A stretch of 64,000 nucleotides of DNA from Mariniphaga sp. Lineage in GTDB: Bacteria; Bacteroidota; Bacteroidia; Bacteroidales; Prolixibacteraceae. Every line of letters starts with the position of its first letter. Position 1 is the first letter of the stretch. The notes under the pieces were generated by a model, which was given only the letters and a program-made list of their open reading frames with translations, did no database searches and had not been told where the DNA came from. The translations under genes were made by a program, and so were the position numbers. Below are positions 1 to 64,000 of the stretch, piece after piece. The stretch spans positions 179,715-243,714 of the forward strand of contig JAWLCW010000005.1 in NCBI GenBank assembly GCA_041686935.1, read 5' to 3'.

Positions 1-177
1 AACATCCCCGGCGCCGACGAGTGGTATGTGGTTTATCACCGCCGTCCGCTCACCGAAACTTCGCCACACCACCGGGTTACCTGCATCGATAAAATGGAGT
101 TTGACGAGGATGGGAAAATTCTGCCGGTAAAGATTACAAACAGCGGAGTGGAGGCCAGGGAATTAGTTAAATTCTAA
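1..177 (+). CDS. 3' end of a glycoside hydrolase (GH43-like), 5' partial
   Basis: Frame +1 is open from the window edge to TAA at 175-177. The tail ...EWYVVYHRRPL...HHRVTCIDKMEFDEDGKILPVKIT resembles C-termini of GH43-type beta-propeller hydrolases. The start lies outside the window. Confidence 0.45.
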   Translation, partial: NIPGADEWYVVYHRRPLTETSPHHRVTCIDKMEFDEDGKILPVKITNSGVEARELVKF

Positions 178-249
178 TGAATGATTTGTTAGTGTGAAAA
201 CAAATCCTTCGTTTTAAATCGGGTTTATATCAGGGAATAATCTTTTTTC

Positions 250-549
250 TTTTTCACCGGCGCTTTTATCGAAGGTCCGAAGGACTCCTTTGGAGGATTC
301 CGATGGGAAGCCCGATGATTGGCTTTCTCCTTTTTTTAGGTGTTTAATCTATTAACGGCTGAAGCCTGGTTTATCTGTTGTGCTCTCTGCAATCACCGGG
401 CTTTCCAAAGGAATCCCCTCGGGAGAAGCCACGGTGTAAAACCTTCTTTTTTTCACCGGCGCTTTAGCCCGGTGTGTTAGCTTTCCCGCCTCTCTTTACC
501 AGCTTTAGCGTTTAATCTTTTAACGGCTGAAGTCACGGTGTAAAACCTT
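250..549. repeat. Degenerate tandem duplication in an ORF-free intergenic region
   Basis: Three blocks recur in the same order: TTTTTCACCGGCGCTTT (250-266 / 449-465), GTTTAATCT[A/T]TTAACGGCTGAAG (342-364 / 510-532) and CACGGTGTAAAACCTT (430-445 / 534-549). The second copy is shorter. Confidence 0.7.
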
Positions 550-592
550 CAATTTTTGTAAAACAATTTTTTATAAGATTGAAAAAGTAGAA

Positions 593-817
593 TTACAAAG
601 TTTCTATTCTGCCCACGGATTGAATTTTTATTGGAACATGCTCTATTAAAGCGGGGATTTTAATGTTGGGAATGTCGCTGTTATTTTCCACTGAAACAAT
701 TATGCCTGGCTTTTCTTCAATCCTGCCAATTCCAACTGCAACAACTCCTTTTAAACGGAGCCATTTTTTTTCGTTTTTTCGTTTAACTTTTAAAGCAATT
801 TTCATTGGGTCCTTCAT
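593..817 (-). CDS. Small protein homologous to the N-terminal domain of the adjacent S1 protease
   Basis: 74-aa ORF. KGVVAVGIGRIEEKPGIIVSVENNSD..IPALIEHVPIKIQSVGRIETL aligns by eye with RNVVATGIGYKKVGGKITSELSIICSVDVKK..LIPAFIQDIPTDVNPVGVLRAL of the 339-aa protein upstream. Confidence 0.5.
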   Translation of the reverse strand: MKDPMKIALKVKRKNEKKWLRLKGVVAVGIGRIEEKPGIIVSVENNSDIPNIKIPALIEHVPIKIQSVGRIETL

Positions 818-880
818 GGCAAAATTTCTAACAGATTGAATTATTGAATCTGAAAAATACGCGATATCCGGTTCTTTATT

Positions 881-1900
881 CTATGGCAATGTAACATTCA
901 TGGCACTGAAAACATTACCGATTCTGTTCATTAACGTTGTTGTATCGCTTCCGGCAAACAGCAATCCAACCAGATGATTGTCTTCACTCAATACTGCAGA
1001 ACCGCTGTCTCCACCCTGGCTCATTGCGCCTGCCAGCAACTGATCGGTAAAAAGTGCCGTTTTATTCACTCCGTAACTCACCCGTGCCGTGACATTTGTT
1101 TGTTCTATGGTACCATAGGTTAATCCGGTAGTTCTCCCACTTTTTTTAATTTGCATGTCCAGTTCTGCCTCCTTAATTCCTGTAATCTGTCCGAATCCGA
1201 GGATTTCATTTATAACATCTTCCGGGTTAACGGGTTTTGCAATGGCACAATCCACTTTATTTTCAGTTTGTTGAATTCGGAAAGTGCGCAGTCTTGTTGT
1301 GCTGCCAATCCAGGAAGCAAGTGTATTTAAAAAGCCTGCAGTTTTTAATCCGATTTCGCAAGGAGGAAGAGTTGGACCGCCATCGCCACCATCTTCAAAA
1401 ATGATCGGAACAAATTCACTTAACTCTGCAATTTTATCCGCCGGATTTTGGCCTCCGTCATGCGGTCCTGGCTGAATTACAGCATCTCCGGAAGATGCCG
1501 CATTGCTGTTGGCTATCACGTGATTGTTAGAAAGAATGTAAATATCATTCACTTTTTTTACCAGGCAACCCAGGGTTCCGGCTGTAATCAGGTAATGTCC
1601 GATGCTTACTCCGCCTGGTGCAGGCCTGAACCGCCCGGTGGGAGATTGCAATGCCCGCAAAACCCCGACCGGATTTACATCGGTAGGAATATCCTGGATA
1701 AAAGCGGGAATCAGGTCTTTACTGTCGAGCTTGTTTTTCGGCTTTTTTACATCTACCGAACAAATAATGGAAAGCTCAGATGTGATTTTTCCCCCTACCT
1801 TTTTGTAACCGATCCCGGTAGCAACCACATTGCGGTTTTTAAAAAGTTCATACTTTGCTGTTTCCAGTTTCTCTCTGATTTCTTCTGTTCTTGAATTCAT
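881..1900 (-). CDS. Chymotrypsin-fold (S1 family) serine protease
   Basis: 339 aa. The triad contexts are visible: His in ILSNNHVIAN, Asp in VDCAIAKP and Ser in GGDSGSAV. The C-terminal LVGLLFAGS is typical of trypsin-like peptidases. Confidence 0.75.
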   Translation of the reverse strand: MNSRTEEIREKLETAKYELFKNRNVVATGIGYKKVGGKITSELSIICSVDVKKPKNKLDSKDLIPAFIQDIPTDVNPVGVLRALQSPTGRFRPAPGGVSIGHYLITAGTLGCLVKKVNDIYILSNNHVIANSNAASSGDAVIQPGPHDGGQNPADKIAELSEFVPIIFEDGGDGGPTLPPCEIGLKTAGFLNTLASWIGSTTRLRTFRIQQTENKVDCAIAKPVNPEDVINEILGFGQITGIKEAELDMQIKKSGRTTGLTYGTIEQTNVTARVSYGVNKTALFTDQLLAGAMSQGGDSGSAVLSEDNHLVGLLFAGSDTTTLMNRIGNVFSAMNVTLP

Positions 1901-2059
1901 GATTGCCTCCTTTCATTTTTCAGAAAAAGATTTATTTATCTGTATTCTGATCAAATTTATGAAAATGAATTCATTCGGCCTGCATGGAAAAAGAAAAAAA
2001 ATGAATAAAGGGGAAAGCGTGTCGTATTACTTTCCCCTTTCATCCGATTATAAATTTTG

Positions 2060-3889
2060 CTACTGAATTACAGCCACCCAGTCCTTTTCTTTTTCTTCCG
2101 GCGGGTTTCCGATACTGGCAACTCCGGGACCTTTCATTTCGGAAATATTTCCAACTTTCAACTCTCCGCCTTCCCTCGGGTTAAACCATTTTACGCTGTA
2201 GGTTTTATCTGAATCCAACTTCAGTTTACATTCTCCTGCTTTCACTGGAAGGTAAATCACATATATTTCACCCGGACTGGCAAAACAAAATGCATTTTCA
2301 AGGTTCACCAGTTCGTTGGCCGGTTTCATGGATTCAACCGGCAAGGTGTTCACATATTGCGTGGCAATGGTTGATTGTTTCCACCAGTTTTGGCGGCTGC
2401 GGAAATCTTCCAGGTTTAAATCATTGTGCGGATACCGGTAACCGAAATACCACTCCACGCCCCCGGCTCCGGCCATTAAGGCTCCCCAAAGTGCCTGATT
2501 TCGTACGGTATCGTGATTTGCGTCATACGAGTCGGGCATTACGCCTTTCCAGTGCGGACCAAGTTCATCGAGGTTTACCAGCCAGCGTTTACCTGCTTTT
2601 TCAGATTCGTTTACCCATTTGGCAATGCGCTGGTTTATGCGTGCCGGATTGCCGATTTGCATGCTGGGCCCGTCGAGGTTTTCAAAACCCAGGAATGGAG
2701 TGAGGTATTCATCCTGATGATGGTCATCAGCATGGGTATGTACCACCACAATATTTGGAAACGGATTGATTTTTTTCAGGTAATTGGCCATGTCCACCTT
2801 TTGCTGGTGGGTCTGTCCGATGGGAGTCCAGTTGGCCGGGCCGTTTTCCTCGCCCATGTTCCAGGTAACTGCCAGGTGGTGGCCAAACCGGGCAATCAGT
2901 TCGCGCAGGTAAACCATCCGCTGTACATCGGTGAATCCATTATCGAGCAGCGTTTCGTTTTCGGTTTCCTGCAAAACAAAATGCAGCATGATGCCAAGCT
3001 TTTGGGCATGGTCGAAAACGATTTCCCACTGGTCGAGTTTGCTGCAGTCGAACCGGTACCGTTCGTTGTGATCTGTGTAAGGCCAAACGTCTTTCCCGTC
3101 GCCCAGTATATTCATAGTCAGCATGTAAACTGAATTCACCCCTGCAAAATGAAGGTAATTCAGCGCACCGATTATTCCTTTTCCCTTTCCGTTCTGCCAG
3201 GTGGGATCGCCTTCGTTCCAGTCGGCCATGTGCGGTTCGTATTTGTGTAAATCCTTTTTCGGGTCGGCTTCTCCTTCACGCACTTCTGTTTTCAGGCTGA
3301 AACGCGAAGTCTGGTCAAAGTCGGCAAAAGCCAGAAAATTCTCCGGACTGTCGGCGCCATTTTTAATCCATATATTTTCGGAACCCTGAAATTTGAAGTA
3401 GCCTTTTCCCCCGTTAACAATACGCCCTTTTGCGCGAAAGTCGTCACCCGTTTTATCCGAAGGCTCAATGGTAAAAGTTCCTTCGCGCCCATCGAGCATA
3501 TCGATCGGTTCACCATGGTTATTATTTTCTTTCACAATAATATCTTTTCCTTTTCTGAACGAAATTTTGTACTTCCATTCGCCGGGTTCATCAGGCCGGA
3601 ACCGCACTTTCCAGATATTTCCCTCTTCAACCGAGTTTTCGGCGGCATTTACGACTGTTGCAAAAAAACCGGGTACAGTGTAACTTTTGTTTCCTTTTGT
3701 GAATGTAGCTTCCAGTTTATAATCCAGGAAGGGATTTTCTTTCGCATACTCCGAAGTTAGCGGACCGGGAATTACCAGCGTAACTTTATGCCATTGTTTC
3801 AATTCGCCGTCATGTAAAATATACGGTTCTTCGGCTTTTGATTGGGTAAAAAGAAAGAAAAACAGGAAAAATAAGGTCAGGTTTTTCAT
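2060..3889 (-). CDS. Secreted glycoside-hydrolase-like protein (DUF5060-type N-terminal beta-sandwich plus TIM-barrel domain)
   Basis: 609 aa with an N-terminal signal peptide. The block HKVTLVIPGP...NPFLDYKLEATFTKGNKSYTVPGFFA is typical of DUF5060-containing putative hydrolases. The family cannot be assigned by eye. Confidence 0.5.
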   Translation of the reverse strand: MKNLTLFFLFFFLFTQSKAEEPYILHDGELKQWHKVTLVIPGPLTSEYAKENPFLDYKLEATFTKGNKSYTVPGFFATVVNAAENSVEEGNIWKVRFRPDEPGEWKYKISFRKGKDIIVKENNNHGEPIDMLDGREGTFTIEPSDKTGDDFRAKGRIVNGGKGYFKFQGSENIWIKNGADSPENFLAFADFDQTSRFSLKTEVREGEADPKKDLHKYEPHMADWNEGDPTWQNGKGKGIIGALNYLHFAGVNSVYMLTMNILGDGKDVWPYTDHNERYRFDCSKLDQWEIVFDHAQKLGIMLHFVLQETENETLLDNGFTDVQRMVYLRELIARFGHHLAVTWNMGEENGPANWTPIGQTHQQKVDMANYLKKINPFPNIVVVHTHADDHHQDEYLTPFLGFENLDGPSMQIGNPARINQRIAKWVNESEKAGKRWLVNLDELGPHWKGVMPDSYDANHDTVRNQALWGALMAGAGGVEWYFGYRYPHNDLNLEDFRSRQNWWKQSTIATQYVNTLPVESMKPANELVNLENAFCFASPGEIYVIYLPVKAGECKLKLDSDKTYSVKWFNPREGGELKVGNISEMKGPGVASIGNPPEEKEKDWVAVIQ

Positions 3890-3907
3890 TGTATGGTTAT
3901 TTAAAAA

Positions 3908-4609
3908 TTATTCTGTTGGTGTAAGTTTATCAATAGGAGTTAATTCCAGTTTTCTGAATTCCACCTCGGAGCCTTCGGCCTGAACTGCAATTTGTCCATT
4001 GGTGGCTGTGCAGTTGTATCCGTAATTGACCAGGTCGCCGTTTACCCAAATTTTCACTTCATGTCCAACACATTCAATAACCATGTTGTTCCATTCGCCG
4101 ACCGGGTTTTCCGAACCGTCGGTCAGGTTTAAAATCCTGCGACGCTTCCCTTCGGTAATTCCCCATTCATCTTTCGGACCGCGGCGATCTTCCATGTCAG
4201 GCACGGTAATGTCCTCAACAATGCACCAGAAATCGCCTGCATTTTCGTGCATCATCTGCACTTCCAGCGACTTGGGAAACATGTTGTACAACGCCCGGGG
4301 AGTAGAGGCATGAACTAAAATCCCGCAATTTCCCGGTTCGCCCGGAAAGCGGTATTCAGCTTCAATCCGGTAGTTTTGAAAAACCGAATCGGTAATCAGA
4401 TGGCCCTGCGGAGTGCCAAGGCTCACCAGCATTCCGTCACGCACAATAAACGGATTAATGGCATCCGGATCATTATCCATCGCGGGGACATCCACATGCC
4501 AGCCGGTTAAATCAACTCCATTAAAAAGACTTTTAGTTTTGCCGGCCTGTTGATTTGTGCAGGAACCCGCAAATAAAAGAATACAAACAGCAGCAATTAA
4601 CTTTTTCAT
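3908..4609 (-). CDS. DUF1080 (3-keto-disaccharide hydrolase family) lipoprotein
   Basis: 233 aa with the lipobox-like signal LFAGSC. It has DUF1080-style blocks GW..D.....F.VRDGML, NYRIEAEYRF and IAVQAEGSEVEFRKLEL. Confidence 0.7.
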   Translation of the reverse strand: MKKLIAAVCILLFAGSCTNQQAGKTKSLFNGVDLTGWHVDVPAMDNDPDAINPFIVRDGMLVSLGTPQGHLITDSVFQNYRIEAEYRFPGEPGNCGILVHASTPRALYNMFPKSLEVQMMHENAGDFWCIVEDITVPDMEDRRGPKDEWGITEGKRRRILNLTDGSENPVGEWNNMVIECVGHEVKIWVNGDLVNYGYNCTATNGQIAVQAEGSEVEFRKLELTPIDKLTPTE

Positions 4610-4634
4610 GTTGAATATTTATTGATTTTTGAAA

Positions 4635-5603
4635 TTAAATTCTGTAAATCTCTTTATTAACCATTTTCATCAGACCGCTGTAATTTTCGGTGCGCATCAT
4701 TTCCGATATTTTTTCGCGGTTTAATGTTTTGGCCAGTTCGTACGCGCCGATGGTAATTTCGGAATGGCGGTTAAAAAACTCCAGTACATCGAAAATGCGT
4801 GGAGAGGCATCGGTAGTAAAATACTTGTTGTAATTGTATGCCTGAGCCCAGTACATTAATTCCACATAGTGCAGAAAATGACGGCTGGCGCCCACCAGGT
4901 CCCAGTCGGCTTTGGTATCGTTGTCGTTGGTGTGAATGTAGGCATCAAATCCACTTTCGTAGATCAACGATAAGGACTGTGCCGGGTTTTCCTGGCTTTG
5001 CAATGAATGGCCCATATCAAGGGTGATTCCGGTATTTTCACATTTTACATCCTTTAACAGTAACAAAGCTTTTGCGGTGGTGTCGAGCTGGCAATGTACA
5101 CGCGTTTCGGAATATTTCGGCTCGATAAACAGCGGAATTTCCGGCAGGTGGTCAGCCGCTTCGCCAATGGTTTCAACCATATAATTCCAGGCTGTTTTGT
5201 AATTGATTTGAAACAGTACATCGTATCCATCGCTGAGCGGGCAGCAGGTAACATGAGGCGCACCAACGGCTTTTGCAAAATCTTTGGCTTTTTTAATCAT
5301 AGCAACAGCGCGGTCGCGAATGGCTTTTTCGGGCCGCGAAAGTGCGCCAGGCACCCACTCTTTTTCCTTTTTAACATTTACGTTGATGGCGGCAAATTCC
5401 AACCCGTATTCATTCATCCAAGATTTGGTTTCTTCCGGTTCACCGTTTTCATACGGAAAAACCATCTCCACCCCTGTAAAACCTTCAATTTTTGAAACCA
5501 CTTCCAGCTTCTCTTTTGTGGTAACCGGTTTTTGGTATTCCGAAAAACGGTCCTGTGTTTTCCCTAAAAATCCGATAATAACTCCCTGTTTAATTTCAGA
5601 CAT
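4635..5603 (-). CDS. Sugar phosphate isomerase/epimerase (xylose-isomerase-like TIM barrel)
   Basis: 322 aa with no signal peptide. Its length and pattern (FIEPK..E, LDMGH) are consistent with AP-endonuclease-2/xylose-isomerase-like TIM barrels. Confidence 0.6.
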   Translation of the reverse strand: MSEIKQGVIIGFLGKTQDRFSEYQKPVTTKEKLEVVSKIEGFTGVEMVFPYENGEPEETKSWMNEYGLEFAAINVNVKKEKEWVPGALSRPEKAIRDRAVAMIKKAKDFAKAVGAPHVTCCPLSDGYDVLFQINYKTAWNYMVETIGEAADHLPEIPLFIEPKYSETRVHCQLDTTAKALLLLKDVKCENTGITLDMGHSLQSQENPAQSLSLIYESGFDAYIHTNDNDTKADWDLVGASRHFLHYVELMYWAQAYNYNKYFTTDASPRIFDVLEFFNRHSEITIGAYELAKTLNREKISEMMRTENYSGLMKMVNKEIYRI

Positions 5604-5622
5604 GTTCTCTTTTTTTCTTTGA

Positions 5623-6264
5623 TTATGTTAGAAACTCTTTTATTGATTCGGCCATTGTTTCGAGAATGATGCAGCATGATGTTGCACCTGCATCGGGTAC
5701 CCCGCGCGAACGCTCTCCGAGACGGCTGGCACGGCCTAACCTGGCAACCATGTCCCTGGTGGAATCGCGGCCGGCTATTGCGGCACTTTTCATTTCATCA
5801 AGCGTTTCTGTAAAACTTTTACCCTCGGCAGCAGCCTTTTTATAGGCCAAAACAGCCGGATGAAGTGCATCAATCAATGTTTTATCGCCGGGCTGGGCGG
5901 GTGAAATGGACTGAACCGAAGTAAGCATTGCGTTCAGTGCGCTTCCAAATTCCTCAATGCCAATTTCATTTTTACCCTCCAGTTCGGTGGCAAAACCTTT
6001 AAACATTTTTCCATACAGCGGCCCCATGGAACCGCCGATTTTCATCATCAGAATTTTTGACAAAATTTTGGCGGAGTATGCCAAATCGCCCGGATTTTTT
6101 TCCAGTTCTTCCCGGCACATAGTAAATCCCTTGTTCATGTTTATGCCGTGGTCGCCGTCGCCTATCAATCCGTCAATATCGCTCAGATACTGTTTGTTTT
6201 CCTGTATGGCTTTTACCAGGTTTTCGATAATGACTGCACCCTCTTTGTTTGAAAAAACTTTCAT
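5623..6264 (-). CDS. dhaL: Dihydroxyacetone-kinase family, ADP-binding subunit DhaL
   Basis: 213 aa. It carries the DhaL signature GDGDHGINMNKGF and an all-helical composition. Confidence 0.85.
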   Translation of the reverse strand: MKVFSNKEGAVIIENLVKAIQENKQYLSDIDGLIGDGDHGINMNKGFTMCREELEKNPGDLAYSAKILSKILMMKIGGSMGPLYGKMFKGFATELEGKNEIGIEEFGSALNAMLTSVQSISPAQPGDKTLIDALHPAVLAYKKAAAEGKSFTETLDEMKSAAIAGRDSTRDMVARLGRASRLGERSRGVPDAGATSCCIILETMAESIKEFLT

Positions 6265-6329
6265 AATTTCTGTTATCGTTTCATTTTTTACATGCCGGTT
6301 TTAAACCGGGCTAAATCATTTTTTTCCTG

Positions 6330-7664
6330 TCATAACTTCGGAAACTCCCATCCGTTTTGGTAATCGGGACGAATGAAAGCATCGGCTTCAGGATTGTTCC
6401 GAAACTTCATTTTGTTTGCATCATAGTTGAGACTTATACCGCCCAACCGGTTCGAAATATTGGCAATACAGGCCACTTCTGTTGCATAGCTTCCCTTTTC
6501 AATCGTTCCGTTGGTATTCGGGTTGTTGGTCCGGATACATTCGGCCCAGTTGATCATGTGATTGTGTTGATTGCCGTAAGGACCGGTCACAACTTCCGGC
6601 TTAATCAGCGGGTTCCCTTTTGCATCGTTTTGCGGAATTATCTCGTATCCGGTCCGGTTGCAAACCAGGGTGCCGTTGCTTCCAATCCAGGCAACTCCGT
6701 CGGGTCTGTTATAAAGCCTGGTATTTTGCTGTTCCCAAACCACATGGTAGTTGTCAAACTGAAAAACTGAAGTTTGAACCCTCGGTGTTTCGGTCAATGT
6801 TTCGGGATGCCTGTAACCAACCGAAAAAACTGTTTTCGGGTATTCTCTCGGATGGCCCAGTGCGAGTAGACCATCGAATGCCGAATCGAGGTAATGCACC
6901 CAGTCCGTTTGCTGACCCCCGCCAAAATCCCAGTAATTCCTCCACTGCCGGTGAAACCGGTTACTGTTGTATGGGCGATAACGTGCCGGACCAATCCACA
7001 TGTTGTAATCCAGCGTTTCGGGCACGGACTGCGGCGCGGGGTCGTAAATAACCGGATTGGTATTGCCTGGTATCCAGCAGTGTACCTTGTAAACATCGCC
7101 CAATATGCCTGTTTTTAATATATTGAATGCATCGGTGAAATATCCCAGACTGATTTGCCAGAGCCCCGTAGTTACCACATTCTTATACCTGCGTTGCAGA
7201 TCAACCATCAGCCTGCATTCTGCAATGGTTCGGCCAACAGGCTTTTCAACATAAATGGCTTTTTCGGCCCTGCATGCTTCGGCAAACATATAAGCATGCC
7301 AGTGGTCGGGAGTGGCAATGATAACTCCGTCGATATCCTTGTTGCCGAGCAGCTTGCGAAAATCGTCGTAAAACTTTATGCTGCCTGCTCTCCCGGGGAA
7401 TTCATTTTTAAGCACGGCTGCTTGTTCCTTCAGCCGGACCTGATCCACATCACACAGGGCAATACATTGTACTCCATTGTCTGCCCTAAGCAAGTGCTGC
7501 ATGTTTTCTGTACCCCACCAGTTTACTCCAATTACACCAATGTTGATTCGCTCGGAGGGAGATGCTGATGCGTAAAGGTTTCGGGGTATTGTTGTGTATA
7601 TTCCGGCCCCGGCCATTGTAATGGCTGAATTTTTCAGAAATGATCTTCTGCTTTTATTTTCCAT
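6330..7664 (-). CDS. Gfo/Idh/MocA family oxidoreductase with Tat signal
   Basis: 444 aa. The twin-arginine signal is SRRSFLKNSAITMAGAG. The Rossmann start is INIGVIGVNWWG and a GFO_IDH_MocA-like EKP motif (YVEKP) is present. Confidence 0.85.
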   Translation of the reverse strand: MENKSRRSFLKNSAITMAGAGIYTTIPRNLYASASPSERINIGVIGVNWWGTENMQHLLRADNGVQCIALCDVDQVRLKEQAAVLKNEFPGRAGSIKFYDDFRKLLGNKDIDGVIIATPDHWHAYMFAEACRAEKAIYVEKPVGRTIAECRLMVDLQRRYKNVVTTGLWQISLGYFTDAFNILKTGILGDVYKVHCWIPGNTNPVIYDPAPQSVPETLDYNMWIGPARYRPYNSNRFHRQWRNYWDFGGGQQTDWVHYLDSAFDGLLALGHPREYPKTVFSVGYRHPETLTETPRVQTSVFQFDNYHVVWEQQNTRLYNRPDGVAWIGSNGTLVCNRTGYEIIPQNDAKGNPLIKPEVVTGPYGNQHNHMINWAECIRTNNPNTNGTIEKGSYATEVACIANISNRLGGISLNYDANKMKFRNNPEADAFIRPDYQNGWEFPKL

Positions 7665-7665
7665 G

Positions 7666-8679
7666 TTATCTTTTTTTAATTTGAAACTGGCGCAACCCCA
7701 CCGAGTCGCATTCGTAATTGATGCATTTTTTTAATTCATCGTCGAGTTTCATCAGAGTGCAGGTTATTCCTGCCATTTCGAGCGATGTAAAGTAATTGCC
7801 CACGTAGGAATGATAAATTTTAATTCCTTTTTCGTTGAGGATTTTTTCCACATCGTTATACACAATGTATTGTTCCATTACCGGGGTTGAACCCAATCCG
7901 GAAACAAGTACAACTACCTCGTCTCCACTTTCGAACGGCAAATCGGGTAAAATGACATCACAACAGCGTTGGGCAATTTTGGCTGCCGGTTCAAGGTCGG
8001 CAATTTCAATTCCCGGTTCGCCGTGGTGTCCGATTCCCACCTCCATTTTGCCCTCTTCAATGGTGAAATTCGGGTGCCCAACCTCGGGGATGGTACACGG
8101 AGATAGGCCAATTCCCATGCTCCGGGTATTGTTAATTGCTTTTTGGGCGGCGGCAATAACCTCGTCGAGTGAAGCGCCCATGGCCGCTTTTGCGCCTCCC
8201 ACTTTCCACATCAGTATTTCGCCGGCCACACCGCGGCGTTTGTTTTCCTCGCCTTTGGGGGCCGAAGGTACATCGTCGTTTGCCACCACTTTTTTTACCT
8301 GAATTCCTTCATCTTCGGCTTCCTCCATGGCCATGGCCACGTTCATGTTGTCGCCGGCATAGTTTCCATAAAGAATTGCAACGCCTTTGCCTCCATCGGC
8401 AGCTTTAATGGCATCGTAAAACATTTGAGCCGGTGGCGATGAAAAAATCTCTCCTACAGCTACGGCATCCACCATATTCCGGCCAACATAACCCACAAAT
8501 GCCGGTTTATGGCCTGACCCTCCGCCGGTAACGATTCCGACTTTCCCCTGTAACGGCGCATTTTTGTATTTAATAACCCGTTCATTTTCGGTTTGAGCAA
8601 CCAGATCGGAATGCACTTTTACATAGGCTTCGAGCATTTCATCAACTACTTTCGATGGGTCGTTTATAAATTTTTGCAT
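7666..8679 (-). CDS. dhaK: Dihydroxyacetone-kinase family, substrate-binding subunit DhaK
   Basis: 337 aa. MQKFINDPSKVVDEMLEAYV... and GGGSGHKPAFVGYVG are classical DhaK motifs. Confidence 0.9.
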   Translation of the reverse strand: MQKFINDPSKVVDEMLEAYVKVHSDLVAQTENERVIKYKNAPLQGKVGIVTGGGSGHKPAFVGYVGRNMVDAVAVGEIFSSPPAQMFYDAIKAADGGKGVAILYGNYAGDNMNVAMAMEEAEDEGIQVKKVVANDDVPSAPKGEENKRRGVAGEILMWKVGGAKAAMGASLDEVIAAAQKAINNTRSMGIGLSPCTIPEVGHPNFTIEEGKMEVGIGHHGEPGIEIADLEPAAKIAQRCCDVILPDLPFESGDEVVVLVSGLGSTPVMEQYIVYNDVEKILNEKGIKIYHSYVGNYFTSLEMAGITCTLMKLDDELKKCINYECDSVGLRQFQIKKR

Positions 8680-8798
8680 GGCGTATAATTTATTATTTAT
8701 TAGTTATAATTGATTAATCTTCACACCTCTGTATTTGACATCTCCCTTTAAAAAGGGGAGAAATGTTTTGAATCACTGTTTAAAGTAAAACCGTAACC

Positions 8799-9260
8799 TT
8801 AATCTTTCGGATGAAATGAATTTTTCTCCAAATCGCGCATTTGCTGAACCTTAGGAGCTGAATCGCCACCCTGGAATTCAGATACCAGCCAGGCATCGAT
8901 AACTGTTTTAGCGAGTTCGGGGCCGATTACCCGCTCGCCCATGGTAATAATCTGGGCGTCGTTGCTTTTTCTAAGTCTTTCAGCAGAAAAAACATCGTGA
9001 CAGGTTCCGGCAAAAACGCCTTCCACCTTGTTGGCAATCATGGCCATTCCCAAACCGGTACCGCAAATGCTGATTCCCCGGTCGTAATTTCCAGCCTGAA
9101 TTTCTTTTGCCAGATTGTACCCGATTTCGGGATACATGGCATTTTTGTGCGTTGCCGAATAATTTAAATCCGTTATATCAATGCCTTTGCCTTTCAGATG
9201 ATCGAACAACACCTTTTTCAGGTTAAAAGCCGCATCGTCGCAATCAATACAAATTTTCAT
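8799..9260 (-). CDS. RpiB/LacA/LacB family sugar-phosphate isomerase
   Basis: 153 aa. MKICIDCDDAA... and ICGTGLGMAMIANK are hallmarks of the RpiB/LacAB family. Confidence 0.85.
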   Translation of the reverse strand: MKICIDCDDAAFNLKKVLFDHLKGKGIDITDLNYSATHKNAMYPEIGYNLAKEIQAGNYDRGISICGTGLGMAMIANKVEGVFAGTCHDVFSAERLRKSNDAQIITMGERVIGPELAKTVIDAWLVSEFQGGDSAPKVQQMRDLEKNSFHPKD

Positions 9261-9282
9261 ATTCTTTTATTTTTGATTTGAA

Positions 9283-9328
9283 CCACATAGGCACATAGAA
9301 AACTATTGTGACCTATGTGTCTATGTGG
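9283..9328. other. 16-bp stem hairpin between two co-directional genes
   Basis: CCACATAGGCACATAG (9283-9298) pairs with CTATGTGTCTATGTGG (9313-9328) with one mismatch and a 14-nt loop. Confidence 0.6.
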
Positions 9329-9334
9329 TATTTT

Positions 9335-10198
9335 TTATCTTGTTACTTCAGGCATAATATTCGCCAGATACTTTAAACTTTCCTCTACCCAGTAATCCGG
9401 GTTTTCCACAAATCCCCCGCTGGCTTCGCTGCCCATTTCAATACCCGCTACACATGGTTCTCCCAATTTTATGCAATTTTCTTCAATTCCAAGCTCAATT
9501 AGTTTATCAATATACGCTTTAAAATCCACAACTCCAGTTCCCAAAATGCTGTTGGTGTGGGCAAACGATTCTGTTTCGCTCAAGTGAACATGAAGCAGAC
9601 GACTTTTCAGTTTTTCCAGTTGTTCAGGCTCCTCCCGCGTTATTACCAGGTGCCCCACATCCACATTCGGATACACATTGGGTAACCCAATATCTTCAAT
9701 TGCTTTTGCCAGCTTGTATGTATTGTTGCAGATAAAATAAACATGAGGGTCGAGTTCAATGCCCACCAGCAGGTTTTTGTCGAGGCACCATTCGGCAAAC
9801 CGTCCAACGTTTTCAACCATGTACAACCACGATTGTTCGGGGGAAGTGCCCAGTTCGTAAAGCCCTCCGCCCCAGCAAACCAGCAGTTGCCGTCCGCCCA
9901 ATTCCATCTGGAAGTCGGCACACGCTTTCATGTAATCGAAAACGGCATCCCGTTTTTTCGGGTCGGGATGGGCAGAATCTTTTGTGGCCACCATCAGCAT
10001 TTGTGTGCTGTGAATGTCATTATCCTTCACAATCCTGACGGCTTCCTTTCTCTGTTCTTTCGTCATCGTAACGGGATTGCCTTTTCTGATTCCGGCGTAT
10101 TCGATATAGCGAAATCCATACTTAACCGCCGATCTCAGCGATTCTTCCGGGCCTTTGTCGCCCACCTCGTAAACCAGTGTATTTAATGCTAATTTCAT
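9335..10198 (-). CDS. Sugar phosphate isomerase/epimerase (xylose-isomerase-like TIM barrel)
   Basis: 287 aa. MKLALNTLVY..., IELDPH, VDVGH and HVHLSE are metal-ligand style motifs of this fold. Confidence 0.7.
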   Translation of the reverse strand: MKLALNTLVYEVGDKGPEESLRSAVKYGFRYIEYAGIRKGNPVTMTKEQRKEAVRIVKDNDIHSTQMLMVATKDSAHPDPKKRDAVFDYMKACADFQMELGGRQLLVCWGGGLYELGTSPEQSWLYMVENVGRFAEWCLDKNLLVGIELDPHVYFICNNTYKLAKAIEDIGLPNVYPNVDVGHLVITREEPEQLEKLKSRLLHVHLSETESFAHTNSILGTGVVDFKAYIDKLIELGIEENCIKLGEPCVAGIEMGSEASGGFVENPDYWVEESLKYLANIMPEVTR

Positions 10199-10215
10199 AC
10201 TTATACTATTTATTC

Positions 10216-11490
10216 CTATTGCGCGTGGTTAAACAGCGCTTTGTTCGGATTCATAAACGACCACATAATTATTGCCAATAATGAAAGGATTGCACATATA
10301 TAAAAGAAAGGCACGTGGCTGTTGGTTGCTGAAAATAAATACGGATAGGCAATGATGGTAACAAATGCACCCAGGTTTCCTGCCATGTTCATGGTGCCGG
10401 AAATTACACCGGCGCGTTCTTTTGAAATGTCGATACAAAATGACCAGGAAGGACTTAATGTCATATCGGCGCCGAAAATGGCAATTGACATGAACAAGAC
10501 AGCTATTACCGGACTTTGAACCATCGTAACCATAACCATACCCAGGGCTGCCAGGGAGAAACCGATAATGGCAGGTACCCGTCTGGAAAGTTTCATGTTT
10601 CCATTACGAGTATAAATGAAATCAACCAGCCAGCCCGAGACCCAATTGCCGAGCGCGCCGGAAAGGAGCGGGAACATGGAATACATGCCGGCCTGAACAA
10701 TATCAACCTGAAACCGGTCGGCAATATAGGGCAGCATCCAGGTCAGGGTGAAATAGAACGTAAAGTTGCTGCATATATACTGGCCCATGGCCAGCCACAT
10801 ATTTCCTGACTTCAGAAGAACCTTTAGCGAAAATGGTGGCAATTCACCAATTGTGGGCTGTTGCCTGTTTTTAACTATAAATTCTTTTTCACTGTCGTTT
10901 ATCCATTTGGAATCCTCCGGTTTATCGCGAAAAACAAAATACCAGAAAACGGCATAAGCCGCACCCACAAGCCCTACAATAATAAAAGACCAGCGCCAGC
11001 CAATTTCTGAAATCATCCAGGCAACCAGCGGTAATGTAAAAGCGGCGCCAATGCGCGACCCCGAGAAATTTATTCCCTGAACGATGCCTCTCTCTTTTAA
11101 GGGAAACCAGTTATAAACTACTTTTGATAAAGCCGGAAATGCGCCTGCCTCACCTGCACCAAAAATAAAACGGACTACCAGCAACTGAATATAATTTCTT
11201 ACCGAAGCCGTAAGGGCAGTACATGCCGACCAGAAAATAATAATGGCTGTAAGCACAAACCGCGGTCCGCGGCGATCGGCAAAATGCCCTGTGGGAGCCT
11301 GAAACAGCGCATAGCCAAGGGTGAACATGGCCATTGCCCATCCAAACTGGATGTCGGTAAGTCCGAGGTCTGCCACCATCGAATTTCTGCCGGCCGAAAT
11401 AGCAGCCCGGTCAATGTAAAGGTTTACAGTATGCAAAAAAGTCAGAAATACAAGAACCGCCCTTGCGGGAATACTGAATCTTTTAGTCAT
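10216..11490 (-). CDS. MFS transporter (anion/sugar-acid type)
   Basis: 424 aa with about 12 hydrophobic segments and the MFS loop motif FADRRGPRF. Confidence 0.8.
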   Translation of the reverse strand: MTKRFSIPARAVLVFLTFLHTVNLYIDRAAISAGRNSMVADLGLTDIQFGWAMAMFTLGYALFQAPTGHFADRRGPRFVLTAIIIFWSACTALTASVRNYIQLLVVRFIFGAGEAGAFPALSKVVYNWFPLKERGIVQGINFSGSRIGAAFTLPLVAWMISEIGWRWSFIIVGLVGAAYAVFWYFVFRDKPEDSKWINDSEKEFIVKNRQQPTIGELPPFSLKVLLKSGNMWLAMGQYICSNFTFYFTLTWMLPYIADRFQVDIVQAGMYSMFPLLSGALGNWVSGWLVDFIYTRNGNMKLSRRVPAIIGFSLAALGMVMVTMVQSPVIAVLFMSIAIFGADMTLSPSWSFCIDISKERAGVISGTMNMAGNLGAFVTIIAYPYLFSATNSHVPFFYICAILSLLAIIMWSFMNPNKALFNHAQ

Positions 11491-11533
11491 TGGTTAAAAT
11501 TTCTGTATGGTATTTCAAAACGATAATGGTTGT

Positions 11534-13015
11534 TTAGTTTCTGCTCGCCCCACCGTATAACCACCACGGATTTTCGTATGAGGGCGTTTCAATGATAATC
11601 TCATTTTCCCCCGATTGGTATTTTGCCCTGGCTTTCACAAGATGCCAATGCTCCGGCATTTCAGTTACCTCGAAATTATATGGGCCATTGGTCAGTTTTT
11701 CGACAACCTTGTTGTTAATCAGCAGGCTTACTTCGTTAATGGCAGGAAATTTACCGGCATTTTCAACTTTAACCGTTACTTTCCCGGGTTCATCCGACCA
11801 TTCCATTACAAGTTTTGGTGTGCCCGGGTATCCTGTAATTTCTGCAAGAAGATCGAAAAAGGCCTGTTTACGTTCTGAGGTGATTTGCCAGTTTACCGGA
11901 ACACTTTGAAATCCCTCGTTGAACAGGGCATTTTCGCTTTCAAGTCTGAAATCGAAAAATCCCCACGAGGCGTAGTTTTGCACGGCAGTAACCATGGTGT
12001 TTCCGTATTCTTCCCATCCCTGCGCATCGACCCGCCAGGGCTGGTCGTCTTCGTTATTTACAATGGGCACATTGTTGTAAACCTCCATTTCCCGCACCTG
12101 TTTTATCATTTCTTCCATTCTTTCCGGATCTCTTACACCGTTGCCGTGAAGTAAAACATAATCGGAAACCTCTACTATATTGGAAGGAGGAACCGCGCCG
12201 CCGCCAAGCGATGTGCTGATATAAAGTGAACGGCCATCTTTTTCAATGGCTTTGGCAATTTCGATGAGTTCATGCACACGATCGCAAACCAAAATTGCAT
12301 GATCGTATGCCCGAACATTACATTCATTGTTGATTTCAATGATTACGTTGGTGTATCCTTTGTCAAGTATCCATTGGGTGGCGTTCACCACAGCTTTTTT
12401 AATGGCTTCCTCATCCACAAGGTTTTCATCCTGGCCAAAGTAGTAATATCCTACAATGGGAACCATACCCAGTTCATCGGCTTTGTCGAGAATCAGTTCA
12501 AGGCGGTTCATAAACCCTTCCCGCAGCGAACCATCGGGCGCAAATGCCGAATTGTCCCAGGGTTGATTGCGGCAGTAGCCATAGGGGCAACCCCCTTGCA
12601 GGTTTATGGTAAAACTTAATAAACCATGTTCGAGCCAGGCAGGCATTGCTTCTATAAATTCCCGTGTGTTGCGGTCGGGGTCCCATTGTTTGGTATCGGG
12701 ATAGGCCCACTGTCCTCTGGTCTGAGGGTTCAAATCATCAAAAATTCCCTGAACCATTCTGGAATTCATTAAGAGGCCCTCTACCGGAAACGATTCTCCT
12801 TTGGAAGTTGTCCACGATCGTCCCTGGTAGGTTGGCACGCCGTTAATATAAAATTGGTCGCCAACTATGGTCACTTCGGTTTTTCGCTTTGTCGGCTTTT
12901 CCTGCTCTGCCTGAGGTTTTGCACAGGCTCCCAAAAAGATAAAAAGAAACGTGAACAAGGTAGGAAAGAAGATAACATTTGTGTTGAACTGAGTCTGCTG
13001 ATTTTTATTTTTCAT
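11534..13015 (-). CDS. Putative exported glycoside hydrolase (clan GH-A-like TIM barrel) with a C-terminal beta-sandwich
   Basis: 493 aa with a signal or lipoprotein N-terminus. The NNECN (IIEINNECNV) block resembles the acid/base NE motif of clan A hydrolases. The family is uncertain. Confidence 0.4.
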   Translation of the reverse strand: MKNKNQQTQFNTNVIFFPTLFTFLFIFLGACAKPQAEQEKPTKRKTEVTIVGDQFYINGVPTYQGRSWTTSKGESFPVEGLLMNSRMVQGIFDDLNPQTRGQWAYPDTKQWDPDRNTREFIEAMPAWLEHGLLSFTINLQGGCPYGYCRNQPWDNSAFAPDGSLREGFMNRLELILDKADELGMVPIVGYYYFGQDENLVDEEAIKKAVVNATQWILDKGYTNVIIEINNECNVRAYDHAILVCDRVHELIEIAKAIEKDGRSLYISTSLGGGAVPPSNIVEVSDYVLLHGNGVRDPERMEEMIKQVREMEVYNNVPIVNNEDDQPWRVDAQGWEEYGNTMVTAVQNYASWGFFDFRLESENALFNEGFQSVPVNWQITSERKQAFFDLLAEITGYPGTPKLVMEWSDEPGKVTVKVENAGKFPAINEVSLLINNKVVEKLTNGPYNFEVTEMPEHWHLVKARAKYQSGENEIIIETPSYENPWWLYGGASRN

Positions 13016-13100
13016 GGATAAATATTTATTGATGAAAATAATGCTTTAAAAAATATCACCTAATCTGCTTTAAATGGTTTTTTCAGTATTGACAGGAATT

Positions 13101-13739
13101 TTATTCAGGTTGAATGTAATTTTTTGTGAGAGCGAACCGGTCGAAACGGAATCCGTCTTCGCGCATGCTGAATGAAATGGTGTGCTGTCCGGTGGAAGGA
13201 ACATCGAGATAAATTAGGCGTTCAACTCCGCAATGCACTTCGTTGGTCCGTTGTTTACTCGCCCATGTCCACTGGTTTTTGCCATCGCACCACTGCATGC
13301 GGGCTCCGCTTTCAGGCCACTGTTTGTTAATTCCAACATGCAGCCCGTTATCTTCACTTCCGGTTGAGAATGCGCTTACCCACACATAGTATTTTCCGGG
13401 ATTTTCGAAATAAACGGGATAATCGAGAATGGCCATTTTCCCCGGCTCGTTGGTGAAGTTTTCCCCCTGAATCAGCTTGTCATCATGGGTAACCCGGGTG
13501 TCGGGCAACAACATCAGGTATTTCCCGCTGCTGGCTGAAGAGGAATAGTTTTTATTAAATCCCTGGATATTTTCTGAAAATCCGGAATCAATAATGTACC
13601 ATTTTCTAATTTCGTCCTCACTTTGCGAAACATAATGCTCTGCTTCAATCATTACAAAACCATTTTTTTCGCGATGTTGATTTTGATTATTGCATGAAAA
13701 TGCCAAAGGAATCAAAAAAAGAAACAACCATTTTTTCAT
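13101..13739 (-). CDS. Lipoprotein with a carbohydrate-binding-module-like domain
   Basis: 212 aa with the lipobox LAFSC. The IEAEHY start and beta-rich composition resemble CBM-type domains. This is a weak call. Confidence 0.35.
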   Translation of the reverse strand: MKKWLFLFLIPLAFSCNNQNQHREKNGFVMIEAEHYVSQSEDEIRKWYIIDSGFSENIQGFNKNYSSSASSGKYLMLLPDTRVTHDDKLIQGENFTNEPGKMAILDYPVYFENPGKYYVWVSAFSTGSEDNGLHVGINKQWPESGARMQWCDGKNQWTWASKQRTNEVHCGVERLIYLDVPSTGQHTISFSMREDGFRFDRFALTKNYIQPE

Positions 13740-13794
13740 AGACTTTTGAAGTTTAATTTGGATTATGTATTAGTTGAAGTGCATTCGATATAAA

Positions 13795-15078
13795 TTACCT
13801 GTTAAAAAGCTGTTTGTTTGCCCATTCGATGTATTGCTCCCATTCGTAGGCCGTTACGCCATAACCGCCCGGACGTATGTGATAACCTAAAGTATTCAGA
13901 ACAGGTTGTCTGATTCCCGGCATTTCATCCGAAGACATTCCCGTTTTACCGTACAATTCATACACCGGTGTTGCATAATAGGCTGAAAGAAATTCACCAC
14001 GCGGGTCGGCCCAGAGGTCTTCTTCGGCGCTGGCCACATAAATGGGACGGGGGGCTATGAGCGCAAGCAATTGATGCTGATCCACAGGAAGGGCTTTCTC
14101 ATTTTGGTTGTAGCTCATAAAATTGCGGGCAAACCAGTGCGGAAATACATTGTTGATGCGGGCCACCGTTTCGCCGAACCGGCGTTTGGAAAGCGCTGCG
14201 CCACCACAGCCTGAGTTGTTTGAAATAACAGCCGCAAAACGTTCATCGGTTGCGCCGGCCCACAGAGATGTTTTTCCCAGCCGCGAATGGCCGAAAACAA
14301 TCACTTTCGAGGCATCCACATCTTCGTCCTGGTCCAGGTAATCCATCGCTCGGCTCAAACCCCAGGCCCAGGCAGCAATGGAGCCCCACTCGGCAGCTCC
14401 CGGACGTTGCTGGTTGTCCACATAAAAAAACGGATGGATGCCATCGGTAAAATCGTCTTTGTCGGGGTCAATCTCGCCGTAATAAATAGTAGCCAGCCCG
14501 TATCCGGCATCGATAATTTTTTCCACCTGCCAGCTCTCTTTACTCACGCCTCTCGACTTTTCGGTAAGCTGATTGTTTGAAATTCCGTACGATTCATTGT
14601 CGCGTGCCCATGCATCTGATATGCGGATGTTTACGTCGTTGCAAACCGTGTGGTTGCCGTAAAAGTTGTATCCCAGAAACAACGGGGCTTTTTCCACATT
14701 TTTCGGCAGATATATTAGTACATTGAAAAAAAGCGTTTTTCCGTTTTTGTTGAATACAATGTCCACCTGTTTCCGCCGGGCTTTTCCGTTCAGGGCATTG
14801 GCATTTTCTTCAACCACTTCCCACTTGGAAATTTCCAGTTTGCCCGGTACCTTTCCATAAACATTGTTGGTGAAAAATTCAAGCAATTCCGGCCGGCGAA
14901 TTCTTTCCCAGCGCCGGGAATTTTTTATTTTCCGGCCATTAAACGATGTCAGCGGATCAGGAATTACAAATTCAGGAACTTTGCTTTCATCGTAATTGGG
15001 TTTAAACTCAAACCAGTTTTGACTGTAAATAGAAGGGGAGACGAATAAAAAAATGAGTAAGAATACTGTTTTAAACAT
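13795..15078 (-). CDS. Glucuronoyl-esterase-like (CE15-like) serine esterase
   Basis: 427 aa with a signal peptide. The block GHSRLGKTSLWAGATDERFAAVISNNSGCGG resembles the CE15 G-x-S-R-x-G nucleophile region. Confidence 0.6.
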   Translation of the reverse strand: MFKTVFLLIFLFVSPSIYSQNWFEFKPNYDESKVPEFVIPDPLTSFNGRKIKNSRRWERIRRPELLEFFTNNVYGKVPGKLEISKWEVVEENANALNGKARRKQVDIVFNKNGKTLFFNVLIYLPKNVEKAPLFLGYNFYGNHTVCNDVNIRISDAWARDNESYGISNNQLTEKSRGVSKESWQVEKIIDAGYGLATIYYGEIDPDKDDFTDGIHPFFYVDNQQRPGAAEWGSIAAWAWGLSRAMDYLDQDEDVDASKVIVFGHSRLGKTSLWAGATDERFAAVISNNSGCGGAALSKRRFGETVARINNVFPHWFARNFMSYNQNEKALPVDQHQLLALIAPRPIYVASAEEDLWADPRGEFLSAYYATPVYELYGKTGMSSDEMPGIRQPVLNTLGYHIRPGGYGVTAYEWEQYIEWANKQLFNR

Positions 15079-15083
15079 GGTTT

Positions 15084-15716
15084 TTAATTTTTAAAATTAA
15101 TACCGATAAGTTTTTTCGATTTACGCAAATGATTTTTCAGTTCTTTTTCTGCCAGTTCAGCATTGCCGGCTTCAATGGCATTTAATATGGCCAGATGGTC
15201 GGGCAACGTTTCTTCCGGTTCCCGCACCAGACCCATTTGTTCAACACGTGCCTGTAAAAGTGAATGACTGTAAAGTTTTTGCAACATTTTGTTTTGTGAA
15301 AATTCCAGTAAAAGGGCGTGAAAACGGTCGTCTGCTTTCCTGTACTTTTCAACATCAATGCGGGCGCCTTCGGTAAATGGTTTCCAGATGGACTTTAACT
15401 GCCGGAGTTGTTTTTCATTTCTCCGTTCTGCAACCAGTCGTACGGCAACGGTTTCAATACCTTCACGTACATCGTAAATATCGCGCATTTCATCGATGGA
15501 AAGTTTTTTAACGAACATACCCCGGCGCGGAATGCTTTCCACCAGAAAATCGTATTCAAGCATTTGCAATGCTTTTAAAAGGGGAGTCCGGCTAACGCCC
15601 AGCCGGGCAGCCAGCTTTTCCTGAAGGAGTTTTTCTCCGGGTTTCAGCTCGTTTTCAATTATCATTTCTTTGAGCTTATTGTAAACCGGAATACTTAAAT
15701 CGGAATGTTGAATCAT
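15084..15716 (-). CDS. GntR family (FadR/FCD subfamily) transcriptional regulator
   Basis: 210 aa. It has an N-terminal winged HTH (LQEKLAARLGVSRTPLLKALQMLE) and a helical FCD-like C-terminus. Confidence 0.85.
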   Translation of the reverse strand: MIQHSDLSIPVYNKLKEMIIENELKPGEKLLQEKLAARLGVSRTPLLKALQMLEYDFLVESIPRRGMFVKKLSIDEMRDIYDVREGIETVAVRLVAERRNEKQLRQLKSIWKPFTEGARIDVEKYRKADDRFHALLLEFSQNKMLQKLYSHSLLQARVEQMGLVREPEETLPDHLAILNAIEAGNAELAEKELKNHLRKSKKLIGINFKN

Positions 15717-15864
15717 GCATCAAAATTTCCGGCAATATAAGATATTGTATTTTGAATACAAAATTCAGAAAGAAAAAAAACAGGTGTAGATTAGTAAAGT
15801 TTACTGAATTGTATCTGGCAAATTAAATTGAATAGGCAGGCCAGGGGAACAGACCCCCTCCGTT

Positions 15865-15913
15865 CAGATAAATCTGGCCTCGTCCCCCTGTGGCACTAAC
15901 GCCACAAGGGGAC
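15865..15913. repeat. REP-like double-hairpin element (copy 1)
   Basis: CAGATAAATCTG is followed by GTCCCCCTGTGGC-ACTAAC-GCCACAAGGGGAC, a 13-bp stem with one mismatch. It shares GATAAATCNGG...GTCCCCCT...AGGGGACAAAG with the copy at 17547-17585. Confidence 0.6.
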
Positions 15914-15972
15914 AAAGCTTTGATGAAACACAGGTTGTAATTTGAAGCGTATTACCCATTAGTCAATATAAC

Positions 15973-17115
15973 TTAGTATTTCTGCAGCAAAGCCAGAAGC
16001 TTTCGGTCAAGTTTGTGGCCGTGCCAGTCTTCGTATTCAATGTCAGTCCGGCCGGAGTCCATAATACCGAAATCGCCGCGGAAATTCCATAAAGCATAAC
16101 CAATCCCGCGCTCTGTCAGCACATCGAGCACATCGCCAAACCAGGCCAGGAAAACGTCGTGCGGGGTTTCCCTGTAACATCCGCACTCTCCGCAATGCAC
16201 CCCAACGCCCTTGTTTACAGCGTCAATCCAGGGAGCATAGAATTCTTCCAGGTTTTTCCGGCTGAAATGCCTTTCATCTATTTCGCCCGGCCACACCGGA
16301 GTGGGTGCATCATCCGGGTTTTTAAAAACCCACGATGCCCGGTAATGCGAAATATAGTGCGGGTAATATCCCCGGCAGCTTTGGCCGATGTCGAGGTCGA
16401 AAATTTCGGGAATAACATCGCTCCCCACGTTGTTCCCGTCGGCAATCACCATGTGGTTCGGATTATGCTGTTTGATTACCTCCATTGATTTTTTGGCCAC
16501 CTCGCGGTAAAGTTGTCCGGGAATGGATCCCCTGCGCGAATGCTGGTCGTTCATGTCTTCGCGGGTGCAGGGTTCGTTCACCAAGTCGAAACTGATTTTA
16601 TCGGAAGAATAGTTCTTAAACCGTTTGGCCCACATACTCCAGTGTTCGTAAAAAGCGTCCTGCGCTTCCTTGTCCTGCCAGAGGTTGTAGGGTTCGTTAA
16701 ACCCCGCATTCACACAAAAACCCGGTGCGCGGTGCAGGTTCAGACTCATGTGTAATCCATACTTGTTGGCCCTGTCCACCAGCGTCTGGATGTTGTCCAT
16801 CTCTTTTTCGTTGAAGTTCAGCACTTCGTCGGGTGTAATGTCTTTCGACGGGTCGAACGTTACATAGCGCGGATAGGCCATGGGAAGCCGCACAAAATCG
16901 AAGCCCCAGTCGGCCATCCATTTTAAATCATTGTCGGTGGTATTTGAACGGCTTCCACCTCCCCGGGGCGAGAAATAATCGAGCAGGTTAAAACCTTTCC
17001 AGCGGGGAAGTTTGTTTTTTGTGGTATTCAGGAGGTTTCCGGCTGTTGCCGTTCCTGCCAGTCCGGTACCGGCAGCCACCAGTCCGGTGGTTTTAATAAA
17101 ATTTCTTCGTTTCAT
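15973..17115 (-). CDS. Glycoside hydrolase family 5 (cellulase/mannanase-like) with Tat signal
   Basis: 380 aa. The Tat-like signal is MKRRNFIKTTGLVAAGTG. The GH5 acid/base motif is DLVNEP and a later GECG block is present. Confidence 0.8.
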   Translation of the reverse strand: MKRRNFIKTTGLVAAGTGLAGTATAGNLLNTTKNKLPRWKGFNLLDYFSPRGGGSRSNTTDNDLKWMADWGFDFVRLPMAYPRYVTFDPSKDITPDEVLNFNEKEMDNIQTLVDRANKYGLHMSLNLHRAPGFCVNAGFNEPYNLWQDKEAQDAFYEHWSMWAKRFKNYSSDKISFDLVNEPCTREDMNDQHSRRGSIPGQLYREVAKKSMEVIKQHNPNHMVIADGNNVGSDVIPEIFDLDIGQSCRGYYPHYISHYRASWVFKNPDDAPTPVWPGEIDERHFSRKNLEEFYAPWIDAVNKGVGVHCGECGCYRETPHDVFLAWFGDVLDVLTERGIGYALWNFRGDFGIMDSGRTDIEYEDWHGHKLDRKLLALLQKY

Positions 17116-17280
17116 TATAAAAAGGCTTTTTGTTGGTTTGCCCTAAAGATATTTAAATTCGGAAGAATTCAATAAAAATCAAATATCAAATTTATAGAAC
17201 CAATTATCAAATAAACCACAAATCCGGAAATTCAAAATTACAAACAGGGTGAGGCATTTGGGAAATTAATTCATTATTCA

Positions 17281-17315
17281 ATGGTCAATGGTCATTGGTC
17301 ATTAGTCACTGTTCA
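17281..17315. repeat. 7-bp tandem repeat (TGGTCA-type), 5 degenerate units
   Basis: The units are ATGGTCA ATGGTCA TTGGTCA TTAGTCA CTGTTCA. Confidence 0.7.
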
Positions 17316-17400
17316 TCTGCCATTGGGTAAATGGATGAATGTGGAAATTGAAAAATTTGAAGAATGGTGAAATGGTTGGGGAGTTGGTCAGATGTGGCGG

Positions 17401-17436
17401 GTTGTCATTGTTGTCATTGTTGTTATTGTTGTCGTT
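17401..17436. repeat. 9-bp tandem repeat GTTGTCATT, 4 degenerate units
   Basis: The units are GTTGTCATT GTTGTCATT GTTGTTATT GTTGTCGTT. The repeat decays further downstream. Confidence 0.75.
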
Positions 17437-17519
17437 GTTCTCGGGTTATCGTTGTTGGGTGCACTGTACATCTAATCATGGTTTCCCACTTAGTGCTTCC
17501 CGCTTTCGGCATCTGGCTT

Positions 17520-17644
17520 CGGCCACCTGTCATTGAAACCCCCTGACCCGATAAATCGGGTCTTGTCCCCCTTATAAAAGGGGACAAAGGGTGCAAGTAA
17601 GTTACGGTTTCGGTTATCGGACTCCGGCCACCAGTCATTGAAAC
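17520..17644. repeat. 20-nt direct repeats flanking REP-like hairpins (copy 2 of the element)
   Basis: CGGCCACCTGTCATTGAAAC (17520-17539) and CGGCCACCAGTCATTGAAAC (17625-17644) bracket the hairpins CCCGATAAATCGGG (17547-17560) and GTCCCCCTTATAAAAGGGGAC (17565-17585). Confidence 0.65.
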
Positions 17645-17664
17645 TCGCTGAGAATTTCCGGCAC

Positions 17665-18159
17665 TTATTTTACTTTGTCGAAATAGAGCGTACCATCGCT
17701 TGTTCCGCCGGAGTAGCTCGTTGAATAGTCCATTTTCAGGGTTTTTCCGTCATTTTCAACCGACCATGTTTCCTTTGTTTTCAGGTCGTCTGCACCGCCG
17801 TTTCCGTAGAATGTTGTGGTTGATTCAAATGCAATTGATTTATTGCTTTCCGACAGGGAAGCCTTTGCTTTTCTGGGCATATCGTAAATCGTGATTTTTG
17901 ATTCTGCACCTTTGAGTGAAAGGTTTTCCTGGAACGGATACGCCTCTCCGTATCCATTTTCATAAACCCGGTTGGTGAAAAGGCTGTCGTTTTTCTGTAA
18001 AACCGTCATTTTCGAAAGAAAAAGCTGGTCGTTTTGAGCGGTTGATTTTTCCTTGTTCAATTTCCATTTTCCTGAGAAAACGGGCGATTGCCCTAAAGCT
18101 GGTTTAAAAGAGATGAAAAAGAAAACCACGCTTAATACTACTAACGTTTTTGTTTTCAT
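17665..18159 (-). CDS. Hypothetical secreted protein
   Basis: 164 aa with an N-terminal signal peptide (LVVLSVVFFFISFKPALG) and beta-rich composition. I recognised no motif. Confidence 0.4.
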   Translation of the reverse strand: MKTKTLVVLSVVFFFISFKPALGQSPVFSGKWKLNKEKSTAQNDQLFLSKMTVLQKNDSLFTNRVYENGYGEAYPFQENLSLKGAESKITIYDMPRKAKASLSESNKSIAFESTTTFYGNGGADDLKTKETWSVENDGKTLKMDYSTSYSGGTSDGTLYFDKVK

Positions 18160-18198
18160 AATAATGGATTTAAATGTTGATAATAAAATTGGACTTAA

Positions 18199-19392
18199 TT
18201 ATTGATGGACAAATTCTTTCCAGTCCTTGCCGCCGGTGAGCCAGGCCAGATTAAACCGGGCCATTTTGCCGCCGCCGTCGCTTTCGTAGAAAAGGTAAAT
18301 CAGACCTTCAGAAGGTGTTCCCGCACGACCTGCGGTTAACGACGAATAGGCAAAGCTGCCTTTGTCAACCACACGTTTTACCGGCCAGGTTTTGCCGCCG
18401 TCGAAACTGGCCCACACAGTGCCGTTGAAGCGGCGTGAGGTGCGCAGTTCAAAGGGAACATCTTCGTCCTTTTTATCGGCCGGAACATCGATGTTGCTGA
18501 ACAGCAGGATGTCGTGCCCCTCAACCGGCAGGCGCACCAGCCCGGCCATTAACCCGTAATCGGTGTGCTGGGCGCCGTCGGGCAGGTCTTCATCTATCCA
18601 TAAATCTTCCCACGTTTGGCCGCCGTCGTAACTGTATGCGATGTACCTGCGGCGCGGGTTCAGCCCGTCGGTGGATTTATGCCGCCGTGAGTTGTAGTAA
18701 AGCGTTCCGCCGGAAAGTTCGGCAATGGCTGCTTCGCCGGCGCCATAAGCCGGAAACGGTTCGCCGGCCTGCCAGGTTTTGCCGCCGTCGTCGCTGTAAA
18801 TGGCGTTGGTGTAGTGTTCGTCCCAGAACTCCCGGCCGTTGCCGCTGCCGTACCAGCGCGAGGGGCGAATCAGCCTTCCGGCATATTTCCCCTGCTTCAG
18901 CGTGATGCCGTGCTCGTTCATGTGCATGGACGGGACATGCCCCAGGCTGTTGGGGCGGATGGTCACCTCCTCCGCATTCCAGGTTTTCCCGTGGTCGCGG
19001 CTGCGGTAAATCGTGAGCGGGGCAGGCGGGTGTCCTCCCTCCGCAAAAGCCAGGATGTGGCCGGTGGTTTCATCCACGGTGGTGCCGCCGCCCTGAAATC
19101 CGGGATGGGCCACGGTAATTTCCGGCTCCCAGGTTTGGCCGCCGTCTTCGCTGCGGAGCACCCTGAAATGTTCGCTTCCCCAGGTAGCCACAATGGTTCC
19201 GTCGGTAGTGGTAACCACATTGGGAAACCGCTCGTTGGAAACCAGTTGCTGCACTTCAAAAACTGGCTGTCCGTTGTTCCAGAACGGATTTTTTTGCGCG
19301 GTTTTGCACGAGATGAAGAGGATAATCACAACAAGAACAGCGGCTATGCAATGTTTTTTGATGCTCATTTTTTTATGTTTATCGTTTGACAA
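18199..19392 (-). CDS. BNR/Asp-box repeat protein (sialidase/GH33-like beta-propeller), lipoprotein
   Basis: 397 aa with five Asp-boxes: SEDGGQTW, SRDHGKTW, SDDGGKTW, SYDGGQTW and SFDGGKTW. The lipobox is FISC. The start may be the internal Met at 19368. Confidence 0.8.
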   Translation of the reverse strand: MSNDKHKKMSIKKHCIAAVLVVIILFISCKTAQKNPFWNNGQPVFEVQQLVSNERFPNVVTTTDGTIVATWGSEHFRVLRSEDGGQTWEPEITVAHPGFQGGGTTVDETTGHILAFAEGGHPPAPLTIYRSRDHGKTWNAEEVTIRPNSLGHVPSMHMNEHGITLKQGKYAGRLIRPSRWYGSGNGREFWDEHYTNAIYSDDGGKTWQAGEPFPAYGAGEAAIAELSGGTLYYNSRRHKSTDGLNPRRRYIAYSYDGGQTWEDLWIDEDLPDGAQHTDYGLMAGLVRLPVEGHDILLFSNIDVPADKKDEDVPFELRTSRRFNGTVWASFDGGKTWPVKRVVDKGSFAYSSLTAGRAGTPSEGLIYLFYESDGGGKMARFNLAWLTGGKDWKEFVHQ

Positions 19393-19712
19393 ATCGTTTA
19401 AGATGCTTATTTTTAAACCCTAAATAAATCAAAAATTGAATTCAGAACCTGAAATAACACGAAGAAACAAAATTTTTCCAGGCCCCGAAAATTTCGGTAG
19501 CGGTGAAGATTGGGAAAAGTTAGTTGGAGTTAGTGAAAACCACGCCGGGGTGCGCCGGATGAAATTTTTTAACGGAAAAGATGGGTTACACAACTTTTTT
19601 GGCATTGTATTCCAACCCGATAATAGAGATATAAACCAACTCTTCGGGTTTTACATACGTTATGTGCGTCATGCTAAAAGTCTCAGTGCTACATTAAAAA
19701 ATTGATGAAAAA

Positions 19713-20500
19713 ATGGGAATAATAGATTTAACAGTAACTTCTTGTATTCATTTAGTTAGAAGTAATCTCAAGGATTTAAAACCAATTTCAATTGGCTCAG
19801 GTGTTATTATTAAAAATAAGGAAAGATTTTTCATTTGTACTGTTTCTCATTTTTCTGATTACCCTGAAGAAAACGTTGGAATTGTGACAGGTAGAATAAA
19901 AAATAATGAAACTGAAGTTTATTACCTTGGTAATTTCTCATACCTGACAAAGATAAGTTTTGAAGAAATGCCTGATGCTGAAGATTTAGTTTATTGTATT
20001 GAAAATCCAGATATGGGTGGAGATAAATTGGACATTGCATTTAGGGAAATTTCTTTATTGGAGAATATTGTTCAGGATAAGAGAGAATTCGATTTGAATG
20101 GTATTGGTAAGATAACAGTTAATCAAGGCGGGAAGTCTTTATTATTTGCAGATGATGACTATCAGATTGATACTAATTATCAATGTAGTTTTATGGTAGG
20201 ATTAGACCAAAATTGGAAAACGGAATTTTGGATTTTCAAGAAGCGTTATATTGGAATTTGCCAATAAAATCAGTTGGTGAAGAATTTATTGAAATGGATT
20301 TAGGAGCACCAATAAATGACCATACGAGATTTAAAGGTTGCAGTGGTGCACCGATTATTGACACAAGGGTGCGCTTAATTGGTTTAGTTACTCATGGTGA
20401 AAAAGATACTACAAAAAGCAGTATATATAGATTTAGGTTTGATAAAGTTAAACAATGGATTGATTTAATGTATTTTCAAGAACCAATATCAAAAATGTAA
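19713..20500 (+). pseudogene. Trypsin-like serine protease interrupted by a single frameshift (or sequencing error)
   Basis: The 19713-20267 ORF carries His (TVSHF, 19848-19850) and Asp (LDIAF, 20031-20033). The ORF in the other frame (open from 20189, ending 20500) carries Ser (GCSGAP, 20342-20344). The total span is 788 nt, one nucleotide short of an intact frame. Confidence 0.65.
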
Positions 20501-20525
20501 ATAGTTAATAATAAGGAAATACGGA

Positions 20526-22031
20526 ATGAAAAGTATAATTGAATTAGATGAAATTGAAGCAAGAGAGTTCTTTTTGAAAGAAAAGAATTATGTGAATTTT
20601 GACCTTCCAACTTACTTTTCGTTTCAGAATTTATTGAACTTGCTTGACAAACAATTGTCCGGAAAAAAACTTTCAGATTATAGAACAACAAATCCAAGAG
20701 ACTTTGATGATATAAATTATTATATTTTAAATAATAAAGATGGAAAATATGCTTGGCGACCATTTCAAATAATAAATCCTGCAATTTATGTTTCTCTTGT
20801 TCAATGTATTACAGATAAAGATAATTGGGAATTAATACAAAAAAGATTTCTTAACTATCAAGAGAATGACAGAATAGAATGCCACAGTTTACCGATGGTA
20901 TCAGGTAGTGAAGAAAAAACAGATAAAGAATCTCAAATTTTCACTTGGTGGCAAATGATTGAACAAAAGTCAATTACTCTTTCACTTGATTATCACTACT
21001 TCTTGCAGACTGATATTACAGATTGCTATGGCTCAATTTATACTCATTCGATTAGTTGGGCTATTCATGAAAAAACTGAAGCTAAAAAGAAAGAAAATAG
21101 AACAAAGAATTCTTTAATAGGAGTCGCAATTGATAACCATTTACAAGACATGAGTTATGGACAAACCAATGGGATTCCACAAGGAAGTACTCTAATGGAT
21201 TTCATTGCTGAAATAGTTCTTGGATATGTAGATGAGTTGCTAACACACAAAATAAACGAATTAAGCATTTCTGATTATAAAATTCTAAGATATCGAGATG
21301 ATTATAGGATTTTTACAAACAATCCATTTGAAGCAGAACAAATTACAAAAGCATTATCTGAAATTCTTTCTGACTTAGGATTAAAACTTAATGTCAGTAA
21401 AACTAATGCATCAGACAATGTTATTAAAAGTTCTTTAAAACCTGATAAACGATATTGGATTGCAAATAGGCGTATTGCGGAAAACAAACAAAAATGGTTG
21501 ATTCAATTATTCTTATTATCTGAGCAATTTCCTAATTCAGGGACTTTAGATACTCAAATGAGAGATTTTTTAGAAGTATTGAAAAAAAATAAAAAAGATG
21601 ATTCAAATATTGAGTCTTTGATAAGTTTAGTTACAGAAATTGCATATCGTAATCCAAGAGTAGTTCCGACATCTATAATGATATTATCTCTTTTAATTAA
21701 ACAGATTAAAATTAAGGATGATAAAAAAATAATTTTGAAAAGGATTTATTCGAAGTTTCAACAAATTCCAAATTCAACATTTCTAAAAATATGGTTGCAA
21801 AGACTTACTGTTAAGATTGATACTTCAATTATTTATGATGAACCTATCTGTAAGCTTCTTTCTGATAATGAAATACAGCTTTGGAATATTAATTGGCTTA
21901 ATGATAAAATTAAAAATAAGATAAAAAAGACCCCAATTATAATTCAATCAAAAGTGAAAACATTGAGAGCTGTAGTAACAACCAAAGAAATAGATAACAT
22001 GATAACAAAAAACGCATACAATTACGAATAA
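20526..22031 (+). CDS. Reverse transcriptase with a non-RT C-terminal extension (defence-associated UG/Abi-like architecture)
   Basis: 501 aa. The RT motifs are in order: KDGKYAWRPFQIINP (1/2), LQTDITDCYGSI (A), NGIPQGSTLMDFIAE (B), RYRDDYRIF (C, YRDD at 21291-21302) and GLKLNVSKT (D). About 190 further residues show no RT motifs. Confidence 0.9.
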   Translation: MKSIIELDEIEAREFFLKEKNYVNFDLPTYFSFQNLLNLLDKQLSGKKLSDYRTTNPRDFDDINYYILNNKDGKYAWRPFQIINPAIYVSLVQCITDKDNWELIQKRFLNYQENDRIECHSLPMVSGSEEKTDKESQIFTWWQMIEQKSITLSLDYHYFLQTDITDCYGSIYTHSISWAIHEKTEAKKKENRTKNSLIGVAIDNHLQDMSYGQTNGIPQGSTLMDFIAEIVLGYVDELLTHKINELSISDYKILRYRDDYRIFTNNPFEAEQITKALSEILSDLGLKLNVSKTNASDNVIKSSLKPDKRYWIANRRIAENKQKWLIQLFLLSEQFPNSGTLDTQMRDFLEVLKKNKKDDSNIESLISLVTEIAYRNPRVVPTSIMILSLLIKQIKIKDDKKIILKRIYSKFQQIPNSTFLKIWLQRLTVKIDTSIIYDEPICKLLSDNEIQLWNINWLNDKIKNKIKKTPIIIQSKVKTLRAVVTTKEIDNMITKNAYNYE

Positions 22032-22052
22032 AGCACGAACGCAGAACACGCA

Positions 22053-22156
22053 ATATAGCCAATGGCGGGAACTGTGGGAGTTTGAATCTTTCTGCCCCAC
22101 ATCAAGGTTTGTAACGGTGGATAATGACGAAGCCCGCAAACCGCCACTGGCCATAT
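22053..22156 (+). ncRNA. Candidate structured RNA in the RT-Mrr spacer
   Basis: ATATAGCCAATGGCGG (22053-22068) is the imperfect reverse complement of CCGCCACTGGCCATAT (22141-22156), matching 14 of 16. An inner stem TGTGGG/CCCACA is present. G+C is 27/60 at 22081-22140 inside an otherwise roughly 28% G+C island. There is no expression evidence. Confidence 0.3.
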
Positions 22157-22196
22157 TGTTAAACGTTTTAATCTAAATTTTAAAAGATAAGAAATT

Positions 22197-23060
22197 ATGG
22201 ACAAATACTTTAAATATAAATATGACGACCTTTTTAACCCGACATTAAAAGCATTGAAAAAACTTGGAGGTTCAGGTGCGATAAGTGAAATTGAGGAGGA
22301 GGTTGCTCAACTTCTAAATTTATCTGAAGAAGCGACTAATGAAATACACCGAGAAAGTACTACTAAATTGACGTATAGGCTTGCTTGGGCAAGAAACTAT
22401 CTTAAAAGGTATGGTCTGCTTGAAAATTCTTCGAGAGGTGTTTGGGCATTGTCTGAAGAAGGGAAAAATATAACTGAAGTAAACCAGGAGAAAGTTAAAA
22501 AGTTCGTCGTAAAAAAAGATAGGGAAGAGCGGCTTCAAAAGAAAAGTGAAGGAAATTGTTCACCCGAACTTCAAGGTACAACAGAAGAGATAGAAGAGTT
22601 TTCTTGGCAAGATAAATTGCTTGACACCATAAAAGCCATACTCCCAGACCAATTTGAAAGACTTTGCCAAAGGCTTTTAAGGGAATTAGGTTTTGTAAAC
22701 GTAGAAGTTACAGGCAAAACAAATGATGGTGGAATTGATGGAAAAGGAATGATTAGACTTGGTGGTGTTCTTTCATTTCATGTAGTTTTTCAAGCTAAAC
22801 GATATCAAGGTTCTGTTTCATCTTCAGTAATTAGGGATTTTAGAGGCGCAATGAGTGGACGAGCGGACAAAGGGCTGATAATGACAACTGGAAGTTTTTC
22901 CCGGGAAGCAAAAAAAGAAGCACAACGAGATGGTGCAATACCTATTGACTTAATTGATGGTAACGATTTCGCAGAAAAACTTAAAGAGCTAAATTTGGGA
23001 GTGACAGTTGAGTTGGTGGAAGAGGTTAAAATAAAATCAGATTGGTTTAAGAATATTTAA
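22197..23060 (+). CDS. mrr: Mrr-family restriction endonuclease (Mrr_N winged helix plus Mrr catalytic domain)
   Basis: 287 aa. The N-terminus LFNPTLKALKKLGGSGAISEIEEEV...YRLAWARNYLKRYGLLENSSRGVWALSEEG is Mrr_N-like. The C-terminal core is NDGGIDGKG...VVFQAKRY (D...QxK), followed by GLIMTTGSFS. Confidence 0.85.
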   Translation: MDKYFKYKYDDLFNPTLKALKKLGGSGAISEIEEEVAQLLNLSEEATNEIHRESTTKLTYRLAWARNYLKRYGLLENSSRGVWALSEEGKNITEVNQEKVKKFVVKKDREERLQKKSEGNCSPELQGTTEEIEEFSWQDKLLDTIKAILPDQFERLCQRLLRELGFVNVEVTGKTNDGGIDGKGMIRLGGVLSFHVVFQAKRYQGSVSSSVIRDFRGAMSGRADKGLIMTTGSFSREAKKEAQRDGAIPIDLIDGNDFAEKLKELNLGVTVELVEEVKIKSDWFKNI

Positions 23061-23106
23061 AATAAATGAAAAACTCAGGCTGACATCAAATAAATCACTC
23101 CACGAA

Positions 23107-23202
23107 ATGACCGCCGAAGAGCTGGGGCAGTTGTTTCCGGTGGTGATTGAGGAATACCAAAGTGACTGGGTGGAGTTGTACCGGCCGGAGGAAAAGAAGT
23201 AA
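23107..23202 (+). pseudogene. 5' remnant of a GrpB-family gene (31 codons then stop)
   Basis: MTAEELGQLFPVVIEEYQSDWVELYRPEEKK* matches my memory of GrpB-family N-termini (...EEL.QLFP..L.EY...W...Y..E). Full-length GrpB proteins are several-fold longer. The local G+C is higher than in both neighbours. Confidence 0.5.
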
Positions 23203-23264
23203 AATAACCTTCAAAACTGCCGATGAGAAAGTTAAATTGAAGAAACTGAAAAAGTAAAATAGCG

Positions 23265-24314
23265 ATGGCTGATAAAAAGAAAAATAAACAGGAAATAGTT
23301 CGTTCGTCAGCAGCCGAATATTTAACCTTTATTGCTGCAGGAGGTGGTTCGGAAACAAGTGTTGAAATGCGCTACGAGGATGAAAATGTATGGCTTACTC
23401 AAAAAATGATGGCAACACTTTACAATGTTTCTGTGCCTGCAATTAACCAACACTTAAAACGTATCTATTCTGATAATGAATTGGAGCCGAAGGCAACTAT
23501 TAAGAAATACTTAATAGTTCAAACCGAAGGAAAAAGGGAAGTGCAACGGGAAGTGGATCACTTCAGCCTGCAAGCAATAATTGCTGTGGGGTTTAAAATT
23601 GAAAATGAACGGGCTGTACAGTTTCGCAAATGGGCAAACCAGATTGTAAAAGATTATACCATTCAGGGTTGGACAATGGACGTAGAACGTTTAAAAAATG
23701 GCGGTACCCTAACCGATGAATTTTTTGAAAAACAACTTGAAAAGATTCGGGAAATCCGTTTGTCGGAGCGAAAATTTTATCAGAAAGTAACCGATATTTA
23801 TGCAACCTCCATAGATTACGACCCAACAGCAACGGCTACAAAACGTTTTTTTGCTGCGGTACAAAATAAAATGCACTATGCCATTCACGGTAATACGGCA
23901 GCTGAGGTAATCGTTAACAGATCTGACCATCAAGAAGATAACATGGGGCTAACTACCTGGGAGGGGGCTCCAAAAGGTAAAATACACAAATATGATGTTA
24001 CCGTAGCCAAAAATTATCTTTCTGAATATGAGTTGGGGCAAATGCAACGAATTGTATCGGCTTATTTAGATATGGCAGAATTACAGGCTATGCGCAAAAT
24101 ACCAATGACAATGGAAGATTGGGAAAGTCGGCTCGGTGGTTTTTTAAAACTGTGGGACAGGGAAATATTGCAGGACGCAGGAAAAGTAACAGCAGAAATG
24201 GCAAAAGCCCATGCCGAAAGCGAATTCGAAAAATACAGGATTATTCAGGACAGATTGTTTGAATCGGATTTTGACCGGTTTTTAAAGCAGCTTAAAGAAA
24301 AATCCGAAGAATAA
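23265..24314 (+). CDS. rhuM: RhuM family protein
   Basis: 349 aa. The N-terminal block VRSSAAEYLTF...VEMRYEDENVWLTQKMMATLYNVSVPAINQHLKRIY and the later FRKWANQIVKDYTIQG are typical RhuM-family sequence as I remember it. Confidence 0.75.
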   Translation: MADKKKNKQEIVRSSAAEYLTFIAAGGGSETSVEMRYEDENVWLTQKMMATLYNVSVPAINQHLKRIYSDNELEPKATIKKYLIVQTEGKREVQREVDHFSLQAIIAVGFKIENERAVQFRKWANQIVKDYTIQGWTMDVERLKNGGTLTDEFFEKQLEKIREIRLSERKFYQKVTDIYATSIDYDPTATATKRFFAAVQNKMHYAIHGNTAAEVIVNRSDHQEDNMGLTTWEGAPKGKIHKYDVTVAKNYLSEYELGQMQRIVSAYLDMAELQAMRKIPMTMEDWESRLGGFLKLWDREILQDAGKVTAEMAKAHAESEFEKYRIIQDRLFESDFDRFLKQLKEKSEE

Positions 24315-24376
24315 ATTATGCCGGGTATTAAGGAAACAATATTTCAGTTTTGAATCCCCCTTCGATTCCCCTTCCG

Positions 24377-24418
24377 AAGCCGCGAAGCGATTCCAATGGA
24401 AGAATCACTTCGTGGCTT
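24377..24418. terminator. Hairpin between convergent rhuM and iorB
   Basis: AAGCCGCGAAGCGATTC (24377-24393) pairs with GAATCACTTCGTGGCTT (24402-24418): 15 Watson-Crick pairs, one G-U and one mismatch, with an 8-nt loop. There is no clean U-tract. Confidence 0.4.
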
Positions 24419-24506
24419 TGGCAGACATCATCCATTTTTCAAAGCTAAATTTTCGCCAAGGGGGACGCGTTCTTATGAACTTTGGTTGTTTGATGAATAA
24501 GTCATC

Positions 24507-25088
24507 TCAGCTTTTGCTCAGGGAAAAGGCCCGTCCGGCTTTGAAAGCTTCAATGTTCATTTCTACAATTTTATTGCCTTTGGCTTTGAAAATGGTTTCA
24601 ATGCCTTTGATGATGATTTCCTCGTGAATGGCGATGAACGGCGAGGCGGCGCCCAGCATTACCATGTTGGAGGCTTTGGGATTGCCGGTTTCTTTGGCAA
24701 TCTGGTCGGCATCGATGCGGACGATGTTGATTTTTTTGCTGAGCTCATCGAAAGTTTTTTCCAGCTCCGGATAATTTGGGATGTTTACAAACTCGGCTGT
24801 ATTGGTCACAAGGCTTCCTTTTGGCGAAAGGTAGGGCAGGTAGCGCAACGATTCCATGGGCTCCACCGACAGGATGAGGTCGGCATGGCCTGTTGGAATC
24901 AGGTCGGACCAGATGGGGTGGTCGGCAATGCGCAGGTGCGAAACCACGGCACCCCCGCGCTGGCTCATGCCGTGCGTTTCGGCCTGTTTCAGGTAATAGT
25001 TTTCGTTGAGGGCGGCAGCGCCCAGTGAGGCGGCAATGGAAAGAATTCCCTGACCGCCAACCCCTGCCAGTATAATGTCTGTCTTCAT
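24507..25088 (-). CDS. iorB: Indolepyruvate:ferredoxin oxidoreductase, beta subunit
   Basis: 193 aa. MKTDIILAGVGGQGILSIA...GMSQRGGAV is typical of the gamma/IorB 2-oxoacid:ferredoxin oxidoreductase domain, and iorA is adjacent. Confidence 0.85.
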   Translation of the reverse strand: MKTDIILAGVGGQGILSIAASLGAAALNENYYLKQAETHGMSQRGGAVVSHLRIADHPIWSDLIPTGHADLILSVEPMESLRYLPYLSPKGSLVTNTAEFVNIPNYPELEKTFDELSKKINIVRIDADQIAKETGNPKASNMVMLGAASPFIAIHEEIIIKGIETIFKAKGNKIVEMNIEAFKAGRAFSLSKS

Positions 25089-25191
25089 AGTTTAATTTTT
25101 TACCGCAAAGTCGCTATGACGCAAGGAATATTTTGGAATATTTTTTCAATACGAGTTATAACGACTATATTATCAATGTTTTATATGCTGA

Positions 25192-26811
25192 TTATTTTAA
25201 GTCTTTTGCCGCATTCTTTTTTTGCAGCCGTTTCATTTTTGCTATGCGTTGCACACATTCCCTGCGGCCGATAATCACCGAAACGCCGTTGTATGCCATC
25301 TCCTCGCGAATGATTTTTACAATTTCACCGTGGTTCTTTTTCAGCGGCACAAACAGCCGGATGTGCTCCGGAGCCACGCCCACGCCTTCGCAGATTTTTT
25401 CAATTCGCCCTTTGGCCGACGAATCCTGTCCGCCGGTCATGGCCACGGTTTCGTTGTCCACTATCAGGATGTTCACGTTCGATTTTTCAATCACACAGTC
25501 GAGCAGGCCGGTAATTCCGGAGTGGGTGAACGTGGAGTCGCCAATCACGGCAAATACCGGGGAAAGTCCGGCATCGGCAGCGCCTTTGGCCATGGTGATG
25601 GAGGCGCCCATATCCACGCAGGTGTTGATGGTGTTGTAAGGCGGCAATGCTCCCAGGGTGTAGCAACCGATGTCGGAGAAAACGCGTCCGTTGCCCACAT
25701 CGGCAAGCACTTCGTTCAGCGCTTCGTAGGTGTCCTGGTGGCCGCATCCCGCACAAAGCGACGGTGGCCGCCCCACCAGTGTATCGGGCATTTTAAGCGG
25801 TTCTTCCAGCTCTCTGCCCAGCGCTTTAGCCAGATGGTCGGGATTGAGTTCACCCATGCGCGGAAGCGCTCCGTTCAATCTTCCTGATACTTTGGTTCCT
25901 TTCCCGAAAAAGTCGGTGACCAGTTCTTCCACCAGTGGATAACCTTCTTCAACAACCAGCAGTTCATCGCACTCTTTTTCCAGTTTCAGCAACCATTTTT
26001 CGGGAACAGGGTACTGTGTAATTTTTACCACCGGGTAGGGGCAGTTGCCTTCGGGGTAGTTTTCCATCAGGTAGTTGTATGCAATTCCGCAGCACACAAT
26101 GCCCAGACTTTTTTCCTTTCCTTCGGTATAGGAATTGAAAGTTGATTCTTCCGACAATTCGGTGAGCCAACCCTGTTTGTCGAGCAGGTTCTGGTAATAT
26201 TTTCTTCCGTAAGCCGGAAGCAGCATAAACTGCATCAGGTTTTCGGGCAGTTTGAGTTTATTTTCACTTTGAACCGGTTTTTGCACCACACCCGAACGTG
26301 AGTGCGCCAGCCGGGTGGGGATGCGCATCATTACCGGCAGTCCGGTTTTTTCTGAGAATGCAAACGCTTCGTAGGTCATGTCGTATGCCTCCTGCTGGTT
26401 GGAGGGCTCGAACACGGGAATCATGGCAAACTTGCCGTAAAAGCGGGAGTCCTGCTCGTTTTGCGACGAATGCTGCGACGGGTCGTCAGCCACGGTAATT
26501 ACCAGCCCGCCGTTAATGCCGGTTATGGCCATGTTCATAAACACGTCGGCAGCCACGTTCAGGCCCACATGCTTCATGCAGGCCATGGTCCGTTTGCCGG
26601 CATACGACATGCCCAGTGCGGCTTCCAGCGCCGTTTTTTCGTTGGCCGACCAATCGCGGTGGATGTTCCTTTCGCGTGCCAGCTTGTTATTTTGAATGTA
26701 TTCCGTTATTTCGGTTGACGGGGTGCCCGGGTAAGCGTAAACGCCTGAAATTCCGGCATCTATGGCTGCCTGCCCAATGGCTTCAACCCCCATTAAAAGA
26801 TTTCGTTGCAT
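25192..26811 (-). CDS. iorA: Indolepyruvate:ferredoxin oxidoreductase, alpha subunit
   Basis: The TPP-binding block is GDSTFTHSG and a Cys cluster CAGCGH is present. I chose the start at the internal Met (MQRNLLMGVEAIGQAAIDAG, ATG at 26811) rather than the ORF-track start at 26868. Confidence 0.85.
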   Translation of the reverse strand: MQRNLLMGVEAIGQAAIDAGISGVYAYPGTPSTEITEYIQNNKLARERNIHRDWSANEKTALEAALGMSYAGKRTMACMKHVGLNVAADVFMNMAITGINGGLVITVADDPSQHSSQNEQDSRFYGKFAMIPVFEPSNQQEAYDMTYEAFAFSEKTGLPVMMRIPTRLAHSRSGVVQKPVQSENKLKLPENLMQFMLLPAYGRKYYQNLLDKQGWLTELSEESTFNSYTEGKEKSLGIVCCGIAYNYLMENYPEGNCPYPVVKITQYPVPEKWLLKLEKECDELLVVEEGYPLVEELVTDFFGKGTKVSGRLNGALPRMGELNPDHLAKALGRELEEPLKMPDTLVGRPPSLCAGCGHQDTYEALNEVLADVGNGRVFSDIGCYTLGALPPYNTINTCVDMGASITMAKGAADAGLSPVFAVIGDSTFTHSGITGLLDCVIEKSNVNILIVDNETVAMTGGQDSSAKGRIEKICEGVGVAPEHIRLFVPLKKNHGEIVKIIREEMAYNGVSVIIGRRECVQRIAKMKRLQKKNAAKDLK

Positions 26812-27081
26812 ACTTTTTTGGTTTGTTTCAGCCGGCAAAATAGGGTTTTTATTGCACGCAAAAAACAATAAATCTCAGGTTATGGTTATCTCCCGCAGAT
26901 TTCGCAAATTGCCGCTGAGTATTGTGAAATTTTCAAGCATCAATTTTCAAATAACAAATAATTTCCAAATTCGAAAGCACAAAATCATAAACAAGATGAA
27001 CCTATTTGGAATTTAAGTCATTGGGTTTTGAATATTATTTGGGATTTGTATTTTGTTGATTGGAATTTCAGTCTCCTTCAA

Positions 27082-27504
27082 TCACGAATAAACAGTCAGC
27101 ACCAACTTCCGGCTTCCCCCGTAATTGCGGAATTCACAAAAATAGATGCCCTGCCAGGTGCCCAGGTTGAGTCGGTGATTCGTAATTGGAATTGTTACTT
27201 GAGCGCCAATCACCGACGACTTCAGGTGGGCAGGCATATCATCACTTCCCTCGTAGGTATGTATATATACCGGATCGTCTTCCGGGATCATTTTGTTGAT
27301 GAACGATTCAAAATCGGTGCGCACCGACGGGTCGGCATTTTCGTTAATGGTAATTCCTGCCGACGTGTGTTTCACCAGAATGTGCAGCAAGCCATTCTCC
27401 GGAAGCGACGGCAATTGTTTTTCAATCAGCGAAGTGATTAAATGGTAACCTCGTTTGAACTGGGGTAATGTTATTTCAAGTTGTTGTATCATATTAACCT
27501 CCAA
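27082..27504 (-). CDS. yjbQ: YjbQ/UPF0047 family protein (secondary thiamine-phosphate synthase)
   Basis: 140 aa. The blocks are RGYHLIT, HTSAGITINENADPSV, DDMPAHLKSS and LGTWQGIYFCEF. An alternative start at 27492 would remove the 11-nt overlap with rarA. Confidence 0.85.
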   Translation of the reverse strand: MEVNMIQQLEITLPQFKRGYHLITSLIEKQLPSLPENGLLHILVKHTSAGITINENADPSVRTDFESFINKMIPEDDPVYIHTYEGSDDMPAHLKSSVIGAQVTIPITNHRLNLGTWQGIYFCEFRNYGGSRKLVLTVYS

Positions 27505-28774
27505 ATCTTTTTCCCCACCACTTTTGTAACCGTTCCAGAATTTTTAGTTCCGACTGGTTTTTGCCGGGGCGGTAAAACCGTTCGTTTTTAATTTCCTGCG
27601 GAAGAAAGTCCTGTTCCGCAAAATTGCCATCATAAGAGTGGGCGTATTTGTAATTTTTTCCGTAACCGATTTCTTTCATGAGCTTGGTGGGAGCATTGCG
27701 CAGGTGCAGCGGAACCGGCAGGTTGCCGGTTTTTCGTACCAATGCCAAAGCCTCGTCGATGGCCATGTATGCCGAATTGCTTTTGGGTGAGGTGGCCAGG
27801 TAAATGGTACATTCCGAAAGCACAATCCGCGCCTCGGGGTAGCCAATCTGATGCACGGCATCGAACGTGCTTTGGGCCAGCAGCAGAGCATTGGGATTGG
27901 CCAGTCCGATGTCTTCGGTAGCCAGAATCAGCAAGCGACGGGCGATGAATTTTACATCCTCGCCGCCTTCAATCATGCGGGCCAGCCAGTACACCGCCGC
28001 ATCGGGGTCGCTGCCGCGCACGCTTTTAATAAATGCCGAAATGATGTCGTAGTGCATTTCGCCCTGCTTGTCGTACATAGCCAGGTTTCGTTGCAGGCAG
28101 GCCGTTACTTTGTCGTCGGTAATTTCTACATTGTCTCCTTGCTCAGAATGCACCACCAGTTCCAGTACATTCAGGAGTTTTCGTGCATCGCCACCCGAGA
28201 ATTGGAGCAAGGCGGTATCTTCTTTCAGAGTGATGCTCTTTTTCTTCAGCTCGGTGTCTTTTTTTACAGCCATGTCAACCAGCTTCAGTAACCCGTCTTT
28301 GCTGAGCGATTCCAGAATATACACCTGGCAGCGGGAGAGGAGCGGGGAGATGACTTCGAAGGATGGGTTTTCGGTGGTGGCGCCTATAAGCGTGATAGTT
28401 CCATCTTCCACAGCGCCCAGCAGCGAATCCTGCTGCGACTTGCTGAACCGGTGAATTTCGTCGATGAACAGGATGGGATTGGGTTTATTGAAGAACTGCT
28501 GCTTTTTGGCTTTTTCAATTACCTCGCGTACGTCTTTTACGCCTGAGTTTACAGCACTGAGCGTGTGGAAAGGTCGTTCGAGCGTGTTGGCAATAATTTT
28601 GGCGAGGGTGGTTTTTCCCACACCCGGCGGTCCCCACAAAATGAGCGAGGAGAGGTTGCCCGATTCAATCATTTTACGCAGCACGGCATTTTTCCCCACC
28701 AGGTGCTCCTGCCCGATGTATTCGTCAAGTTTCCGGGGCCGCAGTCGTTCGGCCAGTGGTTGGTTTGCCGCCAT
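27494..28774 (-). CDS. rarA: Replication-associated recombination protein A (AAA+ ATPase)
   Basis: 426 aa. LAERLRPRKLDEYIGQEHL, Walker A GPPGVGKTT, Walker B FIDEIHRF and the MgsA C-terminal domain (YDIISAFIKSVRGSDPDAAVYWLARM) are all present. Confidence 0.9.
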   Translation of the reverse strand: MAANQPLAERLRPRKLDEYIGQEHLVGKNAVLRKMIESGNLSSLILWGPPGVGKTTLAKIIANTLERPFHTLSAVNSGVKDVREVIEKAKKQQFFNKPNPILFIDEIHRFSKSQQDSLLGAVEDGTITLIGATTENPSFEVISPLLSRCQVYILESLSKDGLLKLVDMAVKKDTELKKKSITLKEDTALLQFSGGDARKLLNVLELVVHSEQGDNVEITDDKVTACLQRNLAMYDKQGEMHYDIISAFIKSVRGSDPDAAVYWLARMIEGGEDVKFIARRLLILATEDIGLANPNALLLAQSTFDAVHQIGYPEARIVLSECTIYLATSPKSNSAYMAIDEALALVRKTGNLPVPLHLRNAPTKLMKEIGYGKNYKYAHSYDGNFAEQDFLPQEIKNERFYRPGKNQSELKILERLQKWWGKRFGG

Positions 28775-29002
28775 TTTTCTTTCCTTTTTTGCTGTTGGTA
28801 AACGAGTTTTTTATTGCAGGTTCAAAGGTAGGATTATTTTTTGTTTGAAGTTTTGATTATGTTTCAGGGACGTTCCAACCAAAAGTCAAACTTGACCAGT
28901 TTAAAAGTACAGCGGTATATTCTTGAATTCAGATAATATTTTTTCTATGGAAGAAGCTAAAAAAATAACAATCATAACTAGAAAAAATCGTAATTTTGGA
29001 CT

Positions 29003-29467
29003 GTGAAACAGCGGATATACATAGATACTTCAGTTTTCGGGGGTTATTTTGATGATGAATTCTCTGAACACACTATTCCTCTGTTCGACCGAATAAGAAA
29101 CAAAGAGTTTATCTTACTTTTTTCGACAGTCACGCAGGAAGAACTTGAAAATGCACCAGAAAAAGTAAAAAAACTGGTTAGAAACCTTAAAGCAGAATAT
29201 ACAGAGTTTTTGGAGACAACTGGCGAAGTTATTGACCTTGCAACAGAATACATAACAGAAAAAGTGGTTGGAAAAACAAGTTTTGCTGACTGTTTGCACA
29301 TAGCATTGGCAACCATCAATCGGGCAGACTTTTTGATAAGTTGGAACTTCAAGCATATAGTGAACATTCAGAAGATAAGCGGTTATAACTCCATCAATAT
29401 TAAAAACGGTTACAAACAACTGGAAATTCGTTCACCCAGAGAATTTAAAAATTATGAAAACGACTGA
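29003..29467 (+). CDS. PIN-domain protein (VapC-like toxin), GTG start
   Basis: 154 aa. RIYIDTSVFGGYFDDEF is the N-terminal acidic PIN motif, followed later by FADCLHIALA. Confidence 0.7.
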   Translation: MKQRIYIDTSVFGGYFDDEFSEHTIPLFDRIRNKEFILLFSTVTQEELENAPEKVKKLVRNLKAEYTEFLETTGEVIDLATEYITEKVVGKTSFADCLHIALATINRADFLISWNFKHIVNIQKISGYNSINIKNGYKQLEIRSPREFKNYEND

Positions 29468-29606
29468 AAAAACATTTGACGCTGTGAAATATATGCGTCA
29501 GCAAAGAAATAAAATAAGCGAAAAGTTAGCCAAAATGACTAAAGAAGAAATTCTGGAATACTTCAACAAGCGTAAAACAGAATTGACAAATAAACCTGGT
29601 GCTTAA
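29454..29606 (+). CDS. Small ORF overlapping the PIN gene end (candidate partner/antitoxin)
   Basis: 50 codons, absent from the ORF track because it is under 60 aa: MKTTEKTFDAVKYMRQQRNKISEKLAKMTKEEILEYFNKRKTELTNKPGA*. The ATG at 29454 overlaps the PIN stop (29465-29467) by 14 nt. Confidence 0.4.
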   Translation: MKTTEKTFDAVKYMRQQRNKISEKLAKMTKEEILEYFNKRKTELTNKPGA

Positions 29607-29651
29607 ATTTTGGTATAAAGTATTTTAGCCAGTGGTTTCTGCTCCAAATGG

Positions 29652-31340
29652 TCAACGTTCAGAAACAATAATTTTTTCCTGAAACAATTCAGTATTGCAG
29701 ATAATTCTCAACAAATAAATTCCTGCAGTGAGTTCATGAGTCGAAATCCGGATGGAGTTTCGATCAGATACATTCAACTTTTTTACAACACTTCCTTTTG
29801 AATCAACCAAACTGATAGAAGTTTTACCGGTCATCGGTAAACCTTCGATAAACAGCATGTTTTTTACCGGATTGGGGAAAACTTTTACATGTTCCAATGC
29901 TTTAACAGCCACCGAAGTTGGCACTCTTGTCACTTCAGCGGGAGCGGAAATATTCGTACACCCGGTTTCCGGATTGGTAACCTGAACTGTATAAACCCCT
30001 TCTTCCGTTATATCAAGTTCAAACTGATTCCCTCCGGTAACGGGTTCATCGTTTTTTCGCCATTCATACTCCAGAGCTGGATGATATAATGCCTCAACCC
30101 TGATGTTGCTTCCGGGTTCCAACACAAAAGTGGAATCATTTGCCAGAATTTTTGCCACCGGTTTACAGTCGCCTGTTTCAGTCACTTTATAAATTTCACC
30201 GGCGTTTTTTTTGGCAAAATAAAGTTCCCCGTACCGGTCTTCGCCAAAAGTAGAAATTCCCCTTTCATTAAAATCTGATAGCTGTTCACCTTCAAATCCT
30301 GCTGAATTTTGGGAAATGGTATAAATATTTCCTGTGCAGTAATCGGCGAAAATATAAACGCCAAACATTTCGTTAAAAAGCGCTCCCCGGTAAACATACC
30401 CGCCGGTAATGGAACCACTGCAACCCGAGCCTTCGTGGTTGTATTCAAAAACCGGGAATACATAATTCTCCGTTTCCGGGCAATCTGACTGGTTGTAAGG
30501 CTGGTTCCCTTCATAACACCGCCATCCGTAGTTCTCACCACCTGAACTGCCGGCTGACTGAAAGTTGATTTCTTCCCGGCTGTTTTGACCAACATCTGCA
30601 ATCCAGAAATTGCCGGTTAACCTGTCGAAACTGTTGCGCCAGGGATTTCTTACTCCCCACGCCCAGATTTCATCGCGGGTTGTTTCGTCATTCAAAAAAG
30701 GATTGTCAGGTGGAATTCCGTAACCTGTCTCATCGTCCACATCAACATCGATGCGCAGAATTTTCCCCAGAAACGAATTGCGGGTTTGGGCGTAATTCTG
30801 AGGATCGCCGCCGCTTCCGCCATCGCCAAGCGCAATGTATAAATAGCCGTCGGGCCCGAAAAGCAGTTGTCCGCCATTGTGGTTGGAGTAAGGCTGCTCC
30901 ACTGTTAACAACTGGATTTCACTTTCCCGGTCGGCGAGGTCCGGATTATTTTCGTCGGCTGAAAAACGCGATACTACCGTACTTCCGTCCGAAGCACGGG
31001 TATAGTTCACAAAAAAGTAACCGTTTTCGTGGTATTCCGGATGAAAGGCCAGGCCCAGCAATCCGGTTTCGGAACCCGACTGGCTGACAATTCCTGAAAG
31101 ATCAAGAAACGGGGTGCCGGAAACCGTTCCTTCCAAATCGAGAATCCGGATTAATCCACGCTGTTGCACTACAAAAAGCCTGTCGTCGCCGGCGTTTACA
31201 ATGGCAACCGGGTCAGCCAGTCCGGTGGCAAATGACTGGATATTCAACTGTACCTGAGCGCTGAGCGGAACATACACTAAGAAAAAAATGATGCCATGTA
31301 AAAATTTTGCTTTCATCATATCCGGATTTAAGTTCAACAT
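29652..31340 (-). CDS. PQQ-dependent sugar (glucose/sorbosone) dehydrogenase with a T9SS C-terminal sorting domain
   Basis: 562 aa with a signal peptide. The beta-propeller blocks are GLLGLAFHP and HNGGQLLFGPDGYLYIALGDGG. The C-terminal roughly 80 aa (KVFPNPVKNMLFIEG...LLRI) resemble a Por/T9SS secretion tail. Confidence 0.75.
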   Translation of the reverse strand: MLNLNPDMMKAKFLHGIIFFLVYVPLSAQVQLNIQSFATGLADPVAIVNAGDDRLFVVQQRGLIRILDLEGTVSGTPFLDLSGIVSQSGSETGLLGLAFHPEYHENGYFFVNYTRASDGSTVVSRFSADENNPDLADRESEIQLLTVEQPYSNHNGGQLLFGPDGYLYIALGDGGSGGDPQNYAQTRNSFLGKILRIDVDVDDETGYGIPPDNPFLNDETTRDEIWAWGVRNPWRNSFDRLTGNFWIADVGQNSREEINFQSAGSSGGENYGWRCYEGNQPYNQSDCPETENYVFPVFEYNHEGSGCSGSITGGYVYRGALFNEMFGVYIFADYCTGNIYTISQNSAGFEGEQLSDFNERGISTFGEDRYGELYFAKKNAGEIYKVTETGDCKPVAKILANDSTFVLEPGSNIRVEALYHPALEYEWRKNDEPVTGGNQFELDITEEGVYTVQVTNPETGCTNISAPAEVTRVPTSVAVKALEHVKVFPNPVKNMLFIEGLPMTGKTSISLVDSKGSVVKKLNVSDRNSIRISTHELTAGIYLLRIICNTELFQEKIIVSER

Positions 31341-31591
31341 ACCAACCGTATGTAAACATTACAAATGGCAGGTTCATTTGTTTAACCGGTGCAGGTCCAA
31401 ATCGTGTTGTACACTAAATATTTAAAATTCCCGCCTGCTATTCGAAAACATAAATTTAATTTTTAACTTTAATGAGCTAAAAACCAAAAAAATGATTAGA
31501 CTGAATAACAATGGCAACGAAAAGTTTTTTTTATTAATTTCAGGTAACTGCAATCTAAATTAAAGCGTTTTTCACCGCCACTGGCTAAACG

Positions 31592-31699
31592 TTTTTTTAA
31601 CACAGAATTTCCCGCCAGCCAGCCGGTTGACGAGGCAATTTGTAAGTTGGAGCCGCCGGTATCGGCATCGGGGTCGATGATTTCGCCGGCAATAAAAGG
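31592..31699 (-). pseudogene. C-terminal remnant of an HI0933-like (BaiN-type) flavoprotein gene
   Basis: The minus-strand translation is PFIAGEIIDPDADTGGSNLQIASSTGWLAGNSVLKK. It resembles the conserved C-terminus (..AGE.lD.dg.tGGyNlQ.A.ssG..AG) of roughly 400-aa HI0933-family proteins. The frame has no start codon and is closed by a stop at 31730-31732. Confidence 0.45.
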
Positions 31700-31837
31700 C
31701 CGGCAAAAACGGCCTTTTACCCTATAGAATTATTTAAAGCCGGGAAGTTCCAAAGCCATAGAATTTATTTCTCAAAATTGAAATAAGATTTATAAAAAGT
31801 CAGGAATCCGTATAATGATGTTTTTTTCGATGATGGT

Positions 31838-31877
31838 AAAAAAAAAGAGGCAATTTCGGTTTTGAAACAGCCTCTTT
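31838..31877 (-). terminator. Rho-independent terminator downstream of gltA
   Basis: On the minus strand AAAGAGGC (rc of 31870-31877) pairs with GCCTCTTT (rc of 31844-31851) and is followed by a T-run (rc of the A-run at 31838-31846). The element lies 22 nt past the gltA stop. Confidence 0.55.
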
Positions 31878-31898
31878 AAATAAATTTAAACTAAACGA

Positions 31899-33227
31899 TT
31901 AGCATTTTCTTTTTTCGCCATTTTCTTGATCCACCTGGTCGCGGAACCATTCCAGCGGATGGGAAGTTGGCCGTTCGATGGGAAGACCATAAACACGGTC
32001 GTTAATTAGAGATGCCAGAACACCCAGTGCTCTGGAAACGCCAAATAACACGGTATAGAACGTATATTCCTTGATTCCGTAATGGTACAAAAGTGAACCG
32101 CTGTATGCATCCACATTTGGCCATGGGTTTTGAATTTTTCCAATGCTGGAAAGAATTGGTGGTACAACCCGGTATAACTGGTTTACGAGATTTACCAGTG
32201 GATCGTCTTTTATATATTTTTCTGCAAACTCCTGTTGCGCAGTAAACCTCGGATCTGTTTTCCGAAGAACAGCATGACCGTAGCCGGGAATTACCCGACC
32301 TTCTTCAAGCGTTTGTTTAATGTATGATGCAACTTGCTCATCAGTAGGAGTTTCGGTGTCCAGGTCTTCCATCATCTGGAACATCCAGAATATTACATCC
32401 TGGTTTGCAAATCCGTGTAAAGGGCCTGCCAGACCGGTCATAGCTGCTGCATAAGCATAATAGGTATTGCTAAGCGCTGAACCTACCAAATGTGCTGTGT
32501 GTGCTGAAACATTTCCCCCCTCGTGGTCGGCATGAATCACCATGTACAAACGGAAAAGGCGGTGAATATCTTCCGAATCGTAGCCCATCATATGCGCCAG
32601 GTTACCTGCCCAGTCGAGACGCGGGTTTGGTTCGATGTGTTTGTCGTTGTAAAAATTCCGGCGGTAAATGTAGGCTGCAAGATGTGGCAGGCGGGCAATC
32701 AAATTCATAACGTCTTCATAGGTTGAATCCCAATAATATTTTTTATTAACACCAGCCCGGTACGCTTTCTGGAAAATGGATTCGGTAGCCATGGATAAAA
32801 TGGCAGCACTGAACTGAGTCATTGGTCGTGAATTCTTTGGCATGGCATCAATTACATCGAAAACATGCTGGGGAACGTGAGCCCTGGTGGCAAAGTCTTT
32901 CGATAAATTCAAAACGTCTTCCTGTGTTGGAATTTCACCTATCAGCATGAGATAGAATAAACCTTCAGGAAGTGGTTCTCCGTCGGGAGAAATTTTGGGC
33001 AGTTTTTCACGCAGTTCAGGTATTGAATAGCCTTTGAAACGAATACCTTCGTTTGGGTCAAGTTTTGAGGTGTCGGTAACCAGCAAAGGTATTCCTTTCA
33101 TCCCTGATAATACCTGCCCCAGGGTTACCTTGGCAATCACCTTGTCAGAGTATTCATTTTTGATTCGCTGAAACTCTTTGGAGCACTTACTTGCTTTTTG
33201 AAAAAACCGATACTTAATGTATTCCAT
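31899..33227 (-). CDS. gltA: Citrate synthase
   Basis: 442 aa. It has the catalytic-region blocks HADHEGGNVSAH and GYGHAVLRKTDPR. Confidence 0.9.
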   Translation of the reverse strand: MEYIKYRFFQKASKCSKEFQRIKNEYSDKVIAKVTLGQVLSGMKGIPLLVTDTSKLDPNEGIRFKGYSIPELREKLPKISPDGEPLPEGLFYLMLIGEIPTQEDVLNLSKDFATRAHVPQHVFDVIDAMPKNSRPMTQFSAAILSMATESIFQKAYRAGVNKKYYWDSTYEDVMNLIARLPHLAAYIYRRNFYNDKHIEPNPRLDWAGNLAHMMGYDSEDIHRLFRLYMVIHADHEGGNVSAHTAHLVGSALSNTYYAYAAAMTGLAGPLHGFANQDVIFWMFQMMEDLDTETPTDEQVASYIKQTLEEGRVIPGYGHAVLRKTDPRFTAQQEFAEKYIKDDPLVNLVNQLYRVVPPILSSIGKIQNPWPNVDAYSGSLLYHYGIKEYTFYTVLFGVSRALGVLASLINDRVYGLPIERPTSHPLEWFRDQVDQENGEKRKC

Positions 33228-33261
33228 ACTTTTTATTTTTTTGATTTTTATTAATTTCCAG

Positions 33262-34524
33262 TTAATGAATGTTTTTTATTATTTCGTCTGCAAAAGCAGA
33301 AGTTGAAAGTAATTTGGCGCCTTCCATTTGTGCATAAAGGTCAGATGTTACTTTGCGTTTGGCAAACACATGTTCCATTGCGTCGTACACATGTTCGGCC
33401 GCTTCGTACCAACCCAAATATTCAAGCATCATAACACCCGAAAGGATAAGTGAACTGGGGTTGGCTTTTCCTGAACCGGCAATATCGGGTGCCGTTCCGT
33501 GAGTCGCTTCAAAAATAGCATAACCACTTAAATAATTTATGTTTGCACCTGGTGCAATGCCAATTCCTCCAACCATGGCTGCCAACTGGTCCGAAATGTA
33601 GTCACCGTTCAGGTTCATGGTGGCAATTACCGAATGGTTGTAAGGTTTCAGCAGCGACTCCTGCAAAAAGGCATCGGTAATTACATCTTTTATAATAATC
33701 TTCCCCTCATTTTGTGCTTCTTCCAAAGCGGTTTCTGCATCAAGCTGTCCTTTTTCATCTTTAATCTTTTCAAATTGGCGCCAGGTAAATGTCTGTTTGC
33801 CAAATTCTTTTTCAGCCAAATCGTATCCCCATATTTTGAATGCACCTTCTGTAAATTTCATGATATTACCTTTATGCACCAGGGTTACCGAAGGTAGCTG
33901 ACGAAGAATGGCGTATTGAATGGCAGCCCTGATTAACCTTTCGGAACCTTCTTTTGAAACGGGTTTTATTCCAAATGATGACGATTCGGGAAACCGGATT
34001 TTGTCAACTTTCATTTCTTTCACCAAAAAATCAAGCAGTTTTTTGGCATCCACTTCTCCTGTCATATATTCTATTCCGGCATATATATCTTCGGTATTTT
34101 CACGGAAAATGTGCATGTCAACCAGCGAAGGATAACGAATAGGCGAGGGGACACCCTTAAACCAGCGCACCGGTCGCAGGCAAACAAACAGGTCAAGTAT
34201 TTGACGAAGCGCAACGTTTAAGGATCGGATTCCTTCGCCAACCGGGGTCTGCAAAGGACCTTTAATACCCACCAGGTATTCCTTAAATGCCTCAATGGTT
34301 TCATCCGGAAGGTAATTTCCGGTTTTTCGAAAAGCTTTATCGCCGGCAAGTACCTCTTGCCATTTAATTTTTCGATGACCGTCATAAGCTTTAGCCACTG
34401 CGGCATCAATTACCCTTTGCGAAGGACCGGTGATATCTTTTCCAATTCCGTCTCCTTCAATAAAAGGGATCACCGGTTGGTCGGGTACTTTAAGCTTTCC
34501 ATTTATGATTTTTATTTTATTCAT
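33262..34524 (-). CDS. icd: Isocitrate dehydrogenase (NADP), prokaryotic Icd type (subfamily I)
   Basis: [14 protein letters not shown]...[23 protein letters not shown] parallels E. coli Icd. I chose the start at [11 protein letters not shown] (ATG at 34524), one nucleotide after the upstream gene's stop. Confidence 0.85.
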
Positions 34525-34525
34525 T

Positions 34526-35755
34526 TCATGCACCCAGTTTTTTCTGCAGATTTTCATCAAGCGCTTCCAGGAATCCCTGTGTGGTGAGGTAATGTTCTTC
34601 CTTCAGATTTTTTCCGTGGATGATGAGCGCCAGGTCTTTTGTCATTTTCCCTGATTCTACGGTTTCAATGCAAACTTGTTCCAGGGTGTTGGCAAAGTTC
34701 ACCAGTTCCTGATTGCCATCCAGTTTTCCCCGGAATTCCAGTCCTCGGGTCCAGGCAAAAATAGAAGCGATGGGATTTGTTGAAGTTGGATTCCCTTTCT
34801 GGTGCTGTCTGAAGTGGCGGGTAACCGTTCCATGTGCTGCTTCGGCTTCCATGGTTTTTCCATCGGGTGTTACCAGTGTTGAAGTCATGAGTCCGAGTGA
34901 GCCAAAACCCTGAGCCACGGTGTCACTTTGTACATCGCCGTCATAGTTTTTACAGGCCCACACAAATCCGCCCTCCCATTTCAAGGCTGCGGCAACCATA
35001 TCGTCAATCAAACGGTGTTCGTAAGTGATACCAATTTCTTCAAATTTTTCCTTGTATTCAGTTTCAAATACTTCCTGAAAAATGTCTTTAAAACGGCCAT
35101 CGTATTTTTTCAGAATGGTGTTTTTGGTTGACATGTAAAGCGGCCATTTTTTCAGGATTGCCTGATTCATACACGAGCGGGCAAATCCGTAAATAGACTC
35201 GTCGGTGTTGTACATGGCCATGGCCACACCGTCGCCCTCAAAATGATACACTTCGTGTGAAATGGGCTCACTTCCGTCGTCGGGAGTAAAAGAGATGGTC
35301 AGTTTTCCTTTTCCTTTGGTTACAAAATCGGTAGCGCGGTACTGGTCTCCGAAAGCATGACGGCCAATACAAATAGGTTTTTTCCAGCCCGGAACCAAAC
35401 GGGGAATATTTTTAATGAGGATAGGTTCGCGAAAAACAGTACCTCCCAGGATATTACGGATGGTGCCGTTTGGCGATTTCCACATGTGTTTTAACCCGAA
35501 CTCTTCTACCCTTACTTCATCCGGAGTGATAGTTGCACATTTTACACCTACTCCGTATTTTTGAATAGCGTGCGCTGCGTCAACAGTAATTTGATCGTCC
35601 GTTGAATCGCGGCTTTCCATACCCAAATCGAAATATTTTAATTCGATATCGAGATAGGGCAAGATAAGTTTTTCCTTAATAAAATTCCAGATTACCCGCG
35701 TCATTTCATCTCCGTCGAGCTCTACCACAGGATTTTGAACTTTGATTTTTTGCAT
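34526..35755 (-). CDS. idh: Isocitrate dehydrogenase (NADP), eukaryote-like type (subfamily II)
   Basis: 409 aa. [38 protein letters not shown] is the IDH1/IDH2-type N-terminus. Confidence 0.9.
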
Positions 35756-35766
35756 GTAAACTATTA

Positions 35767-38025
35767 TTAATTTTGTTTTCGTATCAGATTAAGTGCCGAT
35801 CCGGCTTTAAACCATTCTATCTGCTGAGAATTGTATGTGTGGTTCAGTTTTATTGTATGTTTAGAACCATCAGTATGAACGACCTCCAGTGTAAGTTGCT
35901 TGTCAGGTGCAAATGAATTTAAATCTACAAAGTTGAACGTGTCGTCTTCTTTTATTTTCTCGTAATCGGCTTCATTGTCGAAAGTAAGTGCCAGCATTCC
36001 CTGCTTTTTCAGGTTGGTTTCATGAATTCGGGCAAATGACTTTACAATGACTGCGCGAACGCCAAGATGGCGCGGCTCCATGGCTGCGTGTTCGCGGGAA
36101 GAACCCTCGCCGTAGTTGTGATCGCCAACAATAATAGTAGGTATTCCGGCAACCTTGTATGCCCGCTGTACTTTAGGCACCTCACTGTATTCTCCGGTAA
36201 GCTGATTTTTAACTTTATTCGATTCGTTATTGAACGCATTAATTGCTCCAATAAGCAGATTATTGGAAATATTATCGAGGTGACCCCGATACCGCAACCA
36301 GGGACCTGCCATTGAAATGTGGTCGGTGGTGCATTTCCCCAGAGCCTTAATTAACAGTTTGGCTCCGGCAATGTTTTTTCCATTCCATGGCTCAAAAGGT
36401 TCAAGCAATTGCAAACGATTCGAATCCGGTTCTACAACAACATTCACTTTTGAGCCGTCTTTTGCAGGAGCCTGATAACCGGGATCTTTAACATCGAATC
36501 CTTTAACCGGTAGTTCGTAACCAGTTGGCGGATCAAGTTTTATTTCTTCGCCTTTTTCGTTGGTTAGCGTATCGTTTAAAGGATCGAAATCAAGTCTGCC
36601 CGAAATGGCCAGTGCAGTTACCAGTTCAGGCGAAGTTACAAAAGCATGGGTATTCGGATTTCCGTCGTTTCGTTTTGAAAAGTTTCGGTTGAACGAATGG
36701 ACGATAGTGTTTTTTTCATTTTTGTCTGATCCGGGCCTGGCCCACTGTCCAATGCAGGGCCCGCAAGCATTCGCAAAAACCTTGCCTCCCATTTGCTCAA
36801 AAATATTAATATACCCGTCGCGTTCAATCGTATATCGAACCTGTTCAGAGCCAGGTGTTATGGTAAATTCCGATTTGGCATTTAATCCTTTATCTACAGC
36901 CTGTTTTGCGATGGACGCTGCCCGTGAAATATCTTCATACGACGAGTTGGTGCAGCTACCTATCAACCCCACTGAAACATGGAGCGGCCAGCCGTTTTTC
37001 TCTGCTGTTTCTTTCATTTTTGAAACTGGTGTTGCCAGGTCGGGAGTGAACGGGCCATTAATGTGCGGCTTCAACTCTGTAAGATTAATCTCAATAAGCT
37101 GGTCGTAATATTTTTCAGGATTTTGATAAACCTCAGGGTCTGGAGACAAAACATCTTTAATCTGGTTTGCCATTTCTGCAACTTCAGCTCTTCCGGTTGC
37201 TCTAAGGTAGCGTTCCATGCTTTCGTCGTAGGCAAAAAGGCTGGTGGTAGCGCCCACTTCGGCTCCCATGTTGCATATAGTTCCTTTTCCTGTGGCAGAA
37301 AGCGATTCGGCGCCTTCGCCAAAATATTCAATGATAGCCCCGGTGCCTCCTTTTACAGTAAGAATTCCGGCCACTTTCAGAATAATGTCTTTTGGTGCAG
37401 TCCAGCCGTTCAGTTTTCCGGTGAGTTTTACTCCAATGAGTTTTGGCATTTTCAACTCCCAGGCCATACCTGCCATCACGTCAACGGCATCGGCGCCTCC
37501 AACACCAATGGCAACCATTCCCAGCCCTCCGGCATTGGGTGTGTGCGAATCGGTGCCAATCATCATTCCGCCAGGAAATGCATAATTTTCCAGCACAACC
37601 TGGTGTATGATGCCGGCGCCGGGTTTCCAAAATCCGATTCCATATTTGTTGGATACCGATTCAAGAAAGTCGAACACTTCTTTATTGGCATTAAACGCCA
37701 CATTTAGGTCGGTTTTTCCGTCAACCTGCGCCTGAATGAGGTGGTCACAATGTACAGTTGACGGAACTTCCGTGGTTTCTTTCCCGGAGTTCATAAACTG
37801 CAGCAATGCCATTTGGGCCGTTGCATCCTGCATGGCAACCCTGTCGGGAGCAAAATCCACATAATCTTTTCCCCGCCCGAAAATTTCGAGAGACTGGGTT
37901 TCAAACAAATGGGAATAAAGAATTTTTTCGGCATAGGTGAGGGGTCGGTTCAGTTTTTCTTTGGCTTTTTTTACCCTGGTGGGCAAATGCTCATAAACTT
38001 TTTTGATCAAGTCTGCGTCAAACAT
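35767..38025 (-). CDS. acn: Aconitate hydratase (mitochondrial-type, about 750 aa)
   Basis: 752 aa. The Fe-S ligand contexts are IGSCTNSS and [10 protein letters not shown], and the swivel-domain block [15 protein letters not shown] is present. Confidence 0.9.
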
Positions 38026-38132
38026 GTTTATTTCTTTTATATGATTGTTATTTTTCTCCTAAATTATCACAAAAATTAACAATAAAAAACGATAAAAGTT
38101 CCAATTTTTTATCCTGAAATTTTTTGCGATTC

Positions 38133-38140
38133 CAAATATA
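38133..38140 (-). promoter_or_regulatory. Bacteroidota -7 promoter motif TAnnTTTG upstream of acn
   Basis: The reverse complement reads TATATTTG, about 108 nt upstream of the acn ATG. This is a motif match only. Confidence 0.3.
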
Positions 38141-38169
38141 GGAAAAAAATGACAAAAGTCAGTTTTTAC

Positions 38170-38880
38170 TTATTTCTGCATGGCTTGTTTCTTCAATTGT
38201 TCAGGCATTTTTTCGATGGCATACCTCAGTGCGGTTCGGGGCATCTCTGTTTTATTCTGCATCACAAATTCAAAAACCAACTGTTGATTGGCCTGGCTGG
38301 CGGCTTTCAGCATCCAGCCGTAACCTTTCTGAACCATATCATCTTTATCAGTGAGCAGAATACCGGCAATTTCAAAAATGTCGGAGAGAAACAGTCCTTT
38401 CCGGGCCGGAATTATAAGCGAAACTGCTGATGCACGTCTTACCCACCGGTTTTCTGAACGGGCAAATTCTTTCAGTTTTCCAATGAATTCAGGGTACATC
38501 ATTACAAAATTGCCCACCGTGTGGTTACAAAGCGTATCGCACGAGGCCCAGTTGTTCACGTACTTTTTAATCCATCTTTCAAAAACGTCGAAATCTGCCG
38601 GTTCAAATCGCTTTTGCAACCGGTCGGACCAGTCGCAGGCGATAAACGACTCCTCCAGGTACCCCGATTGCCAAAATATATCGCATAAACCAAAGATTTC
38701 AGACTTTGGCTTGTCTTTCATTTTGGAAAAAAATTCTTTGCTGATTTTTTTTACGGTTGCCGTTTTTGCCCCGTAAACTGTTATAGCTTCCTTAAAATAG
38801 CGCTGACTACCCAATCTTGTTTTTTCGTCACTGTTTTCGATAAGGGCCTGGCGAATTTGGTGAATAATTTTGTTTGTCAT
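38170..38880 (-). CDS. DNA alkylation repair protein (AlkD-like HEAT-repeat fold)
   Basis: 236 aa, all-helical. The N-terminal block NSDEKTRLGSQRYFKEAITVYGAKTATVKKISKEF and the motifs W..R.A...L are typical of the DNA_alkylation family. Confidence 0.75.
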   Translation of the reverse strand: MTNKIIHQIRQALIENSDEKTRLGSQRYFKEAITVYGAKTATVKKISKEFFSKMKDKPKSEIFGLCDIFWQSGYLEESFIACDWSDRLQKRFEPADFDVFERWIKKYVNNWASCDTLCNHTVGNFVMMYPEFIGKLKEFARSENRWVRRASAVSLIIPARKGLFLSDIFEIAGILLTDKDDMVQKGYGWMLKAASQANQQLVFEFVMQNKTEMPRTALRYAIEKMPEQLKKQAMQK

Positions 38881-38883
38881 CTT

Positions 38884-39564
38884 TTAAATTTTTTTTCTGA
38901 AATATTGAAGAAGAAATATATCAATAACCAAAACCAGCAAATTCCAGACAATAAGTGCCGCAAATCCGGCTGGAGAAAACAGCCAGTTCATATCAACTGA
39001 TGTTAAAATGGCAGACGCACAACTGCTTATTCCGTTAATGAGAAAAAGAATTTTTAACGTTCGTTGCAATTTTTCGTTTTCGAAAATAAATGCCATAAAA
39101 ATAAAGGATAACCCAATTCCGCCCCAGCCATACATTTCGAGCGCCCATGCAAAAGAACCCGGATTGGCCATACTAAAAACCGCCAGAACGGATGATGCTT
39201 CGGGCGGATTGTTGGTGGCAAGGTAGGGAACATAAGTGGTTTGTATAATATAGTTCAGAAAAACAATGGCCGTAAAAACAATGTTGATTGCAAGGCCCGA
39301 CAATGCCCATATCTTTTTTGTTTCATTTGAAGTGAGATACAAGACCAAAAATGTGAGTAACGACCCGATGACCAGAAAAAAGCCAAAGAAAAAGGTAGCG
39401 GTTTGCAGCGGATGAAAAGATTCGATAAAAAGTTCGGGACTTTGCCACAGCGGTTGCGGATAGAAAATAGCTGTTATAACAGGGAATACAAGACCCGAAA
39501 AGATAATCCCGAAAATGTTAAGGTAAACAGCGTTTCTTCCAATGCGGGCAAGTTTTGAATTCAT
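38884..39564 (-). CDS. Hypothetical integral membrane protein
   Basis: 226 aa with about 6 hydrophobic helices. I recognised no motif. Confidence 0.4.
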   Translation of the reverse strand: MNSKLARIGRNAVYLNIFGIIFSGLVFPVITAIFYPQPLWQSPELFIESFHPLQTATFFFGFFLVIGSLLTFLVLYLTSNETKKIWALSGLAINIVFTAIVFLNYIIQTTYVPYLATNNPPEASSVLAVFSMANPGSFAWALEMYGWGGIGLSFIFMAFIFENEKLQRTLKILFLINGISSCASAILTSVDMNWLFSPAGFAALIVWNLLVLVIDIFLLQYFRKKI

Positions 39565-39579
39565 GATTTATAAGTTTAT

Positions 39580-40509
39580 TCAGTTAACTGTTTTTAAATG
39601 AATTTTTACAAACTCCACAATTTCATTCATTGCTTCAGTGGCCTCAGGGAACATGGGAGCCAGCAAAGGGTAACAGTGAACCATTCCAATGCCTGCCCTG
39701 AAGGTAACATCCACACCTTCGTTTTTTGCTTTTATGCTGAATTTTTCTCCATCGTCAAACAATTCATCATCTACTGCTGAATTGATAAAAAGCGGTGGCA
39801 GCCCTTTTAAATCGCCAAATAACGGCGAAATAAGCGGATGGTTTGCAGCCGTGCTTCCACAGTAATGATTGCTGAAAACATCCCATGAATTTAGGGGCGC
39901 CGGTGAAATTCTGTTTTTTGTTTTATACGATTCGCCGGAGCAGGTCAGGTCGGTCCAGGGTGAAATGGCAACGGCAGCAACGGGCAGGGGAATGTTTTTT
40001 TCTTTTAATGCAAGTAAAGTTGCCAGGCACAATCCGCCGCCTGCCGATTCGCCTGCCATCAGAATATTTTCAGGTTGAAATCCCGAAGCCAGCAACCGTT
40101 TGTATATTTTCACCGAATCGTCCAACGCTGCCGGGAATGGATTTTCGGGCGCCAGCCGGTATTCAAAAATGAGATTTGTTACACCGGTAAATTGCGCAAA
40201 TTTCGAAACAAATCCCCGGTGGTCGCAGCATGAACCTGAAACATAGCCACCACCGTGAACATATAAAATCAGTTTTTCAGGATTTGCCCCGGCCGGAATT
40301 AACCATTCTGATTTAATTCCTTCGATGTTTTGCTCCTTAAGTTGAATGCTTTTCGGAATTTTTGCATACCTGGCCGCTCCTTTTTCGCATTCTTCCCTGA
40401 ATTTTTCAATGGAAGTATCCATTGTGAATGTTTCCTTTTTTAGTTTTCCGCGAAGCAAATGGCTGTTTCGCATCATAAAATTGAAAACCCGGCTTTTAAA
40501 ACTTGTCAT
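39580..40509 (-). CDS. Alpha/beta hydrolase (hormone-sensitive-lipase-like esterase)
   Basis: 309 aa. It has the oxyanion motif HGGGY and the nucleophile elbow GESAGG. Confidence 0.8.
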   Translation of the reverse strand: MTSFKSRVFNFMMRNSHLLRGKLKKETFTMDTSIEKFREECEKGAARYAKIPKSIQLKEQNIEGIKSEWLIPAGANPEKLILYVHGGGYVSGSCCDHRGFVSKFAQFTGVTNLIFEYRLAPENPFPAALDDSVKIYKRLLASGFQPENILMAGESAGGGLCLATLLALKEKNIPLPVAAVAISPWTDLTCSGESYKTKNRISPAPLNSWDVFSNHYCGSTAANHPLISPLFGDLKGLPPLFINSAVDDELFDDGEKFSIKAKNEGVDVTFRAGIGMVHCYPLLAPMFPEATEAMNEIVEFVKIHLKTVN

Positions 40510-40527
40510 GGCGTCTGATTAATTTAA

Positions 40528-40992
40528 TCACTGAATAAGATTCGTTTCGGTTGTAAAATATTTTTGAACCCGGGGCAGAAGACTGGTAATTATAATGAGC
40601 ATGCCAACTGCTGCAATTACTGGCTGCAAAAAAAAGTACCCGGTAATAAGCTGCTGAACAATTATCCAAATGTTGGCACCAATTCCGCTGAAGATCGCGT
40701 AAATCCAGCCCCAGTGTTTTTCAGGAAAACAATTTAATGTATCGAACAACCTGATACGCTTTTTCGAGAAAATGCCAAAAAGGGCGATGGCGGGAAAAAT
40801 TCCCAAGAACAGAATAAGCAGAATTCCGGGAAATAAAAAGTTTGAAAACGGAGAATCCTCAAGCCATGTTGCGTTTATGCCCATTAAAGAGCCATCAGGT
40901 TTCAGAATAAAACCAACTCCGCCGTATAAAGCGTTGAGGGATAGAATTATCAGTAATAGAATTAAAATCCAGATTTCAAAAGGCCGCTTCAT
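40528..40992 (-). CDS. Hypothetical membrane protein
   Basis: 154 aa with 4 hydrophobic helices. Confidence 0.4.
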   Translation of the reverse strand: MKRPFEIWILILLLIILSLNALYGGVGFILKPDGSLMGINATWLEDSPFSNFLFPGILLILFLGIFPAIALFGIFSKKRIRLFDTLNCFPEKHWGWIYAIFSGIGANIWIIVQQLITGYFFLQPVIAAVGMLIIITSLLPRVQKYFTTETNLIQ

Positions 40993-41170
40993 TTTATTGT
41001 CTTTTTCAGGGGCCTAAATTTAATTCAAATTACATTGATTTTTATTGTTTAAAGGCAAAATAATTTAGTTGAAAATAAATACCACGGGTGTGTATTAAAA
41101 TGAAATTTGAATTTAGAATTTGAGGGGTGAAATCCGGTTTTTTATGTGGATGTTTATAAATAAAATGAAG

Positions 41171-41196
41171 AAGGATGGGCTCAACAACCCATCCTT
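41171..41196. terminator. 9-bp stem hairpin downstream of the 41337-42074 gene
   Basis: AAGGATGGG (41171-41179) pairs with CCCATCCTT (41188-41196). T-rich sequence follows on both strands. Confidence 0.4.
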
Positions 41197-41336
41197 TTCT
41201 CATTAAACTAACTAACCTAACTAAACCTAAACTTATGAAAATAAACGTACCACAAATATAACGGCAGTTTTGATTTTGGCAAACTCTAAACTGTTAAATC
41301 ATGTTAAAGAAATTCAAATTATTTCTTAACATTTTG

Positions 41337-42074
41337 CTATTGCGGAATAAAAGTATAATGGATCGTCCCCCGTTGCGGATCGGGCGCTGAGGGATCGGCA
41401 TTGAAAACTGTGCGTGATGCGGCAGCTTTTGCATAAAGATATATCTGCTCATCCCTGATTGCCGGATTTGGACGTGGATCGGCCTGTGTTACCTGACCCT
41501 GGCGGTTCACAGTAATATCAACAATTACAGTCCCGCCGCTTTGTGCAAGATATACAGGAATGGGTAACCGCAGGTGGTAACGGTTTTCAAGGTAGTAAAC
41601 AATATTGCTTTCACCCGTATAAATAACATTTTCAATAGTTTCCGGGTCCATTCCCTCAGTTGTTTGCACGGGCATTTTTATATCATCGAGACTTACTGTT
41701 TCTTTTGAAAGCTGGTTGTTTACGTCGGCAACAAGTTGCCGTGCAGCCTCAACCTCGCGAAGGTAATCTTCATCGAAAAATTCTTCGGGTTGTGCCAGCC
41801 TGTTGGATGCTACATTTGTACGACTGCTTTGCATTTGCGACAATGGGGCAGCAGCTTCATTCGGAATCGGTTCTCCCTCTTGTTGATCAATCTGATCCGG
41901 GATTTCAGGTTCAGGCAAAAAGTCAGGAAACTCAATTAGCAATTCTTCCTCCTGAACAGTTCCTTTCATATCAACTTCTGCCAAAAGAAACAATGAAACG
42001 AGCAAAATATGAAATACCAGGGTTCCCATAACCCCGTAGATATTTCGTTTATATATTTTATACAGCTTTCCCAC
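41337..42074 (-). CDS. Membrane-anchored protein with an acidic/Pro-rich linker and a TonB-C-like end
   Basis: 245 aa. One N-terminal TM helix is followed by the EPEIPDQIDQQEGEPIP linker and a C-terminal beta-rich domain. This is a weak call. Confidence 0.35.
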   Translation of the reverse strand: MGKLYKIYKRNIYGVMGTLVFHILLVSLFLLAEVDMKGTVQEEELLIEFPDFLPEPEIPDQIDQQEGEPIPNEAAAPLSQMQSSRTNVASNRLAQPEEFFDEDYLREVEAARQLVADVNNQLSKETVSLDDIKMPVQTTEGMDPETIENVIYTGESNIVYYLENRYHLRLPIPVYLAQSGGTVIVDITVNRQGQVTQADPRPNPAIRDEQIYLYAKAAASRTVFNADPSAPDPQRGTIHYTFIPQ

Positions 42075-42284
42075 AAGGCAAAAGTATAAATTAACTCTTA
42101 AACAACCGGAGCTCTGTAAAGAAAGAAAACAGGATTTGTTACCTGATTTTTTGCATACCAGTAATCACCGGACTACTTCTTTAACTTAAATTAACAGCAG
42201 GTATTTTGTAGTTGAGTTGTGAAAATCGCTATTTTTCTGAAAAAAATAAAGCAATCATTTATTGTTTACAAGTGGCAATTGATT

Positions 42285-44135
42285 ATGCGAAGCCGTTTCT
42301 TAATAACACAGATAGTATTTGTTTTGATTTTGTTATTTCCCTGCATCAGGGCAATGGCACAGTCAAACCAACCGGACACCATTGCCATAGAAAACGATAT
42401 TTCTGAAAAATACAATCAGTTTTACGACAGCCTCGAATACAAAGCAAAACAAAAAACATTAACACGGCTCATCTATGATTTTTTGGTGTCACCTCCAAGG
42501 CCTTATGTTGACAGGGAAGCATTTTCGCTGGAATATTACGGTAAACTGGAAGGAAAGATTATTTCTGAGATTTCAATTCAGCCACTTGAAGTTTTCGGAC
42601 CTACATTTGAAGATACAACAAGGAAAGCAAAATCGTTTGTTGAAAAAGCCGCTAATTCAGTTCATTCGCGGTCGAATATGAAAACAATTGAAAAGATGCT
42701 TCTTTTTAATGTCGGCGATTTTCTTGATCCTGAAGTTTTATATGAAAACGAACGAATCATCAGGTCGCTACCCTACATTCAGGATGTCAGGATAATTCTG
42801 GAACAGGACACAGTTTACAAGGGACTCGTTAAAGTGCTTGTTCTCACCAAAGACAGATTTTCGTTAGGTGTATCAGGAGGTGTTGACGGCGGTAATTCTG
42901 CAGCGCTTGAAGTGTACAACCAGAATATTTTTGGAGTTGGGCATGAAATTTCATTCAGGTTTGTCGGACATCTGAACCGGCAGCCATATACCGGACTGGA
43001 GACCTTTTACAAGATCAATAACATCAGGGGGAAGTTTATAGATATTGCTGCGGGCTACATGAATACATACAAAAAAGAAGGATTCAGTTTTATTATGGAC
43101 AAACCGTTTGTTACACCTTCCATTAAATGGGGATATGGTGGTTCGGCATTGCGAATGTACCGCACCGATCGGATTTTTGATAATGATCCGATTCAAACTG
43201 CCATTCCAATGGAATTGTCGTTTTTGAGTGCATGGGGAGGGCGAAGTTTTCAAATTAAACCCAACCACTACCAAAACTCGCAAATGGTGCTTTCCGCAGG
43301 AATTTATAACCGAACTTATTACCAAAGACCTGTCCCTTTGGAAGATGAAAGTCAGTATTTTTCCAACAGCACCTTTTATATGACCGGAATAACTTTTACA
43401 CAGCGCAGGTATTTGCAGGACCAATTGGTTTACAGTTACGGAATTACTGAGGATATTCCCGAAGGCTTTAAGAATGAGATTGTTTATGGATTTGATGCCA
43501 ACGAATTTGGAAACCGCCACTATGCCCACCTTTTCCTGTCGAACGGAAATTTTTTGGTAAACAGGCAGGGGTACCTTTATCTGGCTGCCGGAATTGGCGG
43601 ATATTTTAAAGATAGCGATTATGAGCAGGGGCAAATACAGGGAAGCCTGAATTTTATATCGAGGCAGGTTCATGCGGGTCGAAAAAGGTTCAGGCTATTC
43701 CTTCGTGGAAATTATATGCTTGGAATCCGAAGGTTTGAAATTGAAAATCTTACTTTGACCAGAAATGAGCATATCAGAGGATTTTCGAGTAGAGAGGCTG
43801 TGGGAAAACAACGTCTTAGCCTTGATCTGGAATATGTTTTATTCCTTCGCCGGGAATTTTACAAGTTCAATATGGCTATGTACGGATTTGCCGATGTAGG
43901 TATTATCGGTTCAAACCGGACACTCATTTTTACTGAAAGGTATTACAGCGGATTAGGTTTCGGAATGCGCATCCACAACGAAAATCTGGTATTTAAAACT
44001 TTTCATTTACGACTTGCATTTTATCCTTTTCCCCCGTCAGACATGCGTTTCACCGGTTTCATACTGGAAGAGCAACTTAAAAAAGATTTTTACAGTTTCC
44101 GTCCGCTTCCTCCGCAGCCGCTGAGGTTTGAATAG
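42285..44135 (+). CDS. Hypothetical outer-membrane beta-barrel protein (Omp85-like)
   Basis: I chose the start at ATG 42285 (MRSRFLITQIVFVLILLFPCIRAMAQ signal). The sequence has alternating aromatic-rich beta-strands and ends in RFE. The ORF-track GTG start at 42219 is less likely. Confidence 0.4.
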   Translation: MRSRFLITQIVFVLILLFPCIRAMAQSNQPDTIAIENDISEKYNQFYDSLEYKAKQKTLTRLIYDFLVSPPRPYVDREAFSLEYYGKLEGKIISEISIQPLEVFGPTFEDTTRKAKSFVEKAANSVHSRSNMKTIEKMLLFNVGDFLDPEVLYENERIIRSLPYIQDVRIILEQDTVYKGLVKVLVLTKDRFSLGVSGGVDGGNSAALEVYNQNIFGVGHEISFRFVGHLNRQPYTGLETFYKINNIRGKFIDIAAGYMNTYKKEGFSFIMDKPFVTPSIKWGYGGSALRMYRTDRIFDNDPIQTAIPMELSFLSAWGGRSFQIKPNHYQNSQMVLSAGIYNRTYYQRPVPLEDESQYFSNSTFYMTGITFTQRRYLQDQLVYSYGITEDIPEGFKNEIVYGFDANEFGNRHYAHLFLSNGNFLVNRQGYLYLAAGIGGYFKDSDYEQGQIQGSLNFISRQVHAGRKRFRLFLRGNYMLGIRRFEIENLTLTRNEHIRGFSSREAVGKQRLSLDLEYVLFLRREFYKFNMAMYGFADVGIIGSNRTLIFTERYYSGLGFGMRIHNENLVFKTFHLRLAFYPFPPSDMRFTGFILEEQLKKDFYSFRPLPPQPLRFE

Positions 44136-44139
44136 CCGG

Positions 44140-47100
44140 TTATTCTTTTACCATGTAAATTTCCATATCCTGCATTAGCCCGTAATTAAGCAGGTCGTAT
44201 TCCCTGCCCGGAGGTTTTTCATCCGGTGCATATTTGAAACTCCAGGGAGTTACAATTCCCCGTCTTGTTACATTATGATGCGGTCCCAAAGTATTTTTCA
44301 GACTTCCCGCTACCTTGACTGTGACTTTATGATTTCCGTAAGGCAGATGAAATTTGATTATGTCAGTTGGAAGCTGAATAATACCCTGGTGTTCTCCGTT
44401 TACAAGAATCTCGGCCACGGTTCCCTCCCATTTGGGCAGTTTTACCGCATAAGTACCTTCGGTTTTTGCATCCAGATTTTTGGTGTAGGCCACTACCTGA
44501 CCATAAAATGGCATTCCCTGTTCTTTCCATGATCCGATTTTCAGGTTTTGATCGTTCGTAATTTTCCATCCGTTTTCGGCCGGAATTACTGAAAAACTTC
44601 CCAGCAAATAAACAGGCTGGAGCTCGCAAAATATAGAAAACGGCGATGCCTTAAGCACGATAACATTTTTTCCACTTTTTACCAGATTTGTTATTTGAAA
44701 AACATGAAAATCAGGGTCGAGAAATGTAATATTTCCATCGGTTGAAACCCTTTTTCCGTTTACCTCAACCTGATAAAGCCACGGGCGCTCAACCACCAGT
44801 TGCAAATCGGCGGAATCAAATTCATCTTCAATAAAAAACGGATAGGTTACCGAAAAACCGGTTCCAGCCGGGAAATTATTTGCATCAACCAATTCTGTTT
44901 TAAACTGGCTGGATGAAACCCATGGATTATCGGGGAATCCGTGAGCTTTCCATATTTCGTTGGCTGCTGTGTAATAGTACATAGGCTCCTGTTTGTACTT
45001 ACCGAGGGTTAGTTCCACATAATCGATAGTGAAAACATTAGGATTTACCCTTGAAACAATCGTTTTGCCATTTGCAGGTGAAAGTTCAAAAACCGGTTCA
45101 GCACTGCCGTCACTTTTTCCTCGTCTATTAGAGATAAAAAACAACCGGCTTTCCGATGGAGGAAGTACAACACTGAAACTCACGTTCCCGCTTTTTCTTT
45201 TAAAAGTTCCCGGCTTAATGTGGCCGTCGTGTGCATTTAATTCCAAAACCGATTTCCCTTCCATTTGGATAATCAGCCCGGATGTTTCTTCTTTATGGAA
45301 ATTGGTCAGAAAGAGCAGTTGCCCGTCGTCGAATTCCCTGCGCATGTGAAATACCTTTCCCTTGATGCTGTCTGGATTTTCAAATTTTATTCTTTTATTT
45401 TCAGCCAGTTTTATCATGAATTCGCGGTTGATTTGAACCGGATAACTCCAGCTTTCGTTTTGCTGCAATTCAGAAAAATTTTGATTATTTCCATTAACAA
45501 ACTGCAGGTTTTGGTCCAACTGAATAACTTTACCTCCATTTCCGGCAAATTCCCTGAGCAGTTCAAATGTTTTACTGTCTGTGTTTTCCAGTCCGGGCGG
45601 AAGGATTATTGTCTGGTATTCAGCCTTATTTACAATAAATTTTCCAGTTTCAATTCTGCCATGATCTTTAATAATGTTTTCGCTTCCCAAATCATATTCA
45701 ACTTTGAAAAGCTCCAGTTGATTCAGAAAATCTTCAAACTTATGTTTTACCCGGTTCATTTCCTGGTTTTCTGAAGCAGCCGGATTGTAATACATCCAGG
45801 CTGTTGTTGTGGGTTCAATTACGAGAATATTATTTTTTTGAAATCCGGAAGAAAGGGCAAGTGAAAGGCGTGCAAAGTAATCGGCCTGATAACGGTAAAC
45901 ACCCCAGTACGGAGCATGCGGACCAAATGACTGCGGAAAATCGTGTTTTCGGTCACCGGCCAGCGACATGTAAGAGAGGTGCTGGTTCATTAGGTTTACG
46001 CCCAGAGCATACTGCCAGTCTCCAAGTCGTTTCATGTCGTTGAATGTCAGTTCCCATCCGGCCGCACCGTATGTTTCGCTAAGGGCCCGGTGACGCCCAA
46101 ACTGGTTGACTACCGATGAAAGTTCCTTCACGTTTCGTACATTTCCAAACTGGTCGGGACGTTCTTTTTCTGAGTTAAAAAGCATATCAATTCCCGGAAC
46201 CTGATGCCAGGCGTACATGGCCATATTGTCCGGTCCTTCCTTGGGGTTTGGCCAGCCGTGTTCCCAGTAATGACCGGTCCATGCCAGGTTTTTTTCTTCG
46301 GTATATTTGTACCAGGGTTTCGACCAGCGATCAATAAACAACTGTAAAATGGTTGATTGGTAATTATTCCTGACTTTTTTCCAGTCGCCGGTTTCGGTTA
46401 TTAACGACATGAGATGCGGTTCAAGCCTGTATCCCCAATGCTTTTCAAATTGTTCGTATAAATCGGGAGTATAACGTATCGGACCGGCGCTTCGGGTATT
46501 TGTATTAGGTTCGTCGGTGAAAACGCCCGGAACCCTTTTCCCAAATTCATGCCCCAGTGTTTTTTCATATCCGGGCATGGTTATTTCCATAAATTTTTCG
46601 GTTACACCCGGTTTCAGCAAGTCAACATAAGAATATCCGCCAAACCATTTAGAAGTTTCGTAATCGTTTAAATGGAGCAGGCAGTATTCACCTTTTTTGC
46701 CCAACTCTGTTTTTACTGATTCCGTGATTTCCTGCCAGGAATCACCTTCCTTTTTAAAAATATGCTTTACCCGTTCCAGATTATCAGGTACTTCCAGTAC
46801 ATTGATATAGTGAGGTTTTAATGCCACTCCTTCGCTATTGGCTTCGGGCATTTGCGCAGCCACATGGCCTCCGGCAAAACCGCTTGGAAACGAGTTTTCA
46901 TCATAAATCCAAAGTTTTAAATCCAGTTCTTCAGCTTTTTTCAGTGAATACTCCACCAGTTCCCACCAGTCATCTGAAAGGTATTCCGTAATCAGCCCGT
47001 AACGCGGATGCAGGAAAACACCTCCAATCCCCTGATCTTTAAATGCCAGTAAAGTGCGGTCGATATCGTCTTTTGAAACATCGTTGTTCCACACCCAAAA

Positions 47101-47253
47101 AGGCGCTGTGCGATATTCGGCGGGAGGATCTTTAAAACAGGATGCCAATTGTGTGAACCAGGTTATTCTTTCACCTTCCTGTGTTTCGGTTGGGGTATTT
47201 GTGTGGCATGAAAACAGGAGGGAAACTGTAAACACCAAAATAAATTGCTTCAT
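44140..47253 (-). CDS. Large exported glycoside hydrolase, family not assignable by eye
   Basis: 1037 aa with the lipoprotein-like signal LLFSC. The block PFWVWN...GIGGVFLHPR...WIYDENSFPSGFAGG recurs in large Bacteroidota glycosidases. Confidence 0.5.
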   Translation of the reverse strand: MKQFILVFTVSLLFSCHTNTPTETQEGERITWFTQLASCFKDPPAEYRTAPFWVWNNDVSKDDIDRTLLAFKDQGIGGVFLHPRYGLITEYLSDDWWELVEYSLKKAEELDLKLWIYDENSFPSGFAGGHVAAQMPEANSEGVALKPHYINVLEVPDNLERVKHIFKKEGDSWQEITESVKTELGKKGEYCLLHLNDYETSKWFGGYSYVDLLKPGVTEKFMEITMPGYEKTLGHEFGKRVPGVFTDEPNTNTRSAGPIRYTPDLYEQFEKHWGYRLEPHLMSLITETGDWKKVRNNYQSTILQLFIDRWSKPWYKYTEEKNLAWTGHYWEHGWPNPKEGPDNMAMYAWHQVPGIDMLFNSEKERPDQFGNVRNVKELSSVVNQFGRHRALSETYGAAGWELTFNDMKRLGDWQYALGVNLMNQHLSYMSLAGDRKHDFPQSFGPHAPYWGVYRYQADYFARLSLALSSGFQKNNILVIEPTTTAWMYYNPAASENQEMNRVKHKFEDFLNQLELFKVEYDLGSENIIKDHGRIETGKFIVNKAEYQTIILPPGLENTDSKTFELLREFAGNGGKVIQLDQNLQFVNGNNQNFSELQQNESWSYPVQINREFMIKLAENKRIKFENPDSIKGKVFHMRREFDDGQLLFLTNFHKEETSGLIIQMEGKSVLELNAHDGHIKPGTFKRKSGNVSFSVVLPPSESRLFFISNRRGKSDGSAEPVFELSPANGKTIVSRVNPNVFTIDYVELTLGKYKQEPMYYYTAANEIWKAHGFPDNPWVSSSQFKTELVDANNFPAGTGFSVTYPFFIEDEFDSADLQLVVERPWLYQVEVNGKRVSTDGNITFLDPDFHVFQITNLVKSGKNVIVLKASPFSIFCELQPVYLLGSFSVIPAENGWKITNDQNLKIGSWKEQGMPFYGQVVAYTKNLDAKTEGTYAVKLPKWEGTVAEILVNGEHQGIIQLPTDIIKFHLPYGNHKVTVKVAGSLKNTLGPHHNVTRRGIVTPWSFKYAPDEKPPGREYDLLNYGLMQDMEIYMVKE

Positions 47254-47331
47254 GGTTTTTTAAATTTGTTCAAAAATAGAGAATTTCGGAAAAAGAAAAC
47301 AGAGATGGAGTTTCAAATTATATACTTGTGA

Positions 47332-48852
47332 TTACTGTTTTGAACTCAATTTTTCCTGAATCCGGATTAAAACCTCACGGTTATTGTATCCGCTGCAATG
47401 TCCTGTCACGGGAGTAAATTGAATAACGGCGTCTGACTTCGGGTTATCAATTTTTTGCAGCATTTCATCAAATGCACGCAGGGCAGGGTTGAGGTAAAAC
47501 TCATCCATGTCGCCCATCCAAATCCAAATCTTTCCCTCTATTTTAGGGCCCAGGGTTTCCCAGTTGGTTTCCACGAAATATTTCAGATCGTATTTGCGCC
47601 AGTGTTCAGCCACTTCGTGGTCAATTGCGCCGGTATGCGGATCGAATAACGGTTTGGGCAGGCCATCTTCTCCTTTCTGACTGTAAAGCGCGGTAAAGGC
47701 GCTAAACTGCCCGCCCGATGTAGTGTAGGTGTCGTTCCATCCCAACACATTTTCAAACTGAATAAAATCCTTTTGTGAAACCACCGGCTCGCCTGAAATA
47801 TCCCTGACTATTGGGCGAAGGTAGCCATGCTCGTTTATAAAAGCATTCTCATCGCGGTAAATATTGATGAGTTGGAAGTTTTCAAAATCAACCGGATCCG
47901 GACTGTAAGAAAAACATCCGCCAAAAAAGTCGGGATAAAACAATTGCAGAGCCAGTGATACCCATCCGCCTGTGCTGCAACCATCCAAAAATCTGGTTTC
48001 CGGTGTTCCAACACCACGGAATTGAATTTCAATTAACGGAATCAATTCTTCGATCAGAGCCGTTCCGTAAGGCCCGCTGTTTTCCGAATCGAGTTGGTAA
48101 CAATCGCCAAATGGTCCTTCGCCATCAAGGAAAACATTGATGATTTGCGGCGCTTCATCCGATTGCCACCAGTTGAGGAACGACTGGTCCCACTGTACAA
48201 ACCGGTTGGCACGGGTAAAGCGCCCGCCATAACCGGCAATATTGTAGCGCACCGGGTATCTGCGGTTTGGTTCGTTGTAAAAAGAAGAAGGAAGCAAAAC
48301 TGCAGCTTTTATGCGCATTTCCTTATTCCACCATTCTGAAAGCACCGGACTCCTGTATTCAACTTCTTTTAACAGCGGATGTTCGGCAAGTTGCTGTGGT
48401 TCAATTTTGAATTTAAGCGGCAATTCCAATGATTCATCCCCATGAAATTCAATGCGCACCGATTCACTGTATAAATTTCCGGAGGCATTAATCTGGGATT
48501 CCTCCCGATCCTGATCCCACAATACCTGTACGGTATAACTTCCGTGTGGCAGTTCACCGAGTGAAATTTCAACCGATTTGGTAAGCTCCGTGGCTGCATC
48601 GAAAGTAAATACACTTTTGGGATTCCAGTTTTCGATATTAGTGGCAAATATTTTATTCGATTTATTGGGCCAGGTATTTCTCCTGGGTTCACTCATCATA
48701 CTTGAACTTACAAACAAAAAAATGCGTCCGGAAGATTTAAAATCGTTTTGAATCTCTTCTGCAATGCGGGTTTTAACAGTGAGGGAGCCCGTTTGAGCCA
48801 GGGCGTATTGAAAGGAGAAGATGATTGTAAAAACCAGACAAAACTGTTTCAT
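47332..48852 (-). CDS. Secreted esterase-family protein (alpha/beta hydrolase)
   Basis: 506 aa with a signal peptide. The C-terminal putative-esterase fold has a GCSTGGW nucleophile elbow. Confidence 0.55.
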   Translation of the reverse strand: MKQFCLVFTIIFSFQYALAQTGSLTVKTRIAEEIQNDFKSSGRIFLFVSSSMMSEPRRNTWPNKSNKIFATNIENWNPKSVFTFDAATELTKSVEISLGELPHGSYTVQVLWDQDREESQINASGNLYSESVRIEFHGDESLELPLKFKIEPQQLAEHPLLKEVEYRSPVLSEWWNKEMRIKAAVLLPSSFYNEPNRRYPVRYNIAGYGGRFTRANRFVQWDQSFLNWWQSDEAPQIINVFLDGEGPFGDCYQLDSENSGPYGTALIEELIPLIEIQFRGVGTPETRFLDGCSTGGWVSLALQLFYPDFFGGCFSYSPDPVDFENFQLINIYRDENAFINEHGYLRPIVRDISGEPVVSQKDFIQFENVLGWNDTYTTSGGQFSAFTALYSQKGEDGLPKPLFDPHTGAIDHEVAEHWRKYDLKYFVETNWETLGPKIEGKIWIWMGDMDEFYLNPALRAFDEMLQKIDNPKSDAVIQFTPVTGHCSGYNNREVLIRIQEKLSSKQ

Positions 48853-48966
48853 TGAGTCAAATTTTAATTTTTAACAGAACTAACATCAATTCAAAGCCAA
48901 ATTTAGAAAATTTTGTTAAACGTGACGGGCAAGCCAGAATTGTTCAGAGCAAAACCTCAAAAGTTA

Positions 48967-48974
48967 TATCTTTG
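48967..48974 (+). promoter_or_regulatory. Bacteroidota -7 promoter motif TAnnTTTG upstream of fumarase
   Basis: TATCTTTG lies 29 nt upstream of ATG 49003. Confidence 0.4.
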
Positions 48975-49002
48975 CAGAACATTCAATTTAAAACAAAAAA
49001 AA

Positions 49003-50607
49003 ATGACGGATTTTAGATATCAAAAACCCTTTCCGATTTTAAAAGATGATACACAATACCGGTTGCTTACCAAAGATTATGTTTCAGAAGTGGAATGTGA
49101 TGGACGCAAATTAGTGAAAGTTGCTCCCGAAGGTTTGGAACTCCTTGCCAGAGAAGCTTTCACCGATGTGTCGTTTTATCTGCGGGCATCTCACCTTGAA
49201 AAACTGGCAAAAATTCTGAAAGATCCCGAAGCAACTGACAACGACCGTTTTGTAGCACACACTATGTTGCTGAACCAGGTTGTTTCGGCCGAGGGTGAAC
49301 TGCCAACCTGCCAGGATACCGGAACTGCAATTGTTATGGGGAAAAAGGGTGAAAATGTGTTTACGGGTGTAAACGATGCCAAACATTTGTCACAGGGAAT
49401 TTTCGATACGTTTAAAGAAAAAAATCTGCGCTACTCGCAGGTGGTTCCTTTTACCATGACCGAAGAAAAAAATACCGGTACCAACCTGCCGGCGCAAATC
49501 GATATTTATGCTGAAGAAGGGAATTCTTATGAATTTTTGTTTATTACAAAAGGCGGAGGTTCGGCCAATAAAAGCTTTTTGTACCAGCAAACCAAATCGT
49601 TGTTAACCGAAGAAAACCTCACCAAATTTGTGAAGGAGAAGATTAACGATTTAGGAACCTCAGCTTGCCCGCCTTACCATTTGGCGCTGGTTATTGGCGG
49701 AACTTCGGCAGAAGCAACGCTTGCAGCAGTAAAAAAAGCCTCTGCCGGTTATTACGATAATTTACCTGCCGAAGGAAACGAGGGCGGCCAGGCTTTCCGC
49801 GATTTGGAATGGGAGGAAAAAGTAACGCAAATTTGCCGTGAAAGTGGAATCGGAGCCCAGTTTGGCGGGAAATATTTTGTGCATGATGTTCGCGTAATCC
49901 GGTTACCTCGCCATGCAGCTTCCTGTCCGGTTGGGCTTGGAGTGAGTTGCAGTGCCGATCGCAACATCAAAGCAAAAATTACTGCCGACGGAATTTTCCT
50001 TGAAGAACTGGAGAAAAATCCGGCAAGGTTTCTGCCCAAAGAAGCACCGTATTTGCAGCCGGCTGTTGACATTAATCTCGACCAGCCCATGGAAGATATT
50101 CTGAAAGAGTTGAGCAAACACCCGGTGAAAACCCGGCTGAATTTGAACGGAACGTTGATTGTGGCCCGCGACATTGCCCACGCACAAATTAAAACAATGC
50201 TCGACGAAGGCAAACTCATGCCAGAGTATTTTAAAAACCACCCTGTTTACTATGCGGGACCGGCGAAAACGCCAAAAGGAATGGCCTCGGGAAGTTTTGG
50301 ACCGACAACTGCCGGAAGGATGGATCCGTATGTGGATGAGTTCATGAGCCACGGTGGTTCGATGGTGATGCTGGCCAAAGGAAACCGTTCACAGGCGGTA
50401 ACCGATGCCTGCAAAAAACATGGCGGATTTTACCTCGGTTCCATTGGCGGTCCGGCAGCAATTCTTGCAAAAGACAGCATAAAATCAGTTGAGGTAATAG
50501 ATTTCCCGGATTTAGGAATGGAAGCGGTACGGAAGATTAAAGTGGAGAATTTTCCCGCCTTCATTATTGTTGATGACAAAGGGAATGATTTCTTTAAGCA
50601 GTTGTAG
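49003..50607 (+). CDS. fumB: Fumarate hydratase, class I (Fe-S)
   Basis: I chose the start at [11 protein letters not shown]. The blocks [20 protein letters not shown] and, in the C-terminal domain, YYAGPAKTP...GPTTAGRMD are typical of class I fumarases. Confidence 0.9.
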
Positions 50608-50646
50608 TCAACTTTTGAATTTGTGGGATTTATTGTGGCGGACAGG

Positions 50647-50700
50647 CCCGCCTTCATTATGGTTGACGACAAAGGAAATGACTTTTTCAAACAGTTATAA
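50647..50700 (+). pseudogene. Ghost copy of a fumarase 3' end
   Basis: This 54 nt encodes [17 protein letters not shown]. The authentic end at 50554-50607 encodes [17 protein letters not shown]. The two differ at 9 positions, all of them third-codon positions. Confidence 0.7.
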
Positions 50701-50739
50701 TGAAAAGGATATAAAGATGGAATTCTTTTAGTACTTGTC

Positions 50740-51549
50740 CTATTCAAAATAATCGGAATACGGCTCGCAGCAGGCAAAATATTCGCCGGGAGTAAAGCCG
50801 GAAAGGCTTTTAAAATCGTTTATCATGTGCGATTGGTCGTAGTACCCGCAGTCGCAGGCTAGTTGGGTGAGGGAAACCGATTTCTGCTTGAATTTGGTGT
50901 GCAGCGCATTTTGAAATCGGACTGTTTTCAGAAATTGCCTTGGCGAAGTTCCCACAAATGCAGAGAAATTTCGTTCAAACTGTTTGCGGCTCAGGCAGGT
51001 TAGTTCCGACAGTTGTTCGGTGGAAACCAGTCCTTTCGTGCGATTAATTTCCGAAAGACAGGAATTTATTCTGCTAAATTCGTGGTGTTTGTAGTTTTTA
51101 GCCAGCCTTTTTAACAAAAATTTTTCAGCTACCCTAACTTTTTCCAGAAACGTTTCTGCCGCTGATAGCTTTGATTCCAGCTCTGGAGCTTCACTTTTTA
51201 CAATAAATTTCAAAGGTACATTTTGAGCGAACAGCTCATTTACGGGAATATCAAAAAATAGAGATGCCCCGTGTGGTTGAAAGAGAATGGAAAAAAGGGA
51301 AAGTTTACCGGAAACCTCCAAATCGTAAAATCCTTTTTGCTGCCCGGAAATACAGGTGTTTTCCGGAATTGATTTTTTATTTCCAACGGTTTTTGGCCGG
51401 TGTTCAAAGTAAAATATGAGTTCCGGCAGGCCGCTGGGCACAATGCGCTGAATGTGCTTTTCGCCTGCCGGCAAACAGTTCTCCAAAGCCCAGTATTTTT
51501 TTATGAACGGGGCCAGGTAAAGAGAGGGATATGCTGTTTGTAAACTCAT
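50740..51549 (-). CDS. AraC family transcriptional regulator
   Basis: 269 aa with a C-terminal double HTH (LSRKQFERNFSAFVGTSPRQFLKTVRFQNAL...ACDCGYYDQSHMINDFK). Confidence 0.8.
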   Translation of the reverse strand: MSLQTAYPSLYLAPFIKKYWALENCLPAGEKHIQRIVPSGLPELIFYFEHRPKTVGNKKSIPENTCISGQQKGFYDLEVSGKLSLFSILFQPHGASLFFDIPVNELFAQNVPLKFIVKSEAPELESKLSAAETFLEKVRVAEKFLLKRLAKNYKHHEFSRINSCLSEINRTKGLVSTEQLSELTCLSRKQFERNFSAFVGTSPRQFLKTVRFQNALHTKFKQKSVSLTQLACDCGYYDQSHMINDFKSLSGFTPGEYFACCEPYSDYFE

Positions 51550-51552
51550 AAT

Positions 51553-51912
51553 TTACTCGTCCCCGTAAAGTCCCATCCGGTTGCCTTCGGAATCGGTGAA
51601 CAGGGCAAACCAACCGCGCCCTTCGGCTTCGATTTTTGTTTTGGGCTGAACCACTGAACCACCGTTTTCAACGATTTTTTCGAGTGTGGCCTCCAGATTT
51701 TTTCCAGTGTTCAGGCTCACAATCACGCCGTCTTTCGACGGTTTAAAGCCAGGGGCCAACGAAATGGCGCCTTCGCCGGACGGGAAACAGGCCATTTTTT
51801 CTTTACCGAAATCCATTCCTTCCAAACCGAGGTTAAAAACGGAGTTGTAAAAATTTACTGCACGTTCGAAATTTTCTGCCGGGATTTCCACCCATGAAAT
51901 GATTTTTTCCAT
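51553..51912 (-). CDS. VOC (glyoxalase/bleomycin-resistance) family protein
   Basis: 119 aa. ISWVEIPAENFERAVNFY...GWFALFTDSEGNRMGLY is typical VOC pattern. Confidence 0.8.
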   Translation of the reverse strand: MEKIISWVEIPAENFERAVNFYNSVFNLGLEGMDFGKEKMACFPSGEGAISLAPGFKPSKDGVIVSLNTGKNLEATLEKIVENGGSVVQPKTKIEAEGRGWFALFTDSEGNRMGLYGDE

Positions 51913-52000
51913 TTTCTGATATTTTTAAAATTTGACTTTGATTTGACCCGACAAAAATATTTTTCGGGAGCTAATCAAAATTGGAAAAATGCGACATTCT

Positions 52001-52993
52001 TTAATCAATGTAATTTTTGAAAAACTCCACAATCTCATTTTTAACCGCTTCGGGTTGTTCGTGACCCATTCCGGGAAAAGTTTTTACCGTTGAATTTACG
52101 TTTTCCCGCTCGTAGATTTCCCTGCATTTTTGCCAGCGGGTAGGTTGCATTTCCTTGCCAAGCAGATTGAAAACCAGTTCCCGTTCATCCAAATCGTAGC
52201 CGTCTTCGTAAGGAATGGCGTCGTTATCGTCCAGTTCACCCATGTAAAGGAATTGCGGCGTATTTTTAAATGCTTCGGTATTAAAAGGTTTTCCAAACAA
52301 ATCCTGAAAATCATTCACACCCAGCGGAAAGTTTAACGGTTCGTTTTCCAGTTTTTCCAGCGGAAGAATGAGCAACCCGTTTAGCCCGCCGGCAGCGGCA
52401 GCCAAAATTTTATCGAGATGAACTGCCGTAAACCGGTTCACAAACGTTCCTGAAGCCGAAAAGCCTGTCATCAGGAATTTTTCGTTTAGCCGGAATCCTT
52501 TTTCTGCGAGTTTCTTTTTGGCATCTTCCACCATCGCCAAAAGTTGCAGGTCAATTCGTTCCAAATCATTTCCCTTTTGACGGACTACATCGCGATCGAA
52601 AGCGTGGGTGTAAATTTTCCAGTCGGTTTCGGGTCTCGGAAATACCGGGACAAGCAGCGGATACTTTAGTTTCCGGGCGACGTAATTTCCGGTGTAAAAT
52701 TCAAGACTGGCAGTTCGTTTGGCTTTTTCGATATGCTTTTCAAGGTCATCACTAACAAAACCTGAATTGTTGGGCTCCACAATCAAAACCAGCTCTTCTT
52801 CATGATTCATGTCATCGGGAATAAAAAGAAAATAAGGGAAGTTGAATCCGCTTTCCGGCCTGGCTTCGGTAAAAATTAATTCTCCGTTTTTTACGCCATT
52901 CTTACACGAACCCACCAGAATAGAAATCGCAATAATACAATAATACAATACAAATGAAAGTTGGATTTTTTTTCGCGGTTTTGGTTCTGTCAT
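52001..52993 (-). CDS. Hypothetical exported alpha/beta-hydrolase-like protein
   Basis: 330 aa with an N-terminal anchor/lipobox (LVGSC) and a possible nucleophile elbow GFSASG. Confidence 0.4.
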   Translation of the reverse strand: MTEPKPRKKIQLSFVLYYCIIAISILVGSCKNGVKNGELIFTEARPESGFNFPYFLFIPDDMNHEEELVLIVEPNNSGFVSDDLEKHIEKAKRTASLEFYTGNYVARKLKYPLLVPVFPRPETDWKIYTHAFDRDVVRQKGNDLERIDLQLLAMVEDAKKKLAEKGFRLNEKFLMTGFSASGTFVNRFTAVHLDKILAAAAGGLNGLLILPLEKLENEPLNFPLGVNDFQDLFGKPFNTEAFKNTPQFLYMGELDDNDAIPYEDGYDLDERELVFNLLGKEMQPTRWQKCREIYERENVNSTVKTFPGMGHEQPEAVKNEIVEFFKNYID

Positions 52994-53034
52994 CCTTTTA
53001 ATTTTTTTTGTTAGTCAGGAAACGACGGGCAGAA

Positions 53035-53856
53035 TTACACATGCTCCGTGTTGTAACTGATATCTGTTATTTCGAGTTTGAGCCACGTCCATGGTCCGGA
53101 ATCCAGCATCCACGTGGCTTCCATTTTCGATGGAATTTTAATACCGCTAAATTCAGCATGTTCCTGCGCGGTTATTACCCATTCGTGACGCTTTGCATCC
53201 GCTGCATTTCCCATATAACGAAGAGCAATAAATTTTTCGAAAAACCCTTCGTTATTGAAATAAAAAGTGCCCGAACCGGTTGTTCCCTTGAAATTCAGGG
53301 TTGCCTTTGCGGAATGTGCGTCCAATTCTTCCCATGAAATATGAGGACTTACCATTCCGGAAGGAAACCAAACGGTTTCGCCAAGGTAGCGCTGCAATGT
53401 GCCTTCGTCCATTTTTTCGCCGGTTTCTTTTCCGAGGTTGAGAAGTCCGTTCAACGTCATCTGCATTTCGCCTTTGCCACCGATAAATTTGTCGCGCCCG
53501 AGCACTGAAACAAAGGGAGCCATTTTCAAACGCACCGTCCAGATAAATGCCGGGTTTTCGGCATTAAAAAACTGCTGGGTAACGGCCTGGTTCCATTTTT
53601 TTTGTTCCGGTTTCAGTTTCATCAAAAAGCTTTGTTTCAAGGCAACAGTTCGGGCTTTTTCTTTGCCAACTGCTCCCGAAACTTTCAGCCACTTTTGAAT
53701 TGGCGCAGGCAGGTGAATTATTTCTTCTTCAGTTAATATTTCACTTTTCCGGGAGGTTGCGTTTCCCAAAATACGAGAAGTTTCTTCTTTTATTTTTTGT
53801 TTGAATGAAGTCATACTCTGTTTTCTTTGATGTTTTTCACCATAAAAGCTGCACAT
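53035..53856 (-). CDS. Hypothetical protein
   Basis: 273-aa ORF with no recognisable motif. The start is uncertain and may be the internal MTSFKQKIKEE. Confidence 0.3.
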   Translation of the reverse strand: MCSFYGEKHQRKQSMTSFKQKIKEETSRILGNATSRKSEILTEEEIIHLPAPIQKWLKVSGAVGKEKARTVALKQSFLMKLKPEQKKWNQAVTQQFFNAENPAFIWTVRLKMAPFVSVLGRDKFIGGKGEMQMTLNGLLNLGKETGEKMDEGTLQRYLGETVWFPSGMVSPHISWEELDAHSAKATLNFKGTTGSGTFYFNNEGFFEKFIALRYMGNAADAKRHEWVITAQEHAEFSGIKIPSKMEATWMLDSGPWTWLKLEITDISYNTEHV

Positions 53857-53961
53857 AAAATAGTAACCAGATTGCGTAAATGGTTTTTTTCTCGCTTCAT
53901 TTTTGGTTTTTTTTTGAGTTCACCCTAAAAATGCCACAATCTCATTAAATTGCAAAATTTA

Positions 53962-54705
53962 TCAAAGATTTTGTGGTTTACATATAAATTTTTGAAGGTA
54001 TTTTTGCCATTCTTTCTTTAGCAATTCCCATGAGATTTCCCCACCGTGGCCAGGTAGAAATAATCGGTAACCGGTTTTTAAGAGTTTTTCCCAACTTTTT
54101 ATCATTTCCGGCACATCGTTGGCAAAAGGCGGAAAAACTGAATTTTTAAAAGTACCAATAAGTGTGTCGCCCACAATAGCAATTTCCTTGTCAACTAAAA
54201 TGCTTAAAGAACCTTCAGTGTGACCGGGCGTTGAAATGATGCGAATCAGCCTGCCAAATTCCTGCAATTCCAATTCATTTTCAATTAAAATATCCGGTAC
54301 GAAGGCTTTGTAACTGAAATGTTTTGTGTTCAGCCGTTTTCCCAAACCAACAATAATCCTGGAGAATCCGAACGTTCCCGAAGGCAGCGGCGTAAATCCG
54401 TTTCTGTAAAATTCTGCTTCTTTTTTGCTTACCAGAATTTTACAGTTTTCCTGCGCCTGAATTGATGCAGCATTCTGGCAATGGTCATAGTGAGTGTGAG
54501 TAAGTGCCAGAAAGTCTATGGATTTACCTTCTTCATTTAATCGTAGAAGATTTTTGTTCAGCTTTTTCCAGGAAGAATTTTTGCCGGTGTCAACCAATAG
54601 ACCTTTTGCACCATTCCAAACAAAATAAACGTTGCTTCTTCCTTTTAAAACCTTCAGGATTTCAAGGTTGTGCGTTGTCGTCCATTTTTTCAGTTTGACC
54701 GGCAT
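53962..54705 (-). CDS. MBL-fold metallo-hydrolase
   Basis: 247 aa. The HxHxDH motif is present as THTHYDH, with a later TPGHT. Confidence 0.85.
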   Translation of the reverse strand: MPVKLKKWTTTHNLEILKVLKGRSNVYFVWNGAKGLLVDTGKNSSWKKLNKNLLRLNEEGKSIDFLALTHTHYDHCQNAASIQAQENCKILVSKKEAEFYRNGFTPLPSGTFGFSRIIVGLGKRLNTKHFSYKAFVPDILIENELELQEFGRLIRIISTPGHTEGSLSILVDKEIAIVGDTLIGTFKNSVFPPFANDVPEMIKSWEKLLKTGYRLFLPGHGGEISWELLKKEWQKYLQKFICKPQNL

Positions 54706-54711
54706 TGGAAT

Positions 54712-55608
54712 TTAGCTTTTCCGAAGTACATCCAAAACATGGTTTCTGAGGGCTTTTGTGTTCAGCGCTCCGGTTACATGCCCGTTTTCAATTACTTTTA
54801 CCGAATGCCCGGTGTAGCTTTCTTTTTGCACATCGTATTCAATAAACTGGTCGAACCGTCCCAACAATGGAAAAATATTTAGTGTTGTTACTTTTTTAAA
54901 AGCGCCATCAAAATTCAGAACTTTTCTTAATGCACCAGGGTTTTTTAGCGCATTTTCAGCAGTAAGTTTTTTGTATTTGCTTCGAATAAACAATTCTCCC
55001 AAAAAGGTGCCGGCCATCAGAGGAACATAGGCTGTGGAAGTATTGAAATAACTTCGGTGCAAATTGGTTACCCAACCGCCCAGACTGATTCCCGAGGTTA
55101 GAATTTTATCGCATCCTTTAGGGTGCAATGCAGAAATCAGCGCTTCGTTTAATTTTACTGATGTGGCAATCATCGCTGCAAAATTCTCCAAATCAGTCAT
55201 TTTATTCTGATAGTCTTTAAGCGAACTGTTATGAAATGGCGCCCTGACTACAATCAGATTTGCCTGAATTTCTTCCTTTGTGTTTACAAAAATCTGGTAA
55301 AACGTGTTTTTTGCACTTTTTCTTAAATCGAAAGATCGTTCGTTGTTTCCGTGATGGTAAATGATTACCGGAAAATCTTTGCCATACCATTTTACGATTT
55401 TGAATGCGGGATCTAAAATTCCAATGGGACTTTCGGCCGCCAGCTCATAAGTTCCTTCCTGAATTGTTTCGGGAAATTTGATTTTCGTTTTTTCAACCAG
55501 TTCAAAAAAAGGCTGGGATTCCTGACTGTGACTGAAAAATTTCTTTTTTCCGGTTGCCAGCGCACCAATTGTTGCAGTAAGTTTGTCGAGAAAAATATGA
55601 TGGTTCAT
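54712..55608 (-). CDS. Alpha/beta hydrolase-like protein
   Basis: 298 aa with a GISLGGW nucleophile-elbow-like motif. Confidence 0.45.
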   Translation of the reverse strand: MNHHIFLDKLTATIGALATGKKKFFSHSQESQPFFELVEKTKIKFPETIQEGTYELAAESPIGILDPAFKIVKWYGKDFPVIIYHHGNNERSFDLRKSAKNTFYQIFVNTKEEIQANLIVVRAPFHNSSLKDYQNKMTDLENFAAMIATSVKLNEALISALHPKGCDKILTSGISLGGWVTNLHRSYFNTSTAYVPLMAGTFLGELFIRSKYKKLTAENALKNPGALRKVLNFDGAFKKVTTLNIFPLLGRFDQFIEYDVQKESYTGHSVKVIENGHVTGALNTKALRNHVLDVLRKS

Positions 55609-55613
55609 ATTTT

Positions 55614-56222
55614 TTAGAAATTTGGCAAAAGTTCAATAAACCGGCTAAATAGGGAAGGCCTTAAAATAATTGGGAAAATGAAACCGAAAACGGCTCCCAG
55701 AAAATGTGCGTCGTGGGCCACATTGTCGGTTTTGCGTTTGCCCATTTGATAGGAATAGATGAGGTAGCCTACACCAAAAACAATTCCCGGGATGGGGATA
55801 ATGGCAAACAGGTAAAGCATTTCCCACGGATCGAGAAAAATGAAAGTGAACAGCACGGCTGAAACCGCACCGGAAGCGCCAACAGCGTTGTAGTAGTAAT
55901 CGTTTTGGTGTTTTATCAGGCTCCAGACATTGGATGCCAGCATTCCGCCCAAATAGAGCAGGATAAAGTAGAAAACAGCTTTATTCCCGAAAAAGTAGCC
56001 AAAATAGCTCTCCACATTTCTTCCGAAAAAATAAAGGACCAGCATGTTTACAATCAGGTGGGTCCAGCTTACGTGCACAAACGCATGTGAAATTAACCGG
56101 TAATATTGTTTCCGGTGAACCACCTGCGCTGCATTGAACTGAAGTTTTTCCATGAGCGAAACATTCTGAAACGCCAGAAACGACACAACGGCGGTTATTC
56201 CTATTATTATATATGTAATCAT
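55614..56222 (-). CDS. Rhomboid family intramembrane serine protease
   Basis: 202 aa and multi-TM. HAFVHVSWTHL, the GASGAV serine motif and a distal AHDAH are present. Confidence 0.8.
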   Translation of the reverse strand: MITYIIIGITAVVSFLAFQNVSLMEKLQFNAAQVVHRKQYYRLISHAFVHVSWTHLIVNMLVLYFFGRNVESYFGYFFGNKAVFYFILLYLGGMLASNVWSLIKHQNDYYYNAVGASGAVSAVLFTFIFLDPWEMLYLFAIIPIPGIVFGVGYLIYSYQMGKRKTDNVAHDAHFLGAVFGFIFPIILRPSLFSRFIELLPNF

Positions 56223-57223
56223 CAGTGTAGAATTTTATAAATCATTTCTTTTTGCAGCTCAGCTTGATCGGTTAGGGTGGAAACTCCCATTCCTTTGCTT
56301 TTCAGGTCGTATTCGCGTAAAATGCCCATGATTTCATACAACTTTGTAGGATTGTATTTTTTAGATGCTGCAATAATTTTTTTGATATAAAAAGGGTGAC
56401 CGCCCATGGTTTTGATGGCGCCCTGTTCCGATTTGTCTGCTAAAAAATGGTAGGCAAAAATTTTGGAGAAATAGCCAAACAGCGTGGCAATGGTCATTTG
56501 TATGGGATTCTGCTGTGGGTTGGCGCCAAAGTAGTTGATGATTTTGTTGGCTTTAAGTACGTTTTTTGCGGCAAGGGCATCCTGCAGTTCAAGCACATTA
56601 AAATCTTTGCTCAACCCGATGTTTTTTTCGATGTGTTCGGGAGTAATCCGGTTGGTGTCTTTTACGGCAATCACCAGTTTGTTCAACTCGTTGGCAATTT
56701 TGCTGAGTCCGGTACCAAGCGAATCAGTTAAAATCTGACAAGCCTGGGGAGAAATCGTGTAATTATGTTGTTTCAGGTAATTATCTATCCAGGCCGGCAC
56801 CTGATTTTCGTATAATCTTTTTGTAGTAAGAATTACGCCCTTTGATTTGATGGCTTTATAAAGTTTGGTGCGGGCATCCAGGTTTTTGTATTTGTAATTG
56901 AGCACCAGAATGGTTGAGGACATAGGCCGTTCGGCATACGGAGCCAGGTTTTCAATTTTTTTCAGACTCTGTGCTTCTTTTACAATAACTACCTGTTTTT
57001 CTGTCATCATCGGGTAGCGCCACGAAGTTTCAGCAATGTTCTGTTCTTCGGTGTCTTTCCCGTAAAAAATGGTTTGGTTAAATCCTTTTTCAGCTTCGGA
57101 AAGCACATTTTTTTCTATATAGTTTGAAACCTGGTCGACAAAATAGGGTTCTTCACCCTGAAGCAAATAAATGGGATGGTAAACCTTTTTTTTCAGGTTT
57201 TGCATGATGGCTTCAAATTCCAT
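56222..57223 (-). CDS. holA: DNA polymerase III subunit delta
   Basis: 333 aa. The N-terminal block PIYLLQGEEPYFVD is typical of HolA, and the size and helical C-terminus fit. Confidence 0.8.
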   Translation of the reverse strand: MEFEAIMQNLKKKVYHPIYLLQGEEPYFVDQVSNYIEKNVLSEAEKGFNQTIFYGKDTEEQNIAETSWRYPMMTEKQVVIVKEAQSLKKIENLAPYAERPMSSTILVLNYKYKNLDARTKLYKAIKSKGVILTTKRLYENQVPAWIDNYLKQHNYTISPQACQILTDSLGTGLSKIANELNKLVIAVKDTNRITPEHIEKNIGLSKDFNVLELQDALAAKNVLKANKIINYFGANPQQNPIQMTIATLFGYFSKIFAYHFLADKSEQGAIKTMGGHPFYIKKIIAASKKYNPTKLYEIMGILREYDLKSKGMGVSTLTDQAELQKEMIYKILH

Positions 57224-57224
57224 A

Positions 57225-57995
57225 TCAGAATTTTAAGTGTTTAACTGAAAGTCCGTTGTTTTTGATTTCGAGAAGTGCATCAATTCCGGCCTGAATGTGT
57301 ACATCCACATATTTCAGGGTAACCAGTTTATCGCTGTCGCTGGTTTTTACCCCGGCTGAAATCATGGGCTGGTCAGAAACCAGAAGCAGCGCCCCGATTG
57401 GAATTTTATTGGCAAATCCCACAGTAAAAAGCGTTGCCGTTTCCATATCGATGGCAATCGCCCGGGTTTTCTGAAGGTATTTTTTAAACTTCTCGTCGTA
57501 TTCCCAAACCCGGCGATTGGTGGTGTAAACCACTCCTGTCCAATAGTCGTGGCCAGAGTTTCGAAGCACATGAGAAACCGCCCGTTGAATATTAAATGCC
57601 GGCAGAGCTGGCACTTCAGGCGGCATGTAGTCGGAGGATGTTCCTTCATTCCGGATGGCGGCAATAGGCAGGATAAAATCGCCCAGTTGGTTTTTCTTTT
57701 TCAGGCCGCCGCATTTACCCAAAAACAAAACGCCTTTGGGTTTCAAGGCACTAAGTAAATCCATAACGGTTGCTGCGTTGGGACTTCCCATACCAAAATT
57801 AATGATGGTAATTCCTTCTGCCGTGGCGTTTGGCATGTTTTTATCGCTACCCACAATGGGCACTTCAAAACGCAGCGAAAATTTTTCTACATAGTTGGCG
57901 AAATTGGTGAGCAGAATGTATTCACCAAAATCTTCCAGTTTTTTTCCCGTATAGCGGGGAAGCCAGTTATCTACAATTTCTTTTTTTGTTTTCAT
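57225..57995 (-). CDS. amn: AMP nucleosidase (short, catalytic-domain type)
   Basis: I chose the start at MKTKKEIVDNWLPRYTG (ATG at 57995). A PNP_UDP-fold block GKCGGL and IDMETA are present. Confidence 0.75.
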   Translation of the reverse strand: MKTKKEIVDNWLPRYTGKKLEDFGEYILLTNFANYVEKFSLRFEVPIVGSDKNMPNATAEGITIINFGMGSPNAATVMDLLSALKPKGVLFLGKCGGLKKKNQLGDFILPIAAIRNEGTSSDYMPPEVPALPAFNIQRAVSHVLRNSGHDYWTGVVYTTNRRVWEYDEKFKKYLQKTRAIAIDMETATLFTVGFANKIPIGALLLVSDQPMISAGVKTSDSDKLVTLKYVDVHIQAGIDALLEIKNNGLSVKHLKF

Positions 57996-58112
57996 TTCCC
58001 TAAAATTACAGCAGAATCGTTTATTTTGTTCAAAATAGCAGGTCAATACAAAAGTACATTTTTCCGGTTGGCCTGCAATATTTGTTTATAAGTTAAGTAG
58101 CGAAAAAAGCCG

Positions 58113-58553
58113 ATGCAGGAATTAAATTTACCCGTTTACGAATTCAGGATAAAAACAGAAGGAACGAAAAAATATATTTTCGATTTGGTGCGTAAGCGAT
58201 TTGTTTTGCTGACACCCGAAGAGTGGGTGCGGCAACATTTTATGCGTTATCTCATTGAAGAAAAAAAATACCCGGAATCGCTGATGGCTGTTGAGAAACA
58301 AATTACACTGAACGGGAAACTTTTCCGGTTCGATTTACTGGTGTACAGGCGAAGCGGCCAGCCGCTGCTCATTGCCGAATTTAAAGCTCCCGGCGTAAAA
58401 ATTTCGCAGGAAACGTTCGACCAGGTTGTGCGCTACAACATGGCTCTGAAAGTGGAAAGGGTGGTGGTTTCAAATGGTTTGCAGCATTTTGTATGCGAAA
58501 TTGATTACGAAGAAAACAGTTACCGGTTTTTGAAAGAAGTGCCGGAGTTCTAA
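58113..58553 (+). CDS. Stand-alone type I restriction enzyme HsdR N-terminal-domain protein
   Basis: 146 aa. Its pattern (PEEWVRQHF..YL...KKYP..LMAVE..I.....FRFDLLVY....PLLIAEFKAP) is PD-(D/E)xK-like, as in HsdR_N-domain proteins. Confidence 0.65.
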   Translation: MQELNLPVYEFRIKTEGTKKYIFDLVRKRFVLLTPEEWVRQHFMRYLIEEKKYPESLMAVEKQITLNGKLFRFDLLVYRRSGQPLLIAEFKAPGVKISQETFDQVVRYNMALKVERVVVSNGLQHFVCEIDYEENSYRFLKEVPEF

Positions 58554-58609
58554 AACGAAATTGCTAAAAAGAAATTTTGTTTTTTAGCCAATAAGAATCT
58601 TCAAAACCA

Positions 58610-59479
58610 TCACTGTTCAGACTTAAGAATTTCCTTCAACGCCTCTTCAATTGTTGGATACCTGAATTCAAATCCTGCTTCCAGAATTTTATCAGAAACA
58701 ACAGCCGGACTTTTTGTGAGCATTTCAGCAGCTTTTCCAAAAAAGAGTTTTAGTGCAAAAGGCGGAACAGGGATAAATGCCGGCCGGTTTATTTTTTTTG
58801 CCAATACACGGGTAAAGCCGCCATTATTTATTTGCTGCGGTGCAACCAGATTAAAAATTCCGGTGATATTGTTATTTTCTGTTGCCCATAAAAAAGCATT
58901 TGCCATATCTGTTTCGTGCACAAACGGAAAGGGTTGTTTGCCGTTGCCTATTTTTCCGCCAATGCCCAGTTTAAAAGGCAGCATCATTTTTTGTATGGTT
59001 GCCGATTGTTTTCCAAGCACTACAGAAATGCGGAATACGGTTAGCTGAACTTCTGCCGGAAGGTTGTTCCATGCTGCTTCCCAGTCTTTTACCACTTCAC
59101 CCAAAAAACCGGTGTCAAAATCGTAGCTCTCTTCGCTGTGCGTTTTTCCGGTTGCATAAATTCCGGTGGCAGAAGCAGAAATCACTTTGCAGGGACGGTT
59201 TTCGGGGAAAAGAATATGAAATGCGCGGACCAGGTTTCGAACGGTAACTATACGGCTGTCGTAAATCACTTTTTTATTTTTCGTAGTCCATTTTTGCAAA
59301 ACGGGAGCCCCTGCGAGGTTTATAACCACATCGGCTCCTTTCAATTCCTGGGCAAGGTTTTCAGCCGGGCCGTAAAGTAATTCTCTTTCAACAGGTGAAA
59401 CTTTATGGCCGCGGTTCCTGAGTTCGGCAGTTATTCTTTGTCCCAGATATCCCGAAGCTCCTGTTATTTTTATATCCAT
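58610..59479 (-). CDS. TIGR01777/YfcH-type NAD-dependent epimerase-like protein (DUF1731 C-terminus)
   Basis: I chose the start at MDIKITGASGYLG (ATG at 59479). The Rossmann GxxGxxG is followed by a C-terminal block LEAGFEFRYPTIEEAL. Confidence 0.75.
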   Translation of the reverse strand: MDIKITGASGYLGQRITAELRNRGHKVSPVERELLYGPAENLAQELKGADVVINLAGAPVLQKWTTKNKKVIYDSRIVTVRNLVRAFHILFPENRPCKVISASATGIYATGKTHSEESYDFDTGFLGEVVKDWEAAWNNLPAEVQLTVFRISVVLGKQSATIQKMMLPFKLGIGGKIGNGKQPFPFVHETDMANAFLWATENNNITGIFNLVAPQQINNGGFTRVLAKKINRPAFIPVPPFALKLFFGKAAEMLTKSPAVVSDKILEAGFEFRYPTIEEALKEILKSEQ

Positions 59480-59608
59480 AGCCTTTTTCATTTTCAACCG
59501 AAATTACAATATTGTAGATTAAAATTAACATATTTCAAAAGTTATTGTTTCTGTTACCCTTCAAAACCTTTGATTTGCTACTTTTACACCCTGAAAACAA
59601 AAGCTGGA

Positions 59609-61414
59609 ATGTTCCGAAAGATTCGCATTATATGGCAAAGGTACTCGCGGCACTGGCTACAGCGGCTCATTTTATGGCGCATTGCCCGTTTTCCCGAGCG
59701 GCAATTTCTTTATCTGCTGAGCTTTGTGGTTGGAATTGTTAGCGGCCTTGCTGCCCTTATTCTGAAAAATCTTATTCATTTTGTGGCTGAAAAACTTACA
59801 AGCTGGTTTGAAGTAGATTCCATCAGCTACCTTTACCTCGTATATCCGTTTATTGGTATTCTGTTTACTGTTTTATTTGTGCGTTATATAATAAAGGACA
59901 ATATCGGGCATGGAGTATCCAAAATACTGTATGCCATTTCGCGGCAGAGCAGCAGACTGAAAACGCACAACACCTGGTCTTCTATGGTGGCCAGTTCACT
60001 AACAATTGGTTTTGGCGGCTCGGTTGGGGCCGAAGCGCCCATTGTACTCACCGGCGCTTCTATTGGATCCAATCTCGCCCGGTTGTTTCGCCTGAATTAC
60101 AAATACATTACCCTGATGATTGGTTGCGGGGCAGCAGGCGCCATTGCCGGTATTTTTAATGCTCCTATTGCCGGAATTGTATTTACCCTCGAAGTGCTGA
60201 TGCTCGACCTTACCATGGCATTTCTTATTCCTCTGCTTATTTCAGCAGTAACAGCCACCATGATTTCATACTTTTTTATGGGCGAGGATGTGTTGTTACA
60301 CTTTGCACAGGTACATCCTTTTTCCGGGAATACCGTTTGGTTTTACATTTTGCTGGGAATATTTACGGGTATGGTTGCTATTTATTTTTCACGAATGACC
60401 ATGTACCTGGAAGCAAAGTTTAAAACCATAAAATCCTGGACATTCAGGTTATTGATTGGCGGTTCAATTATGGGTTTGCTGGTTTTTCTTTTTCCTCCGC
60501 TTTGGGGCGAAGGTTATCGCGAAATTTCAATGATTTTTAACGGGAATGGCAATGATTTGCTCCATAACTCCATGTTTTTCAGATGGAAGGACAGTCCTTA
60601 TATTATTCTGGTTTTTCTATCGGGAATATTGATTTTTAAGGTTATTGCCATGGTAGCTACCACAGGTTCGGGTGGTATAGGTGGTATTTTTGCCCCCACA
60701 CTTTTTATGGGCGCTATTGCCGGGTATTTTTTTGCTTTATTAATTAATGCAACCGGAAAATTTGAACTTCCCGGCGATAATTTTGCTTTGGCTGGTATGG
60801 CCGGAATGATGGCGGCAGTAATGCATGCACCGCTGACAGCCATTTTTTTAACGGCCGAAATGACCAGAGGTTACGAATTGATTATTCCGTTGATTATTAC
60901 TTCAACTGTGGCTTATGTAACCATTATGAAATTTGAACCCTATTCGGTTTATACCAAACGTTTGGCACAGACCGGCGACCTGCTGACTCACCATAAAGAT
61001 AAAACGGTTTTGCGTATGATGAATGTTCGCAATCTTATTGAAACCGATTTTGAGGTACTGGCTCCTGATGCAACTTTACGCGATTTGGTTAAGGCGATAT
61101 CTGTTTCGCACCGAAACCTTTACCCGGTGGCAGATAAAGACGGAACGCTTAAAGGAATGGTAAAACTGGCCGACGTACGGACTCTCATATTTGAACACGA
61201 ACTTTACGATAAGGTAATGGTGAAGGATTTAATGTACATGCCCGAGTCGTTTATTTCACCTGAAGACAGTATGGAAAAAGTAGCCGAAAAGTTTGAAACC
61301 TCGGGCCGCTATAATCTGGCAGTTATTGAAGATGGAAAATATCTTGGCTTCATTTCCCGGGCAGTGGCATTCTCCAAATACCGCAAAACGGTTCAGGATT
61401 TTTCGCATGAATAG
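59609..61414 (+). CDS. ClC-family chloride channel/antiporter with C-terminal CBS pair
   Basis: I chose the start at ATG 59609 (MFRKIRIIW...). The ClC selectivity motifs are GGSVGAEAP, GIFNAPIAG and GIFAPTLFMG. Two CBS-like repeats sit at the C-terminus. Confidence 0.85.
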   Translation: MFRKIRIIWQRYSRHWLQRLILWRIARFPERQFLYLLSFVVGIVSGLAALILKNLIHFVAEKLTSWFEVDSISYLYLVYPFIGILFTVLFVRYIIKDNIGHGVSKILYAISRQSSRLKTHNTWSSMVASSLTIGFGGSVGAEAPIVLTGASIGSNLARLFRLNYKYITLMIGCGAAGAIAGIFNAPIAGIVFTLEVLMLDLTMAFLIPLLISAVTATMISYFFMGEDVLLHFAQVHPFSGNTVWFYILLGIFTGMVAIYFSRMTMYLEAKFKTIKSWTFRLLIGGSIMGLLVFLFPPLWGEGYREISMIFNGNGNDLLHNSMFFRWKDSPYIILVFLSGILIFKVIAMVATTGSGGIGGIFAPTLFMGAIAGYFFALLINATGKFELPGDNFALAGMAGMMAAVMHAPLTAIFLTAEMTRGYELIIPLIITSTVAYVTIMKFEPYSVYTKRLAQTGDLLTHHKDKTVLRMMNVRNLIETDFEVLAPDATLRDLVKAISVSHRNLYPVADKDGTLKGMVKLADVRTLIFEHELYDKVMVKDLMYMPESFISPEDSMEKVAEKFETSGRYNLAVIEDGKYLGFISRAVAFSKYRKTVQDFSHE

Positions 61415-61426
61415 CCATTAATTTTC

Positions 61427-61434
61427 TATTTTTG
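61427..61434 (+). promoter_or_regulatory. Bacteroidota -7 promoter motif TAnnTTTG upstream of the asparaginase gene
   Basis: TATTTTTG lies 24 nt upstream of ATG 61458. Confidence 0.35.
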
Positions 61435-61457
61435 ACAATCACCAAAAAATTTTTCAG

Positions 61458-62453
61458 ATGTCAGCAACACGCCGTTCATTTTTAAAAACAGCCTCCCTGG
61501 GAATTGCAGGTTTGGGTTTGGTAAAATATTCCGGTGCCGGGCAGTTTTCGGGCCTGAACCAATTTCCGGTGGTTATTTCCACCTGGCGGCATGGATTGCC
61601 GGCTAATGATGCTGCCTGGGAAATTCTCTTAAATGGAGGTTATGCACTGGATGCTGTGGAGGCTGGAGTACGCGTGTCAGAAGCTGATCCGAATGTGATG
61701 ACTGTTGGGTATGGCGGTATTCCCGACGCCAGTGGAAAAGTTACACTCGATGCCTGCATTATGGATGAAAAAGGAAATGCCGGGAGCGTCGCTTATTTGC
61801 AATGCATCAAACATCCGGTCTCTGTTGCCCGGATGGTGATGGAAAAAACACCGCATGTGATGCTCAGCGGAAAAGGCGCTCAAAAGTTTGCCCTGGAGAA
61901 CGGTTTTAAAAAAGAAAAGCTGCGGACAAGGGAAATGCGTAAAAAATGGAGAAACTGGAAAAAAGAGGAACGCGAATTCAGTTCTAAAATTAACATAGAA
62001 AACCAGTTGGAAGAGAATCATGATACCATTAGTATGCTGGCAATTGATAAAAACGGACGTTTGTGCGGAGCCTGCACTACCAGTGGTATGGCTTTTAAGC
62101 GGCACGGCAGGGTAGGAGACTCGCCCATAATTGGCGCCGGTCTGTTTGTGGATGGCGATGTTGGCGGTGCAGCAGCAACCGGTTCGGGCGAACTGGTAAT
62201 GAAAACGTTGGGTTCCTTCCTGGTTGTGGAATTTATGCGCAGCGGAATGTCACCTGAGGAAGCCTGCGTTGCTGCCATTCAGCGAATTACTGAAAAAGTT
62301 GCGGATTACGAGGAGCACCAGATTGGATATGTTGCGGTAAACAAATCGGGCGAAATTGGCGCGGCCAGCCTGCAACCAGGATTCGACTTTGCGGTAAAAA
62401 CCCCGGAAGTTTCCGAACTCAGGGAAGCCGGTTCCTGGTTTAAAAAGTTGTAA
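61458..62453 (+). CDS. Glycosylasparaginase/isoaspartyl peptidase (Ntn hydrolase) with Tat signal
   Basis: 331 aa. The Tat-like signal is TRRSFLKTASLGIAGLG. The autoprocessing site HDTISM and the blocks GRVGDSPIIGAG and GSGE are present. Confidence 0.8.
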   Translation: MSATRRSFLKTASLGIAGLGLVKYSGAGQFSGLNQFPVVISTWRHGLPANDAAWEILLNGGYALDAVEAGVRVSEADPNVMTVGYGGIPDASGKVTLDACIMDEKGNAGSVAYLQCIKHPVSVARMVMEKTPHVMLSGKGAQKFALENGFKKEKLRTREMRKKWRNWKKEEREFSSKINIENQLEENHDTISMLAIDKNGRLCGACTTSGMAFKRHGRVGDSPIIGAGLFVDGDVGGAAATGSGELVMKTLGSFLVVEFMRSGMSPEEACVAAIQRITEKVADYEEHQIGYVAVNKSGEIGAASLQPGFDFAVKTPEVSELREAGSWFKKL

Positions 62454-62455
62454 AA

Positions 62456-62482
62456 AAAGCTGCCCTTTAATGAGCAGCTTTT
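62456..62482. terminator. Hairpin terminator between convergent genes
   Basis: AAAGCTGC (62456-62463) pairs with GCAGCTTT (62474-62481). An A-run lies upstream and T residues downstream, so it could act in both directions. Confidence 0.5.
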
Positions 62483-62544
62483 GCAAGGTGAGAGAATTTA
62501 ATTGGTAATTAAGTTATTTCAACTTCAAAATTAGATTTATCTGG

Positions 62545-63267
62545 TTAATAATCTTCGTAATGGGCAACAATTTTTTTGTTTTTCAGGATATTCACTATGG
62601 CATCAATAATTTCATCGTCCTGCAGCGATGCGTAGTTGAAGATTACATCAAAATCGTCGTTTGTAGCTTTTCTGCCTATAATCCTTTCAATAAAGGTGTC
62701 GCGTTTGGTGTCCATTTCCTTTACATATTTTACGGCTTCTGCCTGCGTAAAATCGCGCAACTGCATAATGCGGTTTATTCTCCACTCCATAGGAGCCTCA
62801 AGCCTTACATTCAGTTTGTTAGGCACTTCTCTCAGGATTACACCGGCCGAACGTCCGACAATGATTGTGCGTCCTTTGCAGGCAAGTCTGCAAACAACCC
62901 CTTTAAAAGTATCAATCAGTCTGTCATCTGAAATATCATAAATCGTTTCGTTTGAAAACGCCTTTGCCACCTGGCCCAGCATTTTCACAGCTTCATCGGT
63001 ATCATCGTACTCACCCGATTTAACCTCTTCAATGATGTCGTTCACCACTTCTTCAAAAATTTCTTTATCTACCCATTTCCACTCGGCATCGGTTTTGGTG
63101 TCCGACATATAGCTGTACCCGGTAAGGATTTTGGAGAGTTTGATTGCAATGCGCTGGGCCGAACAACCCGACTGCCTTGAAATGGTAACAACCGGCCCCG
63201 GAAAGTCACCGGTTTCGAGATTACAGCAGGTAATGGTTTTCATAAAACTTTTAATAAACTTTTCCAT
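62545..63267 (-). CDS. Cytidylate-kinase-like family protein
   Basis: 240 aa. VVTISRQSGCSAQRIA stands in place of the P-loop, as in cytidylate-kinase-like proteins, followed by IIVGRSAG. Confidence 0.5.
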   Translation of the reverse strand: MEKFIKSFMKTITCCNLETGDFPGPVVTISRQSGCSAQRIAIKLSKILTGYSYMSDTKTDAEWKWVDKEIFEEVVNDIIEEVKSGEYDDTDEAVKMLGQVAKAFSNETIYDISDDRLIDTFKGVVCRLACKGRTIIVGRSAGVILREVPNKLNVRLEAPMEWRINRIMQLRDFTQAEAVKYVKEMDTKRDTFIERIIGRKATNDDFDVIFNYASLQDDEIIDAIVNILKNKKIVAHYEDY

Positions 63268-63500
63268 TTTTCGGATGTATTGATTACCGTTTATGTTTTA
63301 ACCATTCGAAGTTACAATCAATTTTTTTTATATCGAACAATATATGTTGTAGAATAGGTTGTTATTGGAAATGTTATATAACAAGTTTTTTATGGCTGAA
63401 ATTTTTGTTTTGAAATAATGTTGAAAATAACGGAATTCAAACCCCGTTGTTAACCGGAAAAAAGGAAACAATATTTCTGTAAATTCCCTGGATTGGAATA

Positions 63501-64000
63501 TTATTTTGCTGGATTCATCTCATGCATGGTTGCCCTGTAAACCAGGGTTGTATATGGCGGCACTTTGGCCGTTCCTTTGGCGCCGAATGCAAAATCGGAA
63601 TGAATGTACATCTCAATTTCACTACCCTTGTTCATGTAACCAATCGCATTTATGAATCCGGCCACATCATGCGGTGGTTTATAAACAAAACGCCATTTTC
63701 CGTTTGAATGTATATCATTTGAATCTTCAATTTTGTTTCCGTTAGCAAACCCAATGTATGAAATGGTGCAGTCGTCTCCAATTTTGGGAAATGGCCCATC
63801 GCCTTTTTTTCTGACAATATAAAATATAGTCAAATCGGTGGTATCAATGTCGTGTCCCTCGTTTTCAAGTCGTTTCATCCATGCGTCAAGTTCTTCCCAT
63901 TCCATTTCCCGTGTTCGCGGTTCAGGATCATCTTTTGAACAGGATGCACCCCAGAACAAGATGGCGGTAACTAAAAGTGACGGTATAATTGCAATTCGTT
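63501..64000 (-). CDS. FKBP-type peptidyl-prolyl isomerase-like lipoprotein, 5' partial
   Basis: The reading frame continues upstream of the ORF-track start through a lipoprotein signal (...IPSLLVTAILFWGASC) to the window edge. The C-terminal FAFGAKGTAKVPPYTTLVYRATM resembles FKBP domains. Confidence 0.5.
   Translation of the reverse strand, partial: RIAIIPSLLVTAILFWGASCSKDDPEPRTREMEWEELDAWMKRLENEGHDIDTTDLTIFYIVRKKGDGPFPKIGDDCTISYIGFANGNKIEDSNDIHSNGKWRFVYKPPHDVAGFINAIGYMNKGSEIEMYIHSDFAFGAKGTAKVPPYTTLVYRATMHEMNPAK

Follow-up and report, generated by a model that had tools for sequence, protein, structure and literature searches.

Gene Content of the Locus

The open reading frame (ORF) at positions 20526-22031 (+) of the 64-kb window, which is the whole stretch of DNA analyzed here, encodes a reverse transcriptase (RT)-like protein of 501 aa; the ORF starts with ATG and its end coordinate includes the stop codon. 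At the base composition of the surrounding islet (~28% G+C), the chance of finding 501 stop-free codons is ~1e-19, and the ORF reported in the earlier note is real. It is intact, has the modal length of its family, and retains all of the residues that are invariant among its homologs. The motif strings that had been quoted from this protein were all found in the translation at the residues given, namely, KDGKYAWRPFQIINP (residues 71-85), LQTDITDCYGSI (160-171), NGIPQGSTLMDFIAE (215-229), RYRDDYRIF (255-263), and GLKLNVSKT (285-293), together with SLISLVTEIAYRNPRVVPTSIMILSLLIKQIK (364-395) and FLKIWLQRLTV (419-429) in the C-terminal part. [quoted passage not shown] The model and the match to the crystal structure 7R08 place a helical (alpha-solenoid or HEAT-like) domain, which takes the position of the thumb, at residues 298-501 (21417..22028, +). 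The Pfam model RVT_1 matches residues 107-296 (E 1.5e-15) and is the only Pfam match on this protein, such that no match to a maturase, endonuclease, nitrilase, or primase was obtained. The Rx4-6H motif of HEPN is absent from the 501-aa protein as well, in agreement with the previous observation that signatures of maturase X, endonuclease, HEPN, nitrilase, and primase are lacking.

This gene resides in a low-GC islet of ~4.7 kb (~19.7-24.4 kb) that has a G+C content of 28-39%, compared to 43% for the window. Upstream of the RT gene is a frameshifted serine protease gene that appears as two ORFs (19713-20267 and 20213-20500, both +). Downstream are a gene for a type IV (methyl-directed) restriction endonuclease with Mrr_N and Mrr_cat domains (22197-23060, +) and a RhuM-family gene (23265-24314, +) that corresponds to the PADLOC candidate PDC-S05 (E 2.7e-150), both identified by Pfam and PADLOC. 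Because the Mrr and RhuM genes are located directly downstream of the RT gene and in the same low-GC islet, the region can be regarded as a small defense islet. No integrase was found around the islet, no tRNA was identified by ARAGORN anywhere in the 64-kb window, and no notable flanking direct repeats or att site were found in positions 19000-25200. A scan for sigma-70 promoters and terminators produced counts that were no better than those of shuffled sequences. The islet could be decaying, since the protease gene adjoining the RT gene is frameshifted, although the RT ORF itself is intact.

Assignment to the Abi-P2 Family

The choice between AbiP2 and its sister UG/Abi groups was made by comparing profile scores. 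The PADLOC AbiP2 model (PDLC03744) matches residues 1-494 of the RT at model positions 4-485 of 489 with a score of 647 bits (E 3.5e-195), and the runner-up models are RT_UG14 (178 bits), Drt6 (167 bits), and Drt4 (143 bits). In a phmmer search against all PDB sequences, the best match is 7R08, which is the Abi-P2 of the E. coli prophage P2-EC30 (E 5.9e-92, query residues 1-480), and the second-best chain has an E-value of 4e-17. The top match among phage records in a tblastn search is the founding gene of the family, annotated as a "reverse transcriptase" of Enterobacteria phage P2-EC30, which is 37% identical to the RT across 89% of the query. For structural comparisons, an AlphaFold2 model of the RT was built with 29 homologs (pLDDT 86.4, pTM 0.88). 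Based on Foldseek, this model aligns to all six chains of 7R08 with TM-scores of 0.83-0.87 (rmsd ~3.2 Å over ~510 columns), while the TM-scores to DRT4/UG15, DRT6, and AbiK are only 0.55-0.62. The RT is a full-length sequence and fold homolog of the crystallized Abi-P2 of E. coli phage P2-EC30, and the ORF very probably encodes an Abi-P2-type abortive-infection polymerase that functions as a single-gene antiphage system.

The C-terminal domain provides further information on the family. The last ~200 residues are all-helical in the AlphaFold model, with helices extending from residue 299 to 493, as had been supposed for the C-terminal ~190 residues. When these C-terminal 204 aa were searched alone, as the earlier note had proposed, only 7R08 was matched (residues 325-520, E 1.9e-13), and the region corresponds to the helical domain of Abi-P2 rather than a maturase or thumb-X domain. 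The helical domains of AbiK and Abi-P2 have no sequence homology to each other (Figiel et al., 2022; PMC9508834), and for this reason the C-terminal match is evidence for Abi-P2 in particular. In Abi-P2, this domain lines the channel for single-stranded DNA (ssDNA) and contributes to trimer formation (PMC9508834). According to the model, the RT has fingers and palm, lacks a thumb, and carries a family-specific C-terminal helical solenoid.

Membership of the RT in one of the sister UG/Abi groups, namely, UG14, DRT6, or DRT4/UG15, instead of Abi-P2 proper was considered as an alternative. In its favor, the sister-group PADLOC models give matches to this protein that are themselves significant (E 1e-53 to 1e-40), and structures of DRT4 and DRT6 rank directly after Abi-P2 in the fold comparison. 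However, the AbiP2 model matches the protein end to end with 647 bits, and none of the sister groups exceeds 178 bits. Moreover, the C-terminal domain matches the Abi-P2 structure only, and the Arg of the YRDD motif is specific to the Abi-P2 group (PMC2602772). We consider the chance that a sister group is the correct assignment to be close to negligible. An RT core followed by a helical tail had previously been recognized as the layout shared by AbiK, Abi-P2, and class 1 UG RTs, and the PADLOC profile, the match to 7R08, and the fold narrow this down to Abi-P2. In the classification of Mestre et al. (2022), AbiP2 is a Class 1 UG/Abi RT of the stand-alone, multi-domain type.

Relatives of this RT are abundant, with at least 6125 found at E ≤ 1e-10 among 8000 candidates. 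The best 120 of these have 61-100% identity to the RT and are almost all 493-530 aa in length, the two outliers being 441 and 547 aa. The named relatives among the matches listed mostly belong to Bacteroidota, a long way from the P2 prophages of E. coli that served to define Abi-P2. The Abi-P2 family was defined in 2006-2008, its structure was solved in 2022, and it is covered by standard defense-annotation profiles. The earlier note had implied that the architecture is novel and had itself named placement inside a well-characterized clade as evidence to the contrary; this novelty was not borne out, as the RT falls inside the well-characterized Abi-P2 family. Neither the unusual layout of the protein nor its YRDD motif is new, since both are known hallmarks of Abi-P2. 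The correct annotation for this gene is an Abi-P2-type abortive-infection polymerase (Class 1 UG/Abi), and the gene marks a small defense islet. Any Abi-P2 member is a possible experimental subject for the question of how the phage is stopped, and the present one does not raise the tractability of that question.

Predicted Catalytic and Priming Residues

In an alignment of the RT with 29 homologs that are 61-88% identical to it (30 sequences), Y30, D163, R257, D258, and D259 are invariant in 30 of 30, and Y256 is conserved in at least 90%. Asp163 (codon at 21012..21014, +) is located in the motif TDITDCYGSIY and is presumably the catalytic aspartate, an assignment that we take from general knowledge of RTs. 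The Y256-R257-D258-D259 active-site motif (21291..21302, +) was identified from the translation and its conservation, and the surrounding string RYRDDYRIF is identical in 7R08. It had been asked whether an Arg at the variable position of YXDD is typical for any subgroup of RTs. The answer is positive, as a conserved Arg at the x of Y/FxDD was described as a peculiarity of the Abi-P2 group (Simon and Zimmerly, 2008; PMC2602772), and both 7R08 and all 30 aligned sequences have it.

Based on the phmmer alignment to 7R08, Tyr30 (in LPTYFSF; codon at 20613..20615, +) is aligned with Tyr61 (in LPAYINF) of the E. coli Abi-P2. In the E. coli enzyme, this priming tyrosine sits on the loop between the fingers helices alpha2 and alpha3; the Y61F substitution abolished DNA polymerization and Tyr61 was assigned as the priming residue (Figiel et al., 2022; PMC9508834). 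From this alignment and its invariance, Tyr30 is predicted to act as the primer, with the 5' end of the DNA product attached to it.

Comparison With Other RT Classes and Search for an Associated RNA

The proposal that this RT is not part of a retron, a group II intron, or a diversity-generating retroelement (DGR) held up in comparisons of profiles and structures and in searches for RNAs and repeats. For group II introns, the model TIGR04416 scored 56.8 bits against a cut-off of 300 and covered the RT core only, no intron RNA was found with Rfam, and the TM-scores between the RT model and group II RT structures are 0.34-0.38 (Foldseek). For retrons, the model retron_St85_RT reached 34.9 bits where 235 are required, the Rfam scan yielded no retron RNA, and only 25 nt separate the RT gene from the gene upstream. 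For DGRs, there is no TR/VR pair and no direct repeat longer than 21 nt in positions 19000-25200, and the TM-score to the DGR RT structure is 0.31; across the group II, retron, and DGR structures, all values are at or below 0.4. AbiA was also considered and rejected, based on the missing HEPN motif and TM-scores of 0.46-0.51 to 8OZ7 (Foldseek).

The spacer between the RT and Mrr genes (22032-22196, +) is 165 nt long and has a G+C content of 42%, compared to 28% for the RT gene. It contains a long and imperfect hairpin at ~22050-22160 with a minimum free energy of -46.5 kcal/mol (z = -3.3), and none of 200 shuffled sequences was as stable. This hairpin has a single copy in the window and no Rfam match. 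As an RNA linked to the RT family it was ruled out, because its sequence is missing from all 35 related loci. It may be a terminator or a small repeat element, or it may mark the point at which two acquired modules meet.

This hairpin, together with an RT palm and fingers in which the catalytic residues are intact, is what a templated RT that copies a nearby non-coding RNA would be expected to show, as in retrons, DRT2, DRT9, DGRs, and group II introns. Such an explanation is very unlikely for several reasons. Under a permissive threshold, Rfam found no credible family in positions 18000-26000, where only two eukaryotic families appeared and both were below the threshold; that region accordingly lacks intron RNAs, a retron msr/msd, and any other known non-coding RNA. 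Repeats resembling TR/VR are likewise missing and the upstream gap is short. In close relatives, the next ORF begins 17-34 nt past the RT stop codon, an interval too short to accommodate a conserved RNA downstream of the gene. Furthermore, the RT has no thumb and the channel of Abi-P2 is too narrow for a duplex (PMC9508834). The fold comparisons described above also argue against a templated enzyme of the group II, retron, or DGR type.

Gene Neighborhoods of Related RTs

A scan using one genome per species resulted in 24 loci that encode relatives of the RT with 49-89% identity. Bacteroidota, with Flavobacteriia, Cytophagia, and Bacteroidia among them, account for nearly all of these loci. When the flanking ORFs were clustered all-against-all, the RT was the only gene common to the 24 loci, while the neighbors differ. 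The RT gene is stand-alone and lacks both a conserved partner gene and an associated RNA, and the change of neighbors from locus to locus agrees with Mestre et al. (2022).

Several of these neighbors are worth describing. In L001, a gene for a Lit-like peptidase U49 (1660-2625, +; PADLOC Lit E 2.7e-18) is found 34 nt after an 89%-identical Abi-P2 gene. Lit is a classic abortive-infection gene, and its presence beside this copy indicates that the defense genes next to the RT vary from genome to genome. The L001 contig was assigned to a Candidatus Peregrinibacteria metagenome-assembled genome (MAG), an unexpected placement among relatives from Bacteroidota that may reflect a binning error. In L025, which has an 88%-identical Bacteroidales copy of the RT, a 301-aa ORF (7523-8428, +) begins 17 nt past the RT stop codon. 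This ORF is tightly linked to the RT in L013, L025, and L026, and a shorter relative of 183 aa occupies the same position beside the 84%-identical RT in L004. The 301-aa ORF, which has no significant Pfam or PADLOC match and no counterpart in the window, could represent an accessory gene confined to a single sub-lineage. Two other Abi-P2 relatives are on contigs assigned to an archaeon (L012, a Nitrosopumilaceae MAG; 66% identity) and a planctomycete (L023, a Candidatus Anammoxibacter MAG; 49% identity), which suggests either a wide horizontal spread or mis-binned contigs.

The gene immediately upstream of the RT gene in the window deserves separate consideration. After repairing a 1-nt deletion, which was placed in the T run at ~20189-20193 by alignment with the corresponding gene of L028, the protease gene (19713-20500, +) encodes a protein of 262 aa. 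The frameshift could mean that the gene is a true pseudogene, or it could stem from an assembly error in the homopolymer. We found ~60 homologs of this protease, with lengths of 173-280 aa. Three residues, namely, H46, D107, and S211 (the last within GCSGxP), do not vary among 15 of the homologs, and in sequence they fit the catalytic triad of a chymotrypsin fold. No Pfam model reached its cut-off on this protein, and the family is uncharacterized.

The location of this gene raises the alternative that the RT is part of a two-gene system, in which the S1-like serine protease acts as the effector or partner of the RT in a manner that may be likened to the protease-linked UG9 variants or the RT-protease fusions of type XI retrons. 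Both genes are on the + strand of the low-GC islet, with only 25 nt between the stop codon of the protease gene and the start of the RT gene, and the protease has weak matches to the PADLOC RT-Protease_XI models. In addition, contig L028 has an intact protease gene (95% identity) directly upstream of an RT gene (88% identity). However, the wider distribution of the two genes does not agree with such a pairing. Based on a tblastn search with the repaired protease (27 loci in all), a protease relative is missing from all 24 genome loci that carry an RT homolog, and L013 and L025 have an 88%-identical RT with other neighbors. Conversely, in six of the seven protease-homolog loci examined, no RT was found nearby and the protease homolog is surrounded by conjugation genes or by HipA, AbiE, HEPN, or CHAT genes; only the closest, L028, has an adjoining RT. 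The copy in the window is frameshifted, and Abi-P2 is active as a single gene (Mestre et al., 2022; PMC9508834). Taken together, a two-gene system is improbable, and the protease was rejected as a conserved partner of the RT. Because the six other homologs have no RT nearby, we regard the protease gene as independent cargo, present in the same islet as the RT by descent in one sub-lineage.

A more restricted version of this association would apply only to the sub-lineage represented by the window and L028, in which an Abi-P2 gene may have been captured downstream of the protease gene with a gap of 21-25 nt. This would have produced a protease-plus-Abi-P2 module, with the protease in the window recently inactivated. 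We consider this scenario to have only a slim chance of being correct; if true, it would be a two-gene variant of a system hitherto regarded as single-gene. The single-gene Abi-P2 remains the preferred reading of this locus.

Proposed Mechanism

Members of the Abi-P2 family perform template-independent DNA synthesis that is primed by a tyrosine, and form trimers (PMC9508834). Moreover, the orf570 of P2-EC30 protects E. coli from phage T5 (PMC9508834). By analogy with these characterized members, the RT in the window likely performs protein-primed and template-independent synthesis of ssDNA in abortive infection. Based on homology, the protein would assemble into trimers, or possibly hexamers, and the first nucleotide would be attached to the hydroxyl of Tyr30. 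An ssDNA of random sequence would then be extended without a template through the narrow channel that separates the RT-like lobe from the helical lobe and that, judging from the characterized enzymes, could not hold a duplex. The polymerizing activity during phage infection would then abort the infection, as expected from the homologs.

Comparison With Known Systems

Similar to this RT, DRT4 (UG15) and DRT6 are single-gene Class 1 UG/Abi defense RTs, and DRT4 is reported to make random ssDNA without a template as well (PMC12783706). Nevertheless, these two are only remote homologs of the RT, with PADLOC E-values of 1e-40 to 1e-50 and TM-scores of ~0.6, and their NCBIfam scores are far under the cut-offs. 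AbiK of Lactococcus lactis (7R06/7R07) is also a Class 1 UG/Abi RT that has an RT-like domain and a helical domain, and it performs tyrosine-primed, untemplated synthesis of ssDNA (PMC9508834). However, the match of our RT to AbiK is much weaker than that to Abi-P2 (PADLOC E 3.6e-27, TM-score ~0.56). The helical domain of AbiK has 16 helices compared to 11 in Abi-P2, and AbiK is hexameric (PMC9508834).

The closest characterized system is the Abi-P2 of P2-EC30 (orf570; 7R08). Several differences from this protein were found. The identity is only ~34-37%, and the RT in the window has 501 aa compared to the annotated 546-570 aa; its start is equivalent to residue 32 of 7R08, which is the first ordered residue in that structure. 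The gene described here resides in a small chromosomal low-GC islet rather than a P2 prophage, in a genome that, judging from the organisms of the closest homologs, is probably from Bacteroidota. Apart from these differences, the homology extends over the full length, and both proteins are built from two lobes, one made of fingers and palm without a thumb and the other a helical solenoid at the C-terminus. They share the RYRDDYRIF string, the catalytic Asp residues, and the priming Tyr, and in both cases the system is a single gene located in a horizontally acquired, variable region.

Follow-up and report, generated by a model that had tools for sequence, protein, structure and literature searches.

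Gene content of the locus

We have analyzed a stretch of 64,000 nucleotides (64 kb) of a Mariniphaga genome, referred to below as the window. The citrate synthase of this Prolixibacteraceae bacterium shares 92-93% identity with proteins of named Mariniphaga, and the genome probably derives from a hot-spring metagenome. The window includes an AT-rich island, flanked by a BNR-repeat gene on one side and a pyruvate:ferredoxin oxidoreductase (POR) gene on the other; the surrounding ORFs have housekeeping or carbohydrate-related functions. The island contains an Abi-P2-type reverse transcriptase (RT) gene (20526-22031, + strand), the product of which matches Pfam RVT_1 and the PADLOC AbiP2 profile PDLC03744 (E = 3.5e-195, 647 bits), with residues 1-494 aligned to positions 4-485 of the 489 in the profile. 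The likeness to the Abi-P2 and AbiK polymerases consists in this full-length match, which takes in both the RT core and the helical C-terminal part. Upstream of the RT gene is a gene for a trypsin-like protease (19713-20500, + strand), split by a frameshift into two ORFs (19713-20267 and 20213-20500). Downstream are mrr (22197-23060, + strand), a type IV restriction gene with the Pfam domains Mrr_N and Mrr_cat, and a RhuM-family gene (23265-24314). The window yielded no tRNA or tmRNA in a scan for these genes, and neither a motif scan nor Pfam identified a tyrosine recombinase in it.

A close relative, L161, whose citrate synthase is 99% identical, carries at the same place a DUF6265 gene beside what is left of the 3' end of rhuM; given this different cargo, the BNR-POR interval is a variable hotspot. 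Between mrr and rhuM, at 23107-23202, the window has a GC-richer gene remnant with an apparent GrpB-family N-terminus (TAEELGQLFPVVIEEYQSDWVELYRPEEKK), recognized by eye only. A second variable hotspot lies between a GSDH-like gene and mgsA (28800-29650 in the window, 13562-14560 in L161), where the window is AT-rich with a PIN-domain gene (29003-29467) and L161 has a RhuM gene.

Sequence and secondary structure of the spacer

The RT stop codon (22029-22031) and the start of mrr (22197) are separated by a spacer of 165 nt. Its G+C fraction is 0.47 over 22035-22175, against 0.25-0.30 (about 0.27) in the RT gene. The original prediction, made by reading the sequence alone, had pointed to this enrichment, but counted 27 of 60 positions as G or C at 22081-22140 where there are 28 of 60. 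An inverted-repeat search identified a long stem with 18-nt arms at 22051-22068 and 22141-22158, 72 nt apart, in which 16 of 18 positions are paired (89% complementary). The long-range stem predicted earlier is thus present with its 16-nt arms and its 72-nt loop, and is extended by two more pairs. At the two mismatches of the stem (22057/22152 and 22062/22147) the + strand has A facing C, which corresponds to G·T on the - strand. The inner stem TGTGGG/CCCACA that had also been predicted exists, with arms at 22073-22078 and 22096-22101, the first arm having been placed one base off at 22074-22079. TGTGGG has an alternative partner, CCCGCA at 22133-22138, and this is the pairing that the minimum-energy fold picks. 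RNA folding of the + strand gave -46.5 kcal/mol with a z score of -3.3, and none of 200 shuffled sequences folded equally well; the z score of the - strand was -2.3.

A family of elements with a conserved fold

The family to which the spacer belongs was sought in a set of 80 genomic loci encoding relatives of the RT, with 46-89% identity. BLASTN of the spacer against these 80 loci returned short, chance-level matches only; plain sequence searching fails here because the family is too diverged, and its members were recovered by a structure-aware scan and by covariance models. In several relatives the RT stop codon is followed by GCACGAACGCAnAAC and then by a GC-richer palindrome of unrelated sequence that ends in AACGTT. 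A pattern scan was defined as AAC, 4-6 nt, a stem and its complementary stem, 4-8 nt and GTT. In the window this pattern identified the spacer element and little else. The 80 loci yielded many elements of near-constant length (about 131 nt), many of them directly after the RT gene and some in arrays with a spacing of 0.3-3 kb. An alignment of 23 elements has as invariant features AAC at the 5' end, CGTT at the 3' end, an A in the 5' arm and AC in the 3' arm, and RNAalifold predicted 13 pairs from it, 12 of them with compensatory changes.

A first covariance model, R1, identified 53 elements (E < 0.01) in the 80 RT loci, and all 53 are on the same strand as the RT gene. Among the best 45 of these, none of which comes from the window, standard pairs fill 93.9% of the pair cells, compared with 53% in shuffles, and the covariation score is 0.92 against 0.19; when the structure was slid by 1-3 columns, 35-40% of the cells were paired. 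Double (compensatory) changes occur in all 13 pairs of the 45-element alignment. A second model, R2, was built from these 45 elements of other genomes, leaving the window sequence out. R2 (142 positions) matches the spacer over its full length on the + strand (22035-22175) with 66.8 bits and an E-value of 7.4e-15, and this is its sole significant match in the 64 kb. The structure of the spacer is therefore real and conserved and its fold beats chance, so that the conservation proposed in the original prediction is borne out by the covariance analysis of the family.

Using the terms applied to integron sites, the core of the element extends from 22041 to 22171 on the + strand, a span of 131 nt from the R'' box to the R' box. 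The R'' box, GCAGAAC (22041-22047), begins 10 nt past the RT stop codon and ends in the triplet AAC (22045-22047). It is followed by the L''-side 5' arm of the long stem (22051-22068), for which all 13 modelled pairs have compensatory changes, by a variable terminal structure of 72 nt (22069-22140) that encloses the inner stem and differs in sequence across the family, and by the L'-side 3' arm (22141-22158), supported by the inverted-repeat search and by family covariation. The R' box, GTTTTAA (22165-22171), closes the element. Column by column, AAC is present in 45, 45 and 43 of the 45 aligned elements and the nearly invariant C-G-T-T in 44, 43, 42 and 44. The consensus arms are symmetric, with 17 positions each, and have no conserved bulges in the 45 elements.

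The A·C mismatch at 22062/22147 corresponds to alignment columns 32 and 232, which are A in 45 of 45 and C in 45 of 45 elements. This mismatch is therefore a feature of the family and not a sign of decay. When 81 elements were folded as single-stranded DNA with DNA parameters, the bottom strand came out as more stable in 59 of them (p = 2e-7), since on that strand the conserved A·C mismatches turn into G·T. Mean folding energies over the 81 elements are -18.6 kcal/mol for the bottom strand and -17.1 kcal/mol for the top strand; the corresponding values for the window element are -20.7 and -18.8 kcal/mol.

Arrays, chimeric boxes and neighbouring recombinases

Arrays of co-oriented elements were seen in several of the RT loci (among them L022, L049, L024, L064, L006 and L039), and the hosts of such arrays are Bacteroidota and Ignavibacteriota. 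In each array the 9 nt after GTT of one element were compared with the reverse complement of the 9 nt before AAC of the next. These R' and R'' boxes agree at a mean of 6.5 of 9 positions, with at least 7 agreements in 18 of the 26 pairs; the mean is 3.0 for random pairs and 3.2 for the two boxes of the same element. The poor matches occur mostly where the parser had skipped an intervening element. Chimeric attC/attC sites of this kind have been described for arrays of attC, the recombination site of integrons, by Cury et al. (PMC4889954). In integrons the chimerism arises because the crossover takes place in the conserved triplet, and every integrated cassette thereby holds half of the site of its neighbour.

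The arrays in L008, L064 and L049 adjoin genes for Xer/IntI-like tyrosine recombinases. These three proteins match the NCBIfam model NF040815 ('site-specific tyrosine recombinase/integron integrase'); against the integron-integrase model TIGR02249, array-side recombinases score below the cut-off and match in two stretches. Relative to VchIntIA (2a3v) they are missing about 42 residues, the L064 protein having 18 residues where VchIntIA has 60, and they are collinear end to end with XerA (5hxy, 4a8e). The L049 recombinase (2158-3900, Flavobacterium silvisoli) is a protein of 580 aa in which the Xer-like catalytic part follows an uncharacterized stretch of about 300 residues.

The proteins of L008, L064 and L049 were then used as bait in metagenomes, independently of any RT, and gave a second set of 80 loci. 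R2 identified 70 elements in 32 of these. Sixty elements lie downstream of the recombinase on the same strand, eight upstream on the opposite strand and two downstream on the opposite strand; none of the 70 is upstream on the same strand, despite more upstream sequence having been searched. An array is present in 26 of the 36 recombinase-baited loci with at least 1.5 kb of downstream sequence, and its first element is usually 0.45-1.4 kb from the recombinase stop codon. The longest array among the loci examined is on a metagenome contig (L118, 7586-12816), where the recombinase is followed directly by a run of at least 8 elements.

The genes that accompany the elements are diverse. The defence genes among them include Abi-P2, GmrSD and type I restriction-modification genes. 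In an Ignavibacteriaceae MAG (L008, 1102-8193) the order is a divergent Xer-like recombinase, GmrSD, an element, an Abi-P2 RT gene, a second element and HsdM, a defence-gene array of the same cassette system in which a third element was not detected.

Boundaries and cargo of the cassette

Contigs of four metagenomes, with X1 and X2 being hot-spring samples, were mapped to 19300-24600 of the window. The depth of these contigs is 11-24 over the element, 3-6 over the RT gene and 0 over mrr. At the right end, contigs match the window as far as 22167, the last T of GTT in the R' box, and then continue into mutually different sequences (one contig in X1, one in X2, three in X3 and four in X4). Other contigs, including those of X4, start to match at 22045, the first A of AAC in the R'' box. 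At the left end, an X5 contig matches the window from 19663 only. The sequence that precedes its junction, ...CCCACCAGCCCAACCGT, completes AACCGTTGTGCGTCAT, a sequence typical of attC 3' ends and one with which such cassettes usually start. The window reads ACGTTATGTGCGTCAT at this breakpoint (19657-19672), which resembles a decayed R' box; by comparison with the X5 contig, GTTATGTGCGTCAT (19659-19672, + strand) is the left end of the cassette. This box is similar both to the R' boxes GTTGTGCGTCAG of L022 and L049 and to the reverse complement of the cassette's R'' box (GTTCTGCGT). The match of the own R'' box to the presumed upstream R' box (GTTCTGCGT vs GTTATGTGCGT) is imperfect, the intact form being found in the X5 contig. 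R2 detects no intact element at the left end, where it gives 4.6 bits for 19612-19669, which is not significant.

The breakpoints at 22167 and about 19663 therefore delimit a cassette of about 19660-22165 that holds the protease gene, as its first gene, and the Abi-P2 RT gene. The R' box is its right end and mrr the first gene past its boundary. The protease gene travels with the RT gene in the X1-X3 contigs and is absent beside the RT gene in the other 80 homologous loci; the pairing of the two is lineage-specific, and they could constitute a two-gene defence module. The X1 and X3 contigs have one extra T after 20188, so that intact copies of the protease gene exist elsewhere, and the frameshift near 20188 in the window may be either a real pseudogene or a homopolymer assembly error. 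Abi-P2 was first described in the variable region of P2-like coliphages, whereas in the window the gene is carried, along with a trypsin-like protease gene, by an integron-like cassette.

The spacer as a probable recombination site

Membership in the element family, the co-oriented arrays, the chimeric R'/R'' boxes, the linkage to recombinases and the breakpoints at AAC and GTT all lead to the same reading. With high confidence, we interpret the spacer as an attC-type recombination site, an imperfect palindrome of roughly 131 nt that closes a mobile cassette of protease and Abi-P2 genes and has no dedicated role in the function of the RT. This corresponds to the alternative listed last in the original prediction, a seam between two independently acquired cassettes.

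A site of this type could have an added role in cis, either by insulating or terminating transcription between RT and mrr or by stabilizing the mRNA 3' end. A stable hairpin is indeed present on the sense strand right after the stop codon, and mrr starts only 26 nt past the R' box. However, the region 21800-22400 contains no terminator-like site, the loop of the hairpin is 72 nt long and no T-run follows the stem, observations that also speak against the 'oversized terminator' suggested earlier. We consider such a role unlikely, and it would supplement the attC-type site rather than substitute for it.

The headline of the original prediction was a structured ncRNA that serves the RT as primer, template or guide in the manner of retrons or of DRT2/DRT9-type systems. 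The spacer resembles retron msr/msd and the DRT2, DRT9 and DRT3 ncRNAs in being a conserved structured non-coding stretch that adjoins a defence RT, and its covariation is strong, although covariation alone cannot separate an RNA from folded DNA. Downstream sequence was sufficient to score the position of the element in 76 of the 80 RT loci. It lies directly 3' of the RT gene, within 250 nt of the stop codon, in 17 of the 76; in 4 it is further downstream behind another gene, in 2 it is upstream only, and in 53 there is none. Among close relatives of the RT, L001 (89% identity) and L004 (84%) have another gene between RT and element, and L014 (88%) and L002 (83%) have no family element, L002 carrying a different palindrome with similar ends. 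Unlike the retron and DRT ncRNAs, the family is not specific to RTs. Of the 53 elements in the RT-baited loci, 36 flank genes other than the RT, among them GmrSD and HsdM (L008) and SdpI-like and unknown small ORFs (L049 and L064), and elements are abundant near recombinases without any RT.

Other properties of the element and of the enzyme argue against the ncRNA in the same way. The spacer bears the signatures of a recombination site, and a chimeric R'/R'' pattern would be meaningless for an RNA gene. The A·C mismatches of the stem are on the RT-sense strand, so that a sense RNA would form the poorer hairpin. An Rfam search of 19000-25000 with E-value thresholds gave two chance-level matches, neither of them in the spacer. 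Finally, Abi-P2 and AbiK polymerases carry out protein-primed, template-independent DNA synthesis (PMC9508834), and the RT of the window therefore belongs to a class without a known need for an RNA partner. A role of the spacer as primer, template or guide is thus very improbable, and the original prediction is supported in part: it was right about the structure, and its principal reading of that structure is unsupported.

A REP- or MITE-like selfish palindrome that spreads independently of cassette recombination is scarcely credible, since the element, although palindromic, intergenic and multi-copy in metagenomes at a depth several-fold above that of its flanks, is strictly co-oriented with neighbouring genes, occurs once per gene in regular arrays and at a fixed position relative to the tyrosine recombinase, is tied to neighbouring elements by R'/R'' chimerism, and has a single copy in the 64 kb of the window.

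Comparison with integrons

The attC-type site thus favoured for the spacer shares most of its architecture with the attC sites of integrons, such as the roughly 120-130-nt Vibrio cholerae repeats found in sedentary chromosomal integrons, and of solitary or integrase-less attC clusters (CALIN). In both, an imperfect palindrome lies 3' of a co-oriented, promoterless-looking cassette, the ends are marked by the triplets AAC (22045-22047 in the spacer) and GTT (22165-22167), and the hairpin is maintained by structure, in the spacer as an 18-bp stem with 2 mismatches. The 72-nt loop fits within the 20-100 nt of the variable terminal structure of attC (PMC4889954). Chimeric R boxes between neighbours are seen in the relatives and partially in the window. 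As integrons have their arrays beside an Xer-related tyrosine recombinase, so does the attC-like family, in other genomes. Defence genes are also known as cargo of integron cassettes (PMC4889954; bioRxiv 10.1101/2024.07.02.601686).

There are also clear differences. The extrahelical bulges of classical attC sites are missing from the spacer family; in their stead the family has its invariant A·C mismatch, which on the bottom strand is G·T. The recombinases beside the arrays lack the IntI-specific domain of roughly 35 residues. The site in the window is solitary and has no recombinase. The spacer is therefore classed as a site that works like attC, a variant of that kind and not a member of a canonical integron.

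By analogy with integrons, a single-strand mechanism that acts on the bottom strand can be proposed for the attC-like site. The bottom strand would fold into a hairpin as single-stranded DNA, and a neighbouring Xer-like recombinase would cut and rejoin it at G|TT, between G22165 and T22166 in the spacer. Strand exchange at this point would excise or insert the cassette. The greater stability of the bottom strand in 59 of the 81 elements fits a mechanism with a folded bottom strand.

State of the site in the window

R2 found no second intact element in the 64 kb, and the BNR-POR interval of L161 has no element of the attC-like family. No intact partner for the boxes of the cassette (GTTCTGCGTTCGTGCTT; AAATTTAGATTAAAAC) was found in the window, nor any attC with an R'' box that matches the R' box on the mrr side. 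Other candidates in the window gave no significant score with R2 (4.8 bits for 31509-31583 and nothing in 23050-24520). With neither a recombinase nor a second intact site within 64 kb, the RT cassette and its attC are most likely the relic of a landed cassette, captured and now stranded in the BNR-POR hotspot. Recombination activity at this site is putative and has perhaps been lost.

Two further hairpins in the window deserve mention. One of them, an imperfect palindrome that is long and rich in G+C (TCCCCCTT.../...AAGGGGGA), occupies 24340-24470 between rhuM and the POR gamma gene and contains a 20-bp inner stem with 17 of 20 matches; at the equivalent place L161 has its DUF6265 gene beside a 107-nt remnant of the rhuM 3' end. 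This hairpin was ruled out as a second attC because AAC, stem and GTT are wrongly spaced and R2 gives no match. The other hairpin, a short one at 31498-31602, has ACCGCCACTGGC and TAAACGTTTT in common with the 3' half of the attC and ATAACA...CAATGGC with the 5' half. It lies within 31341-31898, in an insertion of roughly 320-400 nt that is absent from L161. It may be a decayed attC or the remnant of a cassette without an ORF, with the R2 score of 4.8 bits given above.

Implications

As regards the RT, the outcome of this analysis is negative: nothing points to a new mechanism guided or templated by RNA, and the Abi-P2 gene travels as the cargo of a cassette. The bounds of that cassette (about 19660 to 22165) define a unit of protease and Abi-P2 RT suitable for cloning and testing as a single defence module.

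Hundreds of cassettes are bounded by elements of the attC-like family, and the Xer-like recombinases next to them do not qualify as integron integrases under the customary definition. Because standard integron detection demands the IntI domain, such arrays would be reported at best as integrase-less attC clusters. In surveys with IntegronFinder, Bacteroidetes are nearly devoid of integrons: apart from In0 elements, a single complete one was recorded, from Salinibacter (PMC9024848); a review lists Bacteroidota among the integron-bearing phyla (PMC8618304). Non-canonical recombinases could explain the near-absence of integrons from Bacteroidota in published surveys. We found no description of this Bacteroidota cassette family in the literature, which does not prove that none exists. 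The spacer may belong to a widespread integron-like system of Bacteroidota, Ignavibacteriota and their relatives, for the most part missed by standard surveys, with an XerA-like recombinase that lacks the IntI domain, A·C mismatches in place of bulges, and defence genes shuttled as cargo, a wider reading that we put forward tentatively. For the biology of mobile elements, the locus provides a lead to a possibly under-recognized integron-like system in Bacteroidota that carries defence genes.
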